From an uncultured Alphaproteobacteria bacterium (lineage in GTDB: Bacteria > Pseudomonadota > Alphaproteobacteria > Rs-D84): a DNA stretch of 64,000 nucleotides. The stretch covers positions 487 through 64,486 of the forward strand of contig CALXML010000001.1 in assembly GCA_944389465.1 (NCBI GenBank), written 5' to 3'. The position numbers and the translations under genes were made by a program. Below the pieces are notes generated by a model. It was not told where the DNA came from. It searched no databases and was given only the letters and a program-made list of their open reading frames with translations. Numbering within the stretch: position 1 is the first letter of the stretch; every line of letters starts with the position of its first letter. This document shows positions 1 through 64,000 of this stretch, piece by piece.

Positions 1-359
1 GTTTTGCCGCGTATATGTGGCGATGTAACGATGGATGTAAAACCATTCTTTTCCAGATGGTTCATACATTCATCAGTTGTTTTGAATTTCTTTACAAATG
101 TCCATTTTACGGCCGAAGCAGAGATGTCCAATAACTTCTTTTTATTGCGCATGGTGGACCAATCGCTTGGTAACACGTCAAAACGGTCAACAATGTATAA
201 TTTTTCAGCACCCAATGCGTTCACATTGCGAATTACGGTACCGATGTTTTCCAAACTGCGTGGCGATTCCAATACCACAATCAAATTTTTGCATCGGCCG
301 GTTTTTGCATGGTCGGCCCTGCGGCGCAAAGATGTTCTGGTTGGGTCGGATGCGGACAT
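1..359 (-). CDS. SpoU/TrmH-family RNA 2'-O-methyltransferase (3' end runs off the window)
   Basis: Own minus-strand translation from ATG 357-359, preceded by GAGGAA: MSASDPTRTSLRRRADHAKTGRCKNLIVVLESPRSLENIGTVIRNVNALGAEKLYIVD... This resembles SpoU motif 1. It is absent from the ORF track because it is truncated. Confidence 0.7.
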   Translation of the reverse strand, partial: MSASDPTRTSLRRRADHAKTGRCKNLIVVLESPRSLENIGTVIRNVNALGAEKLYIVDRFDVLPSDWSTMRNKKKLLDISASAVKWTFVKKFKTTDECMNHLEKNGFTSIVTSPHIRGK

Positions 360-361
360 TT

Positions 362-2002
362 TTATTCCTCTATTTCCACACTGTCAATGTATGTACGGTT
401 TATAGATTCCAGTGTTACCGGTTGAAATTCTGTTGAAATAATTGTGGTATCCCTGTCATCTTCGGGCAGGATGGTGATTGTTTCAACAGGTTGGAGCGCG
501 ATAGGTGTGGCGTGTGTTATATGTGTGCCATATGGTTTTGATTCATATTTTTCCTGCAGGCGCGCGGGGATATTTATATAATCATCTGGGTCAATGCCGG
601 ATGTTTCCAGTTCCATTGCATTGGCCGGTTTTATTTTACTTTGTTCCAGATTATAAATCGGTGTTAAAAAGTTATTTGCCGCCGTGCGCACAATTTGTGC
701 AGTGCCATTACCCGTCAGGCGCATTATTTGTAACGCACGTTCGTTTTCACCGGTTGGTTTCAGGCGGTATAATCCTTCAACCCCTGCATAACCACTGGGG
801 TCCAGCAAATATGCAGCATCTGATTTTGGTGAATATATCATGCCCATTGCCATATTTGCAGCGTCATATCCAAAACCTGCAATGCGGCCCGCGGATGTGC
901 CTGAAACGCGTTCATACAGATTTGTGAATGATTGGGATGCGTCCGGTAACACCGCGTATTTTGCGCCAATCATTGTAAAATCATTCAGGATATCTGAACC
1001 TTCCCATAATGCAGTGCCGTAAAAAGCAGCGTCATGCATGGTAACGCCGTAATAGCGCAGGAATGATGCCAAACTTTCTGTATCATCACCATTGCCCAAG
1101 AATAAAATTGCGTTATATGGTAATTTGCCCAATGTTTCCATTTTAGACAGGCGTTCCAGTTGGATATTCAGCGATGATTTTTCCAATGCGGTCAGGCGTT
1201 CAGATGTTAATATATCCGACAGAACCGTACGTGCGCGTGTGTTGGCGGCCGTGCGTGCGGCGTTCATAGATGCATCCATTGCCGCATTCTTTATGGAATC
1301 AGTATTGTTTTCTGTGTAATAAAATATTCCTGTTACAGGCAAATTATATATTTCCGCAGCAGCGGTGGCGGTGCCTGCCATCAGGCGACCTGATTCAGTA
1401 TCTGGTGCCAAAATTATAAATCCTGTTATGCCATCTGATGACATTTCTTTTACAATGGCTTCTGTACTGTTGGTGGGCATCAGTGCCAATGTCATAACGC
1501 CGTCACCCAGTGCAGATGCGTCCGATGTAAATGATAAAACTGGTAATGAATCTGGTTTTGCATCACGCAGTGCGCGGGCATCTGCTGCAAACACAGGGCC
1601 AATTATAACCGCCGGTTCAGTTGATAAAACATCAGTGATTGTGGTGTTCAGATTTTCAGCCGTGTCATAAAATGCAACAGATAAATTTTGTGGTGCGTTT
1701 TGTAAAACTGCAACTTCTATGGATGTTCTGATTGCGCGGCCAGTTTGCGCGGCGTCGCCCGTTAATGGCAGCATTACAGCCATACGGTGCACCGGTGCGC
1801 CAATCAGGTTATCTGATGGTGTGCCGGTTTGCATATCTGGTGAACCGTATTGCATTTGCACGGGGGCACCAGTTTCCAATGTGCCATACTCACTGAACCA
1901 ATTTGTGTCCGGTGTTTTATCGTGTGTGCAACCGGCCACAATTAACAGGCCTATAATTCCAAAAAATCTGTTTATTTTGCTCATATGCATTGAAAAATCC
2001 AT
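362..2002 (-). CDS. LpoA/LppC-like periplasmic-binding-fold lipoprotein (possible PBP activator)
   Basis: 546-aa ORF with a lipobox in MSKINRFFGIIGLLIVAGC, so the real start may be the Met at 1984. It is divergent from rsmI, matching the lpoA(yraM)-rsmI(yraL) arrangement in E. coli. Confidence 0.6.
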   Translation of the reverse strand: MDFSMHMSKINRFFGIIGLLIVAGCTHDKTPDTNWFSEYGTLETGAPVQMQYGSPDMQTGTPSDNLIGAPVHRMAVMLPLTGDAAQTGRAIRTSIEVAVLQNAPQNLSVAFYDTAENLNTTITDVLSTEPAVIIGPVFAADARALRDAKPDSLPVLSFTSDASALGDGVMTLALMPTNSTEAIVKEMSSDGITGFIILAPDTESGRLMAGTATAAAEIYNLPVTGIFYYTENNTDSIKNAAMDASMNAARTAANTRARTVLSDILTSERLTALEKSSLNIQLERLSKMETLGKLPYNAILFLGNGDDTESLASFLRYYGVTMHDAAFYGTALWEGSDILNDFTMIGAKYAVLPDASQSFTNLYERVSGTSAGRIAGFGYDAANMAMGMIYSPKSDAAYLLDPSGYAGVEGLYRLKPTGENERALQIMRLTGNGTAQIVRTAANNFLTPIYNLEQSKIKPANAMELETSGIDPDDYINIPARLQEKYESKPYGTHITHATPIALQPVETITILPEDDRDTTIISTEFQPVTLESINRTYIDSVEIEE

Positions 2003-2038
2003 TTATTTTTGTATTATTTTACTATAAAAGGATTTGTA

Positions 2039-2839
2039 ATGCAATCTGGGCTTTATATTGTTGGAACACCAATTGGAAATTTGTCGGATATGTCGCCACG
2101 TGCGATTGATACGCTGCGTAATGTTGATTTAATTGCCGCAGAAGATACGCGTGTGTTTTCTAAATTGGCGGCGCATTTTGATATTAAAACGCCACGCATA
2201 TCTTGTCACGAGCATAATGAACGTGATGTTATCCCAGAATTGATTGAAAAATTGCAAAATGGCGCGGCAATTGCGGCGGTATCAGACGCGGGTATGCCCG
2301 CAATCAGTGACCCCGGTTTTCGTTTGGTGCGCGCGGCCCGTGCGGCTGGTGTGCCGGTGTATGTTGTGCCGTCTGGGGTGGCGGCGATTGCTGCGTTGGT
2401 ATTATCGGGATTTCCAACAGACAGATTTACTTTTTGTGGTTTCTTTGATGAAAAGAAATTACGTGATGATAATAAAATTCGTCATACTATTATTTATTAT
2501 GAAAGTCCAAATCGCATTATGACAACCATTGCCGCGTTGGCGCGTGTTATGCCCGAACGGCAAATTGCAATTGTGCGTGAAATTACAAAAATTCACGAAG
2601 AAACCATTATCGGATATCCCGCAGATTTAATGCATATACAGCCGCCACGTGGTGAAATAGTTATCGTTGTTGCGCCGGCCCCAGAACATAAAATGTCTGA
2701 TGCAGAAATAACAGAAATTGTAAATGATATTTCTGCCAGTTCAACCAAGGGTGCGGCGGCGGATTTGGCGCGACGGGCCGGTATATCCAAGAAAGAGGCT
2801 TATCGGCGTATGTTGGACAAAGGGGGCGCAAATGATTAA
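2039..2839 (+). CDS. rsmI: 16S rRNA (cytidine1402-2'-O)-methyltransferase RsmI
   Basis: MQSGLYIVGTPIGNLSDMSPRAIDTLRNVDLIAAEDTR is the typical RsmI N-terminus. Start moved to ATG 2039, which follows RBS AAAGGA. Confidence 0.9.
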   Translation: MQSGLYIVGTPIGNLSDMSPRAIDTLRNVDLIAAEDTRVFSKLAAHFDIKTPRISCHEHNERDVIPELIEKLQNGAAIAAVSDAGMPAISDPGFRLVRAARAAGVPVYVVPSGVAAIAALVLSGFPTDRFTFCGFFDEKKLRDDNKIRHTIIYYESPNRIMTTIAALARVMPERQIAIVREITKIHEETIIGYPADLMHIQPPRGEIVIVVAPAPEHKMSDAEITEIVNDISASSTKGAAADLARRAGISKKEAYRRMLDKGGAND

Positions 2840-3386
2840 ATTTGTGGGTGCGTTTGATACAGTTGATGCGTTGCCAAATACTCAATTTCCTGAATATGCG
2901 TTTGTTGGGCGCAGTAATGTTGGTAAATCGTCGCTGATAAATGCAATTGTTGGTGCGGCCGTTGCGCGTACATCAAATACGCCGGGGCGTACGCAAACGC
3001 TGAATTTATTTAATTTGAATGACAGGGCAATGATTGTTGATTTGCCGGGGTATGGGTATGCACGTGTGTCGCGGGCTGATGCGTTGCGTTGGCTGGGGCG
3101 GTTGGAAAAATATTTAATTTCACGTCGTCAATTGCGACGGTTATTTATACTGATTGATTCACGGATTGGCGCGCGGGATGCTGATTTGGATTTAATGGAT
3201 TTTTGTGATGCGCACGGTATTCCGTATCAAATTGTGTATACCAAAAAAGATAAGCGTGTACGCGAAAAATCACAAATAATTTTAAGCCATGAAAATCATC
3301 AGGCAATGATTGCGGATGTGCTGGAAACGTCTGCTGAAAAAAAGACGGGTTTGGAAAGTTTAAGGGCAACAATTGGCATTAAATAA
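2832..3386 (+). CDS. engB: ribosome biogenesis GTPase EngB/YihA
   Basis: G1 motif GRSNVGKSSLINA and G3 motif DLPGYGYA. ATG 2832 overlaps the rsmI stop codon. Confidence 0.9.
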   Translation: MIKFVGAFDTVDALPNTQFPEYAFVGRSNVGKSSLINAIVGAAVARTSNTPGRTQTLNLFNLNDRAMIVDLPGYGYARVSRADALRWLGRLEKYLISRRQLRRLFILIDSRIGARDADLDLMDFCDAHGIPYQIVYTKKDKRVREKSQIILSHENHQAMIADVLETSAEKKTGLESLRATIGIK

Positions 3387-5880
3387 AAACATTTTTTATG
3401 CAACTAATCCGGCGCGCATAATGGATGCATTGGGGTATGTTTTGGATGCATCTGATGTTGATTTATCTGATATGCTGATTTTTTTACCCAGCAGACGTGC
3501 CGTACGCGCGGTGGAAAAATATCTGGTTCAGCGTGCAGGGCATGCAATAATTTTACCGCGTTTGGTCGCATTGGGCGAAGAGCCTGATGACGAGATAACA
3601 GAAGAAGAATCCGTGTCAGCGGTATCAAATACCATGCGTGTGGTTGTCGCGGCCCAGTTGTTGGCGGCTGATGCAAATATTGGAAATATTACAACCGCAT
3701 TGCCCATTGCGCATGATTTGTTGCGTATGCAGGATTATCTGGAAAACGAGGGTATTGATGCCACCGCAATTGATTGGGAAAGTTTGGTTGATGCGCGTTT
3801 TGCCGCGCATTTTGGGCGCAAGGCGAAAATACTAAATATTTTGGGTGATGTGCAAAAACAAATTTCTGATAATCGGCCAACTGTTACACAGGTGCGTAAT
3901 GCAGGTATTCGTGCATGGACAAGATGTTTAGATAAATATAAATTGGTTGTGGTTTGTGCGTCCACCGCCAGTGTTCCGGCGACGGCTGATTTAATGGTGG
4001 AAATAGCAAAATTGCCGTATGGGCGAATAATTTTATCCGGACATATTTTTGGAAATGTGGATGATTTTGAACTGCATACTAATCCGTATAATGCGGAATA
4101 TAAATTTTTAACGCGTGTGGGCGTATCACCAGATGATTTAATACCAATTGATGTTGGGGCGTCGGCCATTGAATTTATGAATCATACGTTTGGTAATAAT
4201 CCGGCACGGCCAGATAATGGTGCGGACGTGCAGCATTGTCATTTAATTGAATGCGACCGCGAAAGTGAAGAGGCTGCCGTCGTTGCCGAAATCGCCGCAC
4301 GTGCAGTGGAAAATAAACAGACTGTATTGGTTATAACACCGGACGCGGCAGGAAATCAACGTATTGCGTCTGCATTTGCGGCACGTGGATTAAATGCTGA
4401 TTTTTCAGGTGGTTTGTCTGGTACAATGACGCCGGCGGGGCGGGCGATATTAAATTTATTTGATGCGTGGATTGAACGTGGGGATAATACTTTTGACAGG
4501 ATTTATGCCGAAAATGATTTTAATTTAATGAACACGATTGTGCAAATTGTGGATGGGGGTGAAGTAAACTTTACACCCGCATTTGACGTGGCGGATGCAG
4601 CGTCCGTACAGATATGGCGTGCAATAAATGAATTGTCGGATTGTTTGGCGGTGGCGGGTGTGCGTTTAAGTTTAAATGATGCGCGTGCATTTTTGGCCGA
4701 TGCGATTGGTGGGGTGTCGGTTCGTGGCGTAATGAATGATGCGGCCGACATTATCGTTTTGGGTACGATTGAATCACGTATGCAGACGGCAGATGTTGTG
4801 ATTTTAACCGGACTGAATGATGGAATGTTTCCGGCGCGTGGGTATGAAAATGCTTGGCTGCCGCGGGCTGTTGCTGAACAAATTGGATTGCCATCGCCCG
4901 ACAGAAAGGTATCACTGCAGGCGTTGGATTTTATGAATCTGTCGTGTGGGGCGGATGTATATTGGACGCGCAGTGCGGTATCTGGTGGTGTTAAAACAAC
5001 AGAATCACGGTTTATATCACGCGTGCGTGTGCGTGGTGGGCAATTTGATACGCATATGGCGGATGATATTTTACGTGCGGTGCGTGCGCGTGATGATATG
5101 CCATCGCGCCCGCTGGATTATTCGCCGCCGTCGCCACCGGCCGATTGGGGCGATATACACGTTACTGATTTAGAATTGTTAATACATAATCCGTATGCGT
5201 TCTATGTGCGGCATATGTTGCGTTTGCGGGTGTTAAATGATTATTGGGCCGCACCCGATGTACGCGATTTTGGAAATCTGGTACACAGGGTAATAGAGGA
5301 AACAACCGATTTTACACCAAATAATTTGGTTCGTAAAATGGACGCGTATGCGCTGGAAAGGTTGGGTTCTGACAGTGTGCTGTTTCATTTTTGGCACAAA
5401 AGATTTTTAGAAATCGCACCTGTTGTTGCAAACCTGATGAACGATTTAATTGAATCGCAACCTGAAATAGGTGGCAAAATGGTGATTGATGGGCATACCA
5501 TTCGTGCACGTGCAGACCGAATTTGGGATGGCGGGGTTATGGATATAAAAACGGGCGCCGCCCCGTCGAAAAAACAACTGATGGACGGCAATATGCCACA
5601 GTTACCGTTAGAGGCGTATATGCTGCAATCCGGGGGCTTTGCAATTCCGACGACGGCAAGGTCACAGACGCCGGTGATGACGTTTTTGCAACTGAAAAAC
5701 AATGATGTTCGTGCGATTGAATATGACGCTGAAACCACGCGCGCAATGATGACCGCGGCATACGATAAAACCAAACAGATGATAGATATATTCCTGGTTG
5801 GACGCGCGCCGTATGAATACAGGCAAACAAACGACCAGAAATATCACGTATATGACGATTTGGCGCGCGTGGATGATTAA
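3373..5880 (+). CDS. AddB-like PD-(D/E)XK nuclease family protein (double-strand break repair)
   Basis: 835-aa ORF. Its N-terminus resembles alphaproteobacterial AddB (inactive helicase-like), and the C-terminus carries a D...D.K nuclease motif (DRIWDGGVMDIKTG). The start is uncertain: TTG 3373 or ATG 3421. Confidence 0.55.
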   Translation: MALNKNIFYATNPARIMDALGYVLDASDVDLSDMLIFLPSRRAVRAVEKYLVQRAGHAIILPRLVALGEEPDDEITEEESVSAVSNTMRVVVAAQLLAADANIGNITTALPIAHDLLRMQDYLENEGIDATAIDWESLVDARFAAHFGRKAKILNILGDVQKQISDNRPTVTQVRNAGIRAWTRCLDKYKLVVVCASTASVPATADLMVEIAKLPYGRIILSGHIFGNVDDFELHTNPYNAEYKFLTRVGVSPDDLIPIDVGASAIEFMNHTFGNNPARPDNGADVQHCHLIECDRESEEAAVVAEIAARAVENKQTVLVITPDAAGNQRIASAFAARGLNADFSGGLSGTMTPAGRAILNLFDAWIERGDNTFDRIYAENDFNLMNTIVQIVDGGEVNFTPAFDVADAASVQIWRAINELSDCLAVAGVRLSLNDARAFLADAIGGVSVRGVMNDAADIIVLGTIESRMQTADVVILTGLNDGMFPARGYENAWLPRAVAEQIGLPSPDRKVSLQALDFMNLSCGADVYWTRSAVSGGVKTTESRFISRVRVRGGQFDTHMADDILRAVRARDDMPSRPLDYSPPSPPADWGDIHVTDLELLIHNPYAFYVRHMLRLRVLNDYWAAPDVRDFGNLVHRVIEETTDFTPNNLVRKMDAYALERLGSDSVLFHFWHKRFLEIAPVVANLMNDLIESQPEIGGKMVIDGHTIRARADRIWDGGVMDIKTGAAPSKKQLMDGNMPQLPLEAYMLQSGGFAIPTTARSQTPVMTFLQLKNNDVRAIEYDAETTRAMMTAAYDKTKQMIDIFLVGRAPYEYRQTNDQKYHVYDDLARVDD

Positions 5881-5883
5881 TGT

Positions 5884-6735
5884 TTAGTTAGAATAATTAC
5901 AATTTCCGTTTACAATGCTGAATGTGCCGTATATGTCTTTGCACATAGTGCTTGTTGGCAGATAGCATTGTGTTATGCTGGTTGACCCACCTGGTGATGT
6001 TGGCTGTGTATCACAGAAATCAATAATATCTGATGATGCACTGGGACAATTATAACAGCTGTGCACACGGGGATTTGGCCTATAATAGCCGGCTTTACAC
6101 GAAAAAGTGCCTAGCCCGCCGTTGCAATTTGCATTATCTGGGCATTTATTACAACGTAGTGTTATTTTACCACTGTCGTTTGGTTCACCGTCGCCAGAAA
6201 AATAGTATGATTTTTCATAAGCACAGTAGCAGTTTTTAAAAAGACCGCGTTCCGGATGTTCGCAATCTCCGTTTATGTCCGGACGGGCCCTTGAATATAG
6301 ATCACATTCTATAGGATTTGTAGTGTAGCTCATACTAGCATAAGACGAAAAAATATCAGGATACATTGATGGATTGGTTGGTTGTTCTGTATTGCCTGAA
6401 CCTGAATAACAATTTGAACCGGGAAAATATTTAGCGCAACCGTAAAATTCTTGACCTTGGGCGGCACCGGTACGTTCCCACACTGCATATTCTGATGGAT
6501 CAGTACAATAAATATTGGCGCATTCTGGTAAATCTTTTTCTTCAGACGCGCCAGTGTAGCTAAGGCCAAAACAATAAAATTTCCGGCCGCCTGTTGTTTC
6601 AACCTTGCAATAACTTTCATCAGTGTCACCATGTTCCTTAAAAAGCTCATCGTATAATTCGTTGCAGTCATATTCTTGTGAAATTGTAGCGAATTTGGTC
6701 ATAGTATAATCGTAATTGTCGTTGTATGTGTTCAA
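5884..6735 (-). CDS. Cys-rich secreted protein, family member A; start codon and N-terminal signal-peptide exon currently inverted (OFF)
   Basis: 283-aa ORF with about 30 Cys, a CNKCPDNANCNGG...C motif and the C-terminal motif KDIYGTFSIVNGNCNY. The reading frame stays open upstream to the repeat core at 6797-6802 (NGGLIICATLSSAANA/VILGN) but has no ATG or RBS there. Confidence 0.75.
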   Translation of the reverse strand: MNTYNDNYDYTMTKFATISQEYDCNELYDELFKEHGDTDESYCKVETTGGRKFYCFGLSYTGASEEKDLPECANIYCTDPSEYAVWERTGAAQGQEFYGCAKYFPGSNCYSGSGNTEQPTNPSMYPDIFSSYASMSYTTNPIECDLYSRARPDINGDCEHPERGLFKNCYCAYEKSYYFSGDGEPNDSGKITLRCNKCPDNANCNGGLGTFSCKAGYYRPNPRVHSCYNCPSASSDIIDFCDTQPTSPGGSTSITQCYLPTSTMCKDIYGTFSIVNGNCNYSN

Positions 6736-6793
6736 ATCTATATTGCCTAGAATTACTGCATTTGCCGCTGATGACAGTGTTGCGCAAATAATT

Positions 6794-6888
6794 AAACCAC
6801 CGTTTTATTTCGGCAAAAATGGGGGATAAAAAATGCAGATTTCTGGAATTTTTTCTAAAATAAAAACCACGATCGTAATCGGTGGTTT
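6794..6888. promoter_or_regulatory. invertible DNA switch A: 12-bp inverted repeats flanking a 77-bp segment that carries the RBS, ATG and first codons
   Basis: AAACCACCGTTT (6794-6805) and AATCGGTGGTTT (6877-6888) match in inverted orientation at 11/12 positions. The segment holds GGGGG at 6821-6825 and ATG at 6833. In-silico inversion yields an in-frame MQISGIFSKIKTTIVIGGLIICATLSSAANA signal peptide. Confidence 0.7.
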
Positions 6889-6893
6889 GTTTT
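6856..6893. terminator. bidirectional intrinsic terminator (xthA terminator and OFF-state terminator of switch A)
   Basis: Hairpin CCACGAT-CGTA-ATCGGTGG with T-runs on both sides. One arm of the hairpin is the right inverted-repeat core. Confidence 0.6.
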
Positions 6894-6923
6894 CGGCATA
6901 TTTATTTGTTCGCTGTACCATAA

Positions 6924-6952
6924 ATTATATGGCACAGCGGGATTTTTATCAA
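6924..6952 (-). promoter_or_regulatory. sigma70-type promoter reading into switch A
   Basis: On the minus strand, TTGATA (6952-6947), a 17-nt spacer and TATAAT (6929-6924). It sits immediately after the xthA stop codon. Confidence 0.55.
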
Positions 6953-6959
6953 GACTTTT

Positions 6960-7730
6960 TTAATCCATTTTCAACATTAATCCACAATGGTCGGTGGGTT
7001 TCGCCGCCAAGCGTGGATTTATATCTATTTCACAGCATTTTATGTTTTTCATTGCTGCTGGATTGGCCAGAAAATAATCCAGCCGCAGGCCCTGTTTATT
7101 ACCAATTGTATCACGACCACGATAACCATACCATGTGTAATCAATCGTATCGGGGTGCATTGTGCGCCATACGTCCGTCCAACCGGTATCCAACCACGAT
7201 TGCATAATTTCGCGTGCGGCCGGGGCGGCGATTGCGATACCAACATAGTTGGCCGGCTTCCACACGTCCGCATCCGTCAGTGCAACGTTAAAGTCCCCGC
7301 CAATAATAACCTGTTCAGGGGAATTTATGTACTGTGCAATATGTTGTGTAAATGCACGCATCCAGTCCAATTTATATGGAAACTTTGGTGAATCAATTGT
7401 ATCACCATTTGGCATATACACGTTTATTATACGCACGTGACCGTCAATAACACACTCAATAAACCGCGCATTTACGTCCGCATACGTCGGCAGGCCGTAT
7501 GTCACATCCTCAACCGAATATTTGGAAAAAATGGCGACGCCATTCCATGATTTTTGACCGTATACCTTGACATTATAACCGTATTCGTCAAACAGGTTGT
7601 GCGGGAAATTTGCGGTTTCAACCTTTAATTCCTGAACCAATATGACGTCGTATTCGCCAGTGCGCAAAATGTCCATAAAACTTTCTGCGTGGGCGCGTAT
7701 TGAATTGATATTTAGTGTTAATATTTTCAT
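6960..7730 (-). CDS. xthA: exodeoxyribonuclease III
   Basis: MKILTLNINSIRAH...VILVQELK...GGDFNV... is the EEP-fold Xth pattern. Start set at ATG 7730. Confidence 0.9.
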   Translation of the reverse strand: MKILTLNINSIRAHAESFMDILRTGEYDVILVQELKVETANFPHNLFDEYGYNVKVYGQKSWNGVAIFSKYSVEDVTYGLPTYADVNARFIECVIDGHVRIINVYMPNGDTIDSPKFPYKLDWMRAFTQHIAQYINSPEQVIIGGDFNVALTDADVWKPANYVGIAIAAPAAREIMQSWLDTGWTDVWRTMHPDTIDYTWYGYRGRDTIGNKQGLRLDYFLANPAAMKNIKCCEIDINPRLAAKPTDHCGLMLKMD

Positions 7731-7800
7731 AATTGCAATCTTTTCCTTGGTTGTTATAATAAAGGTTGTCCAATATAAAAACAACAAGGAATTTTTAATT

Positions 7801-9381
7801 ATGAATATGTATCAATTGCTGGAACGTACAGTTGCCAAATGGCCGAACAATTTATTTCTGGTTCGTGAAAATGTTACGTTTACAGGATTTATAGAATTTG
7901 TGCGGGCACGTGCAACTTCGTTGCATAATGCCGGCGTTAAAAAAGGCGATGTTGTCGGAATTTTATCGCATAATATTCCGGAATTTCCAATAACGCTGTT
8001 TGCGATTTGGTATTTGGGCGGAACAGTTTTGTTGTTGGATACTAATTTAACACCGTTTGAATATGATAATATGACGGAAACGACAAAATGCCATATGGTT
8101 TGTGCAGAACCGTCTTTCTTCTATAAAACTAAAAAGTTCAAGTTTTATGACATTACAGCCAAGGATGACAAGATTGATGCACGGTTAAAACCGGCGGCAT
8201 TGGAATCTGATGATGTGGCGACAATGTCGTTTACGTCGGGTTCAACCGGTACGCCAAAGGTTGTGCCACTGACGCATTTTAATTTGGTTGAATGTTCTAA
8301 TTCACTGGAAGATATGCATAAATGGATTAAATCCGGATTTGTGCTGTATGGATTTTTACCCATGTATCATATTTTCGGGTTCGCGGTGGAAATATTGGCG
8401 ACTTTGCATTATGGGGCAGGCGTTCTGTTACAGCCCAGTGTTAATCCAAAGGAAATTATGGCTGACTTTAAACAATATCGTCCGCATGTAATACCGGCCG
8501 TGCCGCGTTTATGGGAAGTTTTGCGTAACCGCATTATTGAAAACATCAAATCGCAACATAAATGGTGGCTGGTGTCGTTTGTTTTGAAATACGGCAAAAC
8601 ACTGCAAAAAATCGGTTTGGGTAAATTGGTGAAAAAGGTCCAAGAACCGGTGTTGGCCGTGTTTGGTGGACGTGCACAGTTGCTGATTGCGGGTGGTGCC
8701 GCGACCAAGCCCGAGGTTGAAACATTTTACGAACGTTTGGGATTAACGTTTATTCAGGGGTATGGTTTAACGGAAACTGTTGGGCCAATCTGTATTTCAA
8801 AGCCGACAAAAAAACGTTTTCCATTTGCTTTTGGTGGGCCAACCACAAACAATGAATGCGAAATCCGCGACAAGAACGAGGATGGCGTTGGTGTTCTGTG
8901 GGTGCGTGGTCATCAGGTCTTTGGCGGGTATTTAAATAATCCGGCGGTAAACAAGGAAGTCTTTGACGAACGTGGATATTTTAATACCGGTGATATGGTG
9001 ACAATGGATAAAAATGGTGAATTGCACTTTGCTGGCCGTAAAAAGCAGGTAATTGTGCTGGATTCCGGTAAAAATGTTTATCCCGATGAACTGGAGGGTA
9101 TGTTCATTGAAATCCCCGGCGTTAAAAATGTTGCCGTGTTTGAGCACAAGGTAAAGGATAAAACTGTTACATATGGTGTGTTCAGTGTAGAACCGGATAT
9201 GACATTGGAAAAACTGGCCGCGGCCGTTGCACAGGCAAATAAAAAGGTTGCATCATATAAATGGGTAACGCATTTTGCGATGACAACAGACGATTTGCCC
9301 ACAACCAGCACGCAAAAGGTTAAACACCACGTCGTGCGCCAGAACTTGATAGAGGGTAAATACCCAATCAGAAAAGAATAA
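7801..9381 (+). CDS. AMP-dependent synthetase/ligase (long-chain fatty acid-CoA ligase-like)
   Basis: AMP-binding motif MSFTSGSTGTPKVV, plus GYGLTET and the C-terminal TSTQKVKH. Start set at ATG 7801 (MNMYQLL). Confidence 0.85.
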   Translation: MNMYQLLERTVAKWPNNLFLVRENVTFTGFIEFVRARATSLHNAGVKKGDVVGILSHNIPEFPITLFAIWYLGGTVLLLDTNLTPFEYDNMTETTKCHMVCAEPSFFYKTKKFKFYDITAKDDKIDARLKPAALESDDVATMSFTSGSTGTPKVVPLTHFNLVECSNSLEDMHKWIKSGFVLYGFLPMYHIFGFAVEILATLHYGAGVLLQPSVNPKEIMADFKQYRPHVIPAVPRLWEVLRNRIIENIKSQHKWWLVSFVLKYGKTLQKIGLGKLVKKVQEPVLAVFGGRAQLLIAGGAATKPEVETFYERLGLTFIQGYGLTETVGPICISKPTKKRFPFAFGGPTTNNECEIRDKNEDGVGVLWVRGHQVFGGYLNNPAVNKEVFDERGYFNTGDMVTMDKNGELHFAGRKKQVIVLDSGKNVYPDELEGMFIEIPGVKNVAVFEHKVKDKTVTYGVFSVEPDMTLEKLAAAVAQANKKVASYKWVTHFAMTTDDLPTTSTQKVKHHVVRQNLIEGKYPIRKE

Positions 9382-9383
9382 AA

Positions 9384-9408
9384 AACGGGGCAAACGCCCC
9401 GTTTTTTG
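9384..9408 (+). terminator. intrinsic terminator
   Basis: ACGGGGC-AAAC-GCCCCGT followed by TTTTTT. A nearly identical hairpin recurs at 13765-13789. Confidence 0.7.
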
Positions 9409-9439
9409 TTAGAGTGTAGATGTTGGCCGCGCGAATGCG

Positions 9440-9612
9440 CGGTTTTTTATTTACTGGATTGCTTCGCTTTGCTCGCAATGACAAGAACTGTGGCTTTATA
9501 TAAATACGAGTAACTAGTAACCAGCAACGAGTAACCATCTTGTCATTGCGAGCCACGTTAGTGGCGCGGCAATCCATGTATATTTATGTCCGCGTCCGTT
9601 TGGACGCGGTAC
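9440..9612. repeat. mosaic REP/MITE-like palindromic repeat units (R2, GTTACTCGT-type short repeats, R1, R3)
   Basis: CTGGATTGCTTCGCTTTGCTCGCAATGACA, TGTCATTGCGAGCCACGTTAGTGGCGCGGCAATCCAT and TCCGCGTCCGTTTGGACGCGG recur at 13800-13925, 15005-15090 and 17058-17330. Confidence 0.8.
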
Positions 9613-9646
9613 TTATGGTGTGGGGGCAGGGGCAAAACTTAACCAT

Positions 9647-9674
9647 TTGCAATTTTGGTTGGGTGTGCTATAAT
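9647..9674 (+). promoter_or_regulatory. promoter of leader RNA copy 1
   Basis: TTGCAA, a 16-nt spacer, then TGcTATAAT (extended -10). Confidence 0.55.
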
Positions 9675-9680
9675 TTTTCG

Positions 9681-9835
9681 TGCATTGGATGATTACCAGT
9701 GCGGGGTGTAAGAACCTTGAAAGACAAATCTCCAACATTGGTTGGAGGGCTCGTGAATATATTGAATAAGCGGCACTACTTGTCTTTGTAGTTCTTAACC
9801 TCCAACCGCCTTTAATCATGGCGGTTTGTTTTTAT
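9681..9835 (+). ncRNA. structured leader RNA, copy 1 (candidate riboswitch/attenuator, or an sRNA)
   Basis: It shares a conserved architecture with minus-strand copies at 14678-14907 and 18065-18252: P0 hairpin, GGGGTGT, P1, P2 CTCCAAC/GTTGGAG, P3, CCTCCAACC, then terminator ACCGCC...GGCGGT+TTGTTTTT. End coordinates are approximate. Confidence 0.6.
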
Positions 9836-9854
9836 TAAAAACATGGGGGTAAAA

Positions 9855-10103
9855 ATGGCAAAATTACAAAAGTTGGAAAAAATGTTTAACAGCAATGCTG
9901 ATTTCCCAGCAGGCTATTTTTTGCATGCGGCCAGAATTTGTACCGGTTTGTCGCGTGGAATGCTGGCGTCAAAAATGGGGATATCGGTTGCTATGTTGAC
10001 TAATTACGAACAGGGCAAATCAAAAATTCCACCACGGATAATGTTACAGATTTTTCTGTTCGGATTGGATTTTTATCGGCGTGCGTCTGCCATAACAGAA
10101 TGA
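9855..10103 (+). CDS. XRE-family helix-turn-helix protein
   Basis: LHAARICTGLSRGMLASKMGISVAMLTNYEQGKSKIP is an HTH_XRE pattern. ATG 9855 follows GGGGG; ATG 9843 is an alternative start. Confidence 0.65.
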   Translation: MAKLQKLEKMFNSNADFPAGYFLHAARICTGLSRGMLASKMGISVAMLTNYEQGKSKIPPRIMLQIFLFGLDFYRRASAITE

Positions 10104-10189
10104 AAAAAATCGGCAATAAAATGCCGATTTTATAAAGTTAAAGCATTTTGATAACTTTTTAAAAATATGTGTAATTTCAAAATAATATT

Positions 10190-11500
10190 TTATTTTCCTA
10201 AACATAATTGTGAAAATGTTGCGTCCAGTACTTCACTGGCCGTGATTGTGCCCAATATTTTTCCAATTGCGTCCGCAGCGCGACGGGTGTGTTCTGAAAA
10301 TATGTCATAATTTTCCGTGCCCGCATTCAGTGCATTTTTTAATTCGTCCGCCGCATCATTTAACAGGGCGCGGGTGCGGGCGTTTACCGCGACACCGTTG
10401 TCGGCCGTTTTTGCAATGTCTGAAATTTTATTTTTGATGGCGGTGGTTAATTCAGGAACACCGTCGCCCGTTTTGGCGGATACGTAAATCGCGTTTTTGA
10501 TTTTTGTTGCCTTGTCCAAATCAGATTTATTTATTACGTAAATTTCATTTGGTTTTATTTTTTGTGGAATGCACGGATTGTTTTCGGCACTTTGTACATT
10601 TATTATAATATCCGCATTTTCAATTTCTGATTGGGTGCGTTCAATGCCCGCCTGTTCAATTTTGTCATTTGTTTCACGCAGGCCCGCCGTATCGGACAGG
10701 TTTACCATATATCCACCAATATCCAGATTTACAGATACAACATCGCGGGTTGTTCCGGGGGTGTCGGATACTATTGCACGATTTGCGCCCAAAATTGCAT
10801 TAAACATTGATGATTTTCCAACATTTGTTTCGCCAATTAATGCAACGTTAAAACCGCCGCGGATGGCGCGAACCGCCGCATAGCGCGAAATGGCAGTATT
10901 AATTTCATCGTATAATTTTTGTGTTTTTGTGCGTATGGTGTCCGCAATATTTGCAGGCAATTCATCTTCTGCATAATCCAGCATTGCCGCCGCATATGCG
11001 GAAATTTCAATCATTTGCCCCCGCCATTCGTTATATATTGCACTGTCCCCGCCCAGCATAGATGCCAGTGCTGATTTGCGCTGGGCATCGGTTTGTGCAT
11101 CCAGTAACGCCGCCAGACCGTCAATATCCGCCAAATCCATTTTGTTATTATAAAATGCGCGGCGTGAAAATTCGCCCGCCGTGGCCATACGGCCGCCCAT
11201 ATCACGCAGGTATTCAAATATTTTTTCAATAACGGCCGGTGCGCCATGGGAATATATTTCAATAACATCTGTGCCGGTAAAAGAATGGGGTGCGGCAAAA
11301 TATATTGCGATAATTTGGTCAATTATATCGCCAGCGCGGTCGTGCATATTTGCAAAATATGCGTGGCGTGCGTCGGCACATTTGCGATTTGTGATTTTTA
11401 AAAACAAATTATACAAATCGTCGCCCGATACACGTATGACGGCCACACCTGATTTTCCATGTCCTGACGACAGTGCAAAAATAGTTTCATTATTGTTCAT
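10190..11500 (-). CDS. mnmE: tRNA modification GTPase MnmE
   Basis: N-terminus IFALSSGHGKSGVAVIRVSG, G domain GETNVGKSS, and a C-terminal CLGK tetrapeptide. Confidence 0.95.
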   Translation of the reverse strand: MNNNETIFALSSGHGKSGVAVIRVSGDDLYNLFLKITNRKCADARHAYFANMHDRAGDIIDQIIAIYFAAPHSFTGTDVIEIYSHGAPAVIEKIFEYLRDMGGRMATAGEFSRRAFYNNKMDLADIDGLAALLDAQTDAQRKSALASMLGGDSAIYNEWRGQMIEISAYAAAMLDYAEDELPANIADTIRTKTQKLYDEINTAISRYAAVRAIRGGFNVALIGETNVGKSSMFNAILGANRAIVSDTPGTTRDVVSVNLDIGGYMVNLSDTAGLRETNDKIEQAGIERTQSEIENADIIINVQSAENNPCIPQKIKPNEIYVINKSDLDKATKIKNAIYVSAKTGDGVPELTTAIKNKISDIAKTADNGVAVNARTRALLNDAADELKNALNAGTENYDIFSEHTRRAADAIGKILGTITASEVLDATFSQLCLGK

Positions 11501-11503
11501 ATT

Positions 11504-12082
11504 TTATTTATTCCCGCTGATTTGTTTTAATGCCATTGGCACCAGTTTTGATACATCGGCATCTGGATTGGCGGCAACCAGTTTTTGTGCCATATCCACA
11601 ATATCCAAACGCCGGTATCCCAATGATTCCAGTGCGGCCAGTAAATCTGGTAATGCACCGGACGTACCGCCAGTGTCACCAAAATCAAATGCGGTGCCGC
11701 CGACCTTGGATTTTAATTCAACTATGATTTTTTCAGCCACTTTTTTCCCAACCCCCGGTGCCGCGGTGATTGTTTTTGCGTCGCCCGTTGCGATGGCCGT
11801 CATTAATGTATCTGTATTTATTGCGCCCATGATTGCCATGGCCAATTTTGGACCAACGCCCGATACGGCCGTTAATTGGTTAAACAGGGTTTGCGCGGAC
11901 AGGGATGAAAAGCCGAACAGACGGATGGAATCTTCGCGTACGACGGTTTCAATCCATAATGTCACCGTTGATTTCGGGGTTAAATATTCCGGTGTAAAAA
12001 CTTTATATCCAACGCCGCCCGTCATCAAGATGACAAAACCGTCACCGACGTAATCAACATTTCCTTGCAATTTGCCAATCAT
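11504..12082 (-). CDS. ruvA: Holliday junction branch migration complex subunit RuvA
   Basis: MIGKLQGNVDYVGDGFVILMTGGVGYKV, with HhH motifs (VSGVGPKLA, APGVGKKVAEKI). Confidence 0.9.
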   Translation of the reverse strand: MIGKLQGNVDYVGDGFVILMTGGVGYKVFTPEYLTPKSTVTLWIETVVREDSIRLFGFSSLSAQTLFNQLTAVSGVGPKLAMAIMGAINTDTLMTAIATGDAKTITAAPGVGKKVAEKIIVELKSKVGGTAFDFGDTGGTSGALPDLLAALESLGYRRLDIVDMAQKLVAANPDADVSKLVPMALKQISGNK

Positions 12083-12134
12083 TTGGTATCCTTTTGCCAG
12101 TAATTTTAATCTAATATATATAAAAGGTCAAATT

Positions 12135-12851
12135 ATGAGTGGACACAGCAAATGGCATAATATTCAGCACAAAAAGGGTGCTGTTGATGCGGCGCGCAGT
12201 GGTTTGTTTACTAAACTGGCGCGTGAAATAACAATGGCTGCAAAATTGGGCGATAAAAATCCGGATAATAATCCGCGTTTGCGCTTGGCAATTTTGAATG
12301 CACGTAAAAATTCTATGCCGAATGATAATATCAAGCGCGCAATTGACAAGGCGTCTGGGGCAAATACTGAAAACTATGTTGCCGTTCGGTACGAGGGATA
12401 TGGTCCAAATGCCGTGCCGGTTATTGTAGAGGCGTTAACCGATAACCCGCGTCGCACCGTTCCTGAAATTCGCAATATTTTTGCAAAAAATGGCGGCAAT
12501 ATGGGCGAAGAGGGCAGTGTTGTATTTATGTTTACACGCGCCGGACAAATCTTTTACCCTGCATCCATTGGTAAAAGCGAGGATGAAATGATGGAAATCA
12601 TTATGGATGCAAATGCTGATAATCTGGAATCAGATGAAGAAGGATTTATCATCACGACCAAGCCGGATGATTTTATTACTGTGCAAAAGGTTTTGGCCGA
12701 TAAGTTGGGTGAACCGGAACGCGCTGAATTAACATGGATTCCAAATATGCCAATGGATTTAGATGACGAAGCATATGCCAAGTTGGAAAAATTGGTTGAC
12801 GCATTGGATGACAATGACGACGTGCAAAAGGTCTTTACCGCCGCGGCATAA
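12135..12851 (+). CDS. yebC: YebC/PmpR family DNA-binding transcriptional regulator
   Basis: The MSGHSKWHNIQHKKG N-terminus is diagnostic. Start set at ATG 12135. Confidence 0.9.
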   Translation: MSGHSKWHNIQHKKGAVDAARSGLFTKLAREITMAAKLGDKNPDNNPRLRLAILNARKNSMPNDNIKRAIDKASGANTENYVAVRYEGYGPNAVPVIVEALTDNPRRTVPEIRNIFAKNGGNMGEEGSVVFMFTRAGQIFYPASIGKSEDEMMEIIMDANADNLESDEEGFIITTKPDDFITVQKVLADKLGEPERAELTWIPNMPMDLDDEAYAKLEKLVDALDDNDDVQKVFTAAA

Positions 12852-12956
12852 TGCCAATTGGCGCATACATAAAATTCCGCATAGCAATATGCGGAATTTT
12901 TGTTTTTGGTTTTATAATATGCTATTATACATATATATTATATATAAAGGTATAAA

Positions 12957-13433
12957 ATGCGGATTTTGGGAATTGACCCGGGGTTATTACATACCGGTTG
13001 GGCGGTGATTGATGTTAACGGGGCGTCGTATCACTATGTCGCCAGTGGTGTGATTTTGCCGAAATCATCGTTGCCGTTGTCCGAACGGTTGGCGACAATT
13101 TTTCGTGGGGTGGATAAACTGTGTTCTGATTTTGGGCCGGATGTATGCAGTATTGAAATTACGTTTGTAAATCAAAATCCAAAAACAACCCTGATTCTGG
13201 GGCACGCCCGTGCGGCCGCAATTGTGGCGGTCGCCAATCGTGAAATTCCCATTTTTGAATATGAACCGAACAAGATTAAAAAGGCCCTGACATCCGCCGG
13301 ACATGCGGGCAAGGAACAAATTTATAAAATGGTGCGAATGCTGTTGCCGGCTGCAAATCCGAAAACGCCGGATGAAAGTGATGCCATTGCCATTGCACTG
13401 ACCCATGCGAATATGAGTAGATTCAAGTTTTAA
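12957..13433 (+). CDS. ruvC: crossover junction endodeoxyribonuclease RuvC
   Basis: MRILGIDPGLLHTGWAVID ... DESDAIAIALTH. Confidence 0.9.
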   Translation: MRILGIDPGLLHTGWAVIDVNGASYHYVASGVILPKSSLPLSERLATIFRGVDKLCSDFGPDVCSIEITFVNQNPKTTLILGHARAAAIVAVANREIPIFEYEPNKIKKALTSAGHAGKEQIYKMVRMLLPAANPKTPDESDAIAIALTHANMSRFKF

Positions 13434-13481
13434 TATTTATACATATATGATATAATAGTATATGAACCAAAGGTGGCAAAA

Positions 13482-13757
13482 ATGAAAAAAGATTTTAATG
13501 AAAAACGTGATGTAAAATTATTATCCAAGCAACGTATTTTGTTTCGTGCGTTTGTGGTGAACACTGTTTTGGTTCTGTTAATTTGGGGATTGACTTTTAT
13601 TCCGGCATTAATGTATTTGGGTGTTTTAATTACAGGTGTTTCCGCACCAATGTTTTATGTGTATGCGGTTGGAACATTGGCATTGTGGGGATTGACGGGC
13701 GTGATATTATTTTTAATTCCCGCAATTGCAGTTTGGTGGGAAAGAAAAGCCAGATAG
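13482..13757 (+). CDS. small membrane protein (hypothetical, 2-3 TM segments)
   Basis: Hydrophobic segments VVNTVLVLLIWGLTFIPALMYLGVLITGV and LALWGLTGVILFLIPAIAVWW. AGGTGG RBS lies upstream of ATG 13482. Confidence 0.45.
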   Translation: MKKDFNEKRDVKLLSKQRILFRAFVVNTVLVLLIWGLTFIPALMYLGVLITGVSAPMFYVYAVGTLALWGLTGVILFLIPAIAVWWERKAR

Positions 13758-13764
13758 TAATTCA

Positions 13765-13789
13765 AAACGGGGCATTTGCCCCGTTTTTT
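13765..13789 (+). terminator. intrinsic terminator
   Basis: ACGGGGC-ATTT-GCCCCGT followed by TTTTTT. Confidence 0.7.
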
Positions 13790-13799
13790 GTTGCTGGTT

Positions 13800-13925
13800 A
13801 TTCGTGTTTTTTATATGTCATTGCGAGCCATCGCAGATGGCGTGGCAATCCATAATGTATTTGCTGACGCAAATAAGTATATAATGACTGGATTGCTTCG
13901 CTTTGCTCGCAATGACAATGTGGGG
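13800..13925. repeat. ~100-bp palindromic REP/MITE-like element (R1-spacer-R2)
   Basis: TGTCATTGCGAGCC...GGCAATCCA pairs with TGGATTGC...GCTCGCAATGACA. The same unit occurs at 17178-17272. Confidence 0.8.
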
Positions 13926-13951
13926 GGGCACGCGTCACGGGAATGACGGGG

Positions 13952-14230
13952 TTATTCCAACGGACAGGCGGATGTGAATACGTATGTGCCGGATGCGTCC
14001 GTATATTGCGTGTTTGCCGGTGCATACATAATGCATGAACCGGCGGGTGACGTCACCAAACAACTGGTTGTCGTGCCGGCGGATGTATATCCGGTGGGAC
14101 ATGAATTGTTCGCTATTGTCATATATTCTTCCTTTATCGTGACATAACCTGACGGACACGATGTTGACGGTGCGGCGGCAATTGCGCCGGCCGGCGCAAT
14201 TGTCAGAAACAATATAAAAATTCTTTTCAT
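13952..14230 (-). CDS. small Cys-rich secreted protein (92 aa), cassette I
   Basis: Signal peptide MKRIFILFLTIAPAGAIAAA, eight Cys, and C-terminal motif YTDASGTYVFTSACPLE. Its paralog lies at 17349-17627. Confidence 0.75.
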   Translation of the reverse strand: MKRIFILFLTIAPAGAIAAAPSTSCPSGYVTIKEEYMTIANNSCPTGYTSAGTTTSCLVTSPAGSCIMYAPANTQYTDASGTYVFTSACPLE

Positions 14231-14245
14231 ATTCGCCCCCCACGT

Positions 14246-14677
14246 TTAGTCAGATAGATTACTGAACATCGCAGAACGGACAGATGCATTGCTCGCCGCG
14301 TCGCGCGCACAGTTGTTCGCGCAAGAGACGGCACAATTAGACGCCGACCCGAAGTCGTAGCTGAACACCCAAGACGATACGGCCGGTGATGTCATTTTAC
14401 ACCAGCAATACCTGTCATCAGTACCGCCACTAATTTCCAAAGACGTCGCTGTTTGGCCAGCTGAACTGCCACTTGTGCTGGAACATTGACTTATGCCGCT
14501 TATTGCAATACTCGTCCCACTGGTGGTACAATTTGATTTCCAGTCAACAACATAACTCCCAGAATAAACATATGAACACGTTGTTGATGATGACAGTTTT
14601 ACGCATTTTGTGACGGCAAACGCCGGTGGAATTGTGGCCACGCAAATCAGGCCAGCAATTAATAAATGTTTTTTCAT
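14246..14677 (-). CDS. Cys/Ser/Thr-rich secreted protein (143 aa), cassette I
   Basis: CAGGAG RBS and ATG 14677. Signal peptide MKKHLLIAGLICVATIPPAFA. Its paralog lies at 17642-18064. Confidence 0.75.
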   Translation of the reverse strand: MKKHLLIAGLICVATIPPAFAVTKCVKLSSSTTCSYVYSGSYVVDWKSNCTTSGTSIAISGISQCSSTSGSSAGQTATSLEISGGTDDRYCWCKMTSPAVSSWVFSYDFGSASNCAVSCANNCARDAASNASVRSAMFSNLSD

Positions 14678-14907
14678 TTTCAAACTCCTGTTTTTTCTGA
14701 ATAAGAAAACCACCAGAAAATTCGGGTGGTCAGGAGGTTAGAAACAATTGAACGAATTGTGTCGCTTATTTTGATATTTCACGACCCTCCTGACCAAATA
14801 TCAGGAGTTGTTTTTCGTCGTAATAAAAACAGCGCACTTGCGCCGTATTATATATCGCGACGCGTTCACAGGGTTTCTACACCCCATTGACGGAATACCC
14901 ATCAACA
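14678..14907 (-). ncRNA. structured leader RNA, copy 2 (5' UTR of cassette I)
   Basis: Same architecture as copies 1 and 3, with compensatory variants: P2 CTCCTGA/TCAGGAG, anti-element CCTCCTGACC, P1 TAGAAAC/GTTTCTA. Terminator ACCACC...TGGTGG+TTTTC. TSS inferred. Confidence 0.6.
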
Positions 14908-14913
14908 TTTTTT

Positions 14914-14941
14914 ATATTATCACAGGTGGCAATTAAATCAA
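14914..14941 (-). promoter_or_regulatory. promoter of leader copy 2 / cassette I
   Basis: On the minus strand, TTGATT, a 16-nt spacer and TAATAT. This block is conserved with 18259-18286. Confidence 0.5.
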
Positions 14942-15004
14942 CAGCATTTTTGCCAAAGTACAGATAGCCAAGTTCAAAGTGTAAATATTGTCCGCTGCGC
15001 GGGG

Positions 15005-15090
15005 CATTGATTATGGCTGGATTGCTTCGCTTTGCCCGCAATGACAAGGGGGGGCGAGTTACTCGTTACTAGTTACTCGTGACTCGGGAA
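15005..15090. repeat. REP/MITE-like repeat units (R2 variant plus GTTACTCGT-type short repeats)
   Basis: CTGGATTGCTTCGCTTTGCCCGCAATGACA followed by GAGTTACTCGTTACTAGTTACTCGTGACTCG. Confidence 0.75.
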
Positions 15091-15105
15091 TGGTGGGTGG
15101 GTTAA

Positions 15106-15435
15106 CTATTTTCTGAAACTGATTTTAGCGACGGCGTCGCGGCCAAAATATTTATTTATTTTTTCTGTGATGTCATTTGTCATATATGACAATTGTAATG
15201 TGAATGCCGGATTTGTTGGGCGCAATGTTATATTAAAACGACCATCACGTGTTTTTTTGATAGCAACTGGTTTTGCGACCGCTGCGATTTCAGGGCCAAT
15301 TATTTTATCCCAACGTTTTAATAAATCTGCATCAGACGCGCGCACGCCAAAGATTTGTAACAATTCGCCCATTGCACTGGCGATTGTTTGCGGGCGTGCA
15401 CTGCGTTTGCTGAATTTATTTTGTTGGTTTGACAT
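15106..15435 (-). CDS. DUF721/DciA-like protein
   Basis: 109 aa. The pattern ...LLKRWDKIIGPEIAAVAKPVAIKK..RFNITLRPTNPAFTLQLSYM... is typical of DUF721 proteins. Confidence 0.6.
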   Translation of the reverse strand: MSNQQNKFSKRSARPQTIASAMGELLQIFGVRASDADLLKRWDKIIGPEIAAVAKPVAIKKTRDGRFNITLRPTNPAFTLQLSYMTNDITEKINKYFGRDAVAKISFRK

Positions 15436-16519
15436 AACTGTATTCTTTTGGCATCAGAATAAACATTTGACCCTGTGCATGTTGGCCGTGGGCAAATTGA
15501 TATGCTTCGTCGCCCTTGCCAAAGAAGATGTCGGCACGAATCCATCCCTTGATTGCACTGCCGGTATCCTGTGCAATCATCAGGCGGCTGAATCTGCGCC
15601 CGTCGGACAGGTTGGTGTCAATGTACACCGGCAGGCCCAATGTATAAATGTCGTCATCCATTGCGATGGAACGGATTTTTGACAGTGGTGTACCCAATTT
15701 CCCGATTACATCCGGTGGAACGGATTCATAGAAATATACGTAACGTGGGTTGCTGTAAATAACCTCTTTGGCCAATGTTGGATTTTTTTTCAGATATGTC
15801 CAAACGGCATCTGCTGAATAGCCACCATCAGGACGAATACCACGTGCGCGTAATTGTTCGCCAATGGATTTAAAAGGCATATCATTTACGGCGGCAAAAT
15901 TTAGTTTTACCATTGTGCCATCTTCCAATTGTAACATACCGCTGCCCTGAATTTGGATGTTTTGCACATCAACAATGTTTGCCCAATACAGGGGGCGGCC
16001 GATTTGCTGTTCAACAATTTGTTTTTTGGGTACGCCCTTGTAATTGCGGCCATCGGTTGGCACGCCCATTAAAGGTTCGTTGCAGGTGGCCGTTTTGGTG
16101 CGGCATGCCGGAATTATTGGTGAATAGTATCCGGTGTACAGCCCGCGTGATGAACCATCGTTATTAAATACCTGATATGGTTGGAAATTTGATTCAAACC
16201 ATGCACGAATGGTTGCCACATCCGCCGATGCGGATGGTAACATACGGCATTTTTCTTCAAATAAAGCACGGTCGGGTACAACGCGGCCGGTGTATTGTAT
16301 TTTTGCACGGCATGAATTACGGAATGCCTGCAGTGCATAGCGCACGTCATCATTGCGCCAATTGGGTAGGGCGTCATATGAAACCTTTTTAAGATTAGAT
16401 GGTATAACGGAATTATCGCCGTGGTGGGTGGGGGTGGATAAATCGCACGATGTCAGCGCACCGATACACATCACAACCGCAAATGTACGGAATATTATCC
16501 GTTTCAGCAAATCCGCCAT
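15416..16519 (-). CDS. mltA: membrane-bound lytic murein transglycosylase A (lipoprotein)
   Basis: Lipobox ALTSC. MltA-specific region and C-terminal 3D domain (IAQDTGSAIKG..RADIFFG). Confidence 0.85.
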   Translation of the reverse strand: MADLLKRIIFRTFAVVMCIGALTSCDLSTPTHHGDNSVIPSNLKKVSYDALPNWRNDDVRYALQAFRNSCRAKIQYTGRVVPDRALFEEKCRMLPSASADVATIRAWFESNFQPYQVFNNDGSSRGLYTGYYSPIIPACRTKTATCNEPLMGVPTDGRNYKGVPKKQIVEQQIGRPLYWANIVDVQNIQIQGSGMLQLEDGTMVKLNFAAVNDMPFKSIGEQLRARGIRPDGGYSADAVWTYLKKNPTLAKEVIYSNPRYVYFYESVPPDVIGKLGTPLSKIRSIAMDDDIYTLGLPVYIDTNLSDGRRFSRLMIAQDTGSAIKGWIRADIFFGKGDEAYQFAHGQHAQGQMFILMPKEYSYVKPTK

Positions 16520-16601
16520 TTTTATAATCCCCCCACTTGTAAAATACTATTTATAATGTTATATTATCATAAAATGATGCGGAAAAAAAGGAGTAAACGC
16601 A

Positions 16602-17057
16602 ATGGCAAAATTTAACATCATTACACAATTTTTAAAAGACTTCTCTTTTGAAAGCCCAAATGTACCGGAATTGTTCTTTAAGCAGGATAATGGTCAGGCA
16701 AAAATGGAAATTAATATTGATATTCAAATCAAGGGCGCAGAAAATAATTTGTTTATGGTTGATTTGATTACAAAAATTCATTCCAAGTTGGAAAATGGTG
16801 ACAAGTCTATATTCTTGATTGAATCCACTTATTCCGGTTTGGTCCAGATGGAGGAAGAAAAAGACGAAGAAGTTAAAAAACGTACTTTGTTAATTAATGT
16901 ACCGACATTGCTGTTCCCATCTGTTCGTGCGTTGATGGCGCGTATGACATCTGAATCAGGATTCCCAACATTTGTTATGCAGCCGGTTGATTTTGAAAAA
17001 CTGTATGAAGAAAAGCAAAAGCAATCACAGGCTGCCGCACCGGCAAATAATAAATAG
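16602..17057 (+). CDS. secB: protein-export chaperone SecB
   Basis: FNIITQFLKDFSFESPNVPELF... with an acidic C-terminus. Confidence 0.9.
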   Translation: MAKFNIITQFLKDFSFESPNVPELFFKQDNGQAKMEINIDIQIKGAENNLFMVDLITKIHSKLENGDKSIFLIESTYSGLVQMEEEKDEEVKKRTLLINVPTLLFPSVRALMARMTSESGFPTFVMQPVDFEKLYEEKQKQSQAAAPANNK

Positions 17058-17330
17058 TTGCTGGTAATTGGTTATTAGTTACTCGTAACTTGTAACTCGT
17101 GTATCCGCGTCCGTTTGGACGCGGATGTTTTTATTCACTGGATTGTGCCGCATAGTTACTCGTGTTTTTTGTTATATGTCATTGCGAGCCACGTCAGTGG
17201 CGTGGCAATCCATAAAAACGCATTTGCTGACGCAAATAAGTGTATAATGACTGGATTGCTTCGCTTTGCTCGCAATGACAAAAGAAGATTGCCACGGTCG
17301 GGCGTGCGTCCGCCCTCGCAATGACAAGGG
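17058..17330. repeat. mosaic REP/MITE-like repeats (short GTTACTCGT repeats, R3 hairpin, R1-spacer-R2 element, extra R2 fragment)
   Basis: The units are homologous to those at 9440-9612 and 13800-13925. Confidence 0.8.
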
Positions 17331-17348
17331 GGCACAGTACGGCATCGG

Positions 17349-17627
17349 TTATTCCAACGGACATGCTTGTTCAAATTCATATGTGCCGGATTCGTCAGTA
17401 TACTGCGTGTTTGCCGGTGCATACATTATACATGAACCAGATGGTGACGACACCAAACAACTGTCCGCTGTGCCGGCGGATGTGTATCCGGTGGGACACG
17501 AACTGTCCGATATTATTAAATATTCTTCTTCTATTGTTGCATAACCCGATGGGCACGATGTTGACGGTGCGGCGGCAAATGATGCACACGGCGTAATTGC
17601 AAAAAATAATATAAAAATTCGTTTCAT
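17349..17627 (-). CDS. small Cys-rich secreted protein (92 aa), cassette II
   Basis: MKRIFILFFAITPCASFAAAPSTSCPSGY...YTDESGTYEFEQACPLE. Start set at ATG 17627. Confidence 0.75.
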   Translation of the reverse strand: MKRIFILFFAITPCASFAAAPSTSCPSGYATIEEEYLIISDSSCPTGYTSAGTADSCLVSSPSGSCIMYAPANTQYTDESGTYEFEQACPLE

Positions 17628-17641
17628 ATTTGCCCCCACAT

Positions 17642-18064
17642 TTAATCGGACAGATTGCTGAACAACGCGGACCGGAAAGACGCATTGAACTGAGCGATGC
17701 TCGCACAGTTGTACGCGCAAAGGTCCGCGCAACGACCGCCCGACGAGTTCGCGCTGTAGAAAACCCAGCGCGACACCGCAGGTGATACCATTTTACACCA
17801 GCAATATTTGTTATCATTACTGGTTGAACTGGTCGTAACGGCGTCGGTGGTTGCACCAGCTGAACCGCCGTTTTGCGAACCGCAAAATGCAACACCCTGT
17901 ATTGATATGCCACCGCATGTTGCGGACCAATTTGATTGACCTGTTGCGCCCGAATAATCGGGACACGTTGTTGATGATGACAGTTTTACGCATTTGGTCA
18001 CGGCCATGGCCGGTGGAATTGTGGCCACACAAATCAGGCCGGCAATTAATAAATGTTTTTTCAT
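17642..18064 (-). CDS. Cys/Ser/Thr-rich secreted protein (140 aa), cassette II
   Basis: AAGGAGG RBS and ATG 18064. The N- and C-termini are nearly identical to 14246-14677, while the middle section has diverged. Confidence 0.75.
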   Translation of the reverse strand: MKKHLLIAGLICVATIPPAMAVTKCVKLSSSTTCPDYSGATGQSNWSATCGGISIQGVAFCGSQNGGSAGATTDAVTTSSTSNDNKYCWCKMVSPAVSRWVFYSANSSGGRCADLCAYNCASIAQFNASFRSALFSNLSD

Positions 18065-18252
18065 TCTAAACCTCCTTGTTTTCATTGCGAATGAAAAAAC
18101 CACCGAAATGAAGGTGGTTGGAGGTTCGAAACTATTAAAGGTAATAGTGCTGTTTATTCAATATATTCACAAGCCCTCCAACCGTGGTTGGAGATATTTT
18201 TAAATTTTCCTTTAAGAGGTTTCGACACCCCGTTAATGGAACGCCCATTAAC
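18065..18252 (-). ncRNA. structured leader RNA, copy 3 (5' UTR of cassette II)
   Basis: P0 GTTAATGG/CCATTAAC, GGGGTGT, P1 TCGAAAC/GTTTCGA, P2 CTCCAAC/GTTGGAG, P3 ACTATT/AATAGT, CCTCCAACC, terminator ACCACC...GGTGGT+TTTTTT. Confidence 0.6.
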
Positions 18253-18258
18253 ATTTTT

Positions 18259-18286
18259 ATATTATCACAGGTGACAATTAAATCAA
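18259..18286 (-). promoter_or_regulatory. promoter of leader copy 3 / cassette II
   Basis: On the minus strand, TTGATT, a 16-nt spacer and TAATAT. Confidence 0.5.
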
Positions 18287-18347
18287 CAGCAAATGTGTTT
18301 GCCGGCAACTGGCGGTGGGGGATTTTTTATGGTATAATATGTGCGCT

Positions 18348-19532
18348 ATGGCGCGGGACAAGTATCTTTATGTCAAAAATGGGGTTAGCGGGTTTTCGTT
18401 TGCTAACCTTGGGTTATTTACTGGGTTTGCTGATGGCATTTATAATGCTGTTTATTCATTGGTGTTAATGGAAATTTTTGCCAGTTCCGCCGTGGTCGGT
18501 GTGTATGTCGCAATTTATGCCGCGTTTTGTATGATTGTTGGGTTGTTCGCAAATGAAATATTTCGCAGATTTTCCAAAGTGCGCGTGTTTTATTTTGCTA
18601 TGTTGATGTTGGCGGTATGCTATGCGATGATGAGTTTTTCAATCCGCCCCAGTACTTTTGTTATTTTGGATTATACAACCGGTATTGCGATAACGTTGGT
18701 TGGTGTATTGATTCCATTATTTATGTCTGACTTTTCAGGCAAAATTGGTATGGCGCGGCTAAATTCGCGGTATCATTTATGGATGAATGTGGGGGCGTTG
18801 TTTGCGCCAACTATTGCGGTTGCAATTGCAAATCAGTTTAATAATCGTGCCGCGTTTTTTGCATCGGCCCTGATTTACTTTGCGGGATGGATGGCGTTTA
18901 AGTTATTTCGCATAGTCCAAGAAGATAAAAAAATAAAGCCGGTAAACCCGCGCAAGACTGTTCGGTCGTTGTTCAAAAATGCGGTGGCTTTTTTCAGGCG
19001 TCGCGGAATGCCACGTGCATATGCGGTGAATTTTGGGTATTATTCGTTACGTGCAATGCGGTATTTATATGTGCCGATTGTTGTTATTGAAAATGGCTTT
19101 TCGCATGATGCGTTGGGGTGGGTGTTAACGCTGGGGATTGTTCCTTATTTGATTTTATCTGAATTAATGGCCAAATTGGTGCGGCGGTATGGTAAACGTA
19201 AATGGTTGTTTGTTGGGTTTTCTTCGTTTGCGGTGTTGTCTGCGCTGGCGACATTTGTGACGGGGTATCCATTGTTGGCAATATTTGTTGCGTGGCAGGT
19301 ATCGGGTGCGCTGATGGAATCTGTACATGATTTATTATTCTTTGATACGGCGAAAAAGGCCGAACAAACTAAATTTTACGGCGTGTTTCGCACCAGTGTG
19401 AATTTACCAAATGTTGTTGCGCCAATATTGGGGGCGGTGTGTATTACTGTATTTGGCGGAACATCGGCGGTATGGGTGGTGACGGCTGTGATTGGGGCGA
19501 TATCTGCGTTATTGGTCGTTGCCAAAAAGTAA
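18348..19532 (+). CDS. MFS transporter
   Basis: About 12 predicted hydrophobic helices over the length of the ORF. The start is uncertain (18315, 18339 or 18348). Confidence 0.7.
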   Translation: MARDKYLYVKNGVSGFSFANLGLFTGFADGIYNAVYSLVLMEIFASSAVVGVYVAIYAAFCMIVGLFANEIFRRFSKVRVFYFAMLMLAVCYAMMSFSIRPSTFVILDYTTGIAITLVGVLIPLFMSDFSGKIGMARLNSRYHLWMNVGALFAPTIAVAIANQFNNRAAFFASALIYFAGWMAFKLFRIVQEDKKIKPVNPRKTVRSLFKNAVAFFRRRGMPRAYAVNFGYYSLRAMRYLYVPIVVIENGFSHDALGWVLTLGIVPYLILSELMAKLVRRYGKRKWLFVGFSSFAVLSALATFVTGYPLLAIFVAWQVSGALMESVHDLLFFDTAKKAEQTKFYGVFRTSVNLPNVVAPILGAVCITVFGGTSAVWVVTAVIGAISALLVVAKK

Positions 19533-19619
19533 TTTTGTCGTATGGGATTAAATGTTATTTTATTTGCTTATACGATAAATAATTTGTATCATTTGCGTAA
19601 TAAGAAAAGGGGAGTTTTT

Positions 19620-20717
19620 ATGGCAAAGAAAGAAGTAGCAAAAGATACGACCGCACCGGCAAAAAATCCGGCGTTGGAATCTGCATTGGCACAAATTCAA
19701 AAACAATTTGGCAAAGAAGCCATTATGAAAATGGGTGATGGTTCACAACAGAATATAGAGGCCATTTCATCCGGTTCATTGGGGTTGGATATTGCGTTGG
19801 GGATTGGCGGTTATCCGCGTGGGCGTATTGTGGAAATTTATGGCCCTGAAAGCAGTGGTAAAACAACATTGGCATTGCACGCCGTGGCCGAGGCGCAAAA
19901 GAAAGGTGGCACGTGTGCATATATTGATGCTGAAAATGCGCTGGACCCATCTTATGCTAAAAAATTGGGTGTGGATGTTGCAAATTTAATTATATCCCAG
20001 CCTGATTCCGGTGAACAGGCGTTGGAAATTGCAGATACGCTGATTAAATCGGGTGCGGTTGATGTTGTTGTTATTGATTCCGTGGCGGCATTAGTGCCCA
20101 AGGCGGAATTAGAGGGTAATATTGGTGATTCTTTTGTTGGAACGACCGCGCGTTTGATGTCGCAAAGTTTGAAAAAGTTGGCCGGTTCTGTGTCGCGCAG
20201 TAATACACTGTTAATCTTTATTAACCAAATTCGTATGAAAATTGGTGTTATGTTTGGTAATCCGGAAACCACATCTGGTGGAAATGCGTTGAAATTCTAT
20301 GCGTCTGTACGTTTGGACATTCGTCGCACCGGTCAGATAAAGGACAAGGAAAACATTATCGGTAATGAAACGCGTGTAAAAATTGTTAAGAATAAAGTTG
20401 CGCCGCCGTTCCGTACTGTTGATTTTAAAATTATGTATGGCGAGGGTATTTCCCGCATCAGTGAAATTCTGGATATGGGTGTGAAATATGATTTGATTGA
20501 AAAGGCGGGCAGTTTTTATTCATACAATAATGAACGTATGGGACAGGGTGAAAATAACGCACGTCAATGGTTGCGCGACCATCCAGATGCACAACAGGAA
20601 TTATTGGATAAAATTATGGCGCGTGCAAATGGCATTGCCGAAGAAATGACAACTGGGCCGGTGGATGACGATGATGTCGTCGGTCAGGATGCTGCACCAA
20701 ATGATGATATGGAATAG
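19620..20717 (+). CDS. recA: recombinase RecA
   Basis: [19 protein letters not shown], Walker [10 protein letters not shown], and [37 protein letters not shown]. Confidence 0.97.
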
Positions 20718-20762
20718 GTTGCCATGACAGATGTAGAAGAATAATTTTACAAGGGGATAAAT

Positions 20763-21671
20763 ATGAATCTGGCGCGAATGTTTGCCTTGACCGATGTGAT
20801 AGTACGCGGGCATATTCTGAACTGGTTTTGGCGTGACCGCGAAACGCGTCGTGCCGTGCGCAGTGATGTTTTGGCATCTGCCATACCGCATTATTTTCGT
20901 CGGTATCTGCCGGCGGCGGCCGCGGTTGTGGAACGTCCTGTTGTAAAAGATGATAAACATGAAAAAATCTGGACGTTGTGGTTGCAGGGCGAAGATAAAG
21001 CACCACCGTTGGTTCAGGCTTGTTTTCGGTCTGTGCGAAAAAATTGCAAACAGGAACTGGTTGTATTGGATGAAAAAACTGTGCGCGATTATATAACGTT
21101 GCCAGATATAATTTGGAAAAAGCGCGCGGCCGGTAAAATTAAAAATGCACATTTCGCGGATATTTGTCGCGTTGAATTATTATATGAACATGGCGGAATA
21201 TGGCTGGATTCAACCGGATTTGCAACCGCACCAATCCCTGATTGGATAATAGAGCAAGACTTCTTTGTATACATGGCCGGCCAGCATGTTGGCAGTCCGT
21301 ACAGTTTTATGCAAAACTGTTTTATTCGTGCGCGTCGCGGGGCGTATTTGTTGGATGCATGGCGTGCGATGATTCTGGATTACTGGATTCATGAAAATCA
21401 CAGTTTTGATTACTTTATGCATCAATTGCTGTTTAAAACATTGGTGTTAAATGACCCGCGCGCAAAAAAATATTTCGCAAAAATGCCGCACATTGACCAA
21501 GACCCAACACATGCATTGTGGTGGCAGTATGCTGATAAACCGTTTGACCAAAAAACTTTTGATGCGGTTACATCGGGGGCTTTCTTTCAAAAGACAACTT
21601 ATGCACAGGCAAAAAATCCAATACCAGATTCTTTTGCTGATGTGATGATAAATAAAATGTATAAAAACTGA
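20763..21671 (+). CDS. capsular polysaccharide synthesis (Caps_synth-like) glycosyltransferase
   Basis: The AHFADICRVELLYEHGGIWLDSTGF motif is typical of Caps_synth/OCH1-like sugar transferases. Confidence 0.6.
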   Translation: MNLARMFALTDVIVRGHILNWFWRDRETRRAVRSDVLASAIPHYFRRYLPAAAAVVERPVVKDDKHEKIWTLWLQGEDKAPPLVQACFRSVRKNCKQELVVLDEKTVRDYITLPDIIWKKRAAGKIKNAHFADICRVELLYEHGGIWLDSTGFATAPIPDWIIEQDFFVYMAGQHVGSPYSFMQNCFIRARRGAYLLDAWRAMILDYWIHENHSFDYFMHQLLFKTLVLNDPRAKKYFAKMPHIDQDPTHALWWQYADKPFDQKTFDAVTSGAFFQKTTYAQAKNPIPDSFADVMINKMYKN

Positions 21672-21688
21672 ACCAAGGGGAAATCCAA

Positions 21689-22714
21689 ATGCCGGCTATT
21701 TCTGTTATTATTCCAATATATAATGTTGAAAAATATTTACGGCGGTGTTTGGACAGTGTTCTGAATCAGACCTTTACCGATTGGCAGGCCATTTGTGTAA
21801 ATGACGGCAGTCCGGATAACTGTGCCGCTATTTTGGATGAATATGCCGCGCGTGATTCTCGCTTCAAAATAGTGACCAAGGAAAATGGTGGTCTGTCGGA
21901 TGCGCGTAATGCGGGTATGCGTGTTGCAGATGGTGATTTTATTTTATTTTTGGACAGTGACGATTTTATCCATCCGCAAACAATGGAAATTGCGTACTTT
22001 TTGGCCACACGTGACGGGTCTGATATTGTTTCGTTTACGTATGACAGAATTTATCGCCCGCAATTAATGGTGCGTCATATATTTGGATTGGAAACAGACA
22101 CCGTTGTGCCTGCACGTATGGCCAAGAAATATAAACCGGCCGCAATAAAAACATTGGTAACTGATGATGTTTATGCATATGCAACGGAACGTGCACATAA
22201 TGCATTTAATCCAAAACGCAAATGGCTGATTAAGCATTGTCAGGTGTGGAAAAATTTATATCGGCGTGAATTGATTTCTGATACGCCGTTTATCAAGGGC
22301 ATTTTGTTTGAAGATTTTCCGTGGTGGTCTGCGGTTATGCTGAAAAATCCGCGTGTGACAATTGCGCCGTTACCATTATATTTTTATGTTCCTAATTTTG
22401 GTGGAATTGTTTTATCGGCCAAACAGTTACGAATACTGCACAGTTTATGTGATGGTATTATGGATGCATATCGGCGGTATAAGGAAAACGCCACAGAATA
22501 TCAAATGGCCAAATGGTCAAAAAATTTCAAATGGTATTTTATCAAGTGGGCTTTTCGTAAAATAAAATATTTGGATAATCGCGCGGATTTAGAGGCTGCA
22601 CGCAAACGTTTCTGTGAATTAGAACGTGTGGGTGCGCTGGATATGCCGCCAACACGTTGGGCGCGCAAACTGCGTTGTAAAATTTGCCGGTTTATTAAAA
22701 TCTGTAAAAAATGA
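21689..22714 (+). CDS. glycosyltransferase family 2
   Basis: ISVIIPIYNVEKYLRRCLDSVLNQTFTDWQAICVNDGSPD ... FLDSDD. Confidence 0.9.
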   Translation: MPAISVIIPIYNVEKYLRRCLDSVLNQTFTDWQAICVNDGSPDNCAAILDEYAARDSRFKIVTKENGGLSDARNAGMRVADGDFILFLDSDDFIHPQTMEIAYFLATRDGSDIVSFTYDRIYRPQLMVRHIFGLETDTVVPARMAKKYKPAAIKTLVTDDVYAYATERAHNAFNPKRKWLIKHCQVWKNLYRRELISDTPFIKGILFEDFPWWSAVMLKNPRVTIAPLPLYFYVPNFGGIVLSAKQLRILHSLCDGIMDAYRRYKENATEYQMAKWSKNFKWYFIKWAFRKIKYLDNRADLEAARKRFCELERVGALDMPPTRWARKLRCKICRFIKICKK

Positions 22715-23853
22715 AAAAAACAAGAATAGCATTTTGTGTACGCGATATGAAAATCGGTGGTGTTGAATCTGTGTTGATTCGCACGTTGGACGCGTTATTA
22801 CAAACGCAGAAATTTGAAATTTTTGTAATTACTTATTCTAAAATAAAAGAGCAGGTATACACAGATTGGTTTGCAGCGCATCCGGATGTGCATGTTTATC
22901 CGCTGTATCCAGCGCGTTTTTTGGGAACTGATTTATCACATTTCTTTTTATTGCGGATTGTTCAACATTGGTGTCGTGATTTATATCGTTGGATTTTGCG
23001 GTTACGTAATAAAATTCGTGGGGCGGGCGACATAGATATTTTTGTTGATTATTATAATTTTTCTTTTAATTCTGAATTTCGCAAAATAAAGCAAAAGAAA
23101 GTTGTTTGGTGGCATTCGTCAATTAATAACTTTATATCCGGTAATTATATCAAGTATATGAAAAATTATGATATGTTGGTTGCGTTGACGGATGGTTTTG
23201 TTGATGAATTTAAGCAATTATATCCAGAATATGCGGATAAAGTCGTTCGTATATATAATCCGTTGGATGTGAAAAAAATATCTGTGCAATCTGATGCGGC
23301 GGCCATGCCGCGTGGCAAATATTTTTGCTGTGTTTCGCGTTTGTATGCGGACAAGGATATTCCAACAGTATTGCGGGCTTTTGATATTTTTTGGAATAAA
23401 AATAATCGCCCCAATGTAAAATTGTTTATTATTGGTGGCGGCAGTTTTCGGGACAGATATGAAAAAATGGCTGCTGCGTTATCTGTGGCGGACCACGTTG
23501 TGTTTACCGGTCCATTGGCCAATCCGTTTGGTTATATGCGTGGTGCAATGGCAAATATTTTGTCCAGTTTCAGCGAAGGTTTACCAACCGTCTTGATTGA
23601 ATCTGTGGCTGTTGGGGGGATAAATATTTCGTCTGATTGTAAAAATGGCCCGCGTGAAATTTTATATAATGGTGCAGGTGGATTATTATTTTCCCCCGGA
23701 AATGTTGATGAATTGGCGGGGTGTATGTCTGATGTATTTAATGGTGCGGTTAATGTGCGCAAAATGAAAAAAGTTGCACGTGATGGACTGCGCCGTTTTG
23801 ATTCTGATGTGATAACCAAACAAATTATGAATGTTTTAAAATCAGACGTTTGA
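22711..23853 (+). CDS. glycosyltransferase family 4 (GT-B fold)
   Basis: C-terminal EGLPTVLIESVAVGGINISSDCKNGPREIL motif (E-x7-E type). Confidence 0.8.
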   Translation: MKKTRIAFCVRDMKIGGVESVLIRTLDALLQTQKFEIFVITYSKIKEQVYTDWFAAHPDVHVYPLYPARFLGTDLSHFFLLRIVQHWCRDLYRWILRLRNKIRGAGDIDIFVDYYNFSFNSEFRKIKQKKVVWWHSSINNFISGNYIKYMKNYDMLVALTDGFVDEFKQLYPEYADKVVRIYNPLDVKKISVQSDAAAMPRGKYFCCVSRLYADKDIPTVLRAFDIFWNKNNRPNVKLFIIGGGSFRDRYEKMAAALSVADHVVFTGPLANPFGYMRGAMANILSSFSEGLPTVLIESVAVGGINISSDCKNGPREILYNGAGGLLFSPGNVDELAGCMSDVFNGAVNVRKMKKVARDGLRRFDSDVITKQIMNVLKSDV

Positions 23854-24705
23854 TTTTTTAAAGCGGGATGGAATTTTTACAACACGTTTAATCCCCATCA
23901 TACTGGGTTTATCCATTGCATAAATTGGACGGGTAAACGTTTGAATAAAACGCGCAATTTTTAACCATTTTTCGCCACGTGGGGCCATATTTGTTGTTGC
24001 ATTAATTGTGCCGTTGCCACGTCGCCGCAGATGATTTAACCAATCTGTGCCACGGGCCGCGGCCTTGTGTTCCAACATTTGCATATCAACCGCGCCAAAG
24101 TGCAACAGGTACAGATTTTTATCAATATGAAAATTGTGACCGGATATACTGTGAAATCCGCTGCCCCAATTTAAGGGTGCGTTTTTTACAACGGGTTTGG
24201 TATATCTGGTGGACAGCAATGCGTATTCACGTTGTGTCAACAGTGGGGCGCGTGTATTTAATGTTTTTTCGCATTTCATATTTTGGCCCACATCCAGTCC
24301 CAATCCTGATACCGTGTTTTTTATTTTTATGTCTGATAAATATTCGGACAATGATTTGCCCGTGTTTGGGTCAACAATTAAAAATTCATCACAATCGCAA
24401 CCGATAACAATATCATATGTTTTCAGCAGGTCGTGTGCCAGTTCGTTCATTTTTCCAATGCGGTATTTGTCGCCCGCTGCACGCGACATATCGTTATGTG
24501 GCAATTTGGTTATATGTGCTGTGCCCGCGTTTTTTGGGATTTTTTGGTCAGTGCCGTCCAGATATATGTATAAATTTTCAGTCCCGATTTCATCACCGTA
24601 ATATTTTATCCAGCGGGTCAGAAAAAAATCATCATTACGCGCCATTGTTATGGCGGCTATCTTTTTTAGTGATTTATTTGATGTTTTTTTATGTGGTGTT
24701 GTCAT
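23842..24705 (-). CDS. glycosyltransferase-like protein (GT2-related / Glyco_tranf_2_4-like)
   Basis: AAITMARNDDFFLTRWIKYYGDEIGTENLYIYLDGTDQ ... CDCDEFL. The family assignment is tentative. Confidence 0.5.
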   Translation of the reverse strand: MTTPHKKTSNKSLKKIAAITMARNDDFFLTRWIKYYGDEIGTENLYIYLDGTDQKIPKNAGTAHITKLPHNDMSRAAGDKYRIGKMNELAHDLLKTYDIVIGCDCDEFLIVDPNTGKSLSEYLSDIKIKNTVSGLGLDVGQNMKCEKTLNTRAPLLTQREYALLSTRYTKPVVKNAPLNWGSGFHSISGHNFHIDKNLYLLHFGAVDMQMLEHKAAARGTDWLNHLRRRGNGTINATTNMAPRGEKWLKIARFIQTFTRPIYAMDKPSMMGIKRVVKIPSRFKKSNV

Positions 24706-25565
24706 AGGCCCTCGGTCAAAATTTTGTGAAAAAAGTATTTTATACTGCGATACATAATTTTTATTGGATTACGCGTCAGTAACCATGATACATATTGCGC
24801 ACCATATGTTTCAGCCGCAGATGTTATTATATCATTACGCAAATCGGGGGCAATGTGGCGTAAAACATATGAAATTTGCCCGCCCAGTCGGCCATCATGA
24901 CGGACAAATGCGCACTTTTTCATAAAGGGCATGCCCGCGCGATATAATTTTTTTACATCATTATATATATTACGGCCGGATGCAGAATATATGCATTGGT
25001 ATTTTATATTATGTTTGCGTAACAGACGTGTAAGACCCTGTTCATATAAATATGTAATTGTACCCTTGTCAGGCTGATGGGTGATGGACATCATAAATTC
25101 ATCAAACCAAGATGACAGAAAAACCCTTTTACGCAGTCCGACAAACCATGACTGTATATGCGGATGTGTTTTATGCGGATTGTATACCAAACCAAAAGCA
25201 TCCGTTTTAAAAAATTCCATTTTCTGTAAGTATGGTGTGATTGGGTACAGTGGCCCATATACCGAATCGTTTACCAAATATATAACATCATAATTTTGTA
25301 AAATATCTGTATCCCGCGCGTATGTGTATGCACGCCGGTATGAACCAAAATCATATTCCCCATGTCGCGTGGCATTTGCATATAAAACGTATGGCTGAAT
25401 TTTGTTTAATTCTGATTTTGGCGCGTCGTTATCCATAAACAAAATTACGTCACCGCATTGTGCAAATTGTTTTATCATATACACCAATGACGCATTAATT
25501 TTATTTTGCGCGCTGTATCCCGCCATCAGGAAAAGACGCTTAATATTACTAGAATTTGTTTTCAT
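24702..25565 (-). CDS. polysaccharide biosynthesis protein (RgpF / rhamnan-synthesis-like)
   Basis: LFLMAGYSAQNKINASLVYMIK...HGEYDFGSYRRAY pattern. The assignment is tentative. Confidence 0.45.
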   Translation of the reverse strand: MKTNSSNIKRLFLMAGYSAQNKINASLVYMIKQFAQCGDVILFMDNDAPKSELNKIQPYVLYANATRHGEYDFGSYRRAYTYARDTDILQNYDVIYLVNDSVYGPLYPITPYLQKMEFFKTDAFGLVYNPHKTHPHIQSWFVGLRKRVFLSSWFDEFMMSITHQPDKGTITYLYEQGLTRLLRKHNIKYQCIYSASGRNIYNDVKKLYRAGMPFMKKCAFVRHDGRLGGQISYVLRHIAPDLRNDIITSAAETYGAQYVSWLLTRNPIKIMYRSIKYFFHKILTEGL

Positions 25566-25613
25566 AACTGTTTATAATTTTTACATATATTTTATTTTTT
25601 TCAAGGGTCAAAA

Positions 25614-26804
25614 ATGTTTATGAAATTTTATGCACCAAATTCTTATAAACGTCAATGTATGGCGCGGGCACACGCACAACGTAAAATAAGTGTGAAAACA
25701 GATTGTGTGTCCGGTGGGACAATTGTTAATGCGCATGAACATGGATTTGGGGTGTTTGATGGTAATGGCAAATTTGTCGCGGCCAGTCGTCAAATGCGGG
25801 GGCATAATTGTCAATTTATACCGCGCGATATTCCGAACAATGTGCCGTATGTTGATGCGGATGTAATTTATTTTGGAAATGTATATCCGCATTTTGGACA
25901 CTTTTTGTTGGAACATATGAACAGGGCATATGGTTTATTACAGGACGGTATGCGCGATTTGCCAATTGTTTTGGTAAATAATCAAAATGTTAATCCGGTG
26001 CCGAAATATATTTATGATTTACTGGATGCGTTGGGTGTGTCGCGTGATAAAATTATAATTTTGAATGAAACAACAAAATTCAGAAATGTATATATTCCAC
26101 ATCAATCTTTTAATATTCCGCTGTATTATGCGGATGAATTTAGCAAACCTTTTGAATATATGGCCGCGCGGACGGATGGGGTTGGGTACGATAAAATTTA
26201 TGTATCACGTGCAAAATTGAAATCTGGTCGTACATATGGCGAAGATGGCATTCAGGAAATTTTTGCCAAAAATGGATTTCATATTATTTATCCTGAAACA
26301 ATGCCATTGACCGAACAAATCAGTTTTATGAAAAATTGCAGTGTGTTGGCGGGCTGTGCCGGTACTGCATTGCATTTGGCACTGTTTATGCCACGTGGTG
26401 GCACGGTTATACAAATAAAGCGTAATCGTGTTAACAAGGATAATTTTGATGTTCAAAATATGATAAATTCTGTGAAAAATTTTAATTCATATTATGTGGC
26501 GGCATCTGTTGAACGTGTACGCACGCCACACAGTACCAGTATGCCACAAATAATAGGGCTGACGAAATATATCAAGAAATTTTTTGATGACAATGGATTC
26601 AAATATTCGCCGAATGCGCAAATTCCAACTGATGATGATTGGCGCGAGTATAATGTCGCCATGGAAAAATTCAAGGCCGCCAGCAGTTCACCATTTATTT
26701 ACAAATTCAAAAATTTAATGATAAAACTGATGGCGTGCCTGATTATTGGGCGCGAACGTCGTGGTCGTTTTCGCAAAAATATGAAAACGTATTGGCGTTG
26801 TTAA
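25614..26804 (+). CDS. glycosyltransferase family 61 / DUF563-like
   Basis: FGNVYPHFGHFLLEHMNRAY and GCAGTALHLALFMPRGGTVIQI are typical of DUF563. Confidence 0.55.
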   Translation: MFMKFYAPNSYKRQCMARAHAQRKISVKTDCVSGGTIVNAHEHGFGVFDGNGKFVAASRQMRGHNCQFIPRDIPNNVPYVDADVIYFGNVYPHFGHFLLEHMNRAYGLLQDGMRDLPIVLVNNQNVNPVPKYIYDLLDALGVSRDKIIILNETTKFRNVYIPHQSFNIPLYYADEFSKPFEYMAARTDGVGYDKIYVSRAKLKSGRTYGEDGIQEIFAKNGFHIIYPETMPLTEQISFMKNCSVLAGCAGTALHLALFMPRGGTVIQIKRNRVNKDNFDVQNMINSVKNFNSYYVAASVERVRTPHSTSMPQIIGLTKYIKKFFDDNGFKYSPNAQIPTDDDWREYNVAMEKFKAASSSPFIYKFKNLMIKLMACLIIGRERRGRFRKNMKTYWRC

Positions 26805-28639
26805 GCGTCAGCGTTTTTGCGTGTTTTCTTTCTGATATTGCTGTCCAATTCTTTTTTGCGCAGACGAATCGTTGCGGGGGTGACCTCTACCAATTCATCA
26901 TCTTGGATATATGACAATGCTTCTTCCAATGAAATTTTGCGCGGTGGGGCCAAGAATAATTTTTCGTCGGCCGTGACAGAACGAACGTTTGTTAATTCTT
27001 TGCCGCGTACTGGATTTACCTCTAAATCATTTTCCTTGCTGTGTTCACCGATAATCATACCGGAATAAACCTCGGTCTGGGGGCCAACAAACAATACACC
27101 GCGTGGTTCCAAATTATGCAGTGCGTATGTTGTTGTAACACCGTTTTCCATGGATACCAATACACCGGGGCGATATTGCGATATTGGGCCGCGATATGGT
27201 TCGTATCCGGAAAAGACGCGGTTCATAACGCCAGTGCCACGTGTGTCTGTGCGAAATTCTGATAAATATCCAATCAGTCCGCGTGATGGGGCGGAAAATA
27301 CAATACGGGTTTTGCCGTTGCCGGATGCTTTCATTTCTGTGATTGTGGCCTTGCGCTTGGTCATTTTTTCAATTACAACGCCGGAAAATTCGTCATCAAC
27401 GTCAATAACAACTTCTTCTGTGGGTTCCAGTTTTTCACCGTTTTCACCATCCTGCATAACAACGCGCGGGCGTGATACACTTAATTCAAAGCCCTCGCGA
27501 CGCATGGTTTCAATTAAAATACCCAATTGTAATTCGCCACGACCGGAAACCTCAAACGATTCGTTGTTTGCACTTTGTGTAACACGCAGGGCGATGTTGG
27601 TTTCGGCCTCTTTGAATAATCTTTCGCCAATCATACGCGATGTTAATTTTTTACCAGAACGTCCCGCCAGTGGTGACGTATTTACGAAAAATGTCATGGT
27701 CAGGGTTGGGGGGTCAATCGGCATTGCAGGGATTGGTTCGGTAACACACGGGTCACACAATGTGTCTGCAACAGTTGCCCGTGTAAAGCCCGCCACAACC
27801 ACAATATCACCGGCGGATGCAGATTCCAATGATACCTTTTCAATACCGCGATGTTCAATAATTTTTGTAATTTTGGCGTTTTCAACCAATTCGCCATTCA
27901 TATTTATGGCTTTTACAGTTTGGCCAACGCGAACCGTGCCGGATTCTATTTTTCCGGTCAGTATTCGGCCAACGTATGGGTCTGCTTCCAACGTGGTGGC
28001 CAACATTGAAAAAGGTGCATCAATTTGGCAACGTGTGCCATTGCAATCGGGGGCAGGGACGTGGTCAATAATTAACTGAAACAGTGGGGTTAAATCACGA
28101 TGTTCATCGTTCAAATCGCGTACGGCCCAACCATCACGCCCGCATGCGTACAGGTATGGAAAATCCAATTGCGAATCGGTTGCACCCAATTTATCAAACA
28201 GGTCAAATGTTTCGGTTAAAACTTCGTCCGGACGGGCGTCGCTGCGGTCAATTTTGTTAATGCACACAATTGGACGCAGTCCCAGTTTTAATGCCTTGCT
28301 TAATACAAATTTAGTTTGGGGCAGCGGGCCTTCGGCCGCATCAACCAATAATACAACACCGTCAACCATTGATAAAATACGTTCCACTTCGCCACCAAAA
28401 TCAGCGTGACCGGGGGTATCCACAATATTGATTTTATAATCGCCCCATTGAACAGCCGTTGGTTTTGCAGATATGGTAATTCCGCGTTCGCGTTCCAAAT
28501 CACCACTGTCCATAACGCGTTCGGCAACCTTTTCATTTGCGCGGAATGTGCCGGCCTGTTTTAACATATTGTCAACCAGTGTGGTTTTGCCATGGTCAAC
28601 GTGTGCAATAATCGCAATATTTCTTATTTTCATAACCAT
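26801..28639 (-). CDS. typA: translational GTPase TypA/BipA
   Basis: IRNIAIIAHVDHGKTTLVD, DTPGHADFGGEVER, and EF-G-like domains throughout. The start may be the Met at 28633. Confidence 0.95.
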   Translation of the reverse strand: MVMKIRNIAIIAHVDHGKTTLVDNMLKQAGTFRANEKVAERVMDSGDLERERGITISAKPTAVQWGDYKINIVDTPGHADFGGEVERILSMVDGVVLLVDAAEGPLPQTKFVLSKALKLGLRPIVCINKIDRSDARPDEVLTETFDLFDKLGATDSQLDFPYLYACGRDGWAVRDLNDEHRDLTPLFQLIIDHVPAPDCNGTRCQIDAPFSMLATTLEADPYVGRILTGKIESGTVRVGQTVKAINMNGELVENAKITKIIEHRGIEKVSLESASAGDIVVVAGFTRATVADTLCDPCVTEPIPAMPIDPPTLTMTFFVNTSPLAGRSGKKLTSRMIGERLFKEAETNIALRVTQSANNESFEVSGRGELQLGILIETMRREGFELSVSRPRVVMQDGENGEKLEPTEEVVIDVDDEFSGVVIEKMTKRKATITEMKASGNGKTRIVFSAPSRGLIGYLSEFRTDTRGTGVMNRVFSGYEPYRGPISQYRPGVLVSMENGVTTTYALHNLEPRGVLFVGPQTEVYSGMIIGEHSKENDLEVNPVRGKELTNVRSVTADEKLFLAPPRKISLEEALSYIQDDELVEVTPATIRLRKKELDSNIRKKTRKNADA

Positions 28640-28792
28640 TGATAATTAACCCCGTATACTTAAAAAAATTCGTAACCAATAGATTATACTATAATTTCGC
28701 ATTTTCAACAAATATATGCTAAAAATATTGACGTTTTGTCTTTTTGTGTTATCTTTTTACATTACGCATTAAATTTTGTTAAGGGGATTTAT

Positions 28793-29206
28793 ATGACAGA
28801 TTATGAACAAAAAATAGCAAACTTTTTTAATTCTGTAATTGCAATATTGGATGAAAATTCCAAACGCGTCAAAGATGATAAAAAAGTCGCAGAAATTCAG
28901 GGTAATATTGAAAGTGTACGTAAAATTGCCAAAGTGCCACATTTAATGACTAATTTTCAGACGCGGTGGCGGTTGTGCCTGAACCCGACCAAGGCTGGAT
29001 TTACATATGATAAGATAAATGTTTATCCAGAATTTATAGAGGTATTAAACGCAATTCATATGTATTATAATTCTGATTTACCAAACAGAAATATAATATT
29101 GGGCCAGAAATTGCTGCATTGGAATATGGCTGTGTCTGCGAATAAATTTAACAGATTTGTTACCAAGTTAAGAAAGGCACGCGCAGATTTTGTTCGTTAC
29201 AGATAA
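28793..29206 (+). CDS. hypothetical protein (tandem paralog 1)
   Basis: AAGGGG RBS and ATG 28793. Shares the N-terminal pattern FF..V...L........K..E(I/L).Q.NI..V...A..P with 29288-29734. Confidence 0.5.
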   Translation: MTDYEQKIANFFNSVIAILDENSKRVKDDKKVAEIQGNIESVRKIAKVPHLMTNFQTRWRLCLNPTKAGFTYDKINVYPEFIEVLNAIHMYYNSDLPNRNIILGQKLLHWNMAVSANKFNRFVTKLRKARADFVRYR

Positions 29207-29287
29207 TGCCGTAGCTGTCATTTTTGTTTGACAAAACTGTGATTTTGTACTATATTATAATGTGTAAATAAAGTACAGGGGGCTGTA

Positions 29288-29734
29288 ATGATAGATTTTG
29301 ATGCAACACTGCAACAATTTTTTGCAGAAATTGTAAAATATTTAAATAATTTGGGTGCGCGTGCGCGCGACAAAGTTGAACTGGCACAAATCAAAAACGC
29401 AATCAGCGAAGTGGAACAGGTTGCCGCAAATCCGATAAAATATGCAGATTATGGTGCACGGGTTCAGGCAGGTTTGGAACGTCTGGATATGGCGGCGGCA
29501 TTTATGCCACGTGGCAGCAACGATAATCGCGTTTTTCTGTTGTATCAACGTGTTGTAAATAATATTGAAAAATTAGACAGCCAGTTTGCTGTTGAACGCG
29601 AACAGGGGCAAAAAGTTTTATTGGATGCCCTGAAGGCAATTAAATATAGAAATTCTGCCAGTTTGTTCAAGGGATTATATTTTCCATTTGTTTCAGCAGA
29701 AAAATTTGCCAGCAAAGTACAAAAACAAAGATAA
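29288..29734 (+). CDS. hypothetical protein (tandem paralog 2)
   Basis: 148-aa ORF preceded by GGGGG. Weakly similar to 28793-29206. Confidence 0.5.
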   Translation: MIDFDATLQQFFAEIVKYLNNLGARARDKVELAQIKNAISEVEQVAANPIKYADYGARVQAGLERLDMAAAFMPRGSNDNRVFLLYQRVVNNIEKLDSQFAVEREQGQKVLLDALKAIKYRNSASLFKGLYFPFVSAEKFASKVQKQR

Positions 29735-29749
29735 AACAAAAATAATAAA

Positions 29750-29776
29750 AAAAACCGGCGTTTGCCGGTTTTTTTA
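29750..29776. terminator. bidirectional intrinsic terminator
   Basis: AAAAAACCGGC-GTTTG-GCCGGTTTTTTT, between convergent genes. Confidence 0.7.
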
Positions 29777-31057
29777 TTAGTGTTTGCCACCAATTGTTTT
29801 GCGGCCACCCATTAATGGTTGCAATTTTTCAGGAATGTTCACACTGCCGTCCGCGTTTTGGTTGTTTTCCAAAAATGGTACCAGTGCGCGTGGTACGGCA
29901 ATACCGGTATTATTTAATGTTGCACAGAACTTAACCTCGTTCGTGCCGTTTTCACGGTAACGGGTGTTTGTGCGTCGTGCCTGAAATGTGCCAATGGATG
30001 AACAACTGCCGACTTCCTTGTATGCGTTTTCAGATGGGACCCATGCCTCTACATCATTCATTTTTACTTTGTTAAATCCCATATCGCCCGTTGAATTTGC
30101 AATTACGCGGTACGGCAGACCGAAATCAGCCATAACTTCGCACAGGTTGTTCAATAATAATTCATGCATTTCGTCGGACTGTTCTGGTTTACAGAATATG
30201 TATTGTTCAACCTTGTTAAATTGGTGAAAGCGTGCCAGACCACGGGTGTCACGACCGGCGGCACCGGCCTCTTTACGAAAGCATGGTGAAAATCCCGCGT
30301 ATTTAATTGGCAGCGCACTTTCCGGTAAAATTTCACCACTGTGCAGGGAATTTAATATTATTTCCGCCGTGCCGGCCAAACATCTGTCTGTGCCGGTTAA
30401 CATAAACACGTCGTTATTCATAATGGATAAATCAGAACCCATAAAGTGACCGGCATCAAATATAGTTTGTGGTTTTGTGATGGACGGGCATTCAATGAAT
30501 GTAAAGCCGCGGGCGATTAATTTTTGAATAACGTATGTTTCAATGGCTAATTGTAATTCAGCCGCTTCGCCAATCAGGCAATATGTGCGTGTGCCACAAA
30601 TTTGTGCGATTTTTTCAGGTGCCCACCATCCGTTCATATCCAACAAATCCCATTGGGCGCGTGGTGTAAAATCAAATTCACGTGGTGTGCCAACACGGCG
30701 CACCTCTGTATTTGCGCTGTCATCCGGTCCGATTGGGGCGGACGCATCTGGAATTTGTGGAACGCGGTGCAATAGGTCGTTTAATTTTGCTTCCTTGTCC
30801 GCCAGTTCGGCCATATCAGCCGCGATTTCATCACCAATTTGTTTTGAACGTGCAATCAATGGTGCTTTATCAGTGGCGGTTGGAATTTCGCGGGTGATTT
30901 TATTCTTTTCCGCGGTCATATTTTGTGTAACTGTTTTTAATTCGCGCACACGTGCATCCAGTGTCAAGATTTCATCAATATGGTCCTCAAATCCCTTGAC
31001 ACGACAGGCATTTTTTACTGTATCTGGGTTTTCACGAATAAATCTGATGTCCAACAT
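29777..31057 (-). CDS. serS: serine-tRNA ligase
   Basis: MLDIRFIRENPDTVK..., a coiled-coil N-terminal arm, and class II motifs (FRKEAGAAGRDTRGLARFHQF). Confidence 0.95.
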   Translation of the reverse strand: MLDIRFIRENPDTVKNACRVKGFEDHIDEILTLDARVRELKTVTQNMTAEKNKITREIPTATDKAPLIARSKQIGDEIAADMAELADKEAKLNDLLHRVPQIPDASAPIGPDDSANTEVRRVGTPREFDFTPRAQWDLLDMNGWWAPEKIAQICGTRTYCLIGEAAELQLAIETYVIQKLIARGFTFIECPSITKPQTIFDAGHFMGSDLSIMNNDVFMLTGTDRCLAGTAEIILNSLHSGEILPESALPIKYAGFSPCFRKEAGAAGRDTRGLARFHQFNKVEQYIFCKPEQSDEMHELLLNNLCEVMADFGLPYRVIANSTGDMGFNKVKMNDVEAWVPSENAYKEVGSCSSIGTFQARRTNTRYRENGTNEVKFCATLNNTGIAVPRALVPFLENNQNADGSVNIPEKLQPLMGGRKTIGGKH

Positions 31058-31322
31058 AGTTTTGTTTCCTTAAAAATTTATAATTTGTTAATTAAACGGA
31101 TTTTTTACATTTATATTATATTCAGATTAAAATTGCACCCCAAACGGGGATGAAGACAGTGATGAAGATAAAAATATAAATTTCATAATGATTAAATTTT
31201 ATTGCGTTGTGGCTTAAAAATCAACAAATTTTATGTATATTCAAAATTATTTGCGAATTAAAGCCAATTATGTTATTCTGATGCCCGACATAAATCATAA
31301 TAGTAAAGCAGGAGTTATTAAT

Positions 31323-32228
31323 ATGAATGATATTATTATGCACGATGTTTTAATTCTGGGGTCGGGGCCGGCCGGATTAACGGCGGCACTGTATTGCGCA
31401 CGTGCAGGTAAAAAGACTTTGGTTCTGGGGGGCGACACATTGGGTGGCCAGACTGCTGGCATCGCCGTATTGGAAAATTACCCCGGATGGCGCGGCAGTG
31501 GTTTGGAACTGTCACAATTTATGAAAACACAGGCCGAAAGTTTTGGCGCGGAAATAAAATTTGTTTCTGCTAAAAGTATTGATGGTGATGCCGAAAGTGG
31601 CTTTAACATATTATGTGATGATGGTAATCGTTATGTTGGTAAAACTGTTATAATCGCAACTGGTGCGTCCCCACGTAAACTGGAAATAGAGGGTGCACGT
31701 GAACTGTTCGGCAAGGGGGTTTCTTACTGTGCCACATGTGATGGATTTTTCTATTCTGAAAAAGAAGTCATCGTTATGGGGGGCGGTAATTCCGCATTGA
31801 ATGATGCACTGTATTTGGCTGATATTGCAAAAAATGTAAAAATAGTTTATCGCAAGGGCGCATTTACCCGTGCCGAGGCCATTCTGCGCAACCGTGTGGC
31901 TGAACGTGAAAATATTGAATGTTTGTTTAATACTGATTTGAAAAAAATTGCAAAAACGGACGATGACCGATTGGTTGTAACCACCACCGATGACGCAGAA
32001 ATCATTTGTGATGGTTTATTTGTCGCCATCGGGCACGAGGCCAACACCGACTATTTAACCGAAGATATTAAACGCGATAATATGGGCCGTTTATCCCCAA
32101 TTGAATTACCACGCGGTATGTTTGTCGCCGGCGACGTTGAATCAGAAATAAAAATGCAGATTGCAACGGCGGTCGGAACAGGATGTACTGCTGCCATGGA
32201 CGCCATTGCATACCTAAATCAATTATAA
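31323..32228 (+). CDS. trxB: thioredoxin-disulfide reductase
   Basis: ILGSGPAGLTAALYCARAG, redox-active CATCDG, and GGGNSA. Confidence 0.9.
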   Translation: MNDIIMHDVLILGSGPAGLTAALYCARAGKKTLVLGGDTLGGQTAGIAVLENYPGWRGSGLELSQFMKTQAESFGAEIKFVSAKSIDGDAESGFNILCDDGNRYVGKTVIIATGASPRKLEIEGARELFGKGVSYCATCDGFFYSEKEVIVMGGGNSALNDALYLADIAKNVKIVYRKGAFTRAEAILRNRVAERENIECLFNTDLKKIAKTDDDRLVVTTTDDAEIICDGLFVAIGHEANTDYLTEDIKRDNMGRLSPIELPRGMFVAGDVESEIKMQIATAVGTGCTAAMDAIAYLNQL

Positions 32229-32445
32229 TTGCACATCTGCTTGTGGTTGGCGTTGGTCACGTAACTCCCTGTACGTTCCCGTTGCCAACCACATGCGCAT
32301 CTGCACAATTCTAATTGATTTATGATTCGGATGTTGAAAACAGTGTTCGTGTAACTGTTTGTACACCCCCTGCGTTTTCCCGCACATATCTGGCCGGCTC
32401 TAATTGATTTGTTTTTTGTATTGGCGCATCTGCTTGTGGTTGTAT
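32228..32445. repeat. degenerate tandem ~88-bp repeats (about 2.3 units) with internal hairpins
   Basis: GC(A/G)CATCTGC occurs three times (32231, 32295, 32424), with the CTTGTGGTTG extension at 32231 and 32424 only. CTAATTGATTT occurs twice (32311, 32399). GTAACT..TGTAC occurs twice. There is a 10-bp stem TGTGGTTGGC/GCCAACCACA. Confidence 0.5.
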
Positions 32446-32456
32446 AATAAAAAAAT

Positions 32457-32485
32457 AACACGGATTTATCCCGTGTTGTTTTTTA
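32457..32485 (+). terminator. intrinsic terminator
   Basis: AACACGG-ATTTATC-CCGTGTT followed by GTTTTTT. Confidence 0.7.
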
Positions 32486-32503
32486 TAAAACTCATATTAT
32501 TAC

Positions 32504-32628
32504 TGGAAATAAACGGTGGTTTATTTTCGGCATAAGTTTTTATATCTTATAATATAATTTTGTCATATTTTCTGGGTAATTGTCAATTCTTGATTTTGCA
32601 TATTTTTAACCACCGTTTAGATTCGGCA
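32504..32628. promoter_or_regulatory. switch B: the same inverted-repeat core pair flanking a 90-bp AT-rich upstream segment (candidate invertible promoter/UTR segment)
   Basis: AAACGGTGGTTT (32511-32522) and TAACCACCGTTT (32607-32618) match in inverted orientation at 11/12. The left site has palindromic arms GGAAATAAA-CGGTGG-TTTATTTTCGGCAT. The right site is followed by the conserved TTTAGATTCGGCA...GGGGG...ATGCAA leader. Confidence 0.5.
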
Positions 32629-32648
32629 AGCAATTTGGGGGATGTATC

Positions 32649-33527
32649 ATGCAAAAATCAAGAAATTTTTTAAAAGTAATGTTGGATATTGTGTGTATGT
32701 TGTGTGTATCAAACGCATTCGCAATTACCCATGTGACAGAAGGGCAATATTATAATGATTGGTATAAAAGTGATTTTGTTAGCAGGTCTGGTTTTTCGGG
32801 CTTGGATTGTGTTGAAGAGGGCTCTGTAAATAATTTAAACCAAAATTACCGTGATGATGCGTGTAAGTTTTTCTTGGTAAATACGAATTATATTTGTGGT
32901 AATGCAGGAACAGGAATGAGTTATGATACACATGGTTTTGATGGTTTGCCTGATTGTGGGACTGTGTCATCTGCGTGTCAGGGGTATGATGTTATGATAT
33001 GGGATAACGTCGTGCCCGAACCAACGCCAATTGGATGTGCAAACCAATGCGACAATTTGTGTCGTGCTGATAATGGTTGGGAAGAATTGGATGAGTTTGA
33101 ATGTGCAATAAAGCAGTATTGGCGAAATAATACAAATTGTGTTTGTGATAAAGTTGGAACGCCAGAAATATATTATGAAGATTGTCAATGTCGTTATGAG
33201 TATTATTGTAACAGTAATTGTGACGCATCAGGAAACGGTGATGATATGCCAGAATGTTTGCCGTGTCCCCCAAATGCGACTTGTAATGGTGGAAACGAAT
33301 TAAGAAATTTTATTTGCAGCAGTGGTTATACAGTTGCATATGCATTAAATTCAATACGAACCCCCACTGGATGTTGCCCTGTGTTATTAGATAAAACTGG
33401 TTTGGGCCGATATTTGGTAGATGCCGAAAATGATTATAAATGTTATGCAAATGGTGGCAGCTCCACGTTTTCATTTACTGATTCAATTGGAACATTCTAT
33501 TTTACAGAAGACTGTGAATATAAATGA
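32649..33527 (+). CDS. Cys-rich secreted protein, family member B (intact start, ON configuration)
   Basis: Signal peptide MQKSRNFLKVMLDIVCMLCVSNAFA, about 34 Cys, CLPCPPNATCNGG motif, and C-terminal TDSIGTFYFTEDCEYK. Confidence 0.8.
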   Translation: MQKSRNFLKVMLDIVCMLCVSNAFAITHVTEGQYYNDWYKSDFVSRSGFSGLDCVEEGSVNNLNQNYRDDACKFFLVNTNYICGNAGTGMSYDTHGFDGLPDCGTVSSACQGYDVMIWDNVVPEPTPIGCANQCDNLCRADNGWEELDEFECAIKQYWRNNTNCVCDKVGTPEIYYEDCQCRYEYYCNSNCDASGNGDDMPECLPCPPNATCNGGNELRNFICSSGYTVAYALNSIRTPTGCCPVLLDKTGLGRYLVDAENDYKCYANGGSSTFSFTDSIGTFYFTEDCEYK

Positions 33528-33541
33528 TTAATTATTAATAA

Positions 33542-34051
33542 TCATTTTTTTCCAAAGTGTTTTTTTAGTGTATTATATGCGTCGGTGATTTTTGTAAATT
33601 GTTTTGCGGCCACGTCTTTGTCACCGGTTGCAGTGTCGGGGTGGTGGCGTTTTGCCAATGCACGATATTTGGCCGATATTTCACGCCATGATGCGGTAAT
33701 TGGTAAATCAAATGTTGCAAATGCAGATGTTATGCGACCAGACAGGTTTGTGCGACGGGGTGGGGCTTTATCAAATGTTGCACGACCTGTGATAAAATCG
33801 TTTAGAAATTTTATATAATCTGCATTGTCGGCGTCGGCCTGTTTTTTATCTTTTAATGGTGCGCCAAATGTTTGGCGTTCCCAATCTTCTTCTATTTCGT
33901 CGGGGGTCATACCGGCATAATAATTCCAATTTTTATTATATTCAGCCGCGTGTTCACGGCAAAACCACCAATAATCTGTTAAATCGCGGTTTTTGGGTGC
34001 ACGACAAGTACCGGCCTTGGTGCAACCAGCATGGTCACATTTTTTTATCAT
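33542..34051 (-). CDS. J-domain (DnaJ-like) protein with a Cys-rich N-terminus
   Basis: C-terminal J domain (ISAKYRALAKRHHPDTATGDKDVAAKQFTKITDAYNTLKK) and N-terminal CDHAGCTKAGTC..FCREH. Confidence 0.8.
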   Translation of the reverse strand: MIKKCDHAGCTKAGTCRAPKNRDLTDYWWFCREHAAEYNKNWNYYAGMTPDEIEEDWERQTFGAPLKDKKQADADNADYIKFLNDFITGRATFDKAPPRRTNLSGRITSAFATFDLPITASWREISAKYRALAKRHHPDTATGDKDVAAKQFTKITDAYNTLKKHFGKK

Positions 34052-34914
34052 TTTTCAAAATCCTTGTTGGTTGCCAGTGGGTGATGTAATTGAACTGTTT
34101 CTTTTAACTTTTCTGGCAAAACGTGTGTATAAATTTGTGTTGTGGATATATCTTCGTGTCCCAGCATTGTTTGTATCGCGCGCAGATTTGCGCCACCCGC
34201 CAACAGGTGTGATGCAAATGAATGGCGCAGTACGTGCGGACTGACCCGATTGGGGTCAATGCCGGCCAATACCGCACATTTTTTCAGTATTTTAAAAAAT
34301 CCATCACGCGTGATATGGCCGCTTTTTCCAGTTGATGGGAAAACATATTTTGATTTGTCGTTACCACGAATTTCCAGCCATTTATGTAATGCAGCGCGGG
34401 CACGTTCATGCATGGGAACAATGCGTTCCTTGGCTCCCTTGCCATGGATTAATAATTTATCGCCCAAATTTGCAGTCATTGGTAATTCGCATAATTCTGA
34501 TACGCGCAGACCAGATGCATATACCAATTCCAGCATTGCGCGCAGTCTGGTTGCATTACGTACATCGCCCGCCGATGAAATTAATAATTCTATTTCATCA
34601 ACTGATAAAAATTTTGGTAATGTGCGTGTGCGTTTGGGTAATTCCAAGTTTGCTGCCGGATTTTCAGAAATAATTTTTTCCAGCATTAAAAATTTGTAAA
34701 AACCGCGCAGGGCACTGGCCTTGCGTGCAATGGAAGAGGGCCGTTCCTGCAGATGTGATAAATAATTTTGCACATCATTTGCTGTTGCGTTCATCAGACC
34801 GCCAGAAATATTTTCATCTGCCTGATGTAAATCACTGGCATAACTGGCCAATGTTTTTGTACTGCGACCACGTTCAGCAGACAGGGCTTCTAAAAAAACA
34901 TCTATGTAATTCAT
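34048..34914 (-). CDS. xerD: site-specific tyrosine recombinase XerD-like
   Basis: ASGLRVSELCEL, HGKGAKERIVP, HVLRHSFASHLLAGGANLRAIQTMLGHEDISTTQIYTHV (R-K-H-R-H-Y signature). Confidence 0.85.
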   Translation of the reverse strand: MNYIDVFLEALSAERGRSTKTLASYASDLHQADENISGGLMNATANDVQNYLSHLQERPSSIARKASALRGFYKFLMLEKIISENPAANLELPKRTRTLPKFLSVDEIELLISSAGDVRNATRLRAMLELVYASGLRVSELCELPMTANLGDKLLIHGKGAKERIVPMHERARAALHKWLEIRGNDKSKYVFPSTGKSGHITRDGFFKILKKCAVLAGIDPNRVSPHVLRHSFASHLLAGGANLRAIQTMLGHEDISTTQIYTHVLPEKLKETVQLHHPLATNKDFEK

Positions 34915-35063
34915 TATGGATACAGGACTATTTCAGTTACGTTTTGGGTGGCGGGGAATGATATTATCATTAATATCACCAATACGGCAATCAGTGTCCA
35001 GATAATGATTTTGTTGCGTTTTGTGTTCTTTTTACGTAATGGCATAACTTGTTCCTTTATATA

Positions 35064-36125
35064 TTATATGGTGTCAAAACTGGTTATGAATACCCCAGAT
35101 GCAGCAATAATTATTAATGGGGGCGCAACAATCGCCAACAGCGGTGGTACAACACCGGTTGAACCCAGTGCGCTGAACATATTTACCAAGAAATATAACG
35201 CAAAGCAGGTTAAAATTCCGATGCCAAATTTTACACCAAAACTGTAATTTCTGCGTTGGCGGGTTTGGGAAAATGCAACCCCCAATGTTGCCATTGCAAC
35301 CATGGTCAGTGGTAAAAACAGTAATGTCCAAAATTGAACCAAATGGGCACGGACAGGAACGCCTATTTTTTGCATCTTTTTTATAAATTGTGGTAATTCC
35401 CAGAATGAAATTTGGTCAGGTTGCAGGTATCTGTCCAGAACGGTTTGTGGATTTAACAATGTTTTCATATGCCAATCTGAAACAGTTGGAACACCGACAT
35501 CGTTCCAAGATGTGGCCTTGGTCGCGTTTAATCCATTTTCTGACAAAGTAACTGTTTGTGCCTGAACACGTTGGGTCAATTTAAAGTCTGAATTTTGTAT
35601 ATATATTGTTGCATTATCAAATAATAATATGTTTCCGGATTTATGCATATTTTTTGCATTCATTGTAATGTATCCGTGTTCAGATGATTCACGTAACCAT
35701 ATTTCATCATCAATCAGTACCAAATGGTCGGGGGTTATATCCTGTGAATTAAGGTTTACTGAATACGGGTTTAAAACGGTTGTTGCAACAATACCAATTA
35801 ATGCAGCACCGGTTAAAAATGGACGCGCCATTTGATATGGGGATAAACCCGCACTGGCAATAATAATTTTTTCACTGGATTTTGTCAGATTGTATGACGC
35901 CAGTAATGTTCCCATAAATACAGCCAATGGTAAAAACATTGGTACATATTCCAATAATCTACGCCATGTGTCCGCCAATGCAGCCAATGCCGTTGGGTTA
36001 GAAGGCAGACGTTCCACAAATGTTATTGCCATGATTATGCCGCACACGACCAGCATAACCAATCCAACACCAGAAAAGAATCTGCGTAATAAAAAGCGTT
36101 TTAAAATTTTTGGTCTTGATTTCAT
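35064..36125 (-). CDS. LPS export ABC transporter permease, LptF/LptG (YjgP/YjgQ) family
   Basis: 353 aa. Three N-terminal TM segments, a periplasmic domain and three C-terminal TM segments, typical of YjgP/YjgQ proteins. Confidence 0.7.
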   Translation of the reverse strand: MKSRPKILKRFLLRRFFSGVGLVMLVVCGIIMAITFVERLPSNPTALAALADTWRRLLEYVPMFLPLAVFMGTLLASYNLTKSSEKIIIASAGLSPYQMARPFLTGAALIGIVATTVLNPYSVNLNSQDITPDHLVLIDDEIWLRESSEHGYITMNAKNMHKSGNILLFDNATIYIQNSDFKLTQRVQAQTVTLSENGLNATKATSWNDVGVPTVSDWHMKTLLNPQTVLDRYLQPDQISFWELPQFIKKMQKIGVPVRAHLVQFWTLLFLPLTMVAMATLGVAFSQTRQRRNYSFGVKFGIGILTCFALYFLVNMFSALGSTGVVPPLLAIVAPPLIIIAASGVFITSFDTI

Positions 36126-36226
36126 AACTTTATATTTAACTAAAAAAGTATAGCCTGTTCATTTGATAATTGCAAAATTAAAATGAATGCTTATAATTTC
36201 AACAAAAATATACAGGATAGGTAACA

Positions 36227-36697
36227 ATGGAAAAAAAACCGATTTCACGGGCTGGATTTGACGGCCTGATTAAAGAATTAAAGGATTTAAAGGAAATTCA
36301 ACGTCCGGAAATATTGAAAACAGTGCAATGGGCACGGTCGTTGGGTGATTTGTCTGAAAATGCTGATTACAGTGCGGCCAAGGAAAAACAACGCCAAATT
36401 GACAAGCGTATTCAATTCATAGAAGATTTTATTAATAATGCTGATGTTATTGATGTGGACAGTTTGACTGGTGACCGTGTTGTTTTTGGTGCATGTGTCG
36501 TTGCCGAAGATGAGGATGGCAACCGTATGCAATGTCGTATTTTGTCCGATATAGAATCGGATGGTCGGCAAATTATTTCCTGTACGTCGCCAGTTGGGCG
36601 GGCAATGATTGGTAAATGCGTTGGTGATACGTGTATTGTGAAATTACCCAGCGGTGAAAAGGAATATGAAATACTGGAAGTAAAATTTAAAGAGTAG
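36227..36697 (+). CDS. greA: transcription elongation factor GreA
   Basis: ARSLGDLSENADYSAAKEKQ ... ISCTSPVGRAMIGK. Confidence 0.9.
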   Translation: MEKKPISRAGFDGLIKELKDLKEIQRPEILKTVQWARSLGDLSENADYSAAKEKQRQIDKRIQFIEDFINNADVIDVDSLTGDRVVFGACVVAEDEDGNRMQCRILSDIESDGRQIISCTSPVGRAMIGKCVGDTCIVKLPSGEKEYEILEVKFKE

Positions 36698-36706
36698 GCC
36701 GCGTAT

Positions 36707-38473
36707 ATGCCGATTCGCGTTTTACCAGATTTTTTAATAAATCAAATTGCCGCCGGCGAGGTTGTGGAACGCCCCGCCAGTGTGGTCAAGGAACTGGTTG
36801 AAAATGCATTGGATGCTGGGGCTGACCAGATTGTCATAGATGTGGCTGATGGTGGGCGCACCATGATTTCTGTTATTGATAATGGGTGTGGAATGTCGCG
36901 TGATGATTTGGCACACTGTATTATGCGGCATGCGACATCTAAATTACCATCTGATGATTTATTAAATATTAATTTTATGGGCTTTCGTGGTGAAGCGTTG
37001 CCATCAATTGCATCTGTGTCTGATATGACAATTGATACATATAATGGTGTGGATGAAAATGGGTGGCAAATTAATTGTTCCACCGGTGAAATCAGACCAT
37101 CAGACTGGGATGCTGGGACACGTATTCGGGCATGTAATTTATTTGCAAAAACGCCGGCCAGATTAAAATTTTTACGCGGTGACAGGGCGGAAATGATGTC
37201 TGTGTTGGATGTTGTTAAACGTTTGGCCATGGCGCGACCGGATGTTGGGTTTACATTAAATAATAAATGGCGATTCCCAAAAAATCAGGATATGGGCGAA
37301 CGAATCGCTGCCGTTATGGGTGATGATGTGCGGGGGCGGATGTTGGCGGTTGATGCAGTATCTGGGTCTGATGCATCACTGAAATTACATGGCTTTATTT
37401 CTGAACCCACATTGCGGCGTGCGTCATCTGTTGACCAGTTTTTATTTGTAAATGGCCGGCCGGTAAAGGACAAGGTTTTGGTTGGTGCATTGCGTGCGGC
37501 ATATATGGATGTTATGCATGCACGTGAATTTCCATTGTGTGCATTATATTTGGAAACAAATCCGCGCAATGTGGATGTTAATGTTTCCCCCGCCAAGACC
37601 GAGGTACACTTTTTAGAACCATCGCATGTGCGTGCGTTTATTATAAAGTCGTTGCGTGATGTGTTGTCACAGACTTTGTCTGACAGGGTGGCAAATACTG
37701 CTGAAAATCAGGTGGTTGTGAATAATACAGATGTACGACCGGTTGCGGGGCAAAATATAAATTTTGCAGAATTTCAATTTCGTGCATGTTCGCCACAACA
37801 CAGTGGTGCCGACAGTGCATTTATGTTTGAAACAAACAAAATATCCAACAGTGGCCAGATAAATGAAAAGGTGGTACATGTGGCGCATGCTGATAATGGT
37901 GATGATAATTTACCACTGGGGCGTGTTATTGGGCAAATTGGAAATAAATATATATTGGCACAAAGCGGTGAAAATTTGGTAATTGTTGACCAGCATGCCG
38001 CGCATGAACGTATTACATATGAACGCCTGCGACGGTATGCGATAAAATCACAACCATTATTAACCCCAATTGTTGTGGCGTTGCGGTCAGAAGATGTGAT
38101 GGCGGTTGTATCAATTGCCGATGAAATGCGCAAATCAGGTCTGCATGTTGATGCGTTTGGTGACGATGCGGTTGCTGTGTTTGAAAAGCCCGCTGATTGG
38201 GATTTAAATTGGGCTGATTTATTTCATGCAATCGCGGACGAGGTTCGCGCCAACGGGCATTCATCGCAATTGTCTGAACGGCTGCATTTAAAATTGGCAA
38301 ATTATGCATGTCATCACAGTGTGCGGGCAGGGCAAAAATTGGATATGGCCCAGATGGATGCGCTGTTACGTGATGTGGAACGTACAAATCGTGGTGGTGA
38401 ATGCAATCATGGGCGGCCTGTGTATAAAATAATTCCCTTGGTGGACATAGATGGTTGGTTTGAACGTATATAG
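36707..38473 (+). CDS. mutL: DNA mismatch repair protein MutL
   Basis: IRVLPDFLINQIAAGEVVERPASVVKELVENALDAG, GFRGEAL, and C-terminal dimerisation domain motifs. Confidence 0.95.
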   Translation: MPIRVLPDFLINQIAAGEVVERPASVVKELVENALDAGADQIVIDVADGGRTMISVIDNGCGMSRDDLAHCIMRHATSKLPSDDLLNINFMGFRGEALPSIASVSDMTIDTYNGVDENGWQINCSTGEIRPSDWDAGTRIRACNLFAKTPARLKFLRGDRAEMMSVLDVVKRLAMARPDVGFTLNNKWRFPKNQDMGERIAAVMGDDVRGRMLAVDAVSGSDASLKLHGFISEPTLRRASSVDQFLFVNGRPVKDKVLVGALRAAYMDVMHAREFPLCALYLETNPRNVDVNVSPAKTEVHFLEPSHVRAFIIKSLRDVLSQTLSDRVANTAENQVVVNNTDVRPVAGQNINFAEFQFRACSPQHSGADSAFMFETNKISNSGQINEKVVHVAHADNGDDNLPLGRVIGQIGNKYILAQSGENLVIVDQHAAHERITYERLRRYAIKSQPLLTPIVVALRSEDVMAVVSIADEMRKSGLHVDAFGDDAVAVFEKPADWDLNWADLFHAIADEVRANGHSSQLSERLHLKLANYACHHSVRAGQKLDMAQMDALLRDVERTNRGGECNHGRPVYKIIPLVDIDGWFERI

Positions 38474-38561
38474 ATTGGCTGATTTATAACTATTTTTCTT
38501 TACATAACCGGCTTTTTTTTCTATTCTGGTACATAATAATTAACTGTTAAGGAGAAAAAAT

Positions 38562-38879
38562 ATGCAAGAAACAACCGCTGTTGCAGAAACAACCAGTCAA
38601 GCCGTTGAACAGGCAGCCGTACAAACAACTGATTGGTGGGGTTTGTTACTGTATTGTGTAATTATTTTCGCAATCATTTATTTCTTTATGGTGCGTCCAA
38701 ATAAAAAGCGCATGGCCGAATATCAAAAAATGATTGATTCTATTCGGGTGGGCAATCGTATTATGGCCGCTGGGATTTATGGCGTGGTTAAAAAAATAAA
38801 TGAAAAAACAATTGAAATGGAAATTGCAGATGGCGTTGTCATAGAAGTAACCAAGGGCGCAATCGCAAGTGTTGAGTAA
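38562..38879 (+). CDS. yajC: preprotein translocase subunit YajC
   Basis: A single TM segment followed by FFMVRPNKKRMAEYQKMIDSIRVGNRIMAAGIYG. Confidence 0.85.
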   Translation: MQETTAVAETTSQAVEQAAVQTTDWWGLLLYCVIIFAIIYFFMVRPNKKRMAEYQKMIDSIRVGNRIMAAGIYGVVKKINEKTIEMEIADGVVIEVTKGAIASVE

Positions 38880-38891
38880 AAGGGTAATAGT

Positions 38892-40454
38892 ATGTTTAAA
38901 AAACTGGCAATAATTTTTGTCGCGGTATTTGGCGTATTGCTGGCGGTGCCGACAATCGCACCAAATTTAGCACCTTATTTTCCATCATGGATTCAGCCAA
39001 TCCCATTGGGGTTGGATTTAAAGGGTGGTGCACAGTTGTTATTAGAGGTTGATACCAATACAATGATGCAGGAAAAATCTGTGCAATTGTATGAAGAGGC
39101 CCGCAGTGCACTGATTGATAGGGACAAGGGTGTTATCAGATTTTCAAATATGCGTAACAAGGACGGCGTTGTGTCGTTCGTTGTTCGTAACGATGAAGAT
39201 GTATCGCGCGCACGTGGCAGATTAAGAAGCGTCTTTGGTGATAGTGTGGATATTTCTGTTGATGGTCGCACAATGTCGTTGGCTTATTCACAACGGGCCA
39301 AGGATGAAATGGTTCAGGACGCTTTGTCGCGCAGTATTGAAATTGTTCGTCGTCGTATTGATGCATTGGGAACCAAAGAGCCATCTATTCAAAGTCAGGG
39401 CGGAAAATACATTTTGGTTCAATTGCCGGGGGTTGATAATCCAGAACGGATTAAGGAATTAATTGGTCAAACTGCAAAAATGACTTTCCATCTGGTGAAC
39501 GAAGATGTTACCGCTGAACAATTGGCATCTGGACATGCGCCAAAGGGAACTGAATTTTTGCCATATATTGATGCACCTGAACAAAAGATTCCTGTGTATA
39601 CGCATGTGGAAGTTTCGGGCGATTCGTTAAAGGATTCACAGGCTGATTTTGACCAAAATAATATGCCGGTTGTAACAACTGTGTTTGATGCGGCGGGGGC
39701 ACGTAAATTTGCCAGATTAACCACAGAACACGTGAATGAACGATTCGCAATTGTTTTAGACGGCGAGGTTTTATCCGCCCCAACAATTCGTGAACCCATT
39801 CCGGGGGGGCGTGGTCAAATTTCCGGTGGCTTTACATTACAGGGGGCCAAGGATTTAGCCGTGCTGTTGCGCAGTGGTGCATTGCCAGCACCGTTACAGG
39901 TCATAGAAGAAAGAACTGTTGGTGCAGGTTTGGGTGCTGATACGATAGAGGCCGGAAAAATAGCATCTTTTGTTGGTGTCATATTTATTATGATATTTAT
40001 GATTGTTTGCTATCGGGGCTTTGGTGTAATTGCCAGTTTTGTTTTGCTGATTAATTTGGCAATGATTATTGGTATATCTGCACTGTTGGGGGCGACGTTA
40101 ACGTTGCCGGGGATTGCAGGTATCGTTTTAACATTGGGTATGGCCGTGGATGCAAACATATTGCCGTTTGAACGAATACGTGATGAAATTCGTGCTGGGG
40201 CAACCCCGTTGCGCGCAGTAGAGGCCGGATTCCATCGTTCTATGAAGGCTGTTTTGGATGGAAATTTAACCAATTTGATTTGTTCGCTGGTTTTGTTCCA
40301 GTTTGGTGCAGGTCCGATTCGCGGTTTCGCGGTGACGTTATCGGTTGGTGTTTTGACAACTTTATTTACATGCGTATCTTTGTCCAAGGTTATTATTGAT
40401 TGGTACATGAACGGCAAAAATAAAAAAATTAGTTATGTAAAGACTGATAAGTAA
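38892..40454 (+). CDS. secD: protein translocase subunit SecD
   Basis: LGLDLKGGAQLLLEVD, and C-terminal TM bundle motifs LTLPGIAGIVLTLGMAVDANIL. Confidence 0.95.
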   Translation: MFKKLAIIFVAVFGVLLAVPTIAPNLAPYFPSWIQPIPLGLDLKGGAQLLLEVDTNTMMQEKSVQLYEEARSALIDRDKGVIRFSNMRNKDGVVSFVVRNDEDVSRARGRLRSVFGDSVDISVDGRTMSLAYSQRAKDEMVQDALSRSIEIVRRRIDALGTKEPSIQSQGGKYILVQLPGVDNPERIKELIGQTAKMTFHLVNEDVTAEQLASGHAPKGTEFLPYIDAPEQKIPVYTHVEVSGDSLKDSQADFDQNNMPVVTTVFDAAGARKFARLTTEHVNERFAIVLDGEVLSAPTIREPIPGGRGQISGGFTLQGAKDLAVLLRSGALPAPLQVIEERTVGAGLGADTIEAGKIASFVGVIFIMIFMIVCYRGFGVIASFVLLINLAMIIGISALLGATLTLPGIAGIVLTLGMAVDANILPFERIRDEIRAGATPLRAVEAGFHRSMKAVLDGNLTNLICSLVLFQFGAGPIRGFAVTLSVGVLTTLFTCVSLSKVIIDWYMNGKNKKISYVKTDK

Positions 40455-40466
40455 GGGGTTGGTATT

Positions 40467-41333
40467 ATGAAACTGAAATTTATGAAGTATCGCAAGTTAT
40501 CGTACTGGATTGCCGGTGCTTTAATTGGGTTGTCAATTATATCGTTGGCTTTTCGTGGGTTAAATTATGGTATTGATTTTGCAGGTGGGATATCTATGGA
40601 GGTAAAACCCGTATCTGCCGAATATACCATTGATAAAATGCGTGCTGATTTGGAACAGTTTAATCCTGAATTGCAATCTGTGGGTGATAATGGTGCGATT
40701 TTGGTGCGTGTTGGTTTGCCACGTGGGGCAACCGATGCAGAACAAAATCAGCGTGTAACAGAAATCAAAGATATATTGGGTGATAAAGTTGAATATTCAC
40801 AGGTACAAATTGTTGGACCAAAAATTGGCGGCGAATTGGTGCGCGGTGGAATATTGGCGATATTGTTTTCGTTCCTGTTGATGTCTGTGTACGTGTGGGT
40901 TCGTTATCGTGGTGGATATGCAATTGGTTCTTTTATATCATTGTGTTTGGACTTTGTCATAATGTTTGGATTCTTTTCCATTACAGGACTGGAATTTAAT
41001 CAGACGGCAATTGCGGTTATATTAATGGGCGTTGGATATTCCATTAATGACAAGGTTGTTAATTATGACCGCATAGAAGAAAATATTAAAAAATATCACA
41101 AAATGCCAATGGACGATTTAATTGATTTGTCTGTAAATGAAATGATGCGGCGTACAATTATGACGGGTGTATCAACCATATTGGCGATGGTTGCGCTGTT
41201 CCTGTTCGGTGGGCCGGCGTTGCGTGACTTTGCAATTGCGATGACGTTCGCGGTCGTGATGGGAACATTTACCAGTATTTATATTTCTAATGTTATTTTG
41301 TATCACTTTAATTTGCGTGATGATACAAAATAG
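40467..41333 (+). CDS. secF: protein translocase subunit SecF
   Basis: GLNYGIDFAGG, and a C-terminal TM bundle. It directly follows secD. Confidence 0.95.
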   Translation: MKLKFMKYRKLSYWIAGALIGLSIISLAFRGLNYGIDFAGGISMEVKPVSAEYTIDKMRADLEQFNPELQSVGDNGAILVRVGLPRGATDAEQNQRVTEIKDILGDKVEYSQVQIVGPKIGGELVRGGILAILFSFLLMSVYVWVRYRGGYAIGSFISLCLDFVIMFGFFSITGLEFNQTAIAVILMGVGYSINDKVVNYDRIEENIKKYHKMPMDDLIDLSVNEMMRRTIMTGVSTILAMVALFLFGGPALRDFAIAMTFAVVMGTFTSIYISNVILYHFNLRDDTK

Positions 41334-41369
41334 TGGCAATTCGTCGCAACCAAACAGGGGGGAAGTATA

Positions 41370-42875
41370 ATGAGAATAAAAAAATTCTTTATATTTGCGA
41401 TTTTGGCTTTGGTTGCGATGCCTTGTTTTGCGGACAGTTTGTTTTTTGAAGATGAGCCCGTACAGGATGGGTTAAATGTTTTTGATGTGTCTGCAACTTT
41501 TGCTGATATTTATGAAAAATTAGACGGCGTTAAATGGGCCGGTAAAAATATAAACGTTGCAATTGAAAGTTTGGAAAATTTAAATACGCATGCGCATATT
41601 GCTGCAACTGATGAACGGGTTGTGTTGGTGTGGGATGATGCAATTATTGCAAATTATCCACGCCCCGCACCAAATGATTGGAACGGATTTGGTGAAATAA
41701 CAACGGCGTTGGTATTAAAACTGCGCGCAAATGATTCGGTGTTGCATAATGCATCAACCAGCCAAATGTATCAAATGGTTGTGGACAGTTTAATGCGTGG
41801 TATTGATGAAAATGGACGCTATATTTATTCACGTGCCGCAGAGATTGCCGAAGACGGACGGATTTTAACCAGTGTTGGTTTGGAAGGGGCGCGTGACACG
41901 CGTGGTAATTGGCGCGTTACCGGAATATTCAAGGATTCACCCGCCGATACCGCCGGAATAAAAGAGGGCGATTTAATCGTTTCTGTAAATGGGGTAAATG
42001 TTGCGGATATGTCTGATGCTGATTTGTCGGGGGCAATGTCCGGATTTAATTCAGGGACGTCTAAATTAAAGGTTTTATCACCAAATGGTGCAAAAGATGT
42101 TGTTTTACGTCGTGCAACTGTGATTTTGGCGGATGCTGATGTTGTTCATCGCAGTGATGCTGAAACTGGGGGAATATTGGAAATTGTTGTTCACAAGGTT
42201 TCTGATAATACTGCATCCATTGTGAACGAGGCTTTGGCAAAATATCCCGATATTTCTGGAATTATTTTAGATATGCGGGCCGCAACTGGTGATGATGAAA
42301 GGGCGGCGGCAAAATTGGCGGGTTTATTTATCGGGCAACAGCCTGTGATGCGGATTGTTGAAACGGCCAAGGATGAAGTAGAGGTTATCCCCGGTGGGGC
42401 GGCGGTTACAGATGTGCCGGTGGTTGTTTTAATGTCTAATATGACGCGTGGCACAGCCGAGGCCATAGTCGCAGCATTTTATGAAAATGGGCGTGGTGTT
42501 TTGGTTGGAACGCCAACTGCCGGTAATGCACGAATTGCAACACGGATAAATTTGAATAATGGCGGGGCGTTGGAACTGTTAAACAAATCCATTAAAACAG
42601 GCAAGGGGCGCGTAATAGATGGACGCGGAATTTTCCCAATTGTTTGTTTGTCTAATATTCGTTCTGTGAATCAGCAAGATGCATTTTTCTTGAACGTGAT
42701 AAACAATGATTTTAATTCACAGGATTTTAATGATAAGCCCGATGTTAATGCAGAAGATATTCGGCGTGGATGTCCGGTGATTACCAGTGGTGCGGATGAA
42801 GATGCGCTGGCGTCGGCCGTATCTGCAAAAATATTGACGGATTCCAAGGTTTATAATAAACTGATAGCAGAATAA
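41370..42875 (+). CDS. S41 (C-terminal processing peptidase) family protein with a PDZ domain; catalytic residues possibly substituted
   Basis: Signal peptide, PDZ domain (GIFKDSPADTAGIKEGDLIVSVNG) and an S41 core (ILDMRAATG..., VLVGTPTAG). Confidence 0.7.
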   Translation: MRIKKFFIFAILALVAMPCFADSLFFEDEPVQDGLNVFDVSATFADIYEKLDGVKWAGKNINVAIESLENLNTHAHIAATDERVVLVWDDAIIANYPRPAPNDWNGFGEITTALVLKLRANDSVLHNASTSQMYQMVVDSLMRGIDENGRYIYSRAAEIAEDGRILTSVGLEGARDTRGNWRVTGIFKDSPADTAGIKEGDLIVSVNGVNVADMSDADLSGAMSGFNSGTSKLKVLSPNGAKDVVLRRATVILADADVVHRSDAETGGILEIVVHKVSDNTASIVNEALAKYPDISGIILDMRAATGDDERAAAKLAGLFIGQQPVMRIVETAKDEVEVIPGGAAVTDVPVVVLMSNMTRGTAEAIVAAFYENGRGVLVGTPTAGNARIATRINLNNGGALELLNKSIKTGKGRVIDGRGIFPIVCLSNIRSVNQQDAFFLNVINNDFNSQDFNDKPDVNAEDIRRGCPVITSGADEDALASAVSAKILTDSKVYNKLIAE

Positions 42876-42901
42876 TTTTATATCGCAAATGGTGGTGTGT
42901 T

Positions 42902-43597
42902 ATGTTTTTAACAACTGACAATAAATTAAAATGGAATTGGATTACGTGTGGGGCGGCAATAACTGCGGCGTTGGTGGTTTCTGGAATCGCGTGGTTTGAT
43001 AAACCGCTGTATTTATTTATGCGTCAGTTTGATTGCCGGTTGTGGCATTTGTTTGATTGGCTGTTTGATGCCAAAATGTGGATATTTGTTTCATTTATTG
43101 TGTTGTTGGCGTTTTATATTAAAAAAAGTATTAAACAAAAACCACGTTACAGAAATCATAATAATCAGCCCAGTTTCAGGGCTTTGTGTAATGATGCGTT
43201 TGATAAAATTCGTAACAGTTATGCGTTCTATGTTTTGTGTTCCGTATTGGCGGCCAGCATAGTTGGTAAAATTTTGAAAATAGTTATTGGGCGTATGCGT
43301 CCTGTGTTCTTTGAAGCATTGGACAAGGTTGGCTTTGTGCCATTTTCAACAGATTGGGCGTTTAATTCAATGCCGTCTGGGCATACGTTTGCATCGTTTG
43401 CAGGGTTGGTTATGTTGGGATTGTTGGCACCAAAAATAAAATGGTTTACATGGTCGTTGGCAATAATTATTGGGCTGTCGCGTATATGTGTTGGTGCACA
43501 TTGGCCATCAGATGTTATTTTTGGGGCTTTTATTGGTATGGTTGCGGCAGATGTGGTAAAGGCCGGATTAAAGCATTACAATTCTGAAAATAATTAA
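42902..43597 (+). CDS. PAP2-family phosphatase (membrane)
   Basis: KxxxxxxRP (KIVIGRMRP), PSGH (SMPSGHT) and SRxxxxxHxxxD (SRICVGAHWPSD). Confidence 0.85.
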   Translation: MFLTTDNKLKWNWITCGAAITAALVVSGIAWFDKPLYLFMRQFDCRLWHLFDWLFDAKMWIFVSFIVLLAFYIKKSIKQKPRYRNHNNQPSFRALCNDAFDKIRNSYAFYVLCSVLAASIVGKILKIVIGRMRPVFFEALDKVGFVPFSTDWAFNSMPSGHTFASFAGLVMLGLLAPKIKWFTWSLAIIIGLSRICVGAHWPSDVIFGAFIGMVAADVVKAGLKHYNSENN

Positions 43598-43643
43598 TTA
43601 TTTGTCTGAATGCCCCTAACATTTTTATCTTTTTTGTGATAAA

Positions 43644-45923
43644 ATGCAGGGTATGGCAAGAGAGTCTAATTTTTTACCGGAAAGTATTTCAACGGCGTTA
43701 AAAAGTTTAATCAAGCGCATTGCCGGTGGCGTAATGCTGGGGCTGGCGTTGTGGGCGTTATTCGCGTTGATTTTTTATAACCCATATCTGGATGGGTTTG
43801 CAGTTGCCAGTACATTTGGCACACAATCTGTTATGGGACAGGTTGTTGGTTTTTTACGTTATGGTGTTGGGTTTGTCCCCGCGCTGTTTTTTATTTTGTG
43901 TGTTGCGCGCTGGGGATTGGCGTGGTTGGCAAATTGGGATGATGATGCATCGCCAGAATATAATTTCCTGCGCTTTTTTGTGGCGGTTTGTGCGGGGGCG
44001 GTTGGATTTGGTTTGCTGGATTCAGCGTCAACATTTGGTGGTATGTTGGGCGCGATTGCGGCGTATGATATCGGTGCAATTGGTGCCGGATGGATGCGGA
44101 TTGTTATTGGATTGTTGGCATTGACGGTATTTGTGTTATTGGCGTCTGTTTTGTTACATATAAAATGGGCACATATTAAAAGTGCCATAAATATGATTTG
44201 GCGTGGTGTGCGTTGGTTGTTGTCGGTATTTCATTTGGCGACGCCTGTGCAATATTCAGACACAGAAGATTCTGAATTTACAGACGATGACGGGGACGCA
44301 TCAGACGAAGAAGACGAAACAGATGATGATACCGTAAAACCCCGCAGGGGCAGGGCAAAGGCCGAACACAAACGCGCCACGCGCAGGGCAACACGCAGTG
44401 TACGTGTTAAATCTGATAATGGTGAACATGAATATGAATTGCCAGACCCTGCATTTTTGGAACGTTCGGATTTTGGGAAAAATGTTATTACGCCGGAATT
44501 AAAACGCAATGCCGCCGCGATGGAGGTACATTTTGCAGAATATGGCGTTTTGGGCAAGGTGGTTGGAATCCGCCCCGGTCCAATTATTACACTGTATGAA
44601 TTTATGCCGAAAAGTGGCGTCAGAATGGTTGATATCAGCAAAACGGTGGAAGATATGACACGCGCCATGGCAACTGAAAATATTCGTATTGCGCATATCC
44701 CCAGCACGCAATTAATTGGTGTGGAAATGGTTAATATCACCAGACAAACGGTGCGTTTTCAGTCGCTGATTGATAATAATTTATTTATAAATTCAAAATA
44801 TAAAATACCGTTGGCGTTGGGTGTGGATATTGGTGGAAACCCAATGTATTTTGATTTGGCAAAAATGCCGCATATGTTGATTGCGGGACGTACGGGTTCT
44901 GGCAAGTCCGTGTTTGTGCAATCTATTATAATGTCTGTTGTGTATCATTTTACGCCGGACAAGTGTAAATTGATGATAATTGACCCAAAGGGTGTTGATT
45001 TTGGGTTCTGGGATGATATTCCACATTTAATAACGCCAATTGTAAAACTGGATGCGGCGGCGGCGGTGAATGCATTGAAATGGGCCGTGAACGAAATGGA
45101 AAATCGGTACAAGCAATTGCAAAAATTAAATGCCCGTAACATAGAAAGTTATAATGAAATTGTTGCACAAAAACGTGCAAATGGCGAAACAGTAACAGAA
45201 CAGGTTGCTGTTGGAACTGATGAAGAAACAGGTGAATTATTATTTGAAACCCAAGAAGTTGATTTATCTGATATGTCATATATCGTCATTATTATTGACG
45301 AGGTTGCAGACCTGATGAGTATGGCACGTAAAGAGGTAGAGGCCTGTGTACAACGTATTGCGCAAAAGGCACGTGCGGCCGGTATACATTTGGTTATGGC
45401 AACCCAGCGTCCAGACGCCACAACAATTACCGGTGTTATCAAGGCTAATTTCCCAACACGCGTATCATTCCAAGCACGCAGCCGTATTGATTCCATGACA
45501 ACATTGGGTGAAAAGGGTGCAGAACAATTATTGCCGTGTGGTGATATGTTGTTCAGCGAGGCTGGTCGTGTACCTGTTCGTATCCATGGTGCGTTTATAT
45601 CGGACGAAGAAATGAACAGGGTTGGTGATTTCCTGCGCTCACAGGGGACGCCCGAATATGCAGATGGTGTAACTGATGGTGGTGATGCGGCAGGCGGCGG
45701 AATTGCCGGATTACCAAATGCCATATCTGGCAAGGCGGACAAAGATGCTGATTTATACGTTCAGGCCAAGGAAATAGTTGTTCGTGATAAAAAGCCGACC
45801 ATTTCATATATCCAGCGCAGATTGGGCATAGGATACAACAAGGCCGCCAGTTTAATGGAACGTATGGAGGCCGAAGGTATCGTCAGTCCACCGGATGCCA
45901 ATAATAAACGACATATATTATAA
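43644..45923 (+). CDS. ftsK: DNA translocase FtsK
   Basis: N-terminal TM segments, an acidic linker, the motor domain (LIAGRTGSGKSV, IIIDEVADL, ATQRP) and a gamma domain (ISYIQRRLGIGYNKAASLMERME). Confidence 0.95.
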   Translation: MQGMARESNFLPESISTALKSLIKRIAGGVMLGLALWALFALIFYNPYLDGFAVASTFGTQSVMGQVVGFLRYGVGFVPALFFILCVARWGLAWLANWDDDASPEYNFLRFFVAVCAGAVGFGLLDSASTFGGMLGAIAAYDIGAIGAGWMRIVIGLLALTVFVLLASVLLHIKWAHIKSAINMIWRGVRWLLSVFHLATPVQYSDTEDSEFTDDDGDASDEEDETDDDTVKPRRGRAKAEHKRATRRATRSVRVKSDNGEHEYELPDPAFLERSDFGKNVITPELKRNAAAMEVHFAEYGVLGKVVGIRPGPIITLYEFMPKSGVRMVDISKTVEDMTRAMATENIRIAHIPSTQLIGVEMVNITRQTVRFQSLIDNNLFINSKYKIPLALGVDIGGNPMYFDLAKMPHMLIAGRTGSGKSVFVQSIIMSVVYHFTPDKCKLMIIDPKGVDFGFWDDIPHLITPIVKLDAAAAVNALKWAVNEMENRYKQLQKLNARNIESYNEIVAQKRANGETVTEQVAVGTDEETGELLFETQEVDLSDMSYIVIIIDEVADLMSMARKEVEACVQRIAQKARAAGIHLVMATQRPDATTITGVIKANFPTRVSFQARSRIDSMTTLGEKGAEQLLPCGDMLFSEAGRVPVRIHGAFISDEEMNRVGDFLRSQGTPEYADGVTDGGDAAGGGIAGLPNAISGKADKDADLYVQAKEIVVRDKKPTISYIQRRLGIGYNKAASLMERMEAEGIVSPPDANNKRHIL

Positions 45924-45931
45924 TATGTATA

Positions 45932-45956
45932 AAATCCGCCGAATGGCGGATTTATT
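45932..45956 (+). terminator. intrinsic terminator
   Basis: ATCCGCC-GAAT-GGCGGAT followed by TTATT. Confidence 0.6.
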
Positions 45957-46002
45957 GTTGGGTGTTTTAATGCTTTTTTGTTGGGTGTTTTTATGATATA
46001 AT
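45955..46002 (+). promoter_or_regulatory. promoter with two direct 14-bp repeats over the -35 region
   Basis: TTGTTGGGTGTTTT at 45955-45968 and 45978-45991, then TGaTATAAT (extended -10, 45994-46002) upstream of the OMP gene. Confidence 0.45.
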
Positions 46003-46026
46003 TTTTACCAAAAGGAGAATTATATA

Positions 46027-47241
46027 ATGAAAAAGAGTTTATCTTGGGTTGGTATGTTTGTCGCGTCTGTTTTGGCGATGCCGGCGGTGGCGGCAACTAA
46101 TTATGGAACGCGTGCGGCATCCAGTGTTGATTTAACTGGCCAGCCTGCTGTGCGTGAACGTACACAGGTTAATTATGAAAAGTACACAACGCGTACTTCT
46201 ACAAAAACTTATGATTCTGCGGATGCAAAAAATTTATATTATACCCAGCCCGCAAATCGCAGTGATTTGTACAAACAGTATGGTGCAAATTCCGGTAATG
46301 TAAATGTTCGTACAACACGGGCGGAAACATATCGGTCTGAATTGCGCCGTAAATATTATTTGGCACATCCGTTCTTTCAACCAACCAAGGGTAAATTTGG
46401 TTCTGTGACGGATTTATCTTATAATATGAACTCTTATGATTTGGCGTTAAGTCCGGCCACAGATACAATTACTTTATCTGACCCAAATGGTAAATGGAAT
46501 ATGGGGCAGTTTTCAATCAAGGAAGATTTCAGTTATGGTATCACCGACAGATTGGCTGTTTTGGCAATGGCAAGATTTGATGTCAGTGATTATGAATTTG
46601 ACTGGTCTTTGCCGGAAACACCAGATGATAAAATGGATGACAGTGGTCTGAATTTATTGGGATTGGGACTGCAATGGCGTTTTGCTGATACTGATAAATG
46701 GATTGCAACTGCGTCTGCGTATTATCAGCATCAACAGGATGTATCCAATAATATCGTGTTGGACTTAAAGGCTGGATACAAGGTCAGTTCCACAACTGTT
46801 TACGGTTTGGTTCGTGGGTGGTATCTGGATTTTGAGGGGAATTCATACGGAAATGGTGTAAATGGTAAAACAGCCGATGGTTCAGATGCATTGTTCTTTT
46901 TGGCGTATAATACCGATGCCGATAATACATTCTATATAGAGGGTGGATTGGGTGCGTTCAGTGTATTGGACGAAGATTGGACATTAAATTTTGAAGCCAT
47001 ATTGGGTAATTATGATTGGCATAATCAGGCCAGTTTAAAGGCGGCCATTGGTTGGCAACCGAATGACTGGTTTGCATTAAATCTGTATGGTAAAATGGCT
47101 GTGTGGGATTCTGCAAATGGCAAAGATTTGTCGTTCTGGCAGACGGACGCAGTGGATGGCGTGTTGCGCAGATTTGGTACGGCGAATTTGGATAATTATT
47201 CCGAAGCGTCAGTTGGGCTGCAGGCTATATTTATGTTCTGA
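46027..47241 (+). CDS. outer-membrane beta-barrel protein (hypothetical)
   Basis: Signal peptide MKKSLSWVGMFVASVLAMPAVAA, alternating beta-strand pattern, and a C-terminal ...GLQAIFMF ending in Phe. Confidence 0.55.
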   Translation: MKKSLSWVGMFVASVLAMPAVAATNYGTRAASSVDLTGQPAVRERTQVNYEKYTTRTSTKTYDSADAKNLYYTQPANRSDLYKQYGANSGNVNVRTTRAETYRSELRRKYYLAHPFFQPTKGKFGSVTDLSYNMNSYDLALSPATDTITLSDPNGKWNMGQFSIKEDFSYGITDRLAVLAMARFDVSDYEFDWSLPETPDDKMDDSGLNLLGLGLQWRFADTDKWIATASAYYQHQQDVSNNIVLDLKAGYKVSSTTVYGLVRGWYLDFEGNSYGNGVNGKTADGSDALFFLAYNTDADNTFYIEGGLGAFSVLDEDWTLNFEAILGNYDWHNQASLKAAIGWQPNDWFALNLYGKMAVWDSANGKDLSFWQTDAVDGVLRRFGTANLDNYSEASVGLQAIFMF

Positions 47242-47257
47242 TTTAATGGGGCAATGT

Positions 47258-47284
47258 TTCGGGTGCGCGGTGCACCCGAATTTG
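47258..47284 (+). terminator. intrinsic terminator
   Basis: TTCGGGTGC-GCGGT-GCACCCGAA followed by TTT. Confidence 0.6.
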
Positions 47285-47331
47285 TCCAATTTTATATGTA
47301 ACAGATTTTTTAATACAGGAGTAGGAGAGAG

Positions 47332-48060
47332 ATGCGTAAATTCATAGCCGGTTTCTTAATCGTGTTGGTTGGTTTTGTGCCATGTGTTGGTTCTGCGCGT
47401 GCCGATGGTTTGGATTATGATACATCTGACCCATTATATATGTTGGGTATTCAAGAGGTTTTATCTGAAACAACACTGACGTATTGGGATAATATTTTAC
47501 GTTTGGGGCAAACACTGTCTTATGGAATTAATGACAGATTGTCAATTGGTATTAATGCCGTTTTTCAACAGGATTTTGATGGTTCACAGGATGGTTTTGG
47601 TGCGGTTGATTTGGGTGGTGTTTATCGTGTTGGAACGCCGTCTGGGAACAGTGCACGCATTATATCCGACGTATTATTTGGATTAAAATTTGGTGGTTCG
47701 TCGCGGGTACGTACACCTGATTATGCTGATTCAACATATTATGTTGGGTACAGATTTGGGCGGCAATGGTCCGGTATGACGTTGGCTGCAACAATTAAGT
47801 CCAGTTGGATTTTTGATGATGTACCATTGGGAATGGCGTATATTGACTTTACACCAGAAGCATATTTTCGTATCGCGCCTGATTGGCGGTTGGGGGCACA
47901 ATTTACCCTGCGCAAGGCAACAAACCCACATTATAACCAAGAATGGTTGGGTGGGAAAATCGTTCGTCAATATGGACGTACGCAATATGCCGCGCATTTG
48001 GATTACGAATTTGAACAAGATGATTTACAGGTTGGTGTGAATGTAAATATTTTGTTTTAA
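47332..48060 (+). CDS. outer-membrane beta-barrel protein (hypothetical)
   Basis: Signal peptide MRKFIAGFLIVLVGFVPCVGSARA and a C-terminal ...VNVNILF. Confidence 0.55.
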   Translation: MRKFIAGFLIVLVGFVPCVGSARADGLDYDTSDPLYMLGIQEVLSETTLTYWDNILRLGQTLSYGINDRLSIGINAVFQQDFDGSQDGFGAVDLGGVYRVGTPSGNSARIISDVLFGLKFGGSSRVRTPDYADSTYYVGYRFGRQWSGMTLAATIKSSWIFDDVPLGMAYIDFTPEAYFRIAPDWRLGAQFTLRKATNPHYNQEWLGGKIVRQYGRTQYAAHLDYEFEQDDLQVGVNVNILF

Positions 48061-48074
48061 TGATATAACTGGTT

Positions 48075-48131
48075 GCCACAATTATGCAGTTTGAATGTTT
48101 TTGCATTCAATATTCGTAATTGTGGCTTTTT
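48075..48131 (+). terminator. long composite hairpin terminator
   Basis: Outer stem GCCACAATTA...TAATTGTGGC, inner stem TTGAATG/CATTCAA, followed by TTTTT. Confidence 0.6.
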
Positions 48132-48177
48132 ATGTATAATTTGACATTTTGGTTTTTAGTGTAATAATATTTCCGTT

Positions 48178-49143
48178 ATGATTACTGAAAAAATTGCTTT
48201 TATTTTTCCGGGGCAGGGTTCCCAATATGTTGGTATGGCGCGTGATTTGTATGATGAATATCCTGTTGTGCGTCATACTTTTGAACAGGTGTGTGACATT
48301 TCGCACAGAAATATAACCGATGCATGTTTAAATGGGCCGGCGGATGTATTGAATAAGCCCGAATTTACATCGCTGGGGACATTTGCGCATTCTGTATCAA
48401 TTGCCAGAATCATAGAAGATTATTTTAATACACCGTTATATAACATCGGTTATGCAATTGTTGGGCATTCAATGGGGCAATATTCTGCGCTGCATTGTGC
48501 TGGCAGTTTGACGTTGGCCGATGCGGTGCGTTTGTTGTCTGCGCGTTCAACATATATGTCAATGGCGGATGCATCTGGGGGTGGAATGGCGTGCATTGTT
48601 GGATTGGAACGGGACAAGGTGGAATCTTGTCTGTTGGCGGCAACAGGTCATGGATATGCGGCTATTTCAAATCATAATGCAATTGACCAATTTACTATCA
48701 GTGGGCAAAATGCCGCATTGGATGCGGTTGTTGCACGTGCACAGGAAAAGGGCGCACGTCTGGCAAAAAAGTTAAATGTTTCAGTGCCTGCGCATTGTGC
48801 GTTAATGGAAAATGCAGAAATTTTATTACGTCGTCGTTTGGAATCAATTGATGTGCAATCACCAAAAACAAATTGGTTTTCAAATCAGACCGCAAATGTT
48901 ATGAACAATCCACAGGATGTAAAGGATTCTTTGGCTGACCAAATGACGCATGGTGTGCGTTGGTTTGATATAATGCAAAAATTTCCTGAATATCATATTC
49001 AAACGGCATATGAATTGGGACCGGGGCGTTCATTAAGTGGATTAGTACGTCGTGCAAATGTCGGATGTGCGGCATATGCAACAGATACATTGAAAAATGT
49101 TCGTGCAACATTGACGCAATTGGCAAAAGTTATGTCTCGCTAG
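48178..49143 (+). CDS. fabD: ACP S-malonyltransferase
   Basis: FIFPGQGSQYVGM, active-site GHSMGQYSAL, and VSVPAHCALM. Confidence 0.9.
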   Translation: MITEKIAFIFPGQGSQYVGMARDLYDEYPVVRHTFEQVCDISHRNITDACLNGPADVLNKPEFTSLGTFAHSVSIARIIEDYFNTPLYNIGYAIVGHSMGQYSALHCAGSLTLADAVRLLSARSTYMSMADASGGGMACIVGLERDKVESCLLAATGHGYAAISNHNAIDQFTISGQNAALDAVVARAQEKGARLAKKLNVSVPAHCALMENAEILLRRRLESIDVQSPKTNWFSNQTANVMNNPQDVKDSLADQMTHGVRWFDIMQKFPEYHIQTAYELGPGRSLSGLVRRANVGCAAYATDTLKNVRATLTQLAKVMSR

Positions 49144-50429
49144 GTTGAATTTTTAGAATTTAATTTTTTGCGCAATCCATCCCAATAATCCAAACGTTTT
49201 TTTATTTCGCGTTCAAACCCGCGTTCAATTGGATGGTAAAATTTTTGGCGCGACATAGATTCAGGAAAACAGTTTTGTCCGGAAAATCCTGATTCTGTAT
49301 CTGGTTCATATATATATCCTGCACCATAACCCATATCGCGCATCATACGGGTTGGTGCGTTTAATATGTTTTTGGGTGGCATTAAACTGCCTGTTTCACG
49401 CGCAGTACGGTATGCCGCCATTTGGGCACGATAATTGGCCGTGCTTTTGGGGGCTGTGCCCAGATATATTACCAATTCGGTTAGGGCCAAGTCGCCCTCT
49501 GGACTGCCCATACGTTCATATACCTGCCATGCGGCCAGTGCAATTTGCATTGCGTTTGGGTCGGCCAGACCAATATCTTCCATGGCAAAGCGCGTCAGGC
49601 GGCGGAATAAATACATTGGGTCCTGACCGGATGTCATCATACGTGCGGTCCAATATAATGCCGCGTCCGTATCACTGGCACGCAATGATTTATGTACTGC
49701 TGAAATTAAATTATAATGTTCGTCGCCTGATTTATCGGACAGTGGTGCGCGTTTTTGAATTGCGCTGTCCAGTTTATCTGGTGTTAATACTTTTTTAAAA
49801 TTTGCATTTATTAAATATTCAATTGTGTTTAATAAAAATCGTGCATCGCCATCCGCCATTTGTGCCAAATGTAATCTGGCCGCGTCATCCAATGGTAATT
49901 TTTTATCCATAAATTTTTCTGCGCGGGTCATCAATGTCATTAAATCTGTTGTGGACAAAGGCTGCAGAACGCCAACATGGCAACGTGACAATAATGCATT
50001 ATTTAAATTAAAACTGGGGTTTTCGGTGGTTGCACCCATAAATACGACTGTTCCATCTTCTAGGTATGGTAACAATGTATCCTGTTGTGTTTTATTAAAG
50101 CGGTGAATTTCATCAATAAATAACAAAGTGCCGCGCCCGATTTCACGGTTCATACGGGCGGCCTCCATCGCTTTTTTTATGTCGGATGTGCCAGAAAATA
50201 CCGCGGACATCGGCACAAAATCCATATCAACTGATTTTGCCAATGCGCGTGCAATTGTTGTTTTTCCGCACCCCGGTGGCCCCCATAAAATTAAATTTGA
50301 TAATTTATGGTTATCAACCATACGACGAACCAGACCATTTTCACCCAACAGTTGGCCTTGGCCCACGATATCATCAATCGTTGATGGGCGCATAATATCT
50401 GCCAAAGGTCTGTTTTCTGATTGCGTCAT
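49140..50429 (-). CDS. rarA: replication-associated recombination protein A (AAA+ ATPase)
   Basis: LILWGPPGCGKTT, LFIDEIHRFNKTQQD, and the C-terminal MgsA domain (HYNLISAVHKSLRASD). Confidence 0.9.
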   Translation of the reverse strand: MTQSENRPLADIMRPSTIDDIVGQGQLLGENGLVRRMVDNHKLSNLILWGPPGCGKTTIARALAKSVDMDFVPMSAVFSGTSDIKKAMEAARMNREIGRGTLLFIDEIHRFNKTQQDTLLPYLEDGTVVFMGATTENPSFNLNNALLSRCHVGVLQPLSTTDLMTLMTRAEKFMDKKLPLDDAARLHLAQMADGDARFLLNTIEYLINANFKKVLTPDKLDSAIQKRAPLSDKSGDEHYNLISAVHKSLRASDTDAALYWTARMMTSGQDPMYLFRRLTRFAMEDIGLADPNAMQIALAAWQVYERMGSPEGDLALTELVIYLGTAPKSTANYRAQMAAYRTARETGSLMPPKNILNAPTRMMRDMGYGAGYIYEPDTESGFSGQNCFPESMSRQKFYHPIERGFEREIKKRLDYWDGLRKKLNSKNST

Positions 50430-50502
50430 AGTTTTACTTTGGTTTTATTTAATCTTTATTTGTGATATAATAAATTTTAATAAAGAAACAAAGGTTTTTC
50501 AA

Positions 50503-50868
50503 TTGGTAAGTGTAAATAAAGAATCTGCTGATTTTACATTGGCTGTGGCTAATTTGGCGGCTGCGGCAATTGCGGCAAATCCGTCGTTGACAATGGAACA
50601 GGCCGTGCGTAATGCACGCGAAAGTCTGCGCGGGGCGACGGCCAGTCCGCAACAGGTGGCGGCATCTGTGCGGCATGATAAAATTCAATGTCTGGAAGAT
50701 GGCACATGGCATGTTATGCTGCGACGCTATGTTCGGCGTAAATTTAATATGTCGCCGGAACAGTACAAAGCAAAATGGGGATTGGCGGATGATTATCCGT
50801 TTGTTGCGCCTGATTATTCGTTGCGACGTTCAAAAATTGCAAAAAAAACAGGGCTGGGTAAAAAATAG
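50503..50868 (+). CDS. MucR/Ros family transcriptional regulator
   Basis: C-terminal IQCLEDGTWHVMLRRYVRRKFNMSPEQYKAKWGLADDYPFVAPDYSLRRSKIAKKTGLG (Ros/MucR zinc-finger region). Start inferred at TTG 50503 after AAAGG, because the longer ORF overlaps rarA. Confidence 0.8.
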   Translation: MVSVNKESADFTLAVANLAAAAIAANPSLTMEQAVRNARESLRGATASPQQVAASVRHDKIQCLEDGTWHVMLRRYVRRKFNMSPEQYKAKWGLADDYPFVAPDYSLRRSKIAKKTGLGKK

Positions 50869-50879
50869 GGGTTATTTAA

Positions 50880-52823
50880 ATGGATGAAAAATTTAGAAAA
50901 GTTGTTGCCAGTCCAGAACAATTGGCAAAAAAATTACGCCAGATTATAGAAAAAAAGAATCCGTCTGAATATGTGCGGACGCGGCGGGAACAAAGGGATA
51001 ATGCCGGTATTACGGACAAGCATGCTGAATTACAAGATAATGCCGCTGTTATTGGATTGGAAACTGCAAAATGGACGGCGTGGTTGGCGGCGGGGGGCGC
51101 GCAATTATTACTGACGTTGGTGCGCTGGACGACAATGGACAATGTGTTTTTGCGCAAATTGGAAAACAAGCTTGCCATAATGAACGTTGGGAAAAATAAA
51201 AATGGTGAATTAAAAAAATTATCATCTTTTGCAAAGATTGCAAAAAAGTACCCGAACGTGTCCGCCCATATATTGTGGTTGATGGGGTTGGGATTGGTTG
51301 CTGGTGGGGCGTATGTGGGAACTGAAATATTGCCCGATAAAATTCAGCAGTATAAAGAATGGCGTGCAGATAAACTGGCGGACAAGCATGCAGAAGAGCA
51401 GGCACGTGGAACTTATCGTGCGTTTTTAAATAAAATGCAACCGATAACACCGTTCTTGATTGCGGATTTAATCGCCAAAGAGGGCGTTCATATGGAAGGC
51501 GGATTGCATACGCCATATCGCGATTCGCGTGATGTTCCGACAATTGGATTTGGTTCAACCATGCTAAAAGACGGCAGTCGGGTTACAATGGATACCCCAC
51601 CAATCACCACCGAAGAAGCATATGAATTGGCACGTTGGCATTTGGAAGAGGGCGAAACTTATTTTGTGTTGTATTGCTATGACGTGGCAATGGATGGTGT
51701 GGATGTTGAAACAACCAGTGAAGCACTGGGGATGAGTTCTATTATATATAACTCTTATTCAAAATTAATAGAAGAACCAAACGATAAAAATCATCGTGAA
51801 CGATTTGATAAATTACGTAAATTGTATGCTGAATATGGATATGCTGTGCCAGACAGTTTGGTGCGAAAATGTTTTGAACAATATCCTGTGACAAAACCAA
51901 CCAGTGTGGGTCGGCAATGGTTAAAGGGTGCAAATATTGATACAACTGCTGATAAATTGGGCGGCTTTTTGGCGGGCGGACGCGGTATGTATTGGCGACG
52001 CTGGTTAGAGGCCGGATTGCTGACCGGTGATATTACGCCACAAATGTTATTGCAATGTCCGGTAAACGGAATGTTTGAATTTTTCAAGGTTATGGGCGAA
52101 GAAAAAAGTGCTTTCTTTACCGGTGATATAAATAACAGACAGGTAAACCAGCGTACTTTTAAACTGTTTCGTCAATGGTTGGCACAACCCGTCAATGCAC
52201 AGGGACAAAGTTTGGCGGGCTGGAAAAAAGTAGGCGATTTTTTGCCGGCTGATATTTTGGCGTTTTGTCAAAATGGCGAATGCGAATTAAATAACAAGGG
52301 CTTTAACAATATCAGAAAATCGCACGAGGCCATAGAGGTAAAAACATATACGTTGGGGTATGATGAACAATATAACAGTGCAATAGCCGCCTATTCAGAA
52401 AAAAATTATGACAGTGCCGCGGCACAATTTGAAAAAATGGTTGCACAATATCCTGATAATGCATTGCTGCATAATGATTTGGCGGCGACTTATAATCATT
52501 TGGGGCGGTATACAGATGCCATTGCACAGGCGCGTGAAATACTGCACAGAATTGGTGATAAAAGTCAATATGCTGCTGCACAATACAATGCAGGATTTGC
52601 GTATGAACAAATGGGCGAATATGAACGTGCGCTGGCTAATTATAAACTGGCCGTTATAAATGGTAATGCACGCGTGCAAAATGATGTGAACAGACTGCAA
52701 AAGAAAATTAAATCGGGTAAAACAATTGCTTTCTATGATGCGGTGGATATGCTGAATAATGCAAATGCGTCCGGTGTATCAAACACTGCAGATGTTTTAA
52801 AAAAATCAGAGCATACAGTATAA
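50880..52823 (+). CDS. membrane-anchored lysozyme-like (GH24-type) protein with C-terminal TPR repeats
   Basis: Hydrophobic segments near the N-terminus, E...Y.D....PTIGFG (KEGVHMEGGLHTPYRDSRDVPTIGFGST), and C-terminal TPR-like repeats (YDSAAAQFEKMVAQYPDNALLHNDLAATYNHLGRY...). Confidence 0.55.
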   Translation: MDEKFRKVVASPEQLAKKLRQIIEKKNPSEYVRTRREQRDNAGITDKHAELQDNAAVIGLETAKWTAWLAAGGAQLLLTLVRWTTMDNVFLRKLENKLAIMNVGKNKNGELKKLSSFAKIAKKYPNVSAHILWLMGLGLVAGGAYVGTEILPDKIQQYKEWRADKLADKHAEEQARGTYRAFLNKMQPITPFLIADLIAKEGVHMEGGLHTPYRDSRDVPTIGFGSTMLKDGSRVTMDTPPITTEEAYELARWHLEEGETYFVLYCYDVAMDGVDVETTSEALGMSSIIYNSYSKLIEEPNDKNHRERFDKLRKLYAEYGYAVPDSLVRKCFEQYPVTKPTSVGRQWLKGANIDTTADKLGGFLAGGRGMYWRRWLEAGLLTGDITPQMLLQCPVNGMFEFFKVMGEEKSAFFTGDINNRQVNQRTFKLFRQWLAQPVNAQGQSLAGWKKVGDFLPADILAFCQNGECELNNKGFNNIRKSHEAIEVKTYTLGYDEQYNSAIAAYSEKNYDSAAAQFEKMVAQYPDNALLHNDLAATYNHLGRYTDAIAQAREILHRIGDKSQYAAAQYNAGFAYEQMGEYERALANYKLAVINGNARVQNDVNRLQKKIKSGKTIAFYDAVDMLNNANASGVSNTADVLKKSEHTV

Positions 52824-52834
52824 ACGGGTAAAAG

Positions 52835-54847
52835 ATGAAAGTATATGTAAACTGTAATGATGCGCGTTGGCGTAAATATAAAATAGATTTTGAACGTATT
52901 GCAAATGCGGCTGCGTTAAATGTTAATGCAAATGCCGAAGTTTCAATTATTCTGACCAATGATGCAGAAATTCAAAAAATTAATCGTGAATATCGTAATA
53001 TAGATAAACCAACAAATGTACTGTCGTTTGAATTGGGGGATGATATTTTGTTGGGGGATATTTATATTTCTTTGGACACTGTCCAGCGCGAGGCTGATAC
53101 AGAAAATATTTCTGTGGCCGCCCATACCGCACATATGGTGGTGCATGGAATGTTACATCTGCAGGGATATGACCATATAACAGACAGTGATGCAGAAATA
53201 ATGGAAAAAAAGGAAATTAATATATTAAAAAAATTACATATAAAAAATCCCTATGTACAGGATTCCGCCATATACAGCGATTTGGAATGTGATTCTGGTA
53301 TGCGTTTTTTGTCGTGGATAAAACGTTTAAATATTCGGGTGGATGGTGTTTGGCAATATATAATTATGGCTGTTATGGGGGCTGTGGCGGCATTGGGTTT
53401 TGCACCATTTAATATGTGGTGGGCAACCATAATCGCGATTGGCGTGGTGTATAAATTATGTGTTCGTGCACAATCGCATGGTGGCCTGTGGCGTGCATTT
53501 TTACGTGTTTTTCCGTTCAGTGCGGTGTATGCGATTGCTATGTTTTGGTGGGTTACGCATTCTATATACGTTGTGCCAGAACTGGCCGCGCAATTTGCAA
53601 TATGGACAATTCCAGCATTGGTTGGTATTGGTTTAGTTGGCGGATTTGTTTTTGCAATTCCGTTTGTCATAATTTCACGTATGTGCACGTTTCCGGCGTG
53701 CAGACCGTTTTTGTTTGCGTCCGTATGGACACTGGTTTTATGGTTGCGTGAATGGTTGTTTACTGGTTTCCCATGGAATCCAATTGCAAATATTTTTATG
53801 CCGATACCGGTAATTGCCAATTCTATGTCGGTGTGGGGCGCATTGGGATTAAGTTTTGTTATAACAGGTCTGTTGGCATCAATTGTTGAATTATTTGGGC
53901 GGCGTACAGATAAATATTGCTGGGCCAGTTTTACTATCTTTGCCGTTTTATTTATGTGTGGTGGTGTGTGTGGCGCAAATAATATAAAATTGGCCGAAAA
54001 TATGGAACGCGTCAGTCCCGTTGTGCGTATTGTTCAACCTGCACAATCGCAATCACAAAAAATGGTTACGTCACGCAGTGATGCTGTGCGACAGGCAACA
54101 GAAAATGTTCGGGTGTTAACCGATTTGGCGGCAGCAGGGGGCAATGCTGATATAGTTGTTTTTCCGGAAACATCCTATCCTTTTACGGTTGTTAAAAATG
54201 ACAATATGCCAATTGCACAGTTGTTGAATAAAAATGTTGTTATTGGGGCAACATCTTATTCGGATGGTGGGGTATATAATTCTTTGATATTGGCAACACC
54301 TGATGGGCAAATACAGAATGTTTACAGTAAATCGCATTTGGTGCCGTTTGGGGAATATCGGCCGTTTGGGGATATTATACCAACGCCCGCACAATTGTCT
54401 GCTGGAAATGGGCCTGAAATTATTAATGTTAATATTGATGGAAATGATTTTAGTTTTGCGCCGGCAATATGTTATGAAATTATTTTTTCTGATTCATTGG
54501 TGCCGGACGGGGCAAACCCAATTGCAATTATAAATATTACAAATGATACTTGGTTTGGGAAAACATCTGGGACATACCAACATTTGGATATGGTGCGCAG
54601 ATATGCAATTGAATCTGGGGTGCCAGTGATTCGGGCAAATTATTCCGGAATCAGTGCGTTTATATTATCAGATGGTAATATTCTTGCAATGTTGCCAATT
54701 AACGCAGTTGGTGTTATGGATGGTGTTGTTTATGGTGCGCATATGACCGTATATCGCCAGATTGGTCGTGATTGGTATATGGCGATAATTTTGCTGTTTT
54801 CATGCGTGGCGGTATTTACATTATATGCAATACAAAGACGTAAATAA
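52835..54847 (+). CDS. single ORF fusing endoribonuclease YbeY (N-terminal) with apolipoprotein N-acyltransferase Lnt (C-terminal)
   Basis: Residues ~1-146 carry the YbeY motif HMVVHGMLHLQGYDH. From MRFLSWIKRL onward there are Lnt TM segments and a CN-hydrolase domain (VVFPETSYPF, ICYEIIFS). No stop codon lies between the two parts. Confidence 0.75.
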   Translation: MKVYVNCNDARWRKYKIDFERIANAAALNVNANAEVSIILTNDAEIQKINREYRNIDKPTNVLSFELGDDILLGDIYISLDTVQREADTENISVAAHTAHMVVHGMLHLQGYDHITDSDAEIMEKKEINILKKLHIKNPYVQDSAIYSDLECDSGMRFLSWIKRLNIRVDGVWQYIIMAVMGAVAALGFAPFNMWWATIIAIGVVYKLCVRAQSHGGLWRAFLRVFPFSAVYAIAMFWWVTHSIYVVPELAAQFAIWTIPALVGIGLVGGFVFAIPFVIISRMCTFPACRPFLFASVWTLVLWLREWLFTGFPWNPIANIFMPIPVIANSMSVWGALGLSFVITGLLASIVELFGRRTDKYCWASFTIFAVLFMCGGVCGANNIKLAENMERVSPVVRIVQPAQSQSQKMVTSRSDAVRQATENVRVLTDLAAAGGNADIVVFPETSYPFTVVKNDNMPIAQLLNKNVVIGATSYSDGGVYNSLILATPDGQIQNVYSKSHLVPFGEYRPFGDIIPTPAQLSAGNGPEIINVNIDGNDFSFAPAICYEIIFSDSLVPDGANPIAIINITNDTWFGKTSGTYQHLDMVRRYAIESGVPVIRANYSGISAFILSDGNILAMLPINAVGVMDGVVYGAHMTVYRQIGRDWYMAIILLFSCVAVFTLYAIQRRK

Positions 54848-54872
54848 TATTGAATAATATATATTAAAAAAT

Positions 54873-54911
54873 GCTGTATGTGCACTGTTTTATGCATATA
54901 CAGCGTTTTTT
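54873..54911. terminator. bidirectional hairpin terminator
   Basis: GCTGTATGTGCA...TGCATATACAGC followed by GTTTTTT, between convergent genes. Confidence 0.6.
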
Positions 54912-55113
54912 ATTGTGTGATATTTTGTAATATCCATACGCGTATTGCAGATGATAAATTTGTGTTTGGGGTTCTGTGGTCGTCAATGTGTTCAATAATT
55001 GATGCAATGGATTTATTTTGTTTTTTTGCAATTTTGTGCAGGGCATCTATAAATTCAGATTCCAGTGAAATACTGGTTTGATGTCCAGATAAAGATACAG
55101 ATAATTTTGTCAT
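54910..55113 (-). CDS. ribbon-helix-helix (RHH_4-like) protein
   Basis: 67 aa. SVSLSGHQTSISLESEFIDALHKIAKKQNKSIASIIEHID...LSSAIRVWIL matches the alphaproteobacterial RHH_4 pattern. Confidence 0.6.
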   Translation of the reverse strand: MTKLSVSLSGHQTSISLESEFIDALHKIAKKQNKSIASIIEHIDDHRTPNTNLSSAIRVWILQNITQ

Positions 55114-55548
55114 TTATATTTTTCCCGCTATTAAACAATCGGACATTGCACGATATGCATCGTCGTATTTTCTTAATATTGCCAATGTTAAATTATCCAG
55201 CATAAAGCAGGTTCCAAATGAATCAAATGCAAACAGGAACAAGTCATTGCGGCCAAAAATTGTTTTGCCGCGCATATGTGGCAGTGATGAAATATCTTGA
55301 TTTATTTCTGTTATTGATGGAATGGGATATTTTGTGCCACGTTTAATTTCTGTGACGCCAAATATATAACCAGTCCCCAGATTGATGCCACCGCATTCCT
55401 TGTAAAAATCTGTGATAAAATTTGGAAAAATTGCCGCATGCATTGATTGTAACAATTTATTCGCAATGGCCACAGATTGCGTTGTCGCCGGTGGCGCAAA
55501 TAAAGCCCCATGTGTTTTCATCAAAGATAAAAATTCAGAACAATTCAT
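55114..55548 (-). CDS. SMI1/KNR4 (SUKH)-like protein
   Basis: 144 aa. The overall pattern (IANKLLQSMHAAIFPNFITDFYKECGGINLG...IFG...LFLFAFDSFG) resembles SUKH-1 immunity-type domains. Tentative. Confidence 0.4.
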   Translation of the reverse strand: MNCSEFLSLMKTHGALFAPPATTQSVAIANKLLQSMHAAIFPNFITDFYKECGGINLGTGYIFGVTEIKRGTKYPIPSITEINQDISSLPHMRGKTIFGRNDLFLFAFDSFGTCFMLDNLTLAILRKYDDAYRAMSDCLIAGKI

Positions 55549-55554
55549 TGTGCT

Positions 55555-56064
55555 TTATGTCCTCATATCACGCGATGCCGCGATTTGTGCGGCCATTTGG
55601 CTTAATCTGTCGGTTGTGGCATTTCCGCCATCGGCACTGGCCGTGTTATGTGATGGTATATATATTTTTTTTGCAGGGTTTGGCAACCATATTGTTTGCG
55701 CACCCATTTGTTCCATAATAAATTTATCCAATCGCCATGATTGGGGAAATGTCCAGCACATAAATAAATTATCGGTTTCCAATTTTCCACCCCATGTCAG
55801 TGGAACACGAAATCTGATAGATGTGTTTTGTGGCAGGGCGCGTCCCATAATGATTGCCATAAATTCATCCTGTGTCAGATTCATCAGTGCTAATTCTTCC
55901 ACAGAATCTGTTAATGACATCATAAATTCACGGCATAATTTTTTGTATTTTATGAACCAATCTGAATCAACATTGGTTTTTACCGGACGCAGTTCCGTTA
56001 CAGGCATATCTGCCATATTCAATTCATGTAAACGTCGTTGTGCCGATTCCTGTGTCAGTTGCAT
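55555..56064 (-). CDS. hypothetical protein
   Basis: 169-aa ORF translationally coupled to the upstream gene (ATG overlaps its stop). No confident family assignment. Confidence 0.45.
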   Translation of the reverse strand: MQLTQESAQRRLHELNMADMPVTELRPVKTNVDSDWFIKYKKLCREFMMSLTDSVEELALMNLTQDEFMAIIMGRALPQNTSIRFRVPLTWGGKLETDNLFMCWTFPQSWRLDKFIMEQMGAQTIWLPNPAKKIYIPSHNTASADGGNATTDRLSQMAAQIAASRDMRT

Positions 56065-57020
56065 CAGATTTTACCTATGTGCGTTATAACTGCATCAATG
56101 TATTCTGAATATGCGTCAAACATACCGTCGTCATCACCGGCCAATGGTGGATTTGGATTTTGCTGTATATATGCGCGCAATTCATCGGTTGAATTGAACA
56201 TTAATATGTCTTCAAATTCAGATGTGGCGGCGTCGGGTGCGGCAATAACAAATCCATTAATGCCGATATATGTTTCATCCAAAGTGTCAGAAAATATTTG
56301 CTGAAATTTGTCAATTATTGTACGTACATCAGTTGTTTTTACGCCAACGCATCCCAACCACATTGTTTCATTTGTGCCAATTGCAATCAGTGATGTTTGA
56401 ATGCTGCCAATGCGGGCATTGTTTTTAACGGTATATCCGGCATTTGCAAATATTTGTCTTAATTCATCAGTATTATTATTTTGTTGTTTTGGGGCAATGT
56501 TTTGCGTCATTGTTGGCGCGATTGTGTGAAGGGCTGTATTTTGATTTGCATTCCACGTGGGAACATTTAATCTGGGTGGGCGGGCCGCAGAAGATGGTGA
56601 TGTGCTATTTTTATCCTGTGGTATGTGTGTCGGTTTTGGCATTGATGGTAATATATCCAATGTGGATGCATCATTGTTATTAGTATTGTTTTTAGCATCT
56701 GTTTGGACGTGCGGTGTTTCAGTTGAATTTTTATCTGAATTATTTTTATTTGTTTTTATAATTGGCAATCTGATGCGGCGTGTACGTGGACGCACAATGA
56801 TATATAATCCCAATATGGTTATGAAAATAGCAATTGCCATTGATACATAAAAACCTGATTTGATTGGGGTGCGTGCGGCCTGCAGTTCGGATATGTATTC
56901 CCAATGCTGGGCAGAAAAAATATCAAATCCAAATACGGTGTTAAACCAAAAACAAGTCCCCAGCGTTACCGCCAGTAACCACAAAATACCAAGTAATATA
57001 TTATCTGGGCGTATTCTCAT
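56064..57020 (-). CDS. membrane protein with an N/T/P-rich low-complexity linker (hypothetical)
   Basis: Two N-terminal TM segments, a low-complexity middle region (NNSDKNSTETP...NNTNNND...) and a globular C-terminal domain. Confidence 0.5.
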   Translation of the reverse strand: MRIRPDNILLGILWLLAVTLGTCFWFNTVFGFDIFSAQHWEYISELQAARTPIKSGFYVSMAIAIFITILGLYIIVRPRTRRIRLPIIKTNKNNSDKNSTETPHVQTDAKNNTNNNDASTLDILPSMPKPTHIPQDKNSTSPSSAARPPRLNVPTWNANQNTALHTIAPTMTQNIAPKQQNNNTDELRQIFANAGYTVKNNARIGSIQTSLIAIGTNETMWLGCVGVKTTDVRTIIDKFQQIFSDTLDETYIGINGFVIAAPDAATSEFEDILMFNSTDELRAYIQQNPNPPLAGDDDGMFDAYSEYIDAVITHIGKI

Positions 57021-57063
57021 TTGGCTTTTATTATATCATATTTATGATAAAGTAAAAAGGGTA

Positions 57064-57729
57064 ATGATAGATATGGATAACATTCTTGGGCAAATTGGGT
57101 GTGCTGCATTGTGGTGTGGTGGCGATGCCGAATCGGTTGATTTGGCGCGCGCTGTATCTGTGGCAATAGAAAATAAAATTTCGGTTATTTCTGTTGCGAA
57201 TGATGCGGTATCGGTTGTGTGGCCGTGGTTGGAAAACAAGAAAATAAAAATTTATTCGCGATTTTACGTAAATGGTGTGACATCTGATGATGTGTCGGCG
57301 TTATCGGAAAAGATAAACAAATGTTTCAAACAGGGGGCTGATGGGGTTCAGATTTTTGTTTCTGTACAGGATTTGGACAATTTGGTTGGCCAATTGTGCG
57401 CGATTCGTGATGATTTGTTTTTTAACAAGGATTTGTTCATTGGCTTAAATATAAATGATATAGGCCCATTTGATTGGGAACTTTTATATCAATCTTTAAT
57501 CAAAATTCGGGCAACGGGGCTGGTGATTGTTCTGGGACATGACAGTGGTGATGCGTCTGATTTTGTTGGGCGTGTATATGCTGCGTTGTCTGAATGGGAC
57601 GAAAAAAATAATTTTTGTCTGCATTTTATTCTAGGAAATAATTTCACCAGAATAGAGCAGGCGGACAGGCTGGTGCGTGCGATGTGTCCCGATTTAAGTG
57701 AAAAAGTTTGCTTTTTTATTAATGGCTAG
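57064..57729 (+). CDS. hypothetical protein
   Basis: 221-aa ORF from ATG 57064. No recognisable motif. Confidence 0.4.
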   Translation: MIDMDNILGQIGCAALWCGGDAESVDLARAVSVAIENKISVISVANDAVSVVWPWLENKKIKIYSRFYVNGVTSDDVSALSEKINKCFKQGADGVQIFVSVQDLDNLVGQLCAIRDDLFFNKDLFIGLNINDIGPFDWELLYQSLIKIRATGLVIVLGHDSGDASDFVGRVYAALSEWDEKNNFCLHFILGNNFTRIEQADRLVRAMCPDLSEKVCFFING

Positions 57730-58364
57730 GGCTGCTGCTTTAATATTAAATATTTTGGGGCGATTGTGCCGGCCTTGTTCTTTTGCTGATAACGTGTATG
57801 AATTGTCTGTATGTCAGGTGTATGTGCATCCAGCGCGGTTTTTGTTACCTGATTTTGTATCCATTCAAAATATTCCCAATGGTCTGTGCCGATGATGATT
57901 TCACCGTCACGTGTCAGGTGTGAGGCCAGTAATGTTAAAAATTCTGCATGCAACAGGCGGCGTTTTTCATGCTTGGCCTTGGGCCATGGGTCGGGGTGCA
58001 GAACCCAAATTTGTTCAAATTGCGAATCGGTATGGCGCAAAAAATCACGTACGTCATCGGCAAAAATGCGAATGTTTTTATATTCGTTGCGAATCGCACC
58101 ATTATCATCCGTTATGGCGGACAACAGTGATGCAACACCGTTCATAAATGGTTCTGCGCCAATGATGATTTTATCCGGTGCATTCAATGCCAAATCCCGC
58201 AAATGTTCACCCGCACCAAAGCCTATTTCCAATATTTTACCGGTGTTTGCTGGCATATTTGTTGGTAAAATTTTTGGCAAAACAGTGTCAATCAGCATCG
58301 TTTGACGGGCTGATAACTTTTTACCGTGACGGCGACCAAATGTTCTTATTTCTTGTTTTTCCAT
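57726..58364 (-). CDS. trmB: tRNA (guanine-N7)-methyltransferase
   Basis: EIGFGAGEHL, IWVLHPDPWPKAKHEKRRL. Confidence 0.85.
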   Translation of the reverse strand: MEKQEIRTFGRRHGKKLSARQTMLIDTVLPKILPTNMPANTGKILEIGFGAGEHLRDLALNAPDKIIIGAEPFMNGVASLLSAITDDNGAIRNEYKNIRIFADDVRDFLRHTDSQFEQIWVLHPDPWPKAKHEKRRLLHAEFLTLLASHLTRDGEIIIGTDHWEYFEWIQNQVTKTALDAHTPDIQTIHTRYQQKNKAGTIAPKYLILKQQP

Positions 58365-58410
58365 ATATTTAGTATAAAATTCAAAAGTTAAGAAAACAAG
58401 AGTTTATAAA

Positions 58411-58971
58411 ATGACTGATTTTCCAAAAGTTATTAAATGTGATGATTTTGTGTTGGAAAAAATCACCCCGTCATTTGATAATGCACGCAAAATTTTTGAA
58501 ATTGTTGATTCACAGCGTGAATTTTTGTCTGAATTTTTGAATTGGGTTGATGAATCAAATTGTCCAGAAGATATGTATATGCATATGTACAAGGTATCCA
58601 AGACTGATAATGGTTCTTATTATATCATTTATAATGGTGACATAGTGGGTAATGCCGGTGTTGATATCAGTTCCAAGAAAAATAAAATTGCAGAAATTGC
58701 GTATTGGTTATCGCGCGATTATAATGGGCGCGGAATAATGACGCGTGCGGTGCGTGCACTGGAAAAATTTGCCTTTGAAAATATGGATGTTAACAGAATA
58801 GAAATTATTATGGACGTCAAAAATGTGCGCAGTGCCGCCGTTGCAAAGCGTTGCGGATATGTTTGTGAAGGTATTCGTCGCCAGAGTTATATGTTTCGTG
58901 GCGAATTGCGCGATGTGTTTACATATTCAAAATTAAAATCAGAATGGGAAAAGGAAAATAAAAATGCGTAA
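58411..58971 (+). CDS. GNAT family N-acetyltransferase (RimJ/RimL-like)
   Basis: IAYWLSRDYNGRGIMTRAVRALEKFAFE...NVRSAAVAKRCGYVCEG. Confidence 0.8.
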   Translation: MTDFPKVIKCDDFVLEKITPSFDNARKIFEIVDSQREFLSEFLNWVDESNCPEDMYMHMYKVSKTDNGSYYIIYNGDIVGNAGVDISSKKNKIAEIAYWLSRDYNGRGIMTRAVRALEKFAFENMDVNRIEIIMDVKNVRSAAVAKRCGYVCEGIRRQSYMFRGELRDVFTYSKLKSEWEKENKNA

Positions 58972-60541
58972 AGGTTTGTCCACAGAATTAATTGCACGCG
59001 TGTTGGGTGCGGCACCAAAATATACATTGGATGAATTAGAGGCAAAATATCCACCGCGTAATTTGCCTGATGGTGCGTTTGTAACCCGATTCGCCCCCAG
59101 CCCAACGGGGTATATGCATATTGGCGGTCTGTATCAGGCATTGATTGATAATAAATTGGCGTATGATACAGGTGGCGTTTTTATGTTACGCATAGAGGAT
59201 ACAGATACCAAGCGCGAGGTTGCAGATGCCGTCAAAATCATAGAAGATTCCATGCATAAATTCGGACTGGTGTATAATGATATGCCGGAATATGGGCCAT
59301 ACTATCAGTCGCAACGGCGTGATATTTATCACAGTGTGGTGGCGGATTTATTGGCGTGTGGGTTGGCGTATCCGTGCTTTTTAACCGCGACGGAAATGGA
59401 ACGCATTCGCGAAAACCAAAAGGCGGCAGGCTTTGCCACCGGTATTTATGGTGAATTTGCACGTGACCGTGATATAACAGATGATGAAATTATTCGTCGT
59501 TTGGATGCCGGTGAAACACCATCTGTTCGTTTATATTCAACTGGTAACCCCGAACAACGTATTTTTTGCAAGGATGCCGTGCGTGGCTCTGTCGGATTCC
59601 CAGAAAATAACGAAGATATTGTTTTAATAAAATCAAATGACGGATTGCCAACGTATCATTTTGCACATTTGTGTGATGACCATTTTATGCGTACAACGCA
59701 TGTTGTGCGTGGTGCAGAATGGTTGCCGTCGTTTCCGCTGCATATTCAATTATTCCGTATGATGGGGTGGACGCCACCGGTATATATTCATACATCAACC
59801 ATTGATAAAATTGATGCAGAAACAGGAAAACAACGTAAATTATCCAAACGTCATGACCCCGAGGCTAATGTTGCATTCTTTCTGGCCGAAGGTTGGCCGA
59901 CCGCGGCCGTATTAGAATATCTGGGCAATATTGCTGCGTCTGGATATGAAGAGGCCAAAGCCAAGGGACAGGTTAAGACAATTTGGGAATATCCGTTGAA
60001 ACCAAAAAAAATACCTATTTCTGGTGCGTTGTTTGATATGAAAAAACTGGAATGGTGGGCGCGTGAATTTATTGCGACTTTGTCGGTTGATGATTTGGTG
60101 CGCAGTGTTCGTGAATGGGCGGATACTTATGATTTACAGTGGGCGACCCGAATCGGGGCAAATCCAGAATATCTGAAAAATATTTTGGCAATTGAACGCG
60201 ATAATCCAAAGCGTATTCGTAAAGATTTTATTACTTGGCATCAAACGTTGGACGAGGTTTCTTATTTTTGGGATGATTTGTTTGTGCCAAATAATGAATT
60301 TGAATTTAATCACGATTTGCTGCGTGCGTTTTTGGAAAACTTTGATATTTGCGATGACAAAGATGTGTGGTGGAATAAAATTGTGGAAATTGCGAACAAA
60401 TTCGGTGTTAAAAATGGTGATGTTGCAATGAATTTGCGCGTTGCTGTAACTGGCCGCACAAATACCCCAGATTTGTATTCTGTTATGCAGGTTATGGGGG
60501 ACGCGCGCGTTAAATCACGTATAGGGGCAATTATAAAATGA
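58964..60541 (+). CDS. gltX: glutamate-tRNA ligase
   Basis: Class I HIGH-type FAPSPTGYMHIGG, and KMSKS-type KLSKR. Confidence 0.9.
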   Translation: MRKGLSTELIARVLGAAPKYTLDELEAKYPPRNLPDGAFVTRFAPSPTGYMHIGGLYQALIDNKLAYDTGGVFMLRIEDTDTKREVADAVKIIEDSMHKFGLVYNDMPEYGPYYQSQRRDIYHSVVADLLACGLAYPCFLTATEMERIRENQKAAGFATGIYGEFARDRDITDDEIIRRLDAGETPSVRLYSTGNPEQRIFCKDAVRGSVGFPENNEDIVLIKSNDGLPTYHFAHLCDDHFMRTTHVVRGAEWLPSFPLHIQLFRMMGWTPPVYIHTSTIDKIDAETGKQRKLSKRHDPEANVAFFLAEGWPTAAVLEYLGNIAASGYEEAKAKGQVKTIWEYPLKPKKIPISGALFDMKKLEWWAREFIATLSVDDLVRSVREWADTYDLQWATRIGANPEYLKNILAIERDNPKRIRKDFITWHQTLDEVSYFWDDLFVPNNEFEFNHDLLRAFLENFDICDDKDVWWNKIVEIANKFGVKNGDVAMNLRVAVTGRTNTPDLYSVMQVMGDARVKSRIGAIIK

Positions 60542-61275
60542 CCAAAACCAAACGTACACAATTAAAACAAGTTAAATCCGATTCGCGTGCAAACCGTCTG
60601 TTGCAGATTTTGCGCAGGACGGGGTTGTTTCGCTGGGAACGGCAAAGCACAAAGTCAGAAGAGGTGTTAAATATTCTGACGCATGGTATTGGTGTTGGTT
60701 TGGCAATTGCCGCATTAACGTTGTTGGTTGTGTTTGCTGCATTGCGTGGTGATGCGTGGGCGGTGGTGTCATGTGCGATATTTGGCCTGACGATGATAAC
60801 CCTGTATTTTGGGTCAACAATGTGTCATGCAACAATTGGGCGGCGCGGTGAATGTTTTTTTGAGGTTTGGGACAGTGTTGCCATATATGCATTAATTGCC
60901 GGTACGTATACGCCTTTTTTGCTGGTGAATTTACGTGGGGGGCTGGGATGGACTGTGTTTGGTATTTTGTGGGCCATTGTTATATGGGGGGCAATTGTTA
61001 AAATGCATAATCCGCGACAGCAACCAAAATGGGTTGTGGGGCTGTATTTATTAATGGGGTGGACGTTGCTGTTTATATTGCCGGCAATGTTACATAATAT
61101 TCCACCGCGTGGATTATGGTTTATTTTGGCGGGAGGATTGTCATATTCATTGGGGGTAATATTTTATTTGTGGCGACGGATGAAATATTCGCATGCGATT
61201 TGGCATCTGTTCGTAATTGGGGGCAGTGTGTGTTTCTTTTTCGCAGTACTGTTTGGTTGCATAATTGATTTATAA
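60538..61275 (+). CDS. hemolysin III / PAQR family membrane protein
   Basis: Seven TM segments with the EEVLNILTHGIG N-terminal motif and a C-terminal HAIWHLFV. Confidence 0.85.
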   Translation: MTKTKRTQLKQVKSDSRANRLLQILRRTGLFRWERQSTKSEEVLNILTHGIGVGLAIAALTLLVVFAALRGDAWAVVSCAIFGLTMITLYFGSTMCHATIGRRGECFFEVWDSVAIYALIAGTYTPFLLVNLRGGLGWTVFGILWAIVIWGAIVKMHNPRQQPKWVVGLYLLMGWTLLFILPAMLHNIPPRGLWFILAGGLSYSLGVIFYLWRRMKYSHAIWHLFVIGGSVCFFFAVLFGCIIDL

Positions 61276-61282
61276 AAAAGTC

Positions 61283-61312
61283 TTGCGGGTGGGGCGCACA
61301 GATTGATATAAT
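61283..61312 (+). promoter_or_regulatory. promoter reading into switch C
   Basis: TTGCGG, an 18-nt spacer, then TGaTATAAT (extended -10). The block TAAAAAAGTCTTG directly after the upstream stop codon is shared with locus A. Confidence 0.5.
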
Positions 61313-61336
61313 ATACATAAAAGATATGCCGAAAAT

Positions 61337-61433
61337 AAACCACCGATTAATATCGGTGTTTTTATTTTTTTGAAAATACCGAAAAACTGCATTTTTTATT
61401 CCTTTCTGTTGTACCGAAATAAAACGGTGGGTT
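61337..61433. promoter_or_regulatory. invertible DNA switch C: inverted repeats flanking a 79-bp segment carrying the RBS, ATG and first codons (currently flipped, OFF)
   Basis: AAACCACCGATT (61337-61348) and AAACGGTGGGTT (61422-61433) match in inverted orientation at 10/12 with an identical 6-bp core. ATG lies on the minus strand at 61392-61390. In-silico inversion gives an in-frame MQFFGIFKKIKTPILIGGFIMLIGFSTGASA. Confidence 0.7.
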
Positions 61434-61437
61434 TATT

Positions 61438-61941
61438 ATGTTGATTGGTTTTTCAACGGGTGCATCTGCGACGACGACGACATGCCCAGATTGTTATAAA
61501 TGTGTGAAGTATTCAGGCAGCAGTTGTTTGCAATGTGAATACGATCCCGATTATTGTATGGGAGAGGTTGTCTGTGGCGATGGCAAGGTTTGGGATGCAG
61601 ATGCACTTGAATGTGTATGTGACCCAGCAAAAATATGTTTTGGTACAGTGGACCCAGACACCTGTGAATGTATTGAAGAAGAGGTGGCTTGTGAAGATGG
61701 GCAATATCACAATGGAAAGGTGGGATTATTGGCCCAGTGTTTGGATTGTCCGACGTTGAATGGGTGTCTTCGTGGTCCGCACAGTACTGGCGATGGTGCT
61801 GCTGGTATAACAGATTGTTATTATGGCGTTGATGCCATATGCACAGACAGTGCCGGCAGTTATGTTTTTTCAGAAGATTGCCGTTACGATGATTCTGATT
61901 CTTCTGAAGAAGAGGTTGAAGAAGAGATTGAAATTAATTAA
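61438..61941 (+). CDS. Cys-rich secreted protein, family member C; N-terminal signal-peptide exon currently inverted (OFF)
   Basis: 167-aa ORF with 24 Cys, CLDCPTLNGC motif, C-terminal TDSAGSYVFSEDCRYD and an acidic tail. As assembled it starts MLIGFSTGASA with no n-region. Confidence 0.75.
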   Translation: MLIGFSTGASATTTTCPDCYKCVKYSGSSCLQCEYDPDYCMGEVVCGDGKVWDADALECVCDPAKICFGTVDPDTCECIEEEVACEDGQYHNGKVGLLAQCLDCPTLNGCLRGPHSTGDGAAGITDCYYGVDAICTDSAGSYVFSEDCRYDDSDSSEEEVEEEIEIN

Positions 61942-61951
61942 ATGTGTGTTA

Positions 61952-61980
61952 TTTGACATTTATTTTTATTAGTACTATTA
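61952..61980 (+). promoter_or_regulatory. near-consensus sigma70 promoter upstream of the thrS leader
   Basis: TTGACA (61952-61957), a 17-nt spacer, and TATTAT (61975-61980). Confidence 0.55.
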
Positions 61981-61991
61981 TTAGTACTGTT

Positions 61992-62051
61992 ATGAAAAAA
62001 TATTGTGTTTTCTTTGTCACAACAACTACTACAACCCCCGCGGGGGTGTAA
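61992..62051 (+). CDS. candidate Thr-rich leader peptide upstream of thrS (MKKYCVFFVTTTTTTPAGV)
   Basis: 19-codon ORF with six consecutive Thr codons (ACA ACA ACT ACT ACA ACC, 62019-62036). Its 3' part overlaps the hairpin CCCC-CGCG-GGGG. The ORF ends 85 nt upstream of the thrS ATG. Confidence 0.45.
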   Translation: MKKYCVFFVTTTTTTPAGV

Positions 62052-62136
62052 GATTCTGTTTGCGGTTTTATCCGCACAATGCAATAATTAAACAAATTCA
62101 ATTTTATTAAATTTTAACTGACAAAGGATTTTTATT

Positions 62137-63870
62137 ATGTCTTATCCAATTGAAACGATTCGTCATTCTTTGGCGCATGTTATGGCGGCAGCCGTACAGA
62201 AACTGTATCCAGATGTAAAATTTGCGGGTGGGCCGGCCATTGAAAATGGGTTTTATTATGACTTTGATACCGAACACAGATTTTCCGAGGATGATTTTGC
62301 AAAAATTGAAAAGGAAATGCGTGAATTGATTAAGTCTAATGGACGATTTGAACAGCGTAATGTGTCATTGGACGAAGCCAAGCAAATTTTTGCAAATCAG
62401 CCGTATAAAATGGAATGGTTGAATGAATATGATGCCGCAGGCGAGGCTTTATCTGTTTATACTTTCCGTGATTTTGTTGACCTGTGTCGTGGGCCACACG
62501 TTGAAAGTTCCAAAGATTTACCGCGTGACGCGTTCAAGATTCGCAATGTTGCCGGTGCTTATTGGAAGGGTGACGCAAAAAATAAAATGTTACAGCGCAT
62601 TTATGTTAATGCGTTTGCCAGCAAAGAAGAATTGGATGAATTTTTGAAAATGCAGGCCGAGGCTGCCGCACGTGATAACCGTAAATTGGGCAAGGATATG
62701 GATTTATTCCATTTTGAACCTGATTATGCACCGGGGGCGGTGTTCTGGCATGACAAGGGATATAAATTTTATCGTAAATTAATTGAATATATTCGCCATC
62801 GTCAGGAACGTGCCGGTTATCAGGAAATCTCAACGCCGTCCGTGATGGACCGGTCGCTGTGGGAACGCAGTGGCCATTGGGCTAAATATGGCGAACATAA
62901 TTATTCCGGTAAAACCCAAGATGGTAAAACGTTCTGTGTGAAACCGATGTCTTGTCCGGGGGGGATGTTGGTTTTTGGTCAGGGTATTAAATCATATAAA
63001 GATTTGCCGTTGTATTTGGCTGAATTTGGTAAAGTTAATCGGTACGAGGCCGCCGGTGGTTTGTCTGGCCTGATGCGGGTGCGTGAATTTACACAGGATG
63101 ATGCGCATATTTTCTGTACCGAAGAACAACTGGAAGAAGAGGTTGTAAAAATCTTGCGCTTTATCAAGGATATTTATGCAAAATTTGGATTTGATAAAAT
63201 TTCTATGAAATTGGCCACGCGCAAGGATTCTGAATTTCGTATCGGTTCTGATGAAATTTGGGACAAGGCCGAGGGCGCATTAAAACACGCATTGGATGCA
63301 AATGGCATTGAATATGAAATTGCGCCGGGGGATGCCGCGTTTTATGGGCCGAAAATTGATAACTATCTGAAAGATGCGCTGGGGCATACATGGCAATGTG
63401 GTACGGTTCAATTGGATATGAATTTGCCGGAACGCTTTGATTTGTCATATATTGGTGAAGATGGCGAAAAGCATCGTCCAATTATGCTGCATCGCGCGAT
63501 GTTGGGTTCAATTGAACGCTTTATGGGGATATTGCTGGAATCAACGGGTGGAAATTTGCCGTTGTGGTTATCGCCAGAACCCGTGGTTGTAACACCAATT
63601 TCAGAAAAGTTCCGCGATTATGCGGTTGAAATAGTTGACAGTCTGCGTGACGCGGGTGTGTATGCACGTGCTGATTTGCGTGATGAAAAGGTTAACTATA
63701 AAATCCGCGAATTATCTTTGGCAAAAACACCGATTATTGCGATTGTTGGTGAAAAAGAAATGGAAAATCGCACTGTGACGCTGCGCCGGTTGGGGGTGGA
63801 ACAACAGGAAAATATGCCATTGGATGAATTTATTGCCAATATGCGCAATGCGGTAAAAATACCGGCATAA
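62137..63870 (+). CDS. thrS: threonine-tRNA ligase (no N-terminal TGS domain)
   Basis: Starts at the editing-domain motif IRHSLAHVMAAAV. Class II core (FRDFVDLCRGPHV, RVREFTQDDAHIF, GSIERFMGILLE) and an anticodon-binding domain. Confidence 0.95.
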   Translation: MSYPIETIRHSLAHVMAAAVQKLYPDVKFAGGPAIENGFYYDFDTEHRFSEDDFAKIEKEMRELIKSNGRFEQRNVSLDEAKQIFANQPYKMEWLNEYDAAGEALSVYTFRDFVDLCRGPHVESSKDLPRDAFKIRNVAGAYWKGDAKNKMLQRIYVNAFASKEELDEFLKMQAEAAARDNRKLGKDMDLFHFEPDYAPGAVFWHDKGYKFYRKLIEYIRHRQERAGYQEISTPSVMDRSLWERSGHWAKYGEHNYSGKTQDGKTFCVKPMSCPGGMLVFGQGIKSYKDLPLYLAEFGKVNRYEAAGGLSGLMRVREFTQDDAHIFCTEEQLEEEVVKILRFIKDIYAKFGFDKISMKLATRKDSEFRIGSDEIWDKAEGALKHALDANGIEYEIAPGDAAFYGPKIDNYLKDALGHTWQCGTVQLDMNLPERFDLSYIGEDGEKHRPIMLHRAMLGSIERFMGILLESTGGNLPLWLSPEPVVVTPISEKFRDYAVEIVDSLRDAGVYARADLRDEKVNYKIRELSLAKTPIIAIVGEKEMENRTVTLRRLGVEQQENMPLDEFIANMRNAVKIPA

Positions 63871-63883
63871 ATGTAAAAAAATG

Positions 63884-63910
63884 TGGCGCGGTTGTTCCGC
63901 GCCATTATAA
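63884..63910 (+). terminator. intrinsic terminator
   Basis: TGGCGCGG-TTGT-TCCGCGCCA followed by TTATAATTATTT (weak U-tract). Confidence 0.5.
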
Positions 63911-63944
63911 TTATTTGTGTATAACAAATATTAAAGGAAAGGTT

Positions 63945-64000
63945 ATGAAAAAAACATTATTATTGTTGGCAATTGTTGGTATGCCGCTGATTTTGTCTGC
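63945..64000 (+). CDS. 5' end of a secreted or lipoprotein gene (runs off the window)
   Basis: AAAGGAAAGG RBS, then ATG 63945. MKKTLLLLAIVGMPLILS... is signal-peptide-like. Confidence 0.4.
   Translation, partial: MKKTLLLLAIVGMPLILS

Follow-up and report, generated by a model that had tools for sequence, protein, structure and literature searches.

DNA inversions that join the 5' end of a gene to silent bodies are known from vsa of Mycoplasma pulmonis and from mba/UU172 of Ureaplasma parvum (PMC3047005), and these systems, together with the partial intergenic invertons, are the closest to the locus described here. As proposed for our locus, site-specific inversion at short repeats within the gene puts a ribosome-binding site, a start codon and a signal peptide in front of a body that has none of its own, the breakpoint lies inside the coding sequence with the N-terminal signal joined in frame to the body, and the products are variable surface proteins of a host-associated bacterium with a reduced genome. 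The vsa and mba recombinases are Xer-like tyrosine enzymes, and a T insertion at the inversion sequence of UU172 shifts the frame (PMC3047005), similar to an indel found here in one allele (L195, see below). In vsa and mba, the promoter, the ribosome-binding site and the 5' end make up a single expression site, which several alternative 3' bodies have in common and which brings about antigen switching, whereas the genes considered here have no shared expression site: the promoter is fixed, each gene has a private cassette of 77-79 nt, and the outcome would be ON or OFF for each gene separately. The present system further differs in that the breakpoint falls inside the h-region of the signal peptide, the host is an alphaproteobacterium and not a mollicute, and the sites have no sequence similarity. 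A preliminary description of the locus had held that inversions moving a start codon are much rarer than promoter inversions, which is fair, but inversions joining 5' ends are known in vsa and mba/UU172 (PMC3047005).

Partial intergenic invertons and gene-altering inversions, as presented in two reports (10.1101/2023.03.11.532203; PMC9881135), resemble the present locus in having one repeat within the gene and the other outside it, with a change in the product. According to the same reports, the inversions of Chanin and Milman are mostly long, shufflon-like swaps of downstream gene parts between versions. In the search of Milman et al. the repeats had to be 22 bp or longer and to lie on paired coding sequences (PMC9881135), a requirement that a 12-bp repeat around 77 nt would escape. 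Their definition, in which such repeats are tied to two coding sequences of opposite strands and yield alternative protein variants, does not fit locus A, which has a 12-bp repeat and an ON/OFF outcome instead of a choice between variants. A mini-cassette of Shine-Dalgarno (SD) sequence, start codon and half a signal peptide is apparently absent from both texts, where "signal peptide" occurs 0 times and "start codon" once, in a line of the Milman methods. No description of the present family of flip switches was found in the literature searched.

In the window, that is, the whole 64-kb stretch of DNA analyzed, three loci share modules. They lie at 6.8 kb (A), 32.5 kb (C) and 61.3 kb (B), spaced 25-29 kb apart, and every one of them has a promoter, a cassette and one body to itself. 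Locus A probably belongs to a family of site-specific inversion switches found in gut Alphaproteobacteria of the Ca. Enterousia-like type (order Rs-D84), whose genomes are ~0.9 Mb in size. The proposal of the preliminary description that A is an intragenic start-codon switch currently in the OFF orientation is supported by the modules of loci B and C, by in silico flips that restore the frame at 17 of 18 loci, by loci found naturally in the ON layout, by an inversion in an ortholog of B and by a junction in L179.

At locus A, the arms AAACCACCGTTT (6794-6805) and AATCGGTGGTTT (6877-6888) form an inverted repeat that is complementary at 11 of 12 positions, with 71 nt between the arms, as an inverted-pair search confirmed. 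The putative invertible cassette (6803-6879, plus strand, assembled in the OFF orientation) is 77 nt long and consists of an arm of the U type, a 5' untranslated region, an SD sequence, ATG and 15.7 codons (MQISGIFSKIKTTIV). Its GGGGG (6821-6825) and ATG (6833-6835) are directed away from the gene body (5884-6804, minus strand) of protein A, a Cys-rich secreted protein. This body begins NGGLIICATLSSAANA/VILGN, and its frame continues upstream to TAA-NGGLIICATLSSAANAVILGN with no SD of its own and no ATG, GTG or TTG before TTG 6735. The body-side recombination site (module U, 6797-6815, plus strand) comprises the core CCACCG (6797-6802) and the consensus arm TTTTATTTCGGCA, and the promoter-side half-site (module X, 6880-6898, minus strand) comprises the arm TGCCGAAAACAAA and the core CCACCG. 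Outside the segment and aimed into it lies a fixed minus-strand promoter, TTGATA-17-TATAAT (6952-6924), which matches at 11 of 12 positions and is conserved in the ortholog L099 as well as in L179 and L180. Reversal of 6803-6879 in silico gives the in-frame product MQISGIFSKIKTTIVIGGLIICATLSSAANAVILGN... of 321 aa, with predicted flipped-orientation junctions GATCGTAATCGGTGGTTTAATTATT and AAACCACCGTTTTATTTCGGC. The assembled orientation contains a hairpin (6867-6885) followed by UUUUUAUUUU, weak when taken alone (-8.4 kcal/mol, z = -1.1), and a U-run (6857-6866) antisense to the Lys codons AAAATAAAAA; the two together make up a terminator-like element on the minus strand (6857-6885). Repeat pair, cassette, open body frame, promoter, hairpin and reconstructed fusion had all been claimed in the preliminary description, and each was found again in our analysis. 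The gene upstream is xth (6960-7730, minus strand), and the hairpin sits where the xth terminator would be expected, 75 nt past the stop codon of xth, a position not remarked on in the preliminary description.

In the mechanism that we propose, a fixed sigma-70-type promoter would face the 77-nt cassette lying between two inverted cores. In the ON orientation, which occurs naturally at paralogous loci and would be reached at A by inversion, the transcript would comprise the core, the 5' untranslated region, GGGGG, ATG and 16 codons (MQISGIFSKIKTTIVI) and would then cross the second core, encoding Gly-Gly, into the body, so that MQISGIFSKIKTTIVIGGLIICATLSSAANA/VILGN, a whole Sec signal peptide, would be formed. 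As assembled, with the cassette OFF, the body has neither SD sequence nor start codon, the signal peptide lacks its charged n-region, and the transcript would encounter the hairpin and U-run, provided by the cassette antisense, ~20 nt past the promoter. Of 22 OFF loci, 18 have such a terminator-like hairpin plus U-run, formed by the antisense of the Lys-rich N-terminus of the cassette, and after flipping 0 of the 22 do. The cassette would in this way be dual-coded, carrying SD sequence, start codon and signal-peptide n-region in one orientation and an antisense transcription terminator in the other, and because its Lys codons double as the U-run of the opposite strand, a single flip of 77-79 nt would gate transcription, translation start and export alike. 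The cassettes would presumably be flipped in trans by one enzyme, such that each cell would display a changing subset of a family of orphan Cys-rich secreted proteins.

The repeats at A are the center of a 32-bp near-palindromic site in which 13-bp arms, TGCCGAAAAYAAA and TTTNNTTTCGGCA, surround the asymmetric 6-bp core CCACCG in a 13-6-13 layout; alignment of the sites reveals one degenerate arm at each. Both repeat arms of A also extend as a direct repeat (6802-6815 and 6885-6898), which had been overlooked in the preliminary description. By itself the 12-nt pair with its 11 matches is near chance, there being 22 inverted pairs in the same 500 nt, two of them equally good, and the significance of the repeat comes from its recurrence in the window and at related loci. 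Thus, AAACCACCG occurs 6 times in the 64-kb window against 0.96 expected, and all three window loci, as well as >60 loci in the genomes and MAGs of relatives, carry the exact 18-mer GCCGAAAAYAAACCACCG. At these >60 loci the core CCACCG and the arms are conserved, and alongside the conserved site consensus the segment measures 77-79 nt in 37 of 48 loci, with repeats ranging from 12 bp at A to at most 18-19 bp (L029 and L089). Two copies of AAACCACCG are unrelated to the switches, one at 18097 in an ordinary terminator hairpin and one at 63054 inside an ORF (62137-63870) with tRNA-synthetase domains. Loss of the DNA from one direct repeat (6802-6815) to the other (6885-6898), which would yield MPKTNGGLIICATLSSAANA in frame, was considered as a model. 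It was set aside because the direct repeats form the arm pair of a single palindromic site and because the upstream ATG is just arm sequence that some loci lack. An Rfam search of 6500-7200 returned sub-threshold noise and no family.

Locus B (61283-61441, plus strand) has the same design as A and is likewise OFF, with a promoter TTGCGG-18-TATAAT (61283-61312), an X-core (61328-61345), a 79-nt cassette (61346-61424), a core CGGTGGG (61425-61431) and a body from ~61423; an indel lies between its two cores. Locus C (32514-32651, plus strand) is a promoter-inversion version of the switch, in which cores at 32514-32519 and 32610-32615 enclose a 90-nt promoter segment (32520-32609). Its promoter, TTGACA-18-CAAAAT, lies inside that segment as in fimS and is now directed leftward into a terminator (32477-32457), and the U-SD-ATG module found in the cassette of A is fixed directly before gene C (32649-33527). 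Related promoter-segment loci are L006, L052 and L024.

In fimS of Escherichia coli, mpl of Mycoplasma penetrans and the capsule promoters of Bacteroides, a small segment between short inverted repeats switches surface molecules ON or OFF, and many loci of a genome are served in trans. This invertible-promoter type includes locus C and the 91-nt toggles of L006 and L052, which share their site with A. In contrast, at A the promoter lies outside the segment, the parts that flip are the start of translation and the signal for export, and the OFF orientation adds a terminator derived from the antisense of coding sequence. Inversions in phages Mu and P1 join constant and variable gene parts. We take the near-palindrome with its AAACC-type center to resemble hix and gix, and treat this as a lead only; Hin, Gin and Cin swap C-terminal gene parts at sites of 26 bp, compared with 32 bp here, and the present site is of the 13-6-13 form with no adjacent invertase gene in the window or the fetched loci.

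Related loci number more than 60 in Ca. Enterousia and other alphaproteobacterial gut MAGs, with 9-11 exact-core loci per MAG of ~0.9 Mb. When 18 loci of the OFF type were flipped in silico, 17 gave ORFs that were in frame, encoded 130-456 aa and included a complete signal peptide. Three loci (L038, L078 and L180) have the ON layout naturally, in the order promoter, core, 5' untranslated region, SD sequence, ATG, 16 codons, core and body, and encode fused proteins in which the N-terminal signal is joined in frame to the body. The outward ORF of OFF loci is not conserved past the arm, and a profile search with 45-aa N-termini returned only such short outward ORFs.

All orientation states given here are those of consensus assemblies. 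For an ortholog of locus B, evidence of two states was found through the members of a protein cluster: the 79-nt segment of L195 and L196 is the exact reverse complement (79/79) of that of L197-L199, the flanks of strains in opposite orientations are 97.4-98.9% identical, and the breakpoints of the inversion fall within the 6-bp core. The flipped alleles L195 and L196 carry a 1-nt deletion in the core, which reads CG-TGG in L195, and the cassette is thereby put out of frame. L179 has an ON-type junction at locus A itself, with flanks 96.9% identical and a deletion of ~125 nt; its alignment to the window breaks exactly at the repeat arm, at position 6877. The occurrence of orthologs in both orientations, raised in the preliminary description, is borne out for the ortholog of B, whereas A is represented by OFF alleles and by the deletion-bearing ON-type junction of L179. 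Each of 4 identical assemblies has locus A in the OFF state, as do the sister species, Ca. E. intestinigallinarum, and every related protein recorded; for locus B, the state is OFF in all 10 of the 10 assemblies available for this species. A scan of metagenomes for the ON junction of A (CGTAATCGGTGGTTTAATTATTTG) gave 0 matches; with the general core, ~12 family loci were recovered from metagenomes, each in the same state as its genome counterpart. Flank-based pairing for one locus in two states gave five orthologous pairs, each with both members in the same state. One contig ends at the exact point where the two orientations diverge (L009/L006), with a 77-nt overlap to its neighbor, and the record name of its assembly contains K77; this contig is the sole hint that both orientations might coexist in a population.

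The OFF orientation of all assemblies of A and B in this species would also be expected if the family had inverted in the past and A and B no longer switched here, leaving a decayed repeat (11/12, weak second arms) and a gene that is permanently silent or in the course of being lost. Consistent with such a relic are the metagenomes lacking the ON junction of A, the lesions in the flipped or ON-junction alleles of A and B, and the indel between the two cores of B. However, the bodies of OFF genes are intact and open in dozens of alleles, with only one (L187) truncated among 13 alleles of locus B. The dN/dS of body A against the sister species is ~3 and that of body B is 0.25-0.34, and as judged from these ratios the B body is under purifying and the A body under diversifying selection. 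Moreover, cassette, terminator and frame are all preserved, and minority orientations are invisible in consensus assemblies. We consider the loss of switching at A improbable.

Searches of Pfam, NCBIfam and PDB sequences with the Cys-rich proteins found no relative. The protein cluster containing the B protein of the window has 65 members, of which the 15 listed are 160-212 aa long. Gene callers place the starts of the family at MPKKIGG..., at MNTYND... or by read-through from an upstream ATG, and as a consequence of these false starts the family appears non-secreted or truncated in databases. The first of these calls (MPKKIGGL..., made for many alleles: P0001, P0002, P0004, P0005 and P0021) points to a reading in which the assembled orientation is functional, translation beginning at TTG CCG AAA ... 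in the body-side arm to give MPKKIGGLIICATLSSAANA, with the hairpin as an attenuator and the ATG of the opposite strand irrelevant. The stretch is open in those alleles and resembles a short signal peptide, and the deletion between the direct repeats would yield MPKTNGGL... in frame, but at A and B in the window and in L082 an in-frame TAA interrupts it. In place of an SD sequence the antisense CCCCC precedes this start, the ATG or TTG is merely part of the palindromic arm and is missing at some loci, the natural ON loci start at the cassette ATG, and the hairpin and U-run are predicted to end transcription ahead of the body. A functional start in the arm is very unlikely on this evidence.

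The constant length of the cassette, its bounds of inverted repeats and its many copies per genome would suit a MITE-like mobile element of 77-79 nt with terminal inverted repeats that has inserted into 5' ends and disrupted genes for secreted proteins, as would the direct repeats flanking the segment. The cassette of L180, identical to that of A at 53 of 53 nt but attached to an unrelated body, could be read in the same way. Against insertion, the cassette holds the only SD sequence and start of these bodies, and flipping puts the body back in frame at 17 of 18 loci; the seeming direct repeats are arms of one palindromic site and not target-site duplications; one and the same locus occurs in both orientations, with breakpoints within the 6-bp core; and the same site also bounds promoter segments. 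A core scan of viral contigs gave 0 matches, and empty sites in relatives, with intact genes and an ordinary 5' end, are so far absent. A mobile element is hence a highly doubtful explanation. Coincidence, with the hairpin, 75 nt past the stop codon of xth, as the xth terminator, the 12-bp repeat due to chance and the Cys-rich gene starting at TTG 6735 with no signal peptide, draws on the weak fold (z = -1.1) and on the abundance of 12-nt 11/12 inverted pairs in this AT-rich spacer, but is of negligible probability and already refuted by sequence data at the level of the family, where the arrangement recurs at three window loci and >60 others with frame, length and site conserved.

Site-specific inversion, our preferred explanation, calls for a recombinase, and the only one seen in the 64-kb window is a XerC/D-family tyrosine recombinase gene (34048-34914, minus strand; NF001399, 308.6 bits), whose XerD equivalog score of 296.3 is below the cut-off of 329.6. 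Orthologs of this gene are present in L066, L151 and L184, and a second, more distant Xer-like gene in L093. Using tblastn with approximate Hin and FimB queries and the Xer-like protein of the window, only Xer-family genes were found in the window and ~200 fetched loci; the approximate Hin query detected no serine recombinase in either. Xer-family genes are not enriched near switches in the window and fetched loci. The XerC/D-family gene of the window is at best a candidate for the switch enzyme and may be plain XerD; that the enzyme is a Xer-like tyrosine recombinase is a guess.

For Rs-D84/Ca. Enterousia as a whole, we lean slightly toward switches spread over the whole genome, 9-11 or more per 0.9 Mb, that would use one 32-bp site and one trans-acting recombinase, possibly a co-opted Xer-type enzyme. 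The 78-nt dual-coded cassette would be the main type, the same site would also drive promoter flips and two-gene toggles, and the cargo would be orphan, fast-evolving Cys-rich surface proteins. Repeats of 12 bp around a tiny segment are below the 22-bp threshold of the search by Milman et al. (PMC9881135), and similar switches may consequently be under-counted elsewhere. Should the enzyme be found, the 13-6-13 site could serve as a small target for recombination, and the single flip of 77-79 nt is a very compact switch design. Published genome descriptions of the Ca. Enterousia-like group deal with metabolism only (PMC12306168). If true, our proposal would establish phase variation in a lineage (Rs-D84) for which none is described in the literature searched, and would provide a concrete phase-variation system in common uncultured gut bacteria of animals and humans.

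Direct reading of locus A showed the sequence features and coordinates of the preliminary description, in which a 77-nt segment (6803-6879) had been proposed as a phase-variation switch now turned OFF, to be accurate. AAACCACCGTTT (6794-6805) and AATCGGTGGTTT (6877-6888) are complementary at 11 of 12 positions, the cassette between them carries GGGGG (6821-6825) and an ATG (6833) on the plus strand, and the Cys-rich ORF on the minus strand (body, 5884-6804) stays open 5' of its nominal TTG (6735) up to a TAA at 6807-6805, this open stretch reading NGGLIICATLSSAANAVILGN and containing no start codon. Reversal of 6803-6879 in silico yields MQISGIFSKIKTTIVIGGLIICATLSSAANAVILGN..., an in-frame product of 321 amino acids. 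The claimed promoter TTGATA-17-TATAAT (6952-6924, minus strand) is an 11/12 match, and its transcript would form the claimed hairpin (6867-6885), with UUUUUAUUUU after it. The 12-nt repeat alone is not beyond chance, there being 22 inverted pairs in the same 500 nt, and the hairpin by itself is weak (-8.4 kcal/mol, z = -1.1) and lies where the terminator of the upstream xth gene is expected.

Self-comparison of the window and direct reading revealed that the switch modules of locus A recur at two further Cys-rich genes. Locus B (gene 61438-61941, plus strand) is identical in design: a promoter TTGCGG-18-TATAAT and the 18-mer GCCGAAAATAAACCACCG are accompanied by a 79-nt segment holding, backwards, a Shine-Dalgarno (SD) sequence and ATG CAG ... 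(MQFFGIFKKIKTPILI), after which come CGGTGGG and the body, TAA-NGGFIMLIGFSTGASA/TTTTCPDC. At locus C (gene 32649-33527) the 5'UTR, GGGGG and ATG CAA are fixed before an intact signal peptide, and the cores (32514-32519 and 32610-32615) flank a 90-nt segment whose promoter at present points away from the gene and into a strong terminator. The 18-mer occurs in the window exactly at loci A, B and C and nowhere else, and AAACCACCG occurs 6 times versus 0.96 expected. Imperfect repeats (32230-32440; GCACATCTGCTTGTGGTTG..., CTAATTGATTT...) lie upstream of the locus C switch, between trxB and a terminator at 32457-32477. Two more ORFs beginning MKKHLLIAGL... (14246-14713 and ~17395-18064, both minus strand; the former continuing ICVATIPPAFA/VTKCVKL) sit behind an ordinary fixed SD and have no switch modules, so that, judged from sequence, at least one secreted-looking protein of this genome is not switch-gated.

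Both arms of the locus A repeat extend as an apparent direct repeat, and the apparent repeats combine into one near-palindrome, TGCCGAAAAYAAA-CCACCG-TTTNNTTTCGGCA, in which two 13-bp arms enclose an asymmetric 6-bp core; a comparison of 96 site copies showed this layout to be conserved. Every OFF-state site pairs a consensus arm with a weak one, and flipping in silico makes the promoter-side site fully palindromic. In its 13-6-13 geometry the site is similar to tyrosine-recombinase core sites (loxP, FRT, dif), a resemblance only. In an OFF allele of locus B (L198, ~295-310), the promoter-side core is AACCCACCG in place of AAACCACCG, so that it and the body-side arm make up a perfect 12-bp repeat; this variant could be a trace of arm-to-arm sequence exchange in past inversions.

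A scan of 185,579 species genomes with the 18-mer returned 103 loci, ~65 of them in gut Alphaproteobacteria MAGs, including Ca. Enterousia intestinigallinarum, Ca. Enterousia avistercoris and one 958-kb circular MAG; these hosts belong to the reduced-genome order Rs-D84 (PMC12306168). Single MAGs hold 9-11 exact-core loci. The core is followed either by a backward cassette (OFF, ~32 non-redundant loci) or by 5'UTR, SD and start (ON); promoter-segment versions also occur, some of which, 91 nt long, toggle between a pair of divergent genes (L006, L052). The segment measures 77-79 nt in 37 of 48 loci. In eight loci (L025, L026, L061, L068, L072, L094, L066/L151) with the same arms and a 77-78-nt segment, the start region ATGCAGAAATCTGG is swapped for a palindrome (CCCAGAAATCTGGG) and there is no start codon; possible readings of such segments are an invertible terminator and a decayed cassette.

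The flip-switch interpretation is supported, for the architecture and for natural inversion in the family, by a frame test, by natural ON loci and by an inverted ortholog of locus B. When 18 OFF loci, which are related and thus not 18 independent trials, were flipped in silico, 17 gave ORFs of 130-456 aa with complete signal peptides, the frame being kept though the bodies differ completely. The predicted ON layout was found in nature at L038 (MQISGIISKIKMPILNGGLFTAILTVIILFSHSANA/..., 263 aa), L078 (118 aa) and L180 (373 aa), the last with a promoter TTGATA-17-TATAAT and a cassette identical to that of locus A at 53/53 nt. Downstream of its 373-aa Cys-rich gene, L180 has xth-like sequence (1314-1393, versus window 7149-7228), and this strain seems to carry beside xth an extra switch-controlled gene absent from the window.

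The protein cluster of the locus B product includes a 212-aa member, P0048, whose Logan contigs (L195, L196) have the switch and B between HlyIII and a tRNA-synthetase gene. Compared with L197, L198 and L199, the 79-nt segment of these contigs is exactly reverse-complemented (79/79), the flanks are 97.4-98.9% identical, and the breakpoints fall within the 6-bp core. A same-species contig, L179, has the gene order of locus A, its two flanks matching the window at 96.9% and 94.7% identity, and tracks the window to 6877 in the repeat arm before passing into the 5'UTR module in ON orientation. Contig CAKQSE010000003 of a Hadza MAG ends exactly at the last base common to both orientations and overlaps its neighbour by 77 nt, the record name carrying K77; such a break is what an assembly branch from mixed orientations would produce. 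Eight contigs end <120 nt from a core site (L009, L006 (CAKQSE010000003/4), L011, L015, L041, L071, L084, L088). Several contig ends in the CASDTC bin coincide with copies of a single repeated promoter and could equally be explained as repeat-induced breaks.

The OFF orientation is terminator-like in 18 of 22 non-redundant loci versus 0 of 22 after flipping, a locus being counted as terminator-like when the 34 nt past the promoter-side arm fold at -5 kcal/mol or lower into a hairpin with >=7 T in 10 behind it. The U-run arises as the antisense of AAAATAAAAA, which encodes Lys-Ile-Lys in the conserved n-region (..SKIKT..), and the core is the pairing partner of the hairpin's 3' half. A single flip would thus both take the SD, start codon and n-region off the body and set a terminator before it.

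Several observations call for caution. Three other assemblies have locus A in an identical, OFF form, the sister species has it OFF too, and the OFF state likewise holds for every related protein on record, where gene callers place the start at the arm TTG (MPKKIGG...); no locus A ON junction was found in the metagenome scan. Locus B is OFF in 10/10 assemblies of this species. The flipped locus B alleles (L195 1610-1625; L196) have lost one G from the body-side core (CGGTGGG to CGTGGG, AATC-GTGGG), which puts the cassette ORF out of frame with a stop after 21 aa; an upstream ATG in the arm is in frame instead (P0048). In the window, an in-frame TAA blocks the alternative arm start at locus A and at locus B. 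The mutated core probably locks the orientation. L179 has lost ~125 nt, including the start codon and second core. These alleles look locked and decaying, and locking may be the reason they surface in consensus assemblies. Ureaplasma UU172 is likewise reported to have frame-shifting indels where it inverts (PMC3047005).

A single recombinase gene lies in the window, 1.4 kb from locus C: a XerC/D-family tyrosine recombinase (34048-34914, minus strand), which scores under the curated equivalog cut-offs (XerD, 296 versus 329.6; XerC, 257 versus 335). Orthologs are present in L066, L151 and L184, and a further Xer-like gene, more distantly related, is in L093. Neither the window nor any of ~200 fetched loci yielded a serine recombinase, and a core scan found the site absent from viral contigs. 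Since Xer-like enzymes drive such switches in mollicutes (PMC3047005), our guess by analogy is that a Xer-like enzyme acts in trans here.

Among known systems, the nearest are inversions at M. pulmonis vsa and Ureaplasma mba/UU172, in which silent bodies become fused to a 5' gene end; invertons classed as 'partial intergenic' in recent surveys come next (10.1101/2023.03.11.532203; PMC9881135). The present system differs from these in its fixed promoter, a private 77-79-nt cassette for each gene, a breakpoint within the signal-peptide h-region, a cassette apparently dual-coded as terminator, its own 32-bp site and its host, an uncultured alphaproteobacterial lineage. A genome paper on the Rs-D84 lineage (PMC12306168) contains no mention of inversion or of phase variation.

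For the bodies of locus B, comparisons between strains and between species gave dN/dS values of 0.25-0.34. The locus A body and its sister-species ortholog (L099) give dN 0.075 and dS 0.025 (ratio ~3), versus a dS of 0.64 for the adjacent xth, and on these values the body appears to have been recently exchanged between lineages and to be under diversifying selection. The L179 body protein is only 49% identical to that of locus A, with flanks at 95-97%. Nearly all alleles of the silent bodies are intact. Genes never expressed would not show such selection and intactness, which is the main, indirect argument for ongoing switching. Public gene calls of the family (P0001, P0002, P0004, P0005, P0021, P0027, P0006) begin at artefactual positions, namely the TTG in the recombination arm (MPKKIGG...), an internal TTG (MNTYND...) or a promoter-side ATG read-through (P0027, 341 aa), and the true N-terminus of the family is therefore missing from databases.

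Follow-up and report, generated by a model that had tools for sequence, protein, structure and literature searches.

The stretch at 18065–18252 of the window (the whole 64-kb stretch of DNA that was analysed) raises the question of what kind of RNA precedes the gene that follows it. A first-pass annotation had described a conserved structured leader RNA, present in three copies, as a candidate new riboswitch or attenuator. Judged from the sequences, the copies are instances of a previously uncatalogued structured leader RNA, in which a transcription terminator is located at the centre of two mutually exclusive foldings, called fold A and fold B below. All the helices and motifs that had been listed for 18065–18252 were found at their positions when this stretch was read on the minus strand, and the other copies were located at 9682–9834 (plus strand) and 14704–14906 (minus strand), with the helix variants as quoted. 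The annotation had mentioned neither the strand nor helices P4 and P1b, and the GGGG:CCUC extension of P1, the tertiary U:A/C:G pair, the promoter and the dinucleotide GU common to P1 and P3 were also absent from it.

Layout and distribution of the leader

The features of copy 3 are all on the minus strand. A promoter was read directly at 18259–18286 (−35 TTGATT, 18281–18286; −10 TAATAT, 18259–18264), and the 5′-terminal hairpin P0 was assigned to 18232–18252 (GTTAATGG/CCATTAAC as DNA, GUUAAUGG/CCAUUAAC as RNA). This is followed by the G-box GGGGUGU (GGGGTGT as DNA; 18225–18231), of which GGGG pairs with the downstream CCUC in fold A, while a possible local pairing of the G-box with the CCUC at 18216–18219 in fold B gives helix H*. 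A covarying long-range pair was recognized between U18227 (G-box nucleotide 5) and A18148. The P1 5′ strand UCGAAAC (18219–18225) and the P1b 5′ strand UUAAAGG (18209–18215) come next; the P1b partner is CCUUUAA (18135–18141), which spans the P3 loop and the start of the P3 3′ arm. The P2 hairpin CUCCAAC-cacg-GUUGGAG occupies 18175–18193, and its 3′ arm with the flanking G's makes up the 5′ strand of the alternative helix, GGUUGGAGG (18175–18183). P4 (GCUUG/CAGC; 18149–18174) closes the conserved 17-nt loop UGAAUAUAUUGAAUAAA (18153–18169). The P3 hairpin ACUAUU-accuuu-AAUAGU (18131–18148), which excludes P1b, shares its last GU with the P1 3′ strand GUUUCGA (18126–18132), predicted to be the single-stranded junction J3/1 in fold B. 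At the DNA level, this strand (GTTTCGA) is followed by CCTCCAACC, as first annotated. The switch element A-CCUCCAACC (18116–18125) has the G-box as its fold A partner and GGUUGGAGG as its fold B partner, where it would act as an antiterminator; a design variant that would break this alternative helix (M1) replaces CCUCCAACC with CCUCGUUCC. A terminator scan detected the intrinsic terminator AACCACC-uucauuuc-GGUGGUU plus U6 at 18094–18119, whose first 4 nt are in common with the switch element. The SD sequence AAGGAGG (18071–18077) and the ATG (18064–18062) belong to a gene for a 140-aa secreted Cys-rich protein, for which no Pfam or NCBIfam match was obtained.

The other two copies exhibit the same arrangement. 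Copy 1 (type A; plus strand, 9647–9834) contains the promoter TTGCAA-16-TATAAT (9647–9674), P0 (9682–9702), the G-box (9703–9709), P2 (9730–9747), the P4 loop (9754–9770), P3 (9775–9792), the switch element (9799–9807) and the terminator (9804–9826), and an XRE-HTH ORF starts 3′ of it with an ATG at 9855. Copy 2 (type B; minus strand, 14704–14941) contains the promoter (14914–14941), P0 (14886–14906), the G-box (14879–14885), a long P1a insertion (14816–14862), P2 with CUCCUGA/UCAGGAG (14787–14807), the P4 loop (14765–14781), P3 (14744–14760), the switch element CCUCCUGACC (14728–14737) and the terminator (14709–14730). Column identity among the copies is 70% on average, and their folding z-scores range from −4.6 to −6.5. 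The 22-mer GGCTTGTGAATATATTGAATAA occurred twice at one mismatch or fewer against an expectation of zero, and the three-copy pattern is far above chance expectation.

A covariance model built from the leader gave 123 matches in the 64-kb window plus 99 loci, that is, more than 120 copies in small-genome gut alphaproteobacteria, nearly all labeled as Alphaproteobacteria or Candidatus Enterousia. The compensatory changes first seen in three copies persist in more than 100 homologues, and the search of relatives, which the annotation had proposed, yielded very strong covariation as well. The window copies scored 132–150 bits with this model (132 for copy 1 and 135 for copy 2). A fourth match in the window, at 55652–55829 (15.9 bits), was regarded as spurious and lies inside an ORF. 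No tRNA gene was found in the window, and our literature search on Enterousia or Rs-D84 found no riboswitch or structured RNA.

Every copy starts with its own sigma-70-like promoter and ends with an intrinsic terminator. The family promoter reads TTG...TATAAT, and the distance from the start of the −10 hexamer to the G-box is 32–33 nt in 67 of the 93 copies. A co-oriented ORF with an SD sequence starts 10–40 nt past the U-tract in approximately 90% of copies, a gap without space for a second promoter. A GC-rich hairpin with a U-tract is located between promoter and start codon, as in attenuators based on intrinsic terminators. The products encoded downstream are secreted Cys-rich proteins, an OMP beta-barrel, a YadA-anchor adhesin and XRE-HTH regulators, and one protein showed weak PKD-domain similarity below the Pfam cut-off. 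Neither enzymes nor transporters were found among these genes, and searches of the downstream proteins against Pfam, NCBIfam and PDB returned generic HTH, OMP and YadA-anchor matches with no clue to a ligand. It had also been proposed that the SD sequence changes in step with P2. This applies to a minority of copies (CAGGAG in 9 of 26 type-B copies vs 1 of 50 type-A copies) and is not general; such co-variation could come from paralogy of the downstream genes.

Two predicted folds and their covariation

Fold A is envisaged as a long-range clamp, in which the 5′ half (G-box, P1 5′ strand, P1b 5′ strand and P2 5′ arm) would pair in reverse order with the 3′ half (P2 3′ arm, P3-loop region, P1 3′ strand and CCUC), with P4, plus P1a where present, branching off the clamp. 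The terminator would then be free to form, and transcription would end 10–40 nt ahead of the start codon. Fold B would consist of local structures, where the P2 3′ arm and the flanking G's pair with CCUCC(N4–5). Together with P4 and P3, this alternative helix would form a seamless three-way junction, which it closes, and the G-box would be left free for the local H*. It would also capture 3–4 nt of the terminator 5′ arm, which would favour read-through into the downstream gene.

Covariation was evaluated for these pairings with and without knowledge of the structure. In the model-based alignment, 95% of cells were paired and double changes were observed in 35 of the 41 pairs. The structure-blind MAFFT alignment gave 92% paired cells vs 77.5% in shuffles, and a covariation score of 0.454 vs 0.184 for the shuffled alignments, none of which scored as high (0/500; slid controls, 0.07–0.12). 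A structure-blind MI-APC analysis recovered P0, P1, P1b, P3, P2/alternative helix and the terminator; a P0–P4 loop-loop pairing that we had considered by eye was unsupported by the MI analysis. Double compensatory changes occurred in 7 of 8 P0 pairs. The inner P1 pairs, which ranked at the top of the MI-APC list, were formed in 94/94 copies with at most four pair types per position. The G-box:CCUC pairs were GC in 106–109 sequences and GU in 102, with a change to AU in 10. G-U pairs are frequent (e.g., 102 at one P1 pair), so that the structure exists on the sense strand only. The long-range pair at G-box nucleotide 5 was U:A in 86 and C:G in 15 sequences, which indicates that the RNA has a defined three-dimensional fold. 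P2 was paired at 94.6% with double changes in five of its seven pairs. The central pair of P4 was CG 40–47 times and UA 36–40 times with no mismatch, and its 17-nt loop was kept even in divergent copies. H* was possible with 4–6 bp in all 94 copies.

P1b was formed by at least six contiguous base pairs in 94/94 copies (mean 7.5 bp; 68 distinct sequences), and it was present in the minimum-free-energy (MFE) structures of the three window copies. P3 covaries at several pairs (one of them AU 44–54 times and UA 39–53 times), appeared in no MFE structure, and cost approximately 6.8 kcal/mol when forced. P1b runs 1–3 nt into the P3 3′ arm in 65/94 copies, which makes the two helices mutually exclusive; the GU that P1 and P3 have in common was counted toward this exclusivity. 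Of the four helices originally proposed, P3 holds as a covarying element, though not as a plain fourth helix of a single fold; it competes with the better-supported P1b.

The alternative helix between the P2 3′ arm and CCUCC had been suggested from three copies, and it stood up well in the family: it was 99.2% paired, nine base pairs were kept in 107 of 108 parsed copies, and both-sided changes were found at three pairs (alignment A4). These values were obtained by anchored parsing and alignment A4 rather than from the columns of alignment A3, whose counts are misleading for this helix because type-B copies have one extra base there. The switch element differs from the P2 5′ arm in 49/94 copies, and at each of the differing positions (60 of 60) its pairing with the P2 3′ arm is retained, which suggests that the alternative helix itself is under selection. 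Its covariation comes from few independent haplotypes (UUGG/CCAA, UCAGG/CCUGA, CUGG/CCAG and GUGG/CCAC). Fold B as a whole was 97.5% paired across 86 family members in the MAFFT alignment A4. Its overlap with the terminator stem, which had also been noted at first, amounts to 3–4 nt in 81/94 copies, and the terminator hairpin has a mean ΔG of −10.5 kcal/mol. This is a rare case in which each state of an RNA switch is separately backed by covariation, which makes the leader a clean system for studies of strand-exchange switches.

The attenuator reading and its competitors

We favour, with reasonable though far from firm confidence, the reading that the element is the complete 5′ leader, from transcription start to intrinsic terminator, working as a two-state transcription attenuator. 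Sequence analysis establishes the structures of the two folds and the fact that they exclude each other, as well as the promoter, the terminator and the need of the ORFs for read-through. It is further suggested by the sequences that cells switch between folds A and B, and some effector (a small molecule, a protein or an RNA) presumably sets the ratio of the two. In the preferred version, the leader is an ON switch whose effector would stabilise the fold-B junction, with this direction taken as a candidate. This version is preferred because calculation makes fold A the default state and because fold B resembles the free-standing sRNA-Xcc1. In nearest-neighbour calculations, fold A had a mean advantage of 5.7 kcal/mol at the decision point, which grew to 10.5 kcal/mol for the full-length leader, and fold B was the MFE structure in only 6/94 copies, so that the switch might never flip without an effector. 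P1 and P1b together (~19 bp) are unusually long for a ligand-gated helix, which counts against a switch, and the loss of 3–4 of the 7–9 terminator pairs may weaken rather than abolish the terminator. Of the two terms in the first-pass annotation, "attenuator" fits, since the ORFs begin just past the U-tract and need read-through, while "riboswitch" is a candidate label only: the genes, which encode surface proteins and XRE regulators, single out no metabolite or ion. Features that the leader has in common with riboswitches are a conserved structured domain that covaries and precedes a co-oriented gene in its 5′ UTR and, judged by sequence, an expression platform of mutually exclusive structures. 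The leader is probably best read as a conditional attenuator or a riboswitch-like switch.

A rather unlikely competitor to the attenuator is that the terminated RNA (approximately 150–210 nt) is the main product, forming a trans-acting sibling sRNA family, the mode of action ascribed to sRNA-Xcc1, with the conserved 17-nt P4 loop or CCUCC as a putative target- or protein-binding site, and that the downstream ORFs are expressed by leaky read-through. The promoter and good terminator in each unit agree with it, as does a terminating fold that is the thermodynamic default. Tandem arrays of units occur, as do intact units without an ORF (L084, L069 and L027), which suit an RNA with its own function and count against an attenuator; such ORF-less units are only about 5 of the 123, and several of them are degenerate. 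The 3′ domain is like sRNA-Xcc1, an RNA of Xanthomonas campestris that was detected at 88 nt (PMC2996969), and in Xylella five of the seven sRNA-Xcc1 copies are arranged in tandem (PMC12189769). If the RNA acted purely in trans, two covarying alternative folds tied to a terminator would be superfluous, and the co-oriented ORFs that follow so closely without space for a promoter would be unaccounted for. CCUCC is paired in fold A and fold B alike, and complements of the 17-nt loop were not in excess in the window, the copies themselves aside, with no convincing trans target among them. Distinctly less probable is a single static fold, in which P3 and P1b would coexist as a compact pseudoknot within fold A, the leader would serve as a constitutive 5′ stabiliser, an insulator or a platform for a processive antitermination factor, and CCUCC would be complementary to P2 simply because it resembles the P2 5′ arm. 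By analogy with kissing-loop complexes, such a pseudoknot could form, since steric constraints would allow every nucleotide of a 6–7-nt hairpin loop to pair with another strand. It would also fit the high stability of fold A and the tertiary pair with the defined three-dimensional fold it implies. It is opposed by the entry of P1b into the P3 3′ arm, by a P3 loop of 5 nt or fewer in 38 copies, which is too short for a helix of 6 bp or more, and by the retained pairing of the switch element with the P2 3′ arm at all the positions where it departs from the P2 5′ arm.

We regard a selfish or mobile repeat (a MITE, a Rickettsia-palindromic-element-like sequence or an integron cassette boundary) with chance promoter and terminator as very improbable, even though the copies are multiple and intergenic and the related sRNA-Xcc1 moves in integron cassettes, plasmids and phages (10.1101/2025.06.18.660453; 10.1101/2020.03.17.996009). 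Copies in the same genome are far from near-identical and differ in every helix, with pairing kept by compensatory changes; the structure is specific to one strand owing to G-U pairs, terminal inverted repeats do not flank the units, and their orientation relative to the downstream ORF is fixed. A scan of viral contigs for the leader gave zero matches. The chance of a leader-peptide (ribosome-mediated) attenuator is close to nil. It would use GGAGGG as the SD sequence of a GUG-initiated peptide, and a GUG is indeed placed 3–4 nt past GGAGGG in all pattern-selected copies; the GUG frame is unconserved, with 3 to more than 23 codons and frame-shifting indels, and 28/94 copies have no stop inside the leader. 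No conserved short ORF was found in the leader, and this model was effectively refuted.

The attenuator would operate in a lineage, Candidatus Enterousia (order Rs-D84), with genomes of approximately 0.75–1.0 Mb and few regulators (PMC12306168). The leader is probably the chief means of post-initiation control over the cell surface of this uncultured, host-associated lineage, because the window has three copies within 64 kb and the leader is found in about 60 species-level genomes, where it precedes adhesins, OMPs, secreted Cys-rich proteins and XRE regulators.

Comparison with known RNAs

The pbuE adenine ON switch is a transcriptional riboswitch in which the closing helix of the aptamer competes with the terminator. 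A switch of this type resembles the leader in its three-way junction, in the overlap between the 3′ strand of the closing helix and the terminator 5′ arm, in a competing fold that is more stable, and in a 5′ UTR next to the promoter. It differs from the leader, where the competitor is the terminator plus an elaborate antisense-like 5′ half, and where the genes encode surface proteins and regulators of no metabolic pathway, which give no hint of a ligand; the two are also unrelated in sequence and in Rfam. The c-di-GMP-I (GEMM) riboswitches occur in many copies per genome before surface, adhesion and regulatory genes, with orphan and tandem units. They are analogous to the leader in the type of regulon only, with no structural or sequence likeness and no Rfam match. 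The alpha-r14/NfeR1 and CcsR "cuckoo" RNAs are multicopy RNAs of Alphaproteobacteria with CCUCC-type anti-SD motifs and Rho-independent terminators; their C-rich motifs are placed in hairpin loops and their genes stand alone. The leader is likewise a multicopy alphaproteobacterial RNA with CCUCC and a Rho-independent terminator, but its CCUCC is paired in both folds, it precedes a gene, and it has no Rfam match to them.

The closest likeness was found for sRNA-Xcc1 (RF02221). Rfam 15 gave no match at the gathering score for the whole window or the 18 homologous loci, which bears out the first impression of an RNA outside the known families; that impression does not extend to the 3′ half, which repeatedly matches sRNA-Xcc1 below threshold, so that the leader is not wholly without relatives. 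T-box and the other Rfam 15 families, sRNA-Xcc1 excepted, gave no relevant match at E ≤ 10. The likeness was visible in windows of 220–280 nt, whereas an E-value search on 10 kb returned only noise because the search filters masked it. The sRNA-Xcc1 model scored 35.3 bits for copy 3, 30.6 for copy 2 and 29.6 for copy 1 against a gathering cut-off of 53, which none of the 18 homologous loci reached; the divergent L069 unit had no match. In all three copies, model positions 1–87 align end to end with the alternative helix, P4 and P3. The three-way junction is common to both RNAs: its outer helix of about 9 bp is G-rich on one strand and C-rich on the other, the two hairpins inside it abut directly, and J3/1 (6 nt) is followed by ACC. 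The loop of hairpin 1 (P4) is similar in part, with AAUAYA...GAAUAA in both; it is AAUACAA-(ACCCGaAAGGG)-GAAUAA in sRNA-Xcc1, and the leader has the flanks UGAAUAUAU and UGAAUAA without the internal mini-hairpin. Both are also multicopy, tandem and directly 5′ of small genes, which include symE and KilA-N/ORF6N behind sRNA-Xcc1 (10.1101/2025.06.18.660453; 10.1101/2020.03.17.996009; PMC12189769). In the reciprocal direction, the Kingella sRNA-Xcc1, a bona fide member at 56.4 bits with the Rfam model, received only 5.0 bits from the leader junction model R2 and so escaped detection, and a BLAST search for further sRNA-Xcc1 members in plasmids retrieved only two records.

The leader is distinguished from sRNA-Xcc1 by an extra 5′ half of 70–130 nt (P0, G-box, P1, P1b, P1a and P2 5′ arm), which is able to mask the junction, and by a separate terminator. 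Its junction begins 75–130 nt past the promoter-defined start, in contrast to the free-standing sRNA-Xcc1 of about 88 nt; the Kingella RNA has no 5′ half, and its promoter-like hexamers are roughly 15–20 nt from the junction. The host lineage of the leader, Rs-D84 Alphaproteobacteria, is different as well; sRNA-Xcc1 is found in integron cassettes, plasmids, phages and genomic islands. A tentative extension, to which we lend limited credence, is that the fold-B junction would represent a new class of riboswitch aptamer for a signalling molecule or ion, a master switch for the surface proteome and a set of XRE regulators in these genome-reduced gut symbionts (below 1 Mb), and that the sRNA-Xcc1 RNAs of integron cassettes, phages and plasmids, described as trans-acting, would be one and the same aptamer with a cis effect on the gene that follows. 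The leader ties sRNA-Xcc1, a widespread RNA of mobile elements, to a cis-regulatory architecture, and thereby offers a testable hypothesis for sRNA-Xcc1 itself.

Copies of the leader RNA and extent of the family

All elements that the first-pass annotation had described for copy 3 of the leader RNA (18065–18252, −), namely helices P0–P3, an alternative helix, and a terminator, were found in the order stated when the minus strand was read. Its count of three copies was borne out by those at 9682–9834 (+) and 14704–14906 (−). A 22-mer common to the copies occurred twice at ≤1 mismatch against 0 expected, and the folding z-scores of the three copies relative to shuffled sequence were −4.6, −4.9, and −6.5. 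In the whole window, none of the Rfam 15 families scored up to its gathering threshold.

Scanning with a conserved core pattern, for which one genome was taken per species, gave at least 114 stretches. Nearly all of the matches listed came from MAGs named Alphaproteobacteria, Rickettsiales, or Candidatus Enterousia, and the sources were human and animal guts. Enterousia is a member of the order Rs-D84, which has genomes of the order of 0.75–1.0 Mb (PMC12306168). A covariance model built from the MAFFT alignment of 94 parsed copies retrieved 123 instances from the window and 99 loci, and a single 8-kb locus often contained several. Within the window it detected only the three known copies; a fourth candidate at 55652–55829 (15.9 bits) lay within an ORF and was rejected as spurious. 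The viral contigs scanned contained no copy, and our literature search found no paper describing this RNA.

Pattern matches were also located on contigs assigned to Bacteroidota: L042, L087, L088, and L110 (under the MAG label Muribaculaceae); L101 (labelled Bacteroides fragilis); and L108 (labelled Bacteroides sp.). Full-length model matches were confirmed in L042, L087, and L088; the model search covered the loci before L100, and L101 and L108 parse as complete copies. Mis-binning of Rs-D84 contigs probably explains these assignments better than horizontal transfer does. In a related MAG, the orthologue of copy 3 (L016, 2484–2649, −) has CCUUC in place of CCUCC and has apparently lost the start codon of the following ORF, and may be a decaying cassette.

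Helices, covariation, and two alternative folds

A nested model consisting of P0, P1, P2, P4, inner P3, and the terminator was tested on a structure-blind MAFFT alignment, in which 92.3% of the cells were paired versus 77.5% in shuffles, and 27 of 42 pairs were doubly changed. The covariation score of 0.454 (0.184 in shuffles) was reached by 0 of 500 shuffles, and slid controls gave 0.07–0.12. Double changes were found in 35 of 41 pairs on the model-based alignment, and a structure-blind MI-APC scan recovered all helices. Because G-U pairs are frequent, only the sense strand can adopt the fold, so the structure is one of RNA.

Several elements extend the initial description. P1 continues outward through pairing of GGGG of the G-box (GGGGUGU after P0) with CCUC of the downstream element, for which GC pairs were present in 106–109 sequences and a GU pair in 102, with AU in its place in 10. 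P4 is formed by G(C)UYG/CRRC around a conserved 17-nt loop, and CG and UA are the only pairs at its center, with zero mismatches. P1b joins the P3 loop to a linker 2–6 nt 3′ of the P1 5′ strand, with ≥6 contiguous bp in each of the 94 copies through 68 different sequences. Many copies contain a variable hairpin, P1a, as an insertion, which is long in type B (P2 CUCCUGA; 31/94), as distinct from type A (P2 CUCCAAC). The MI-APC scan further linked G-box nt 5 to A of the “CAC” before P3 as a long-range pair (U:A 86, C:G 15), and G-box nt 6 pairs with the nucleotide preceding CCUCC (G.A 74, U-A 19, C-G 7, A-U 4).

These helices constitute two folds, which are established together with their incompatibility at the level of sequence. 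Fold A is a long-range clamp (G-box:CCUC, P1, P1b, P2, and P4), and fold B is a seamless three-way junction of the alternative helix, P4, and P3, with junctions of 0, 0, and 5–6 nt. The alternative helix, proposed earlier between the P2 3′ arm with its flanking G's and CCUCC(N4-5), forms 9–10 bp in 107 of the 108 copies parsed; its pairing on MAFFT alignment A4 is 99.2%, with both-side changes at three pairs. The downstream element departs from the P2 5′ arm in 49/94 copies, yet pairing with the P2 3′ arm is retained at all 60 of the differing positions, mostly through better Watson–Crick pairs, which indicates that both strands are held by complementarity to one partner and not by identity to each other. 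P3 covaries at one pair (A-U 44–54 versus U-A 39–53) and at others, and is absent from every MFE structure; forcing it costs ~6.8 kcal/mol. Since the P3 loop is wholly taken up by P1b, which overruns the P3 3′ arm by 1–3 nt in 65/94 copies, P3 loops measure ≤5 nt in 38 copies of 94, and the same “GU” is used by P1 and P3, P3 and P1b are best read as alternatives. Fold B offers a further option, helix H*, in which the G-box pairs with the conserved CCY(C) right after the P1 5′ strand; 4–6 bp are possible in all copies, and it is also predicted in transcription intermediates. Fold A is the MFE structure in 88/94 copies at the decision point, where it is favored by a mean of 5.7 kcal/mol, increasing to 10.5 kcal/mol at full length.

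Transcription signals and downstream genes

Upstream, at a constant spacing, is a TTG...TATAAT promoter, which places the transcription start at P0. The terminator has a 5–11 bp stem (mean ΔG −10.5 kcal/mol) and a U-tract, and has 3–4 nt in common with the 3′ strand of the alternative helix in 81/94 copies. In copy 2, P1a contains at 14829–14846 (−) a GC-rich hairpin (ACGGCGCAAGTGCGCTGT) followed by TTTTTATT, resembling an intrinsic terminator within the long insertion. The same hairpin and U-run were seen in many inspected type-B copies (e.g., L002, L004, and L020), and could serve as an early stop site.

A co-oriented ORF with an SD begins 10–40 nt past the U-tract in 76/94 copies by a strict rule, and in about 88–90 of 94 after inspection of the remainder. 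Room for a second promoter is absent, so the ORF depends on read-through. The products include signal-peptide and Cys-rich proteins, an OMP beta-barrel, a YadA-anchor adhesin, and a protein with weak PKD-domain similarity below the Pfam cut-off. Small XRE-HTH proteins are encoded behind 25/76 copies, all of them type A. The claim that the SD changes in step with P2 is only partly general: CAGGAG occurred in 9/26 type-B versus 1/50 type-A copies, and GGAGGU in 8/50 type-A versus 1/26 type-B copies.

In the window, paralogous two-gene cassettes at 13952–14713 (−) and 17349–18064 (−), one behind a type-B and the other behind a type-A leader, each encode a secreted Cys-rich protein of ~140 aa and then one of ~92 aa, for which Pfam and NCBIfam gave no family. 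A third Cys-rich ORF lies at 5884–6735 (−). Runs of the 7-nt repeat GTAACNN at 9510–9535 (+), 15058–15083 (−), and 17071–17096 (10 matches versus 2.5 expected) adjoin a repeated hairpin, CCGCGTCCGTTTGGACGCGG, at ~9590–9612 and 17104–17125; this amounts to a second repeated intergenic element, with two of the three runs ~130–150 nt upstream of a leader promoter.

A few promoter–RNA–terminator units without an ORF form tandem arrays in which every unit has a promoter of its own: L084 5881–6058 (−), L069 4821–5373 (−), and L027 2940–3350 (−). They are arranged with gaps of 22–67 nt ahead of a unit that precedes an HTH gene; some are intact (154 bits) and others decaying (25–57 bits). A variant unit, L069 4535–4752 (−), keeps the frame (P0, GGGGU:ACCCC, P1, P1b, a P4-like hairpin with the loop UAAAUAGUAGGAAUAAG, and terminator) with different inner hairpins, and has a possible alternative helix GGCCGGGGG/CCCCUUGGCC. 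Its folding z-score is −6.7, it has no match in Rfam, and it occurs once among the matches listed (114 loci).

Proposed attenuation and likeness to sRNA-Xcc1

The leader RNA is real and structurally well characterized, and lies outside Rfam at threshold. A two-state transcription attenuator is its best-supported interpretation. Fold A would leave the terminator free, and fold B would remove 3–4 nt of its stem; the switching between them in cells and its trigger are what we infer. We favor an ON switch, in which an effector stabilizes the fold-B junction, because computation gives fold A as the default and because fold B resembles an RNA that is free-standing elsewhere. An OFF switch could also operate, as the tertiary pair could fit either fold. 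From the gene set, the trigger would be a global signal or a protein/RNA factor rather than a pathway metabolite.

Four rival explanations were weighed against this attenuator. The most likely is an sRNA acting primarily in trans, which the ORF-less units favor and the read-through arrangement speaks against. A static pseudoknotted leader ranks second; the stability computed for fold A favors it, and the overlap of P1b with P3 and the retained pairing of the alternative helix speak against it. The third is a selfish repeat, favored by the multiple copies and opposed by the constant orientation toward the ORF. The least likely is a leader-peptide attenuator; a leader peptide was excluded for this RNA. 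The leader RNA is of interest for RNA biology and for regulation in genome-reduced gut symbionts.

The sRNA-Xcc1 model (RF02221; 87 positions, three-way junction) aligned end to end with fold B of the three copies at 35.3, 30.6, and 29.6 bits (E = 7e-5 to 1.5e-3; gathering score 53), a similarity seen when only 220–280 nt were searched. The outer helix of sRNA-Xcc1 corresponds to the alternative helix, hairpin 1 to P4 with the loop motifs AAUAYA and GAAUAA in both, and hairpin 2 to P3; a 6-nt J3/1 followed by ACC is likewise common to both, whereas the internal mini-hairpin of sRNA-Xcc1 is missing from the leader. None of the leader homologues in the 18 loci scanned reached the RF02221 cut-off (53 bits), and the reciprocal search of Kingella sRNA-Xcc1 with the fold-B model gave no detection; membership of the leader in sRNA-Xcc1 is thus not established.

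sRNA-Xcc1 was described as an 88-nt RNA in Xanthomonas (PMC2996969), and precedes symE in integron cassettes (10.1101/2025.06.18.660453) and an ORF6N gene in APSE phages (10.1101/2020.03.17.996009); in Xylella it is present in seven copies, five in tandem (PMC12189769). It is labelled a trans-acting sRNA in the literature, the accessible part of which reports no mechanism. A bona fide sRNA-Xcc1 (56.4 bits) was found on the Kingella potus plasmid NZ_CP091517 (L115 1156–1238, +), with promoter-like hexamers on its upstream side and the start codon of a KilA-N gene 37 nt downstream. It is without the 5′ half of the leader RNA, and a small hairpin, GCCGC-CCUUUU-GCGGC, overlaps the 3′ strand of its outer helix. 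This overlap and the position before KilA-N suggest that canonical sRNA-Xcc1 RNAs may act in cis too. Judged from sequence, the leader RNA is a new, elaborated variant architecturally related to sRNA-Xcc1, and its putative working principle is the already known competition between terminator and antiterminator.

Follow-up and report, generated by a model that had tools for sequence, protein, structure and literature searches.

The window, by which we mean the whole 64,000-nucleotide stretch of DNA that was analysed (C1:487-64486 of a 954-kb genome, G000, which is 99% complete), comes from an uncultured alphaproteobacterium of the order Rs-D84, whose genus Enterousia is described in the literature as gut bacteria with reduced genomes. 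Within it, gene B is preceded by a short segment flanked by two opposed copies of a recombination site, and a terminator hairpin separates this arrangement from trxB (Table 1). An earlier note, made from the letters of this DNA alone, had pointed to a pair of inverted repeats upstream of gene B, AAACGGTGGTTT (32511-32522) and TAACCACCGTTT (32607-32618), and both were found in place; a shift by one base turns them into a perfect 12/12 inverted repeat, TAAACGGTGGTT at 32510-32521 and AACCACCGTTTA at 32608-32619, with 86 nt between. The inverton criterion of a segment lying between inverted repeats is therefore met at B. The core hexamers of the two sites, CGGTGG and CCACCG, are 90 nt apart. The 9-mer AAACGGTGG occurs in five copies in the window, against 0.81 expected, a count that none of 100 shuffles reached, and the core and arms of the left site recur at no fewer than 25 sites of this genome. 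The left site also folds into a 12-bp hairpin, and on the plus strand a T run comes after it; this may stop read-through from trxB.

Table 1. Features of the gene B switch and its surroundings, in positions of the window
Feature	Position	Strand	Details
Bidirectional terminator hairpin between trxB and the switch	32450-32484	both	inverted repeat; minus-strand terminator 32477-32457 followed by a T run; fold z = -3.8
Left recombination site S1, CTGGAAATAAA-CGGTGG-TTTATTTTCGGCAT	32503-32533		core 32514-32519, perfect arm 32510-32521
Invertible segment, 90 nt between the core hexamers	32520-32609		exact inversion in assemblies L093 and L097, unflipped in 12 assemblies
Promoter-side arm ATGCCGAAAATAAA	32520-32533	minus	abuts CCACCG in canonical loci
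Predicted promoter of the segment	32557-32586	minus	-35 TTGACA 32586-32581; 18-nt spacer ending TGA (TG 32565-32564); -10 CAAAAT 32562-32557
Right recombination site S2, GCATATTTTTAA-CCACCG-TTTAGATTCGGCA	32598-32628		core 32610-32615, perfect arm 32608-32619
Fixed leader of gene B	32616-32648	plus	arm TTTAGATTCGGCA and ribosome-binding site GGGGGA 32637-32642; alignment with ON forms of 11 start cassettes
Gene B	32649-33527	plus	292-aa secreted cysteine-rich protein, signal peptide MQKSRNFLKVMLDIVCMLCVSNAFA, no Pfam domain
Relic of third site S3	32676-32689	plus	GTAAT-GTTGGA-TAT, against NTAAT-CGGTGG-TTT in the cassettes
XerD-like tyrosine recombinase, probably housekeeping, outside the switch	34048-34914	minus	NF001399 308.6 bits (cut-off 279); XerD best equivalog (NCBIfam)

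The same note had likened the start of gene B to the inverted form of two sister loci, A and C, and had considered its downstream site to be decayed. The likeness extends further than these two loci, as 11 start cassettes, when turned in silico to their ON form, can be aligned with B over the leader, the ribosome-binding site and the first ~30 coding bases, and the decay was borne out as well: GTAAT-GTTGGA (32676-32686, with GTTGGA at 32681-32686) stands in place of CGGTGG, which is absent from the 5' part of the gene. As the third site has decayed, the start cassette of B is locked in the reading orientation. A scan of JGI metagenomes gave 0 matches to the fixed leader. A search of 60 relatives gave no homolog of the protein itself at E<=1e-5; this, together with the nearly neutral evolution of the gene (pN/pS of 0.35-1 across haplotypes), means that a relaxed constraint on gene B cannot be excluded.

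Orientations of the segment in natural populations

In the absence of a cross-species ortholog of protein B, we compared instead assemblies of the same species, gathered through the 90% cluster of the protein (17 near-identical members), from which 14 B loci of different samples were recovered besides the window. Twelve of the 14 have the orientation of the window, and the other two are flipped: L093 (ENA ERZ16268078, a 102-kb scaffold) and L097 (Logan SRR26717818). Both read ...GGAAATAAA-CGGTGG-TTAAAAATATGCAAAATCAAGAATTGACAATTACCCAGAAAATATGACAAAATTATATTATAAAATATAAAAACTTATGCCGAAAATAAA-CCACCG-TTTAGATTCGGCAAGC..., that is, the 90 nt between the core hexamers are replaced by their exact reverse complement and the flanks are unchanged. 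The proposal that a segment of ~90 bp upstream of B can invert is supported by this exact inversion, and the layout foreseen for the flipped form, ...AACTTATGCCGAAAATAAA-CCACCG-TTTAGATTCGGCA..., can indeed be read in L093 and L097, public assemblies of this species that are independent of each other. In the flipped order a promoter is followed by the arm, CCACCG, the leader, the ribosome-binding site and ATG; the flipped right site becomes a near-palindrome, GCCGAAAATAAA-CCACCG-TTTAGATTCGGC, in L093 and L097 alike. When 32520-32609 of the window is flipped in silico, one difference from L093 remains in the switch region, a known C/T SNP. A further criterion for an inverton, the presence of both orientations in natural populations with unchanged flanks, is thus fulfilled when whole assemblies are compared, as distinct from the reads of a single sample.

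The haplotypes of L093 and L097 differ by 19 SNPs, and in the gene B tree (supports 82-94) each of them clusters with haplotypes of the unflipped form. Since they are not sisters, at least two inversion events must have taken place, although independent inversions could be mimicked by recombination between strains and the tree support is moderate. The rate of flipping may be low, as only two of the 15 genomes are flipped. Across eight haplotypes both sites and both promoter hexamers of B are invariant. Contig ends near the sites were considered as proof of heterogeneity and rejected, the cassettes being multi-copy repeats; the point 236 nt upstream of gene B at which Logan contigs repeatedly end falls inside an 88-bp tandem-repeat region and not in the switch.

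Related switches in the genome and the genus

According to our analysis, 12 loci of this genome have the arrangement CCACCG-(77-79 nt)-CGGTGG around a ribosome-binding site, ATGCAG and ~16 codons, and in this assembly all 12 of these start cassettes are inverted relative to their promoter side. Two loci, B and C6:18611, are built the other way round, with CGGTGG-(77-90 nt)-CCACCG enclosing a promoter-like segment. Dispersed invertible regions that share one consensus repeat number at least 14 in the genome, and pairs of the repeat are present in many members of the genus. Their segment lengths group at 77-80, 88-91 and 102 nt, which suggests a helical-phase constraint. Pairs of CGGTGG and CCACCG around MKKHLLIAGLIC signal peptides were not counted among the switches; their five copies, all in one orientation, look like a coincidence of a terminator hairpin with Ile-Pro-Pro codons.

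The C6 locus has the order Mpi-family invertase (18001-18597), S1 CGGTGG, a 77-nt segment, S2 CCACCG, a 19-nt spacer, S3 CCACCG and an RgpF-like gene. Among ten assemblies with an identical invertase, seven have the reference form, one a flip of the 77 nt, one the 19-mer relocated and reversed, and one both changes. These four isomers are all that S1xS2 and S1xS3 inversions are expected to give, and it follows that a recombinase is active there on loops of 77 and 102 nt. The C6 segment is inverted between species too (G036 versus G008 and G000).

Relatives of this organism possess a three-site design, in which a site, a promoter segment, a second site, a start cassette and a third site follow one another. 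At G235:C4 the promoter points toward the gene and the cassette is reversed. G063:C5 repeats the state of B: its promoter points away, the cassette is readable, the third site has decayed to CGGATT, and the 90-nt segment has 78% identity to that of B. From these alignments, B is apparently a two-layer switch reduced to its promoter layer, which descends from the three-site design of the relatives.

Candidate recombinase

The recombinase genes of the genome are XerD-like, XerC-like, a phage-type integrase and two Mpi-family serine invertases. An Mpi-type system requires an Mpi-family serine recombinase in the genome, and this criterion is met: C3:83685-84317 matches the family model (NF009949) with 306.9 bits at a cut-off of 272, and C6:18001-18597 reaches 256.2 bits, just below it. 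The criterion for a FimB/E-type system is not met, since the tyrosine-invertase models score only 44-63 bits on the three tyrosine recombinases (cut-offs 221-222). Neither is that for a Hin/Gin-type system, a segment of ~1 kb or more with a recombinational enhancer; the segments here have 77-102 nt, which leaves no room for an enhancer inside them. The genome also has three HU/IHF-family genes, whose products could provide the bending for such small loops.

The C6 invertase was suspected first, because it adjoins a switch, and a genus-wide comparison moved the weight to the C3-type paralog. In this survey of 121 genomes of the genus, 93 with a serine invertase and 28 without, a genome was called site-rich if it had at least four copies of WAAACGGTGGTTW. 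All 22 site-rich genomes of the 121 are invertase-positive, and none of the 28 invertase-negative ones is site-rich, a distribution that is not corrected for phylogeny. An ortholog of the C3:83685 invertase with 75-92% identity is present in 12 of the 12 site-rich genomes tested, nine of which have no other invertase, and none of eight tested genomes that are site-poor but invertase-positive has a C3-type ortholog above 68%. We infer that the enzyme is probably one or both of the Mpi-family serine invertases, with the reservation that there are no enzyme data and that the co-occurrence is uncorrected. C3:83685-84317 is most likely the one, possibly joined by its C6:18001-18597 paralog, acting in trans on at least 25 sites.

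The structure of the site points the same way. It contains the dyad GCCGAAAATAAAC|GGTG|GTTTATTTTCGGC, and a second site family of the genome is a perfect palindrome with a 2-bp centre, AAAACG-TC-CGTTTT; such a layout would fit a dimer-bound serine-recombinase site with a 2-bp crossover. The core AAACG-GT-GGTTT, or AAACN-NN-NGTTT in general form, resembles the hix/gix core of serine invertases, AAACC-NN-GGTTT.

The alternative that deserves most attention, even though we regard it as unlikely, keeps the same invertible promoter but has it flipped by Xer-type tyrosine recombinases on a 13-6-13 site in which CCACCG would be the overlap region. Two 13-nt arms with an asymmetric 6-nt core between them are a possible reading of the site, comparable to dif, whose layout is 11-6-11. 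The XerD-like gene lies 0.5 kb downstream of gene B and the XerC-like one 90 nt from the cassette C9:35545; moreover, Xer-type enzymes drive the inversions of mycoplasmas (PMC3047005, PMC2268961). Against it, XerC and XerD are here single-copy genes of housekeeping type, and among the genomes tested the sites are enriched only in those with the C3-type Mpi invertase. The XerC/XerD housekeeping pair is generally present in bacteria, and if the Xer genes are universal in this genus too, they do not explain how the sites are distributed. The synteny of dnaJ and xerD is kept in all assemblies. The true dyad and the palindromic second family also speak for the serine enzymes, since this layout and the AAACN-NN-NGTTT core are hix/gix-like.

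Persistence of switching and direction of transcription

With an Mpi-family invertase as the preferred enzyme, it may still be asked if the switch works at present. The earlier note had allowed for the repeats being a recombination scar; in such a reading there were a few past inversions, there is no switching now, and orientation is a fixed character of the strain. The predominance of one orientation (12 of 14 assemblies) and the restriction of the flipped form to two haplotypes, one of them the most divergent, agree with that. We find it improbable nevertheless, because the two flipped haplotypes are not sisters, because S1 and S2 are perfect in 8/8 haplotypes while the adjacent third site has decayed, and because the design of B is conserved in another species (G063:C5). 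The four isomers of the sister switch, whose sites are identical, among near-identical strains indicate in addition that the enzyme is active in the species.

The arm ATGCCGAAAATAAA was expected at the far end of the segment in inverted orientation, and it is there on the minus strand with 0 mismatches; TTGACA, likewise anticipated on that strand, occupies 32581-32586. The order on the minus strand is TTGACA, an 18-nt spacer, CAAAAT, 23 nt and ATGCCGAAAATAAA, and in the promoter scan this promoter has a 10/12 consensus match plus the TG extension. The promoter side of canonical loci reads TTGACG-N17-TAAAAT-N12-ATGCCGAAAATAAA-CCACCG, and the minus-strand promoter of B aligns with these promoters of 12 sister loci. 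When four loci of three species were compared (B, the B-like segment of G063:C5, one in G235:C4 and the non-invertible promoter G063:C1), the blocks AATTGACA and AAAATATG(A/C)AAAA and the arm ATGCCGAAAATAAA proved invariant; the fixed promoter G063:C1 drives a start cassette in the ON orientation. To judge by these features, without transcript data, the segment 32520-32609 is the holder of the sole good promoter for gene B. The window orientation is read as OFF since this promoter points away from the gene toward the terminator, and gene B is taken to be ON after the flip since the layout then equals that of sister genes with ON start cassettes. The assignment of the flipped form as ON and the window form as OFF is what promoter homology with the sister loci and with loci of other species points to; it is an inference, with no RNA data behind it.

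The reverse assignment, by which gene B would be expressed in the window form from the plus-strand TATAAT at 32548-32558, and the flip would silence it or drive a leftward target, seems to us just as improbable as a scar. It has in its favour two overlapping TATAAT hexamers that face gene B (the one at 32548-32553 had been noticed before and is present), and the orientation of most assemblies. However, no -35 with more than 2/6 matches lies 16-18 nt from this TATAAT, so that it lacks a usable partner, and the promoter scan did not report it; nor is it conserved in the homologous segment of G063:C5 in another species, in contrast to the minus-strand promoter, whose -35 and extended -10 do not vary. 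The flipped layout is the layout of every ON-state sister gene, and to the left of the segment promoter the window offers only a 9-codon ORF and the terminator. An origin of the flipped contigs in misassembly, or in general RecA recombination at the repeats, can hardly be maintained: metagenome assemblers can misjoin at repeats, but a 12-nt repeat is shorter than assembly k-mers, so an inverted contig needs reads across both novel junctions, the identical product came from two different pipelines and samples, and 12 nt is below the length of repeat that efficient RecA recombination needs.

Proposed mechanism

We propose that locus B is a phase-variable invertible promoter, and we hold this to be highly probable. 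Its anatomy, both natural orientations, at least two events and active flipping at the sister switch are observed; its ON state, enzyme and rate are inferred, and there is no read-level or RNA evidence. Two inverted copies of the recombination site, with A/T-rich arms around CGGTGG/CCACCG, would flank the 90-nt promoter segment, and a site-specific recombinase would exchange strands within the common 12 nt and so turn the segment over. In the orientation of the window the promoter is predicted to fire left into the terminator ~100 nt away, leaving gene B OFF. In the flipped one CCACCG would come directly after the promoter and the ATGCCGAAAATAAA arm, with the fixed leader, the ribosome-binding site and ATG next, and gene B would be ON. 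The decay of S3 presumably locks the start cassette in readable form and leaves control to promoter inversion alone.

More tentatively, and with slightly more doubt than belief, we suggest that Candidatus Enterousia relies on one Mpi-family serine invertase to flip dozens of segments, each only 77-102 nt long. The steps of ~12 nt in their length (78, 90, 102) might reflect helical-phase synapsis on a tightly bent loop without an enhancer. An interchangeable site might gate a promoter, a start cassette or both in series, as a two-bit control of surface genes, of which B would represent a case with one layer being lost. To our knowledge no natural invertons are shorter than these, and we know of no serine-invertase segments that are not far longer, a point that speaks against the proposed mechanism.

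Comparison with known systems

The fimS switch of E. coli, operated by FimB and FimE, shares with locus B the ON/OFF control of a surface structure by promoter inversion, inverted repeats that are short, and a likely aid from DNA-bending proteins. It has 314 bp, 9-bp repeats and dedicated tyrosine recombinases, whereas no tyrosine recombinase of this genome comes near the FimB/E-type models, whose cut-off of 221 bits compares with a score of 63. Salmonella Hin/hix and the Gin/Cin/Pin systems are similar in employing a serine invertase, here a candidate, and in that the orientation of a promoter decides expression, here by inference; at the C6 locus an invertase gene adjoins a promoter-bearing invertible segment, as in Hin. 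Hin segments are of ~1 kb and include the invertase gene and a Fis-bound enhancer, with one switch per genome. Here, unlike in Hin, there are many segments, each below 105 nt, and no enhancer is evident.

A resemblance of another kind is to the inversions of the Mycoplasma pulmonis vsa and Ureaplasma mba type, the 'partial intergenic' invertons (PMC3047005), since what moves at the sister loci A and C, relative to the body of the gene, is a ribosome-binding site without a promoter, together with a start codon and a 5' coding piece, and B keeps a fossil of this 5'-piece design. It differs from vsa and mba in that the 5' piece of B is fixed and only the promoter moves, and no genes compete for one expression site. 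The mpl lipoprotein genes of Mycoplasma penetrans have an invertible promoter each, with inverted repeats of only 12 bp, according to PMC3047005 (citing Horino 2009). Common to both cases are a small genome, many surface-protein genes with private invertible promoters and 12-bp repeats. The tyrosine recombinase MYPE2900, repeats that differ from gene to gene and segments of ~135 bp characterise M. penetrans; in our organism, by contrast, there is one strict consensus site, and a serine invertase is the best candidate.

The Mpi (FinA) recombinase of Bacteroides fragilis conducts a global inversion of promoters, the fin regions upstream of capsular polysaccharide and other loci (PMC4747536, PMC10403206, PMC3090145). 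As in B. fragilis, Mpi-family invertases are encoded here, many promoter segments are dispersed over the genome and one short consensus inverted repeat is used; the enzyme acts in trans, which for our organism is proposed, and surface or secreted molecules are the targets. A predominance of the OFF form has its precedent in B. fragilis, where the LC promoter is a functional switch although every sequenced genome shows it OFF (PMC3090145), and where promoter F is OFF-biased (PMC10403206). Our system is unlike it in having an alphaproteobacterial host with a genome below 1 Mb, outside Bacteroidales, and sigma-70-like promoters, and its dependence on the invertase is not demonstrated. B. fragilis Mpi segments are of roughly 170-230 bp, compared with 77-102 nt here. 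The sites here, moreover, bracket cassettes with a ribosome-binding site, a start codon and half a signal peptide, and B joins both types of module in one locus.

In the literature on Enterousia, which is silent on DNA inversion in these bacteria, or on invertons in Alphaproteobacteria or reduced genomes, we found no description of this system. It would mean that in a gut bacterium of less than 1 Mb, known only from metagenomes, programmed inversion varies secreted and surface proteins through switches far below textbook size, and locus B is the case in which natural samples record, at assembly level, the flip of the very locus. The same recombination site appears transferable from the gating of translation start to that of transcription, and an invertible loop of 90 nt (and 77 nt) challenges current pictures of serine-invertase synapsis. 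Inverton finders tuned to longer segments, as well as consensus MAGs, will under-report the expressed surface genes of these organisms. By analogy, locus B is functionally an invertible promoter whose closest counterpart would be B. fragilis Mpi and, in strategy, M. penetrans mpl. What is new with respect to known invertible promoters is the host lineage, the extreme shortness, the use of one strict site for promoter and start-codon modules, and the presence of both at one gene.

Recombination sites in this genome

Sites with the CGGTGG/CCACCG core make up a three-site locus on contig 6 (C6), a mini-shufflon directly preceded by a gene for an Mpi-family invertase, a member of the serine recombinase family proposed to act on these sites, and followed by an RgpF-like glycosyltransferase gene. 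Ten assemblies, all with identical invertase, contain between them each of the four possible recombination isomers (4/4). The start-codon cassettes, which carry the ribosome-binding site, start codon and first codons, were found inverted relative to the promoter side (OFF) in 12/12 cases in this assembly. When they are flipped in silico, a hydrophobic signal-peptide continuation appears in only about half of the 12; the reading frame of the flipped C8:24654 cassette meets two stop codons, and the C3:24676 cassette has lost its ATG.

The genome also carries a second site family. It shares its ATGCCGAA(A)TAAA arms with the first but differs in its core, ACGGACGT/ACGTCCGT, a perfect palindrome with GA/TC at its centre. 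Recombination between the two families would be prevented by the differing central dinucleotide.

Some pairs of core-like hexamers probably do not belong here. In all five paralogous genes with the start MKKHLLIAGLIC...TIPP, CGGTGG and CCACCG lie 81-89 nt apart, the former within a terminator hairpin upstream (AACCACC...GGTGGTT), the latter encoding Ile-Pro-Pro. Because the pair has the same orientation in 5/5, its likeness to the recombination core is probably a coincidence.

Coordinates of sites and loci (Cn, contig n of this genome; G, genomes of relatives)
Feature	Position	Remark
Invertase gene and mini-shufflon, S1 / 77 nt / S2 / 19 nt / S3	C6:18001-18790	outside window; loci L082-L091
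Start-codon cassettes	window 6797-6885, 61340-61430	ten further loci in this genome
Second-family site pairs	C1:94754-94845, C9:9097-9190	outside window; one pair flanks promoter-like segment, other flanks start cassette
Second-family single sites	C4:68909, C5:23956	
MKKHLLIAGLIC...TIPP paralogs	window 18011-18105; C3:101201, C6:4834, C6:64225, C7:20924	
L038	G235:C4:~42440-42620	
L053	G063:C5:700-1100	
L030/L040/L045	G104	
L031	G133	

Gene B and related loci

SNPs in gene B (window 32649-33527) are mostly amino-acid-changing, with pN/pS from 0.35 to ~1 among 8 natural haplotypes, and so are 9/13 differences between two common haplotypes, a pattern that points to diversifying or relaxed selection. 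Logan contigs stop at a shared position in five independent cases: window ~32413, 236 nt upstream of the start codon of gene B. The switch was rejected as the cause: the point falls within degenerate 88-bp tandem repeats (32228-32445) after trxB, and it is an assembly breakpoint arising from them.

At L038, in a relative, the promoter segment faces the gene, the start cassette is reversed and the third site has decayed to CGGTCA; this gene may be locked off. A similar promoter segment sits between two divergent secreted-protein genes in other species (L053, L030/L040/L045, L031), so that one promoter would toggle two genes there, rather than turn one gene on and off.
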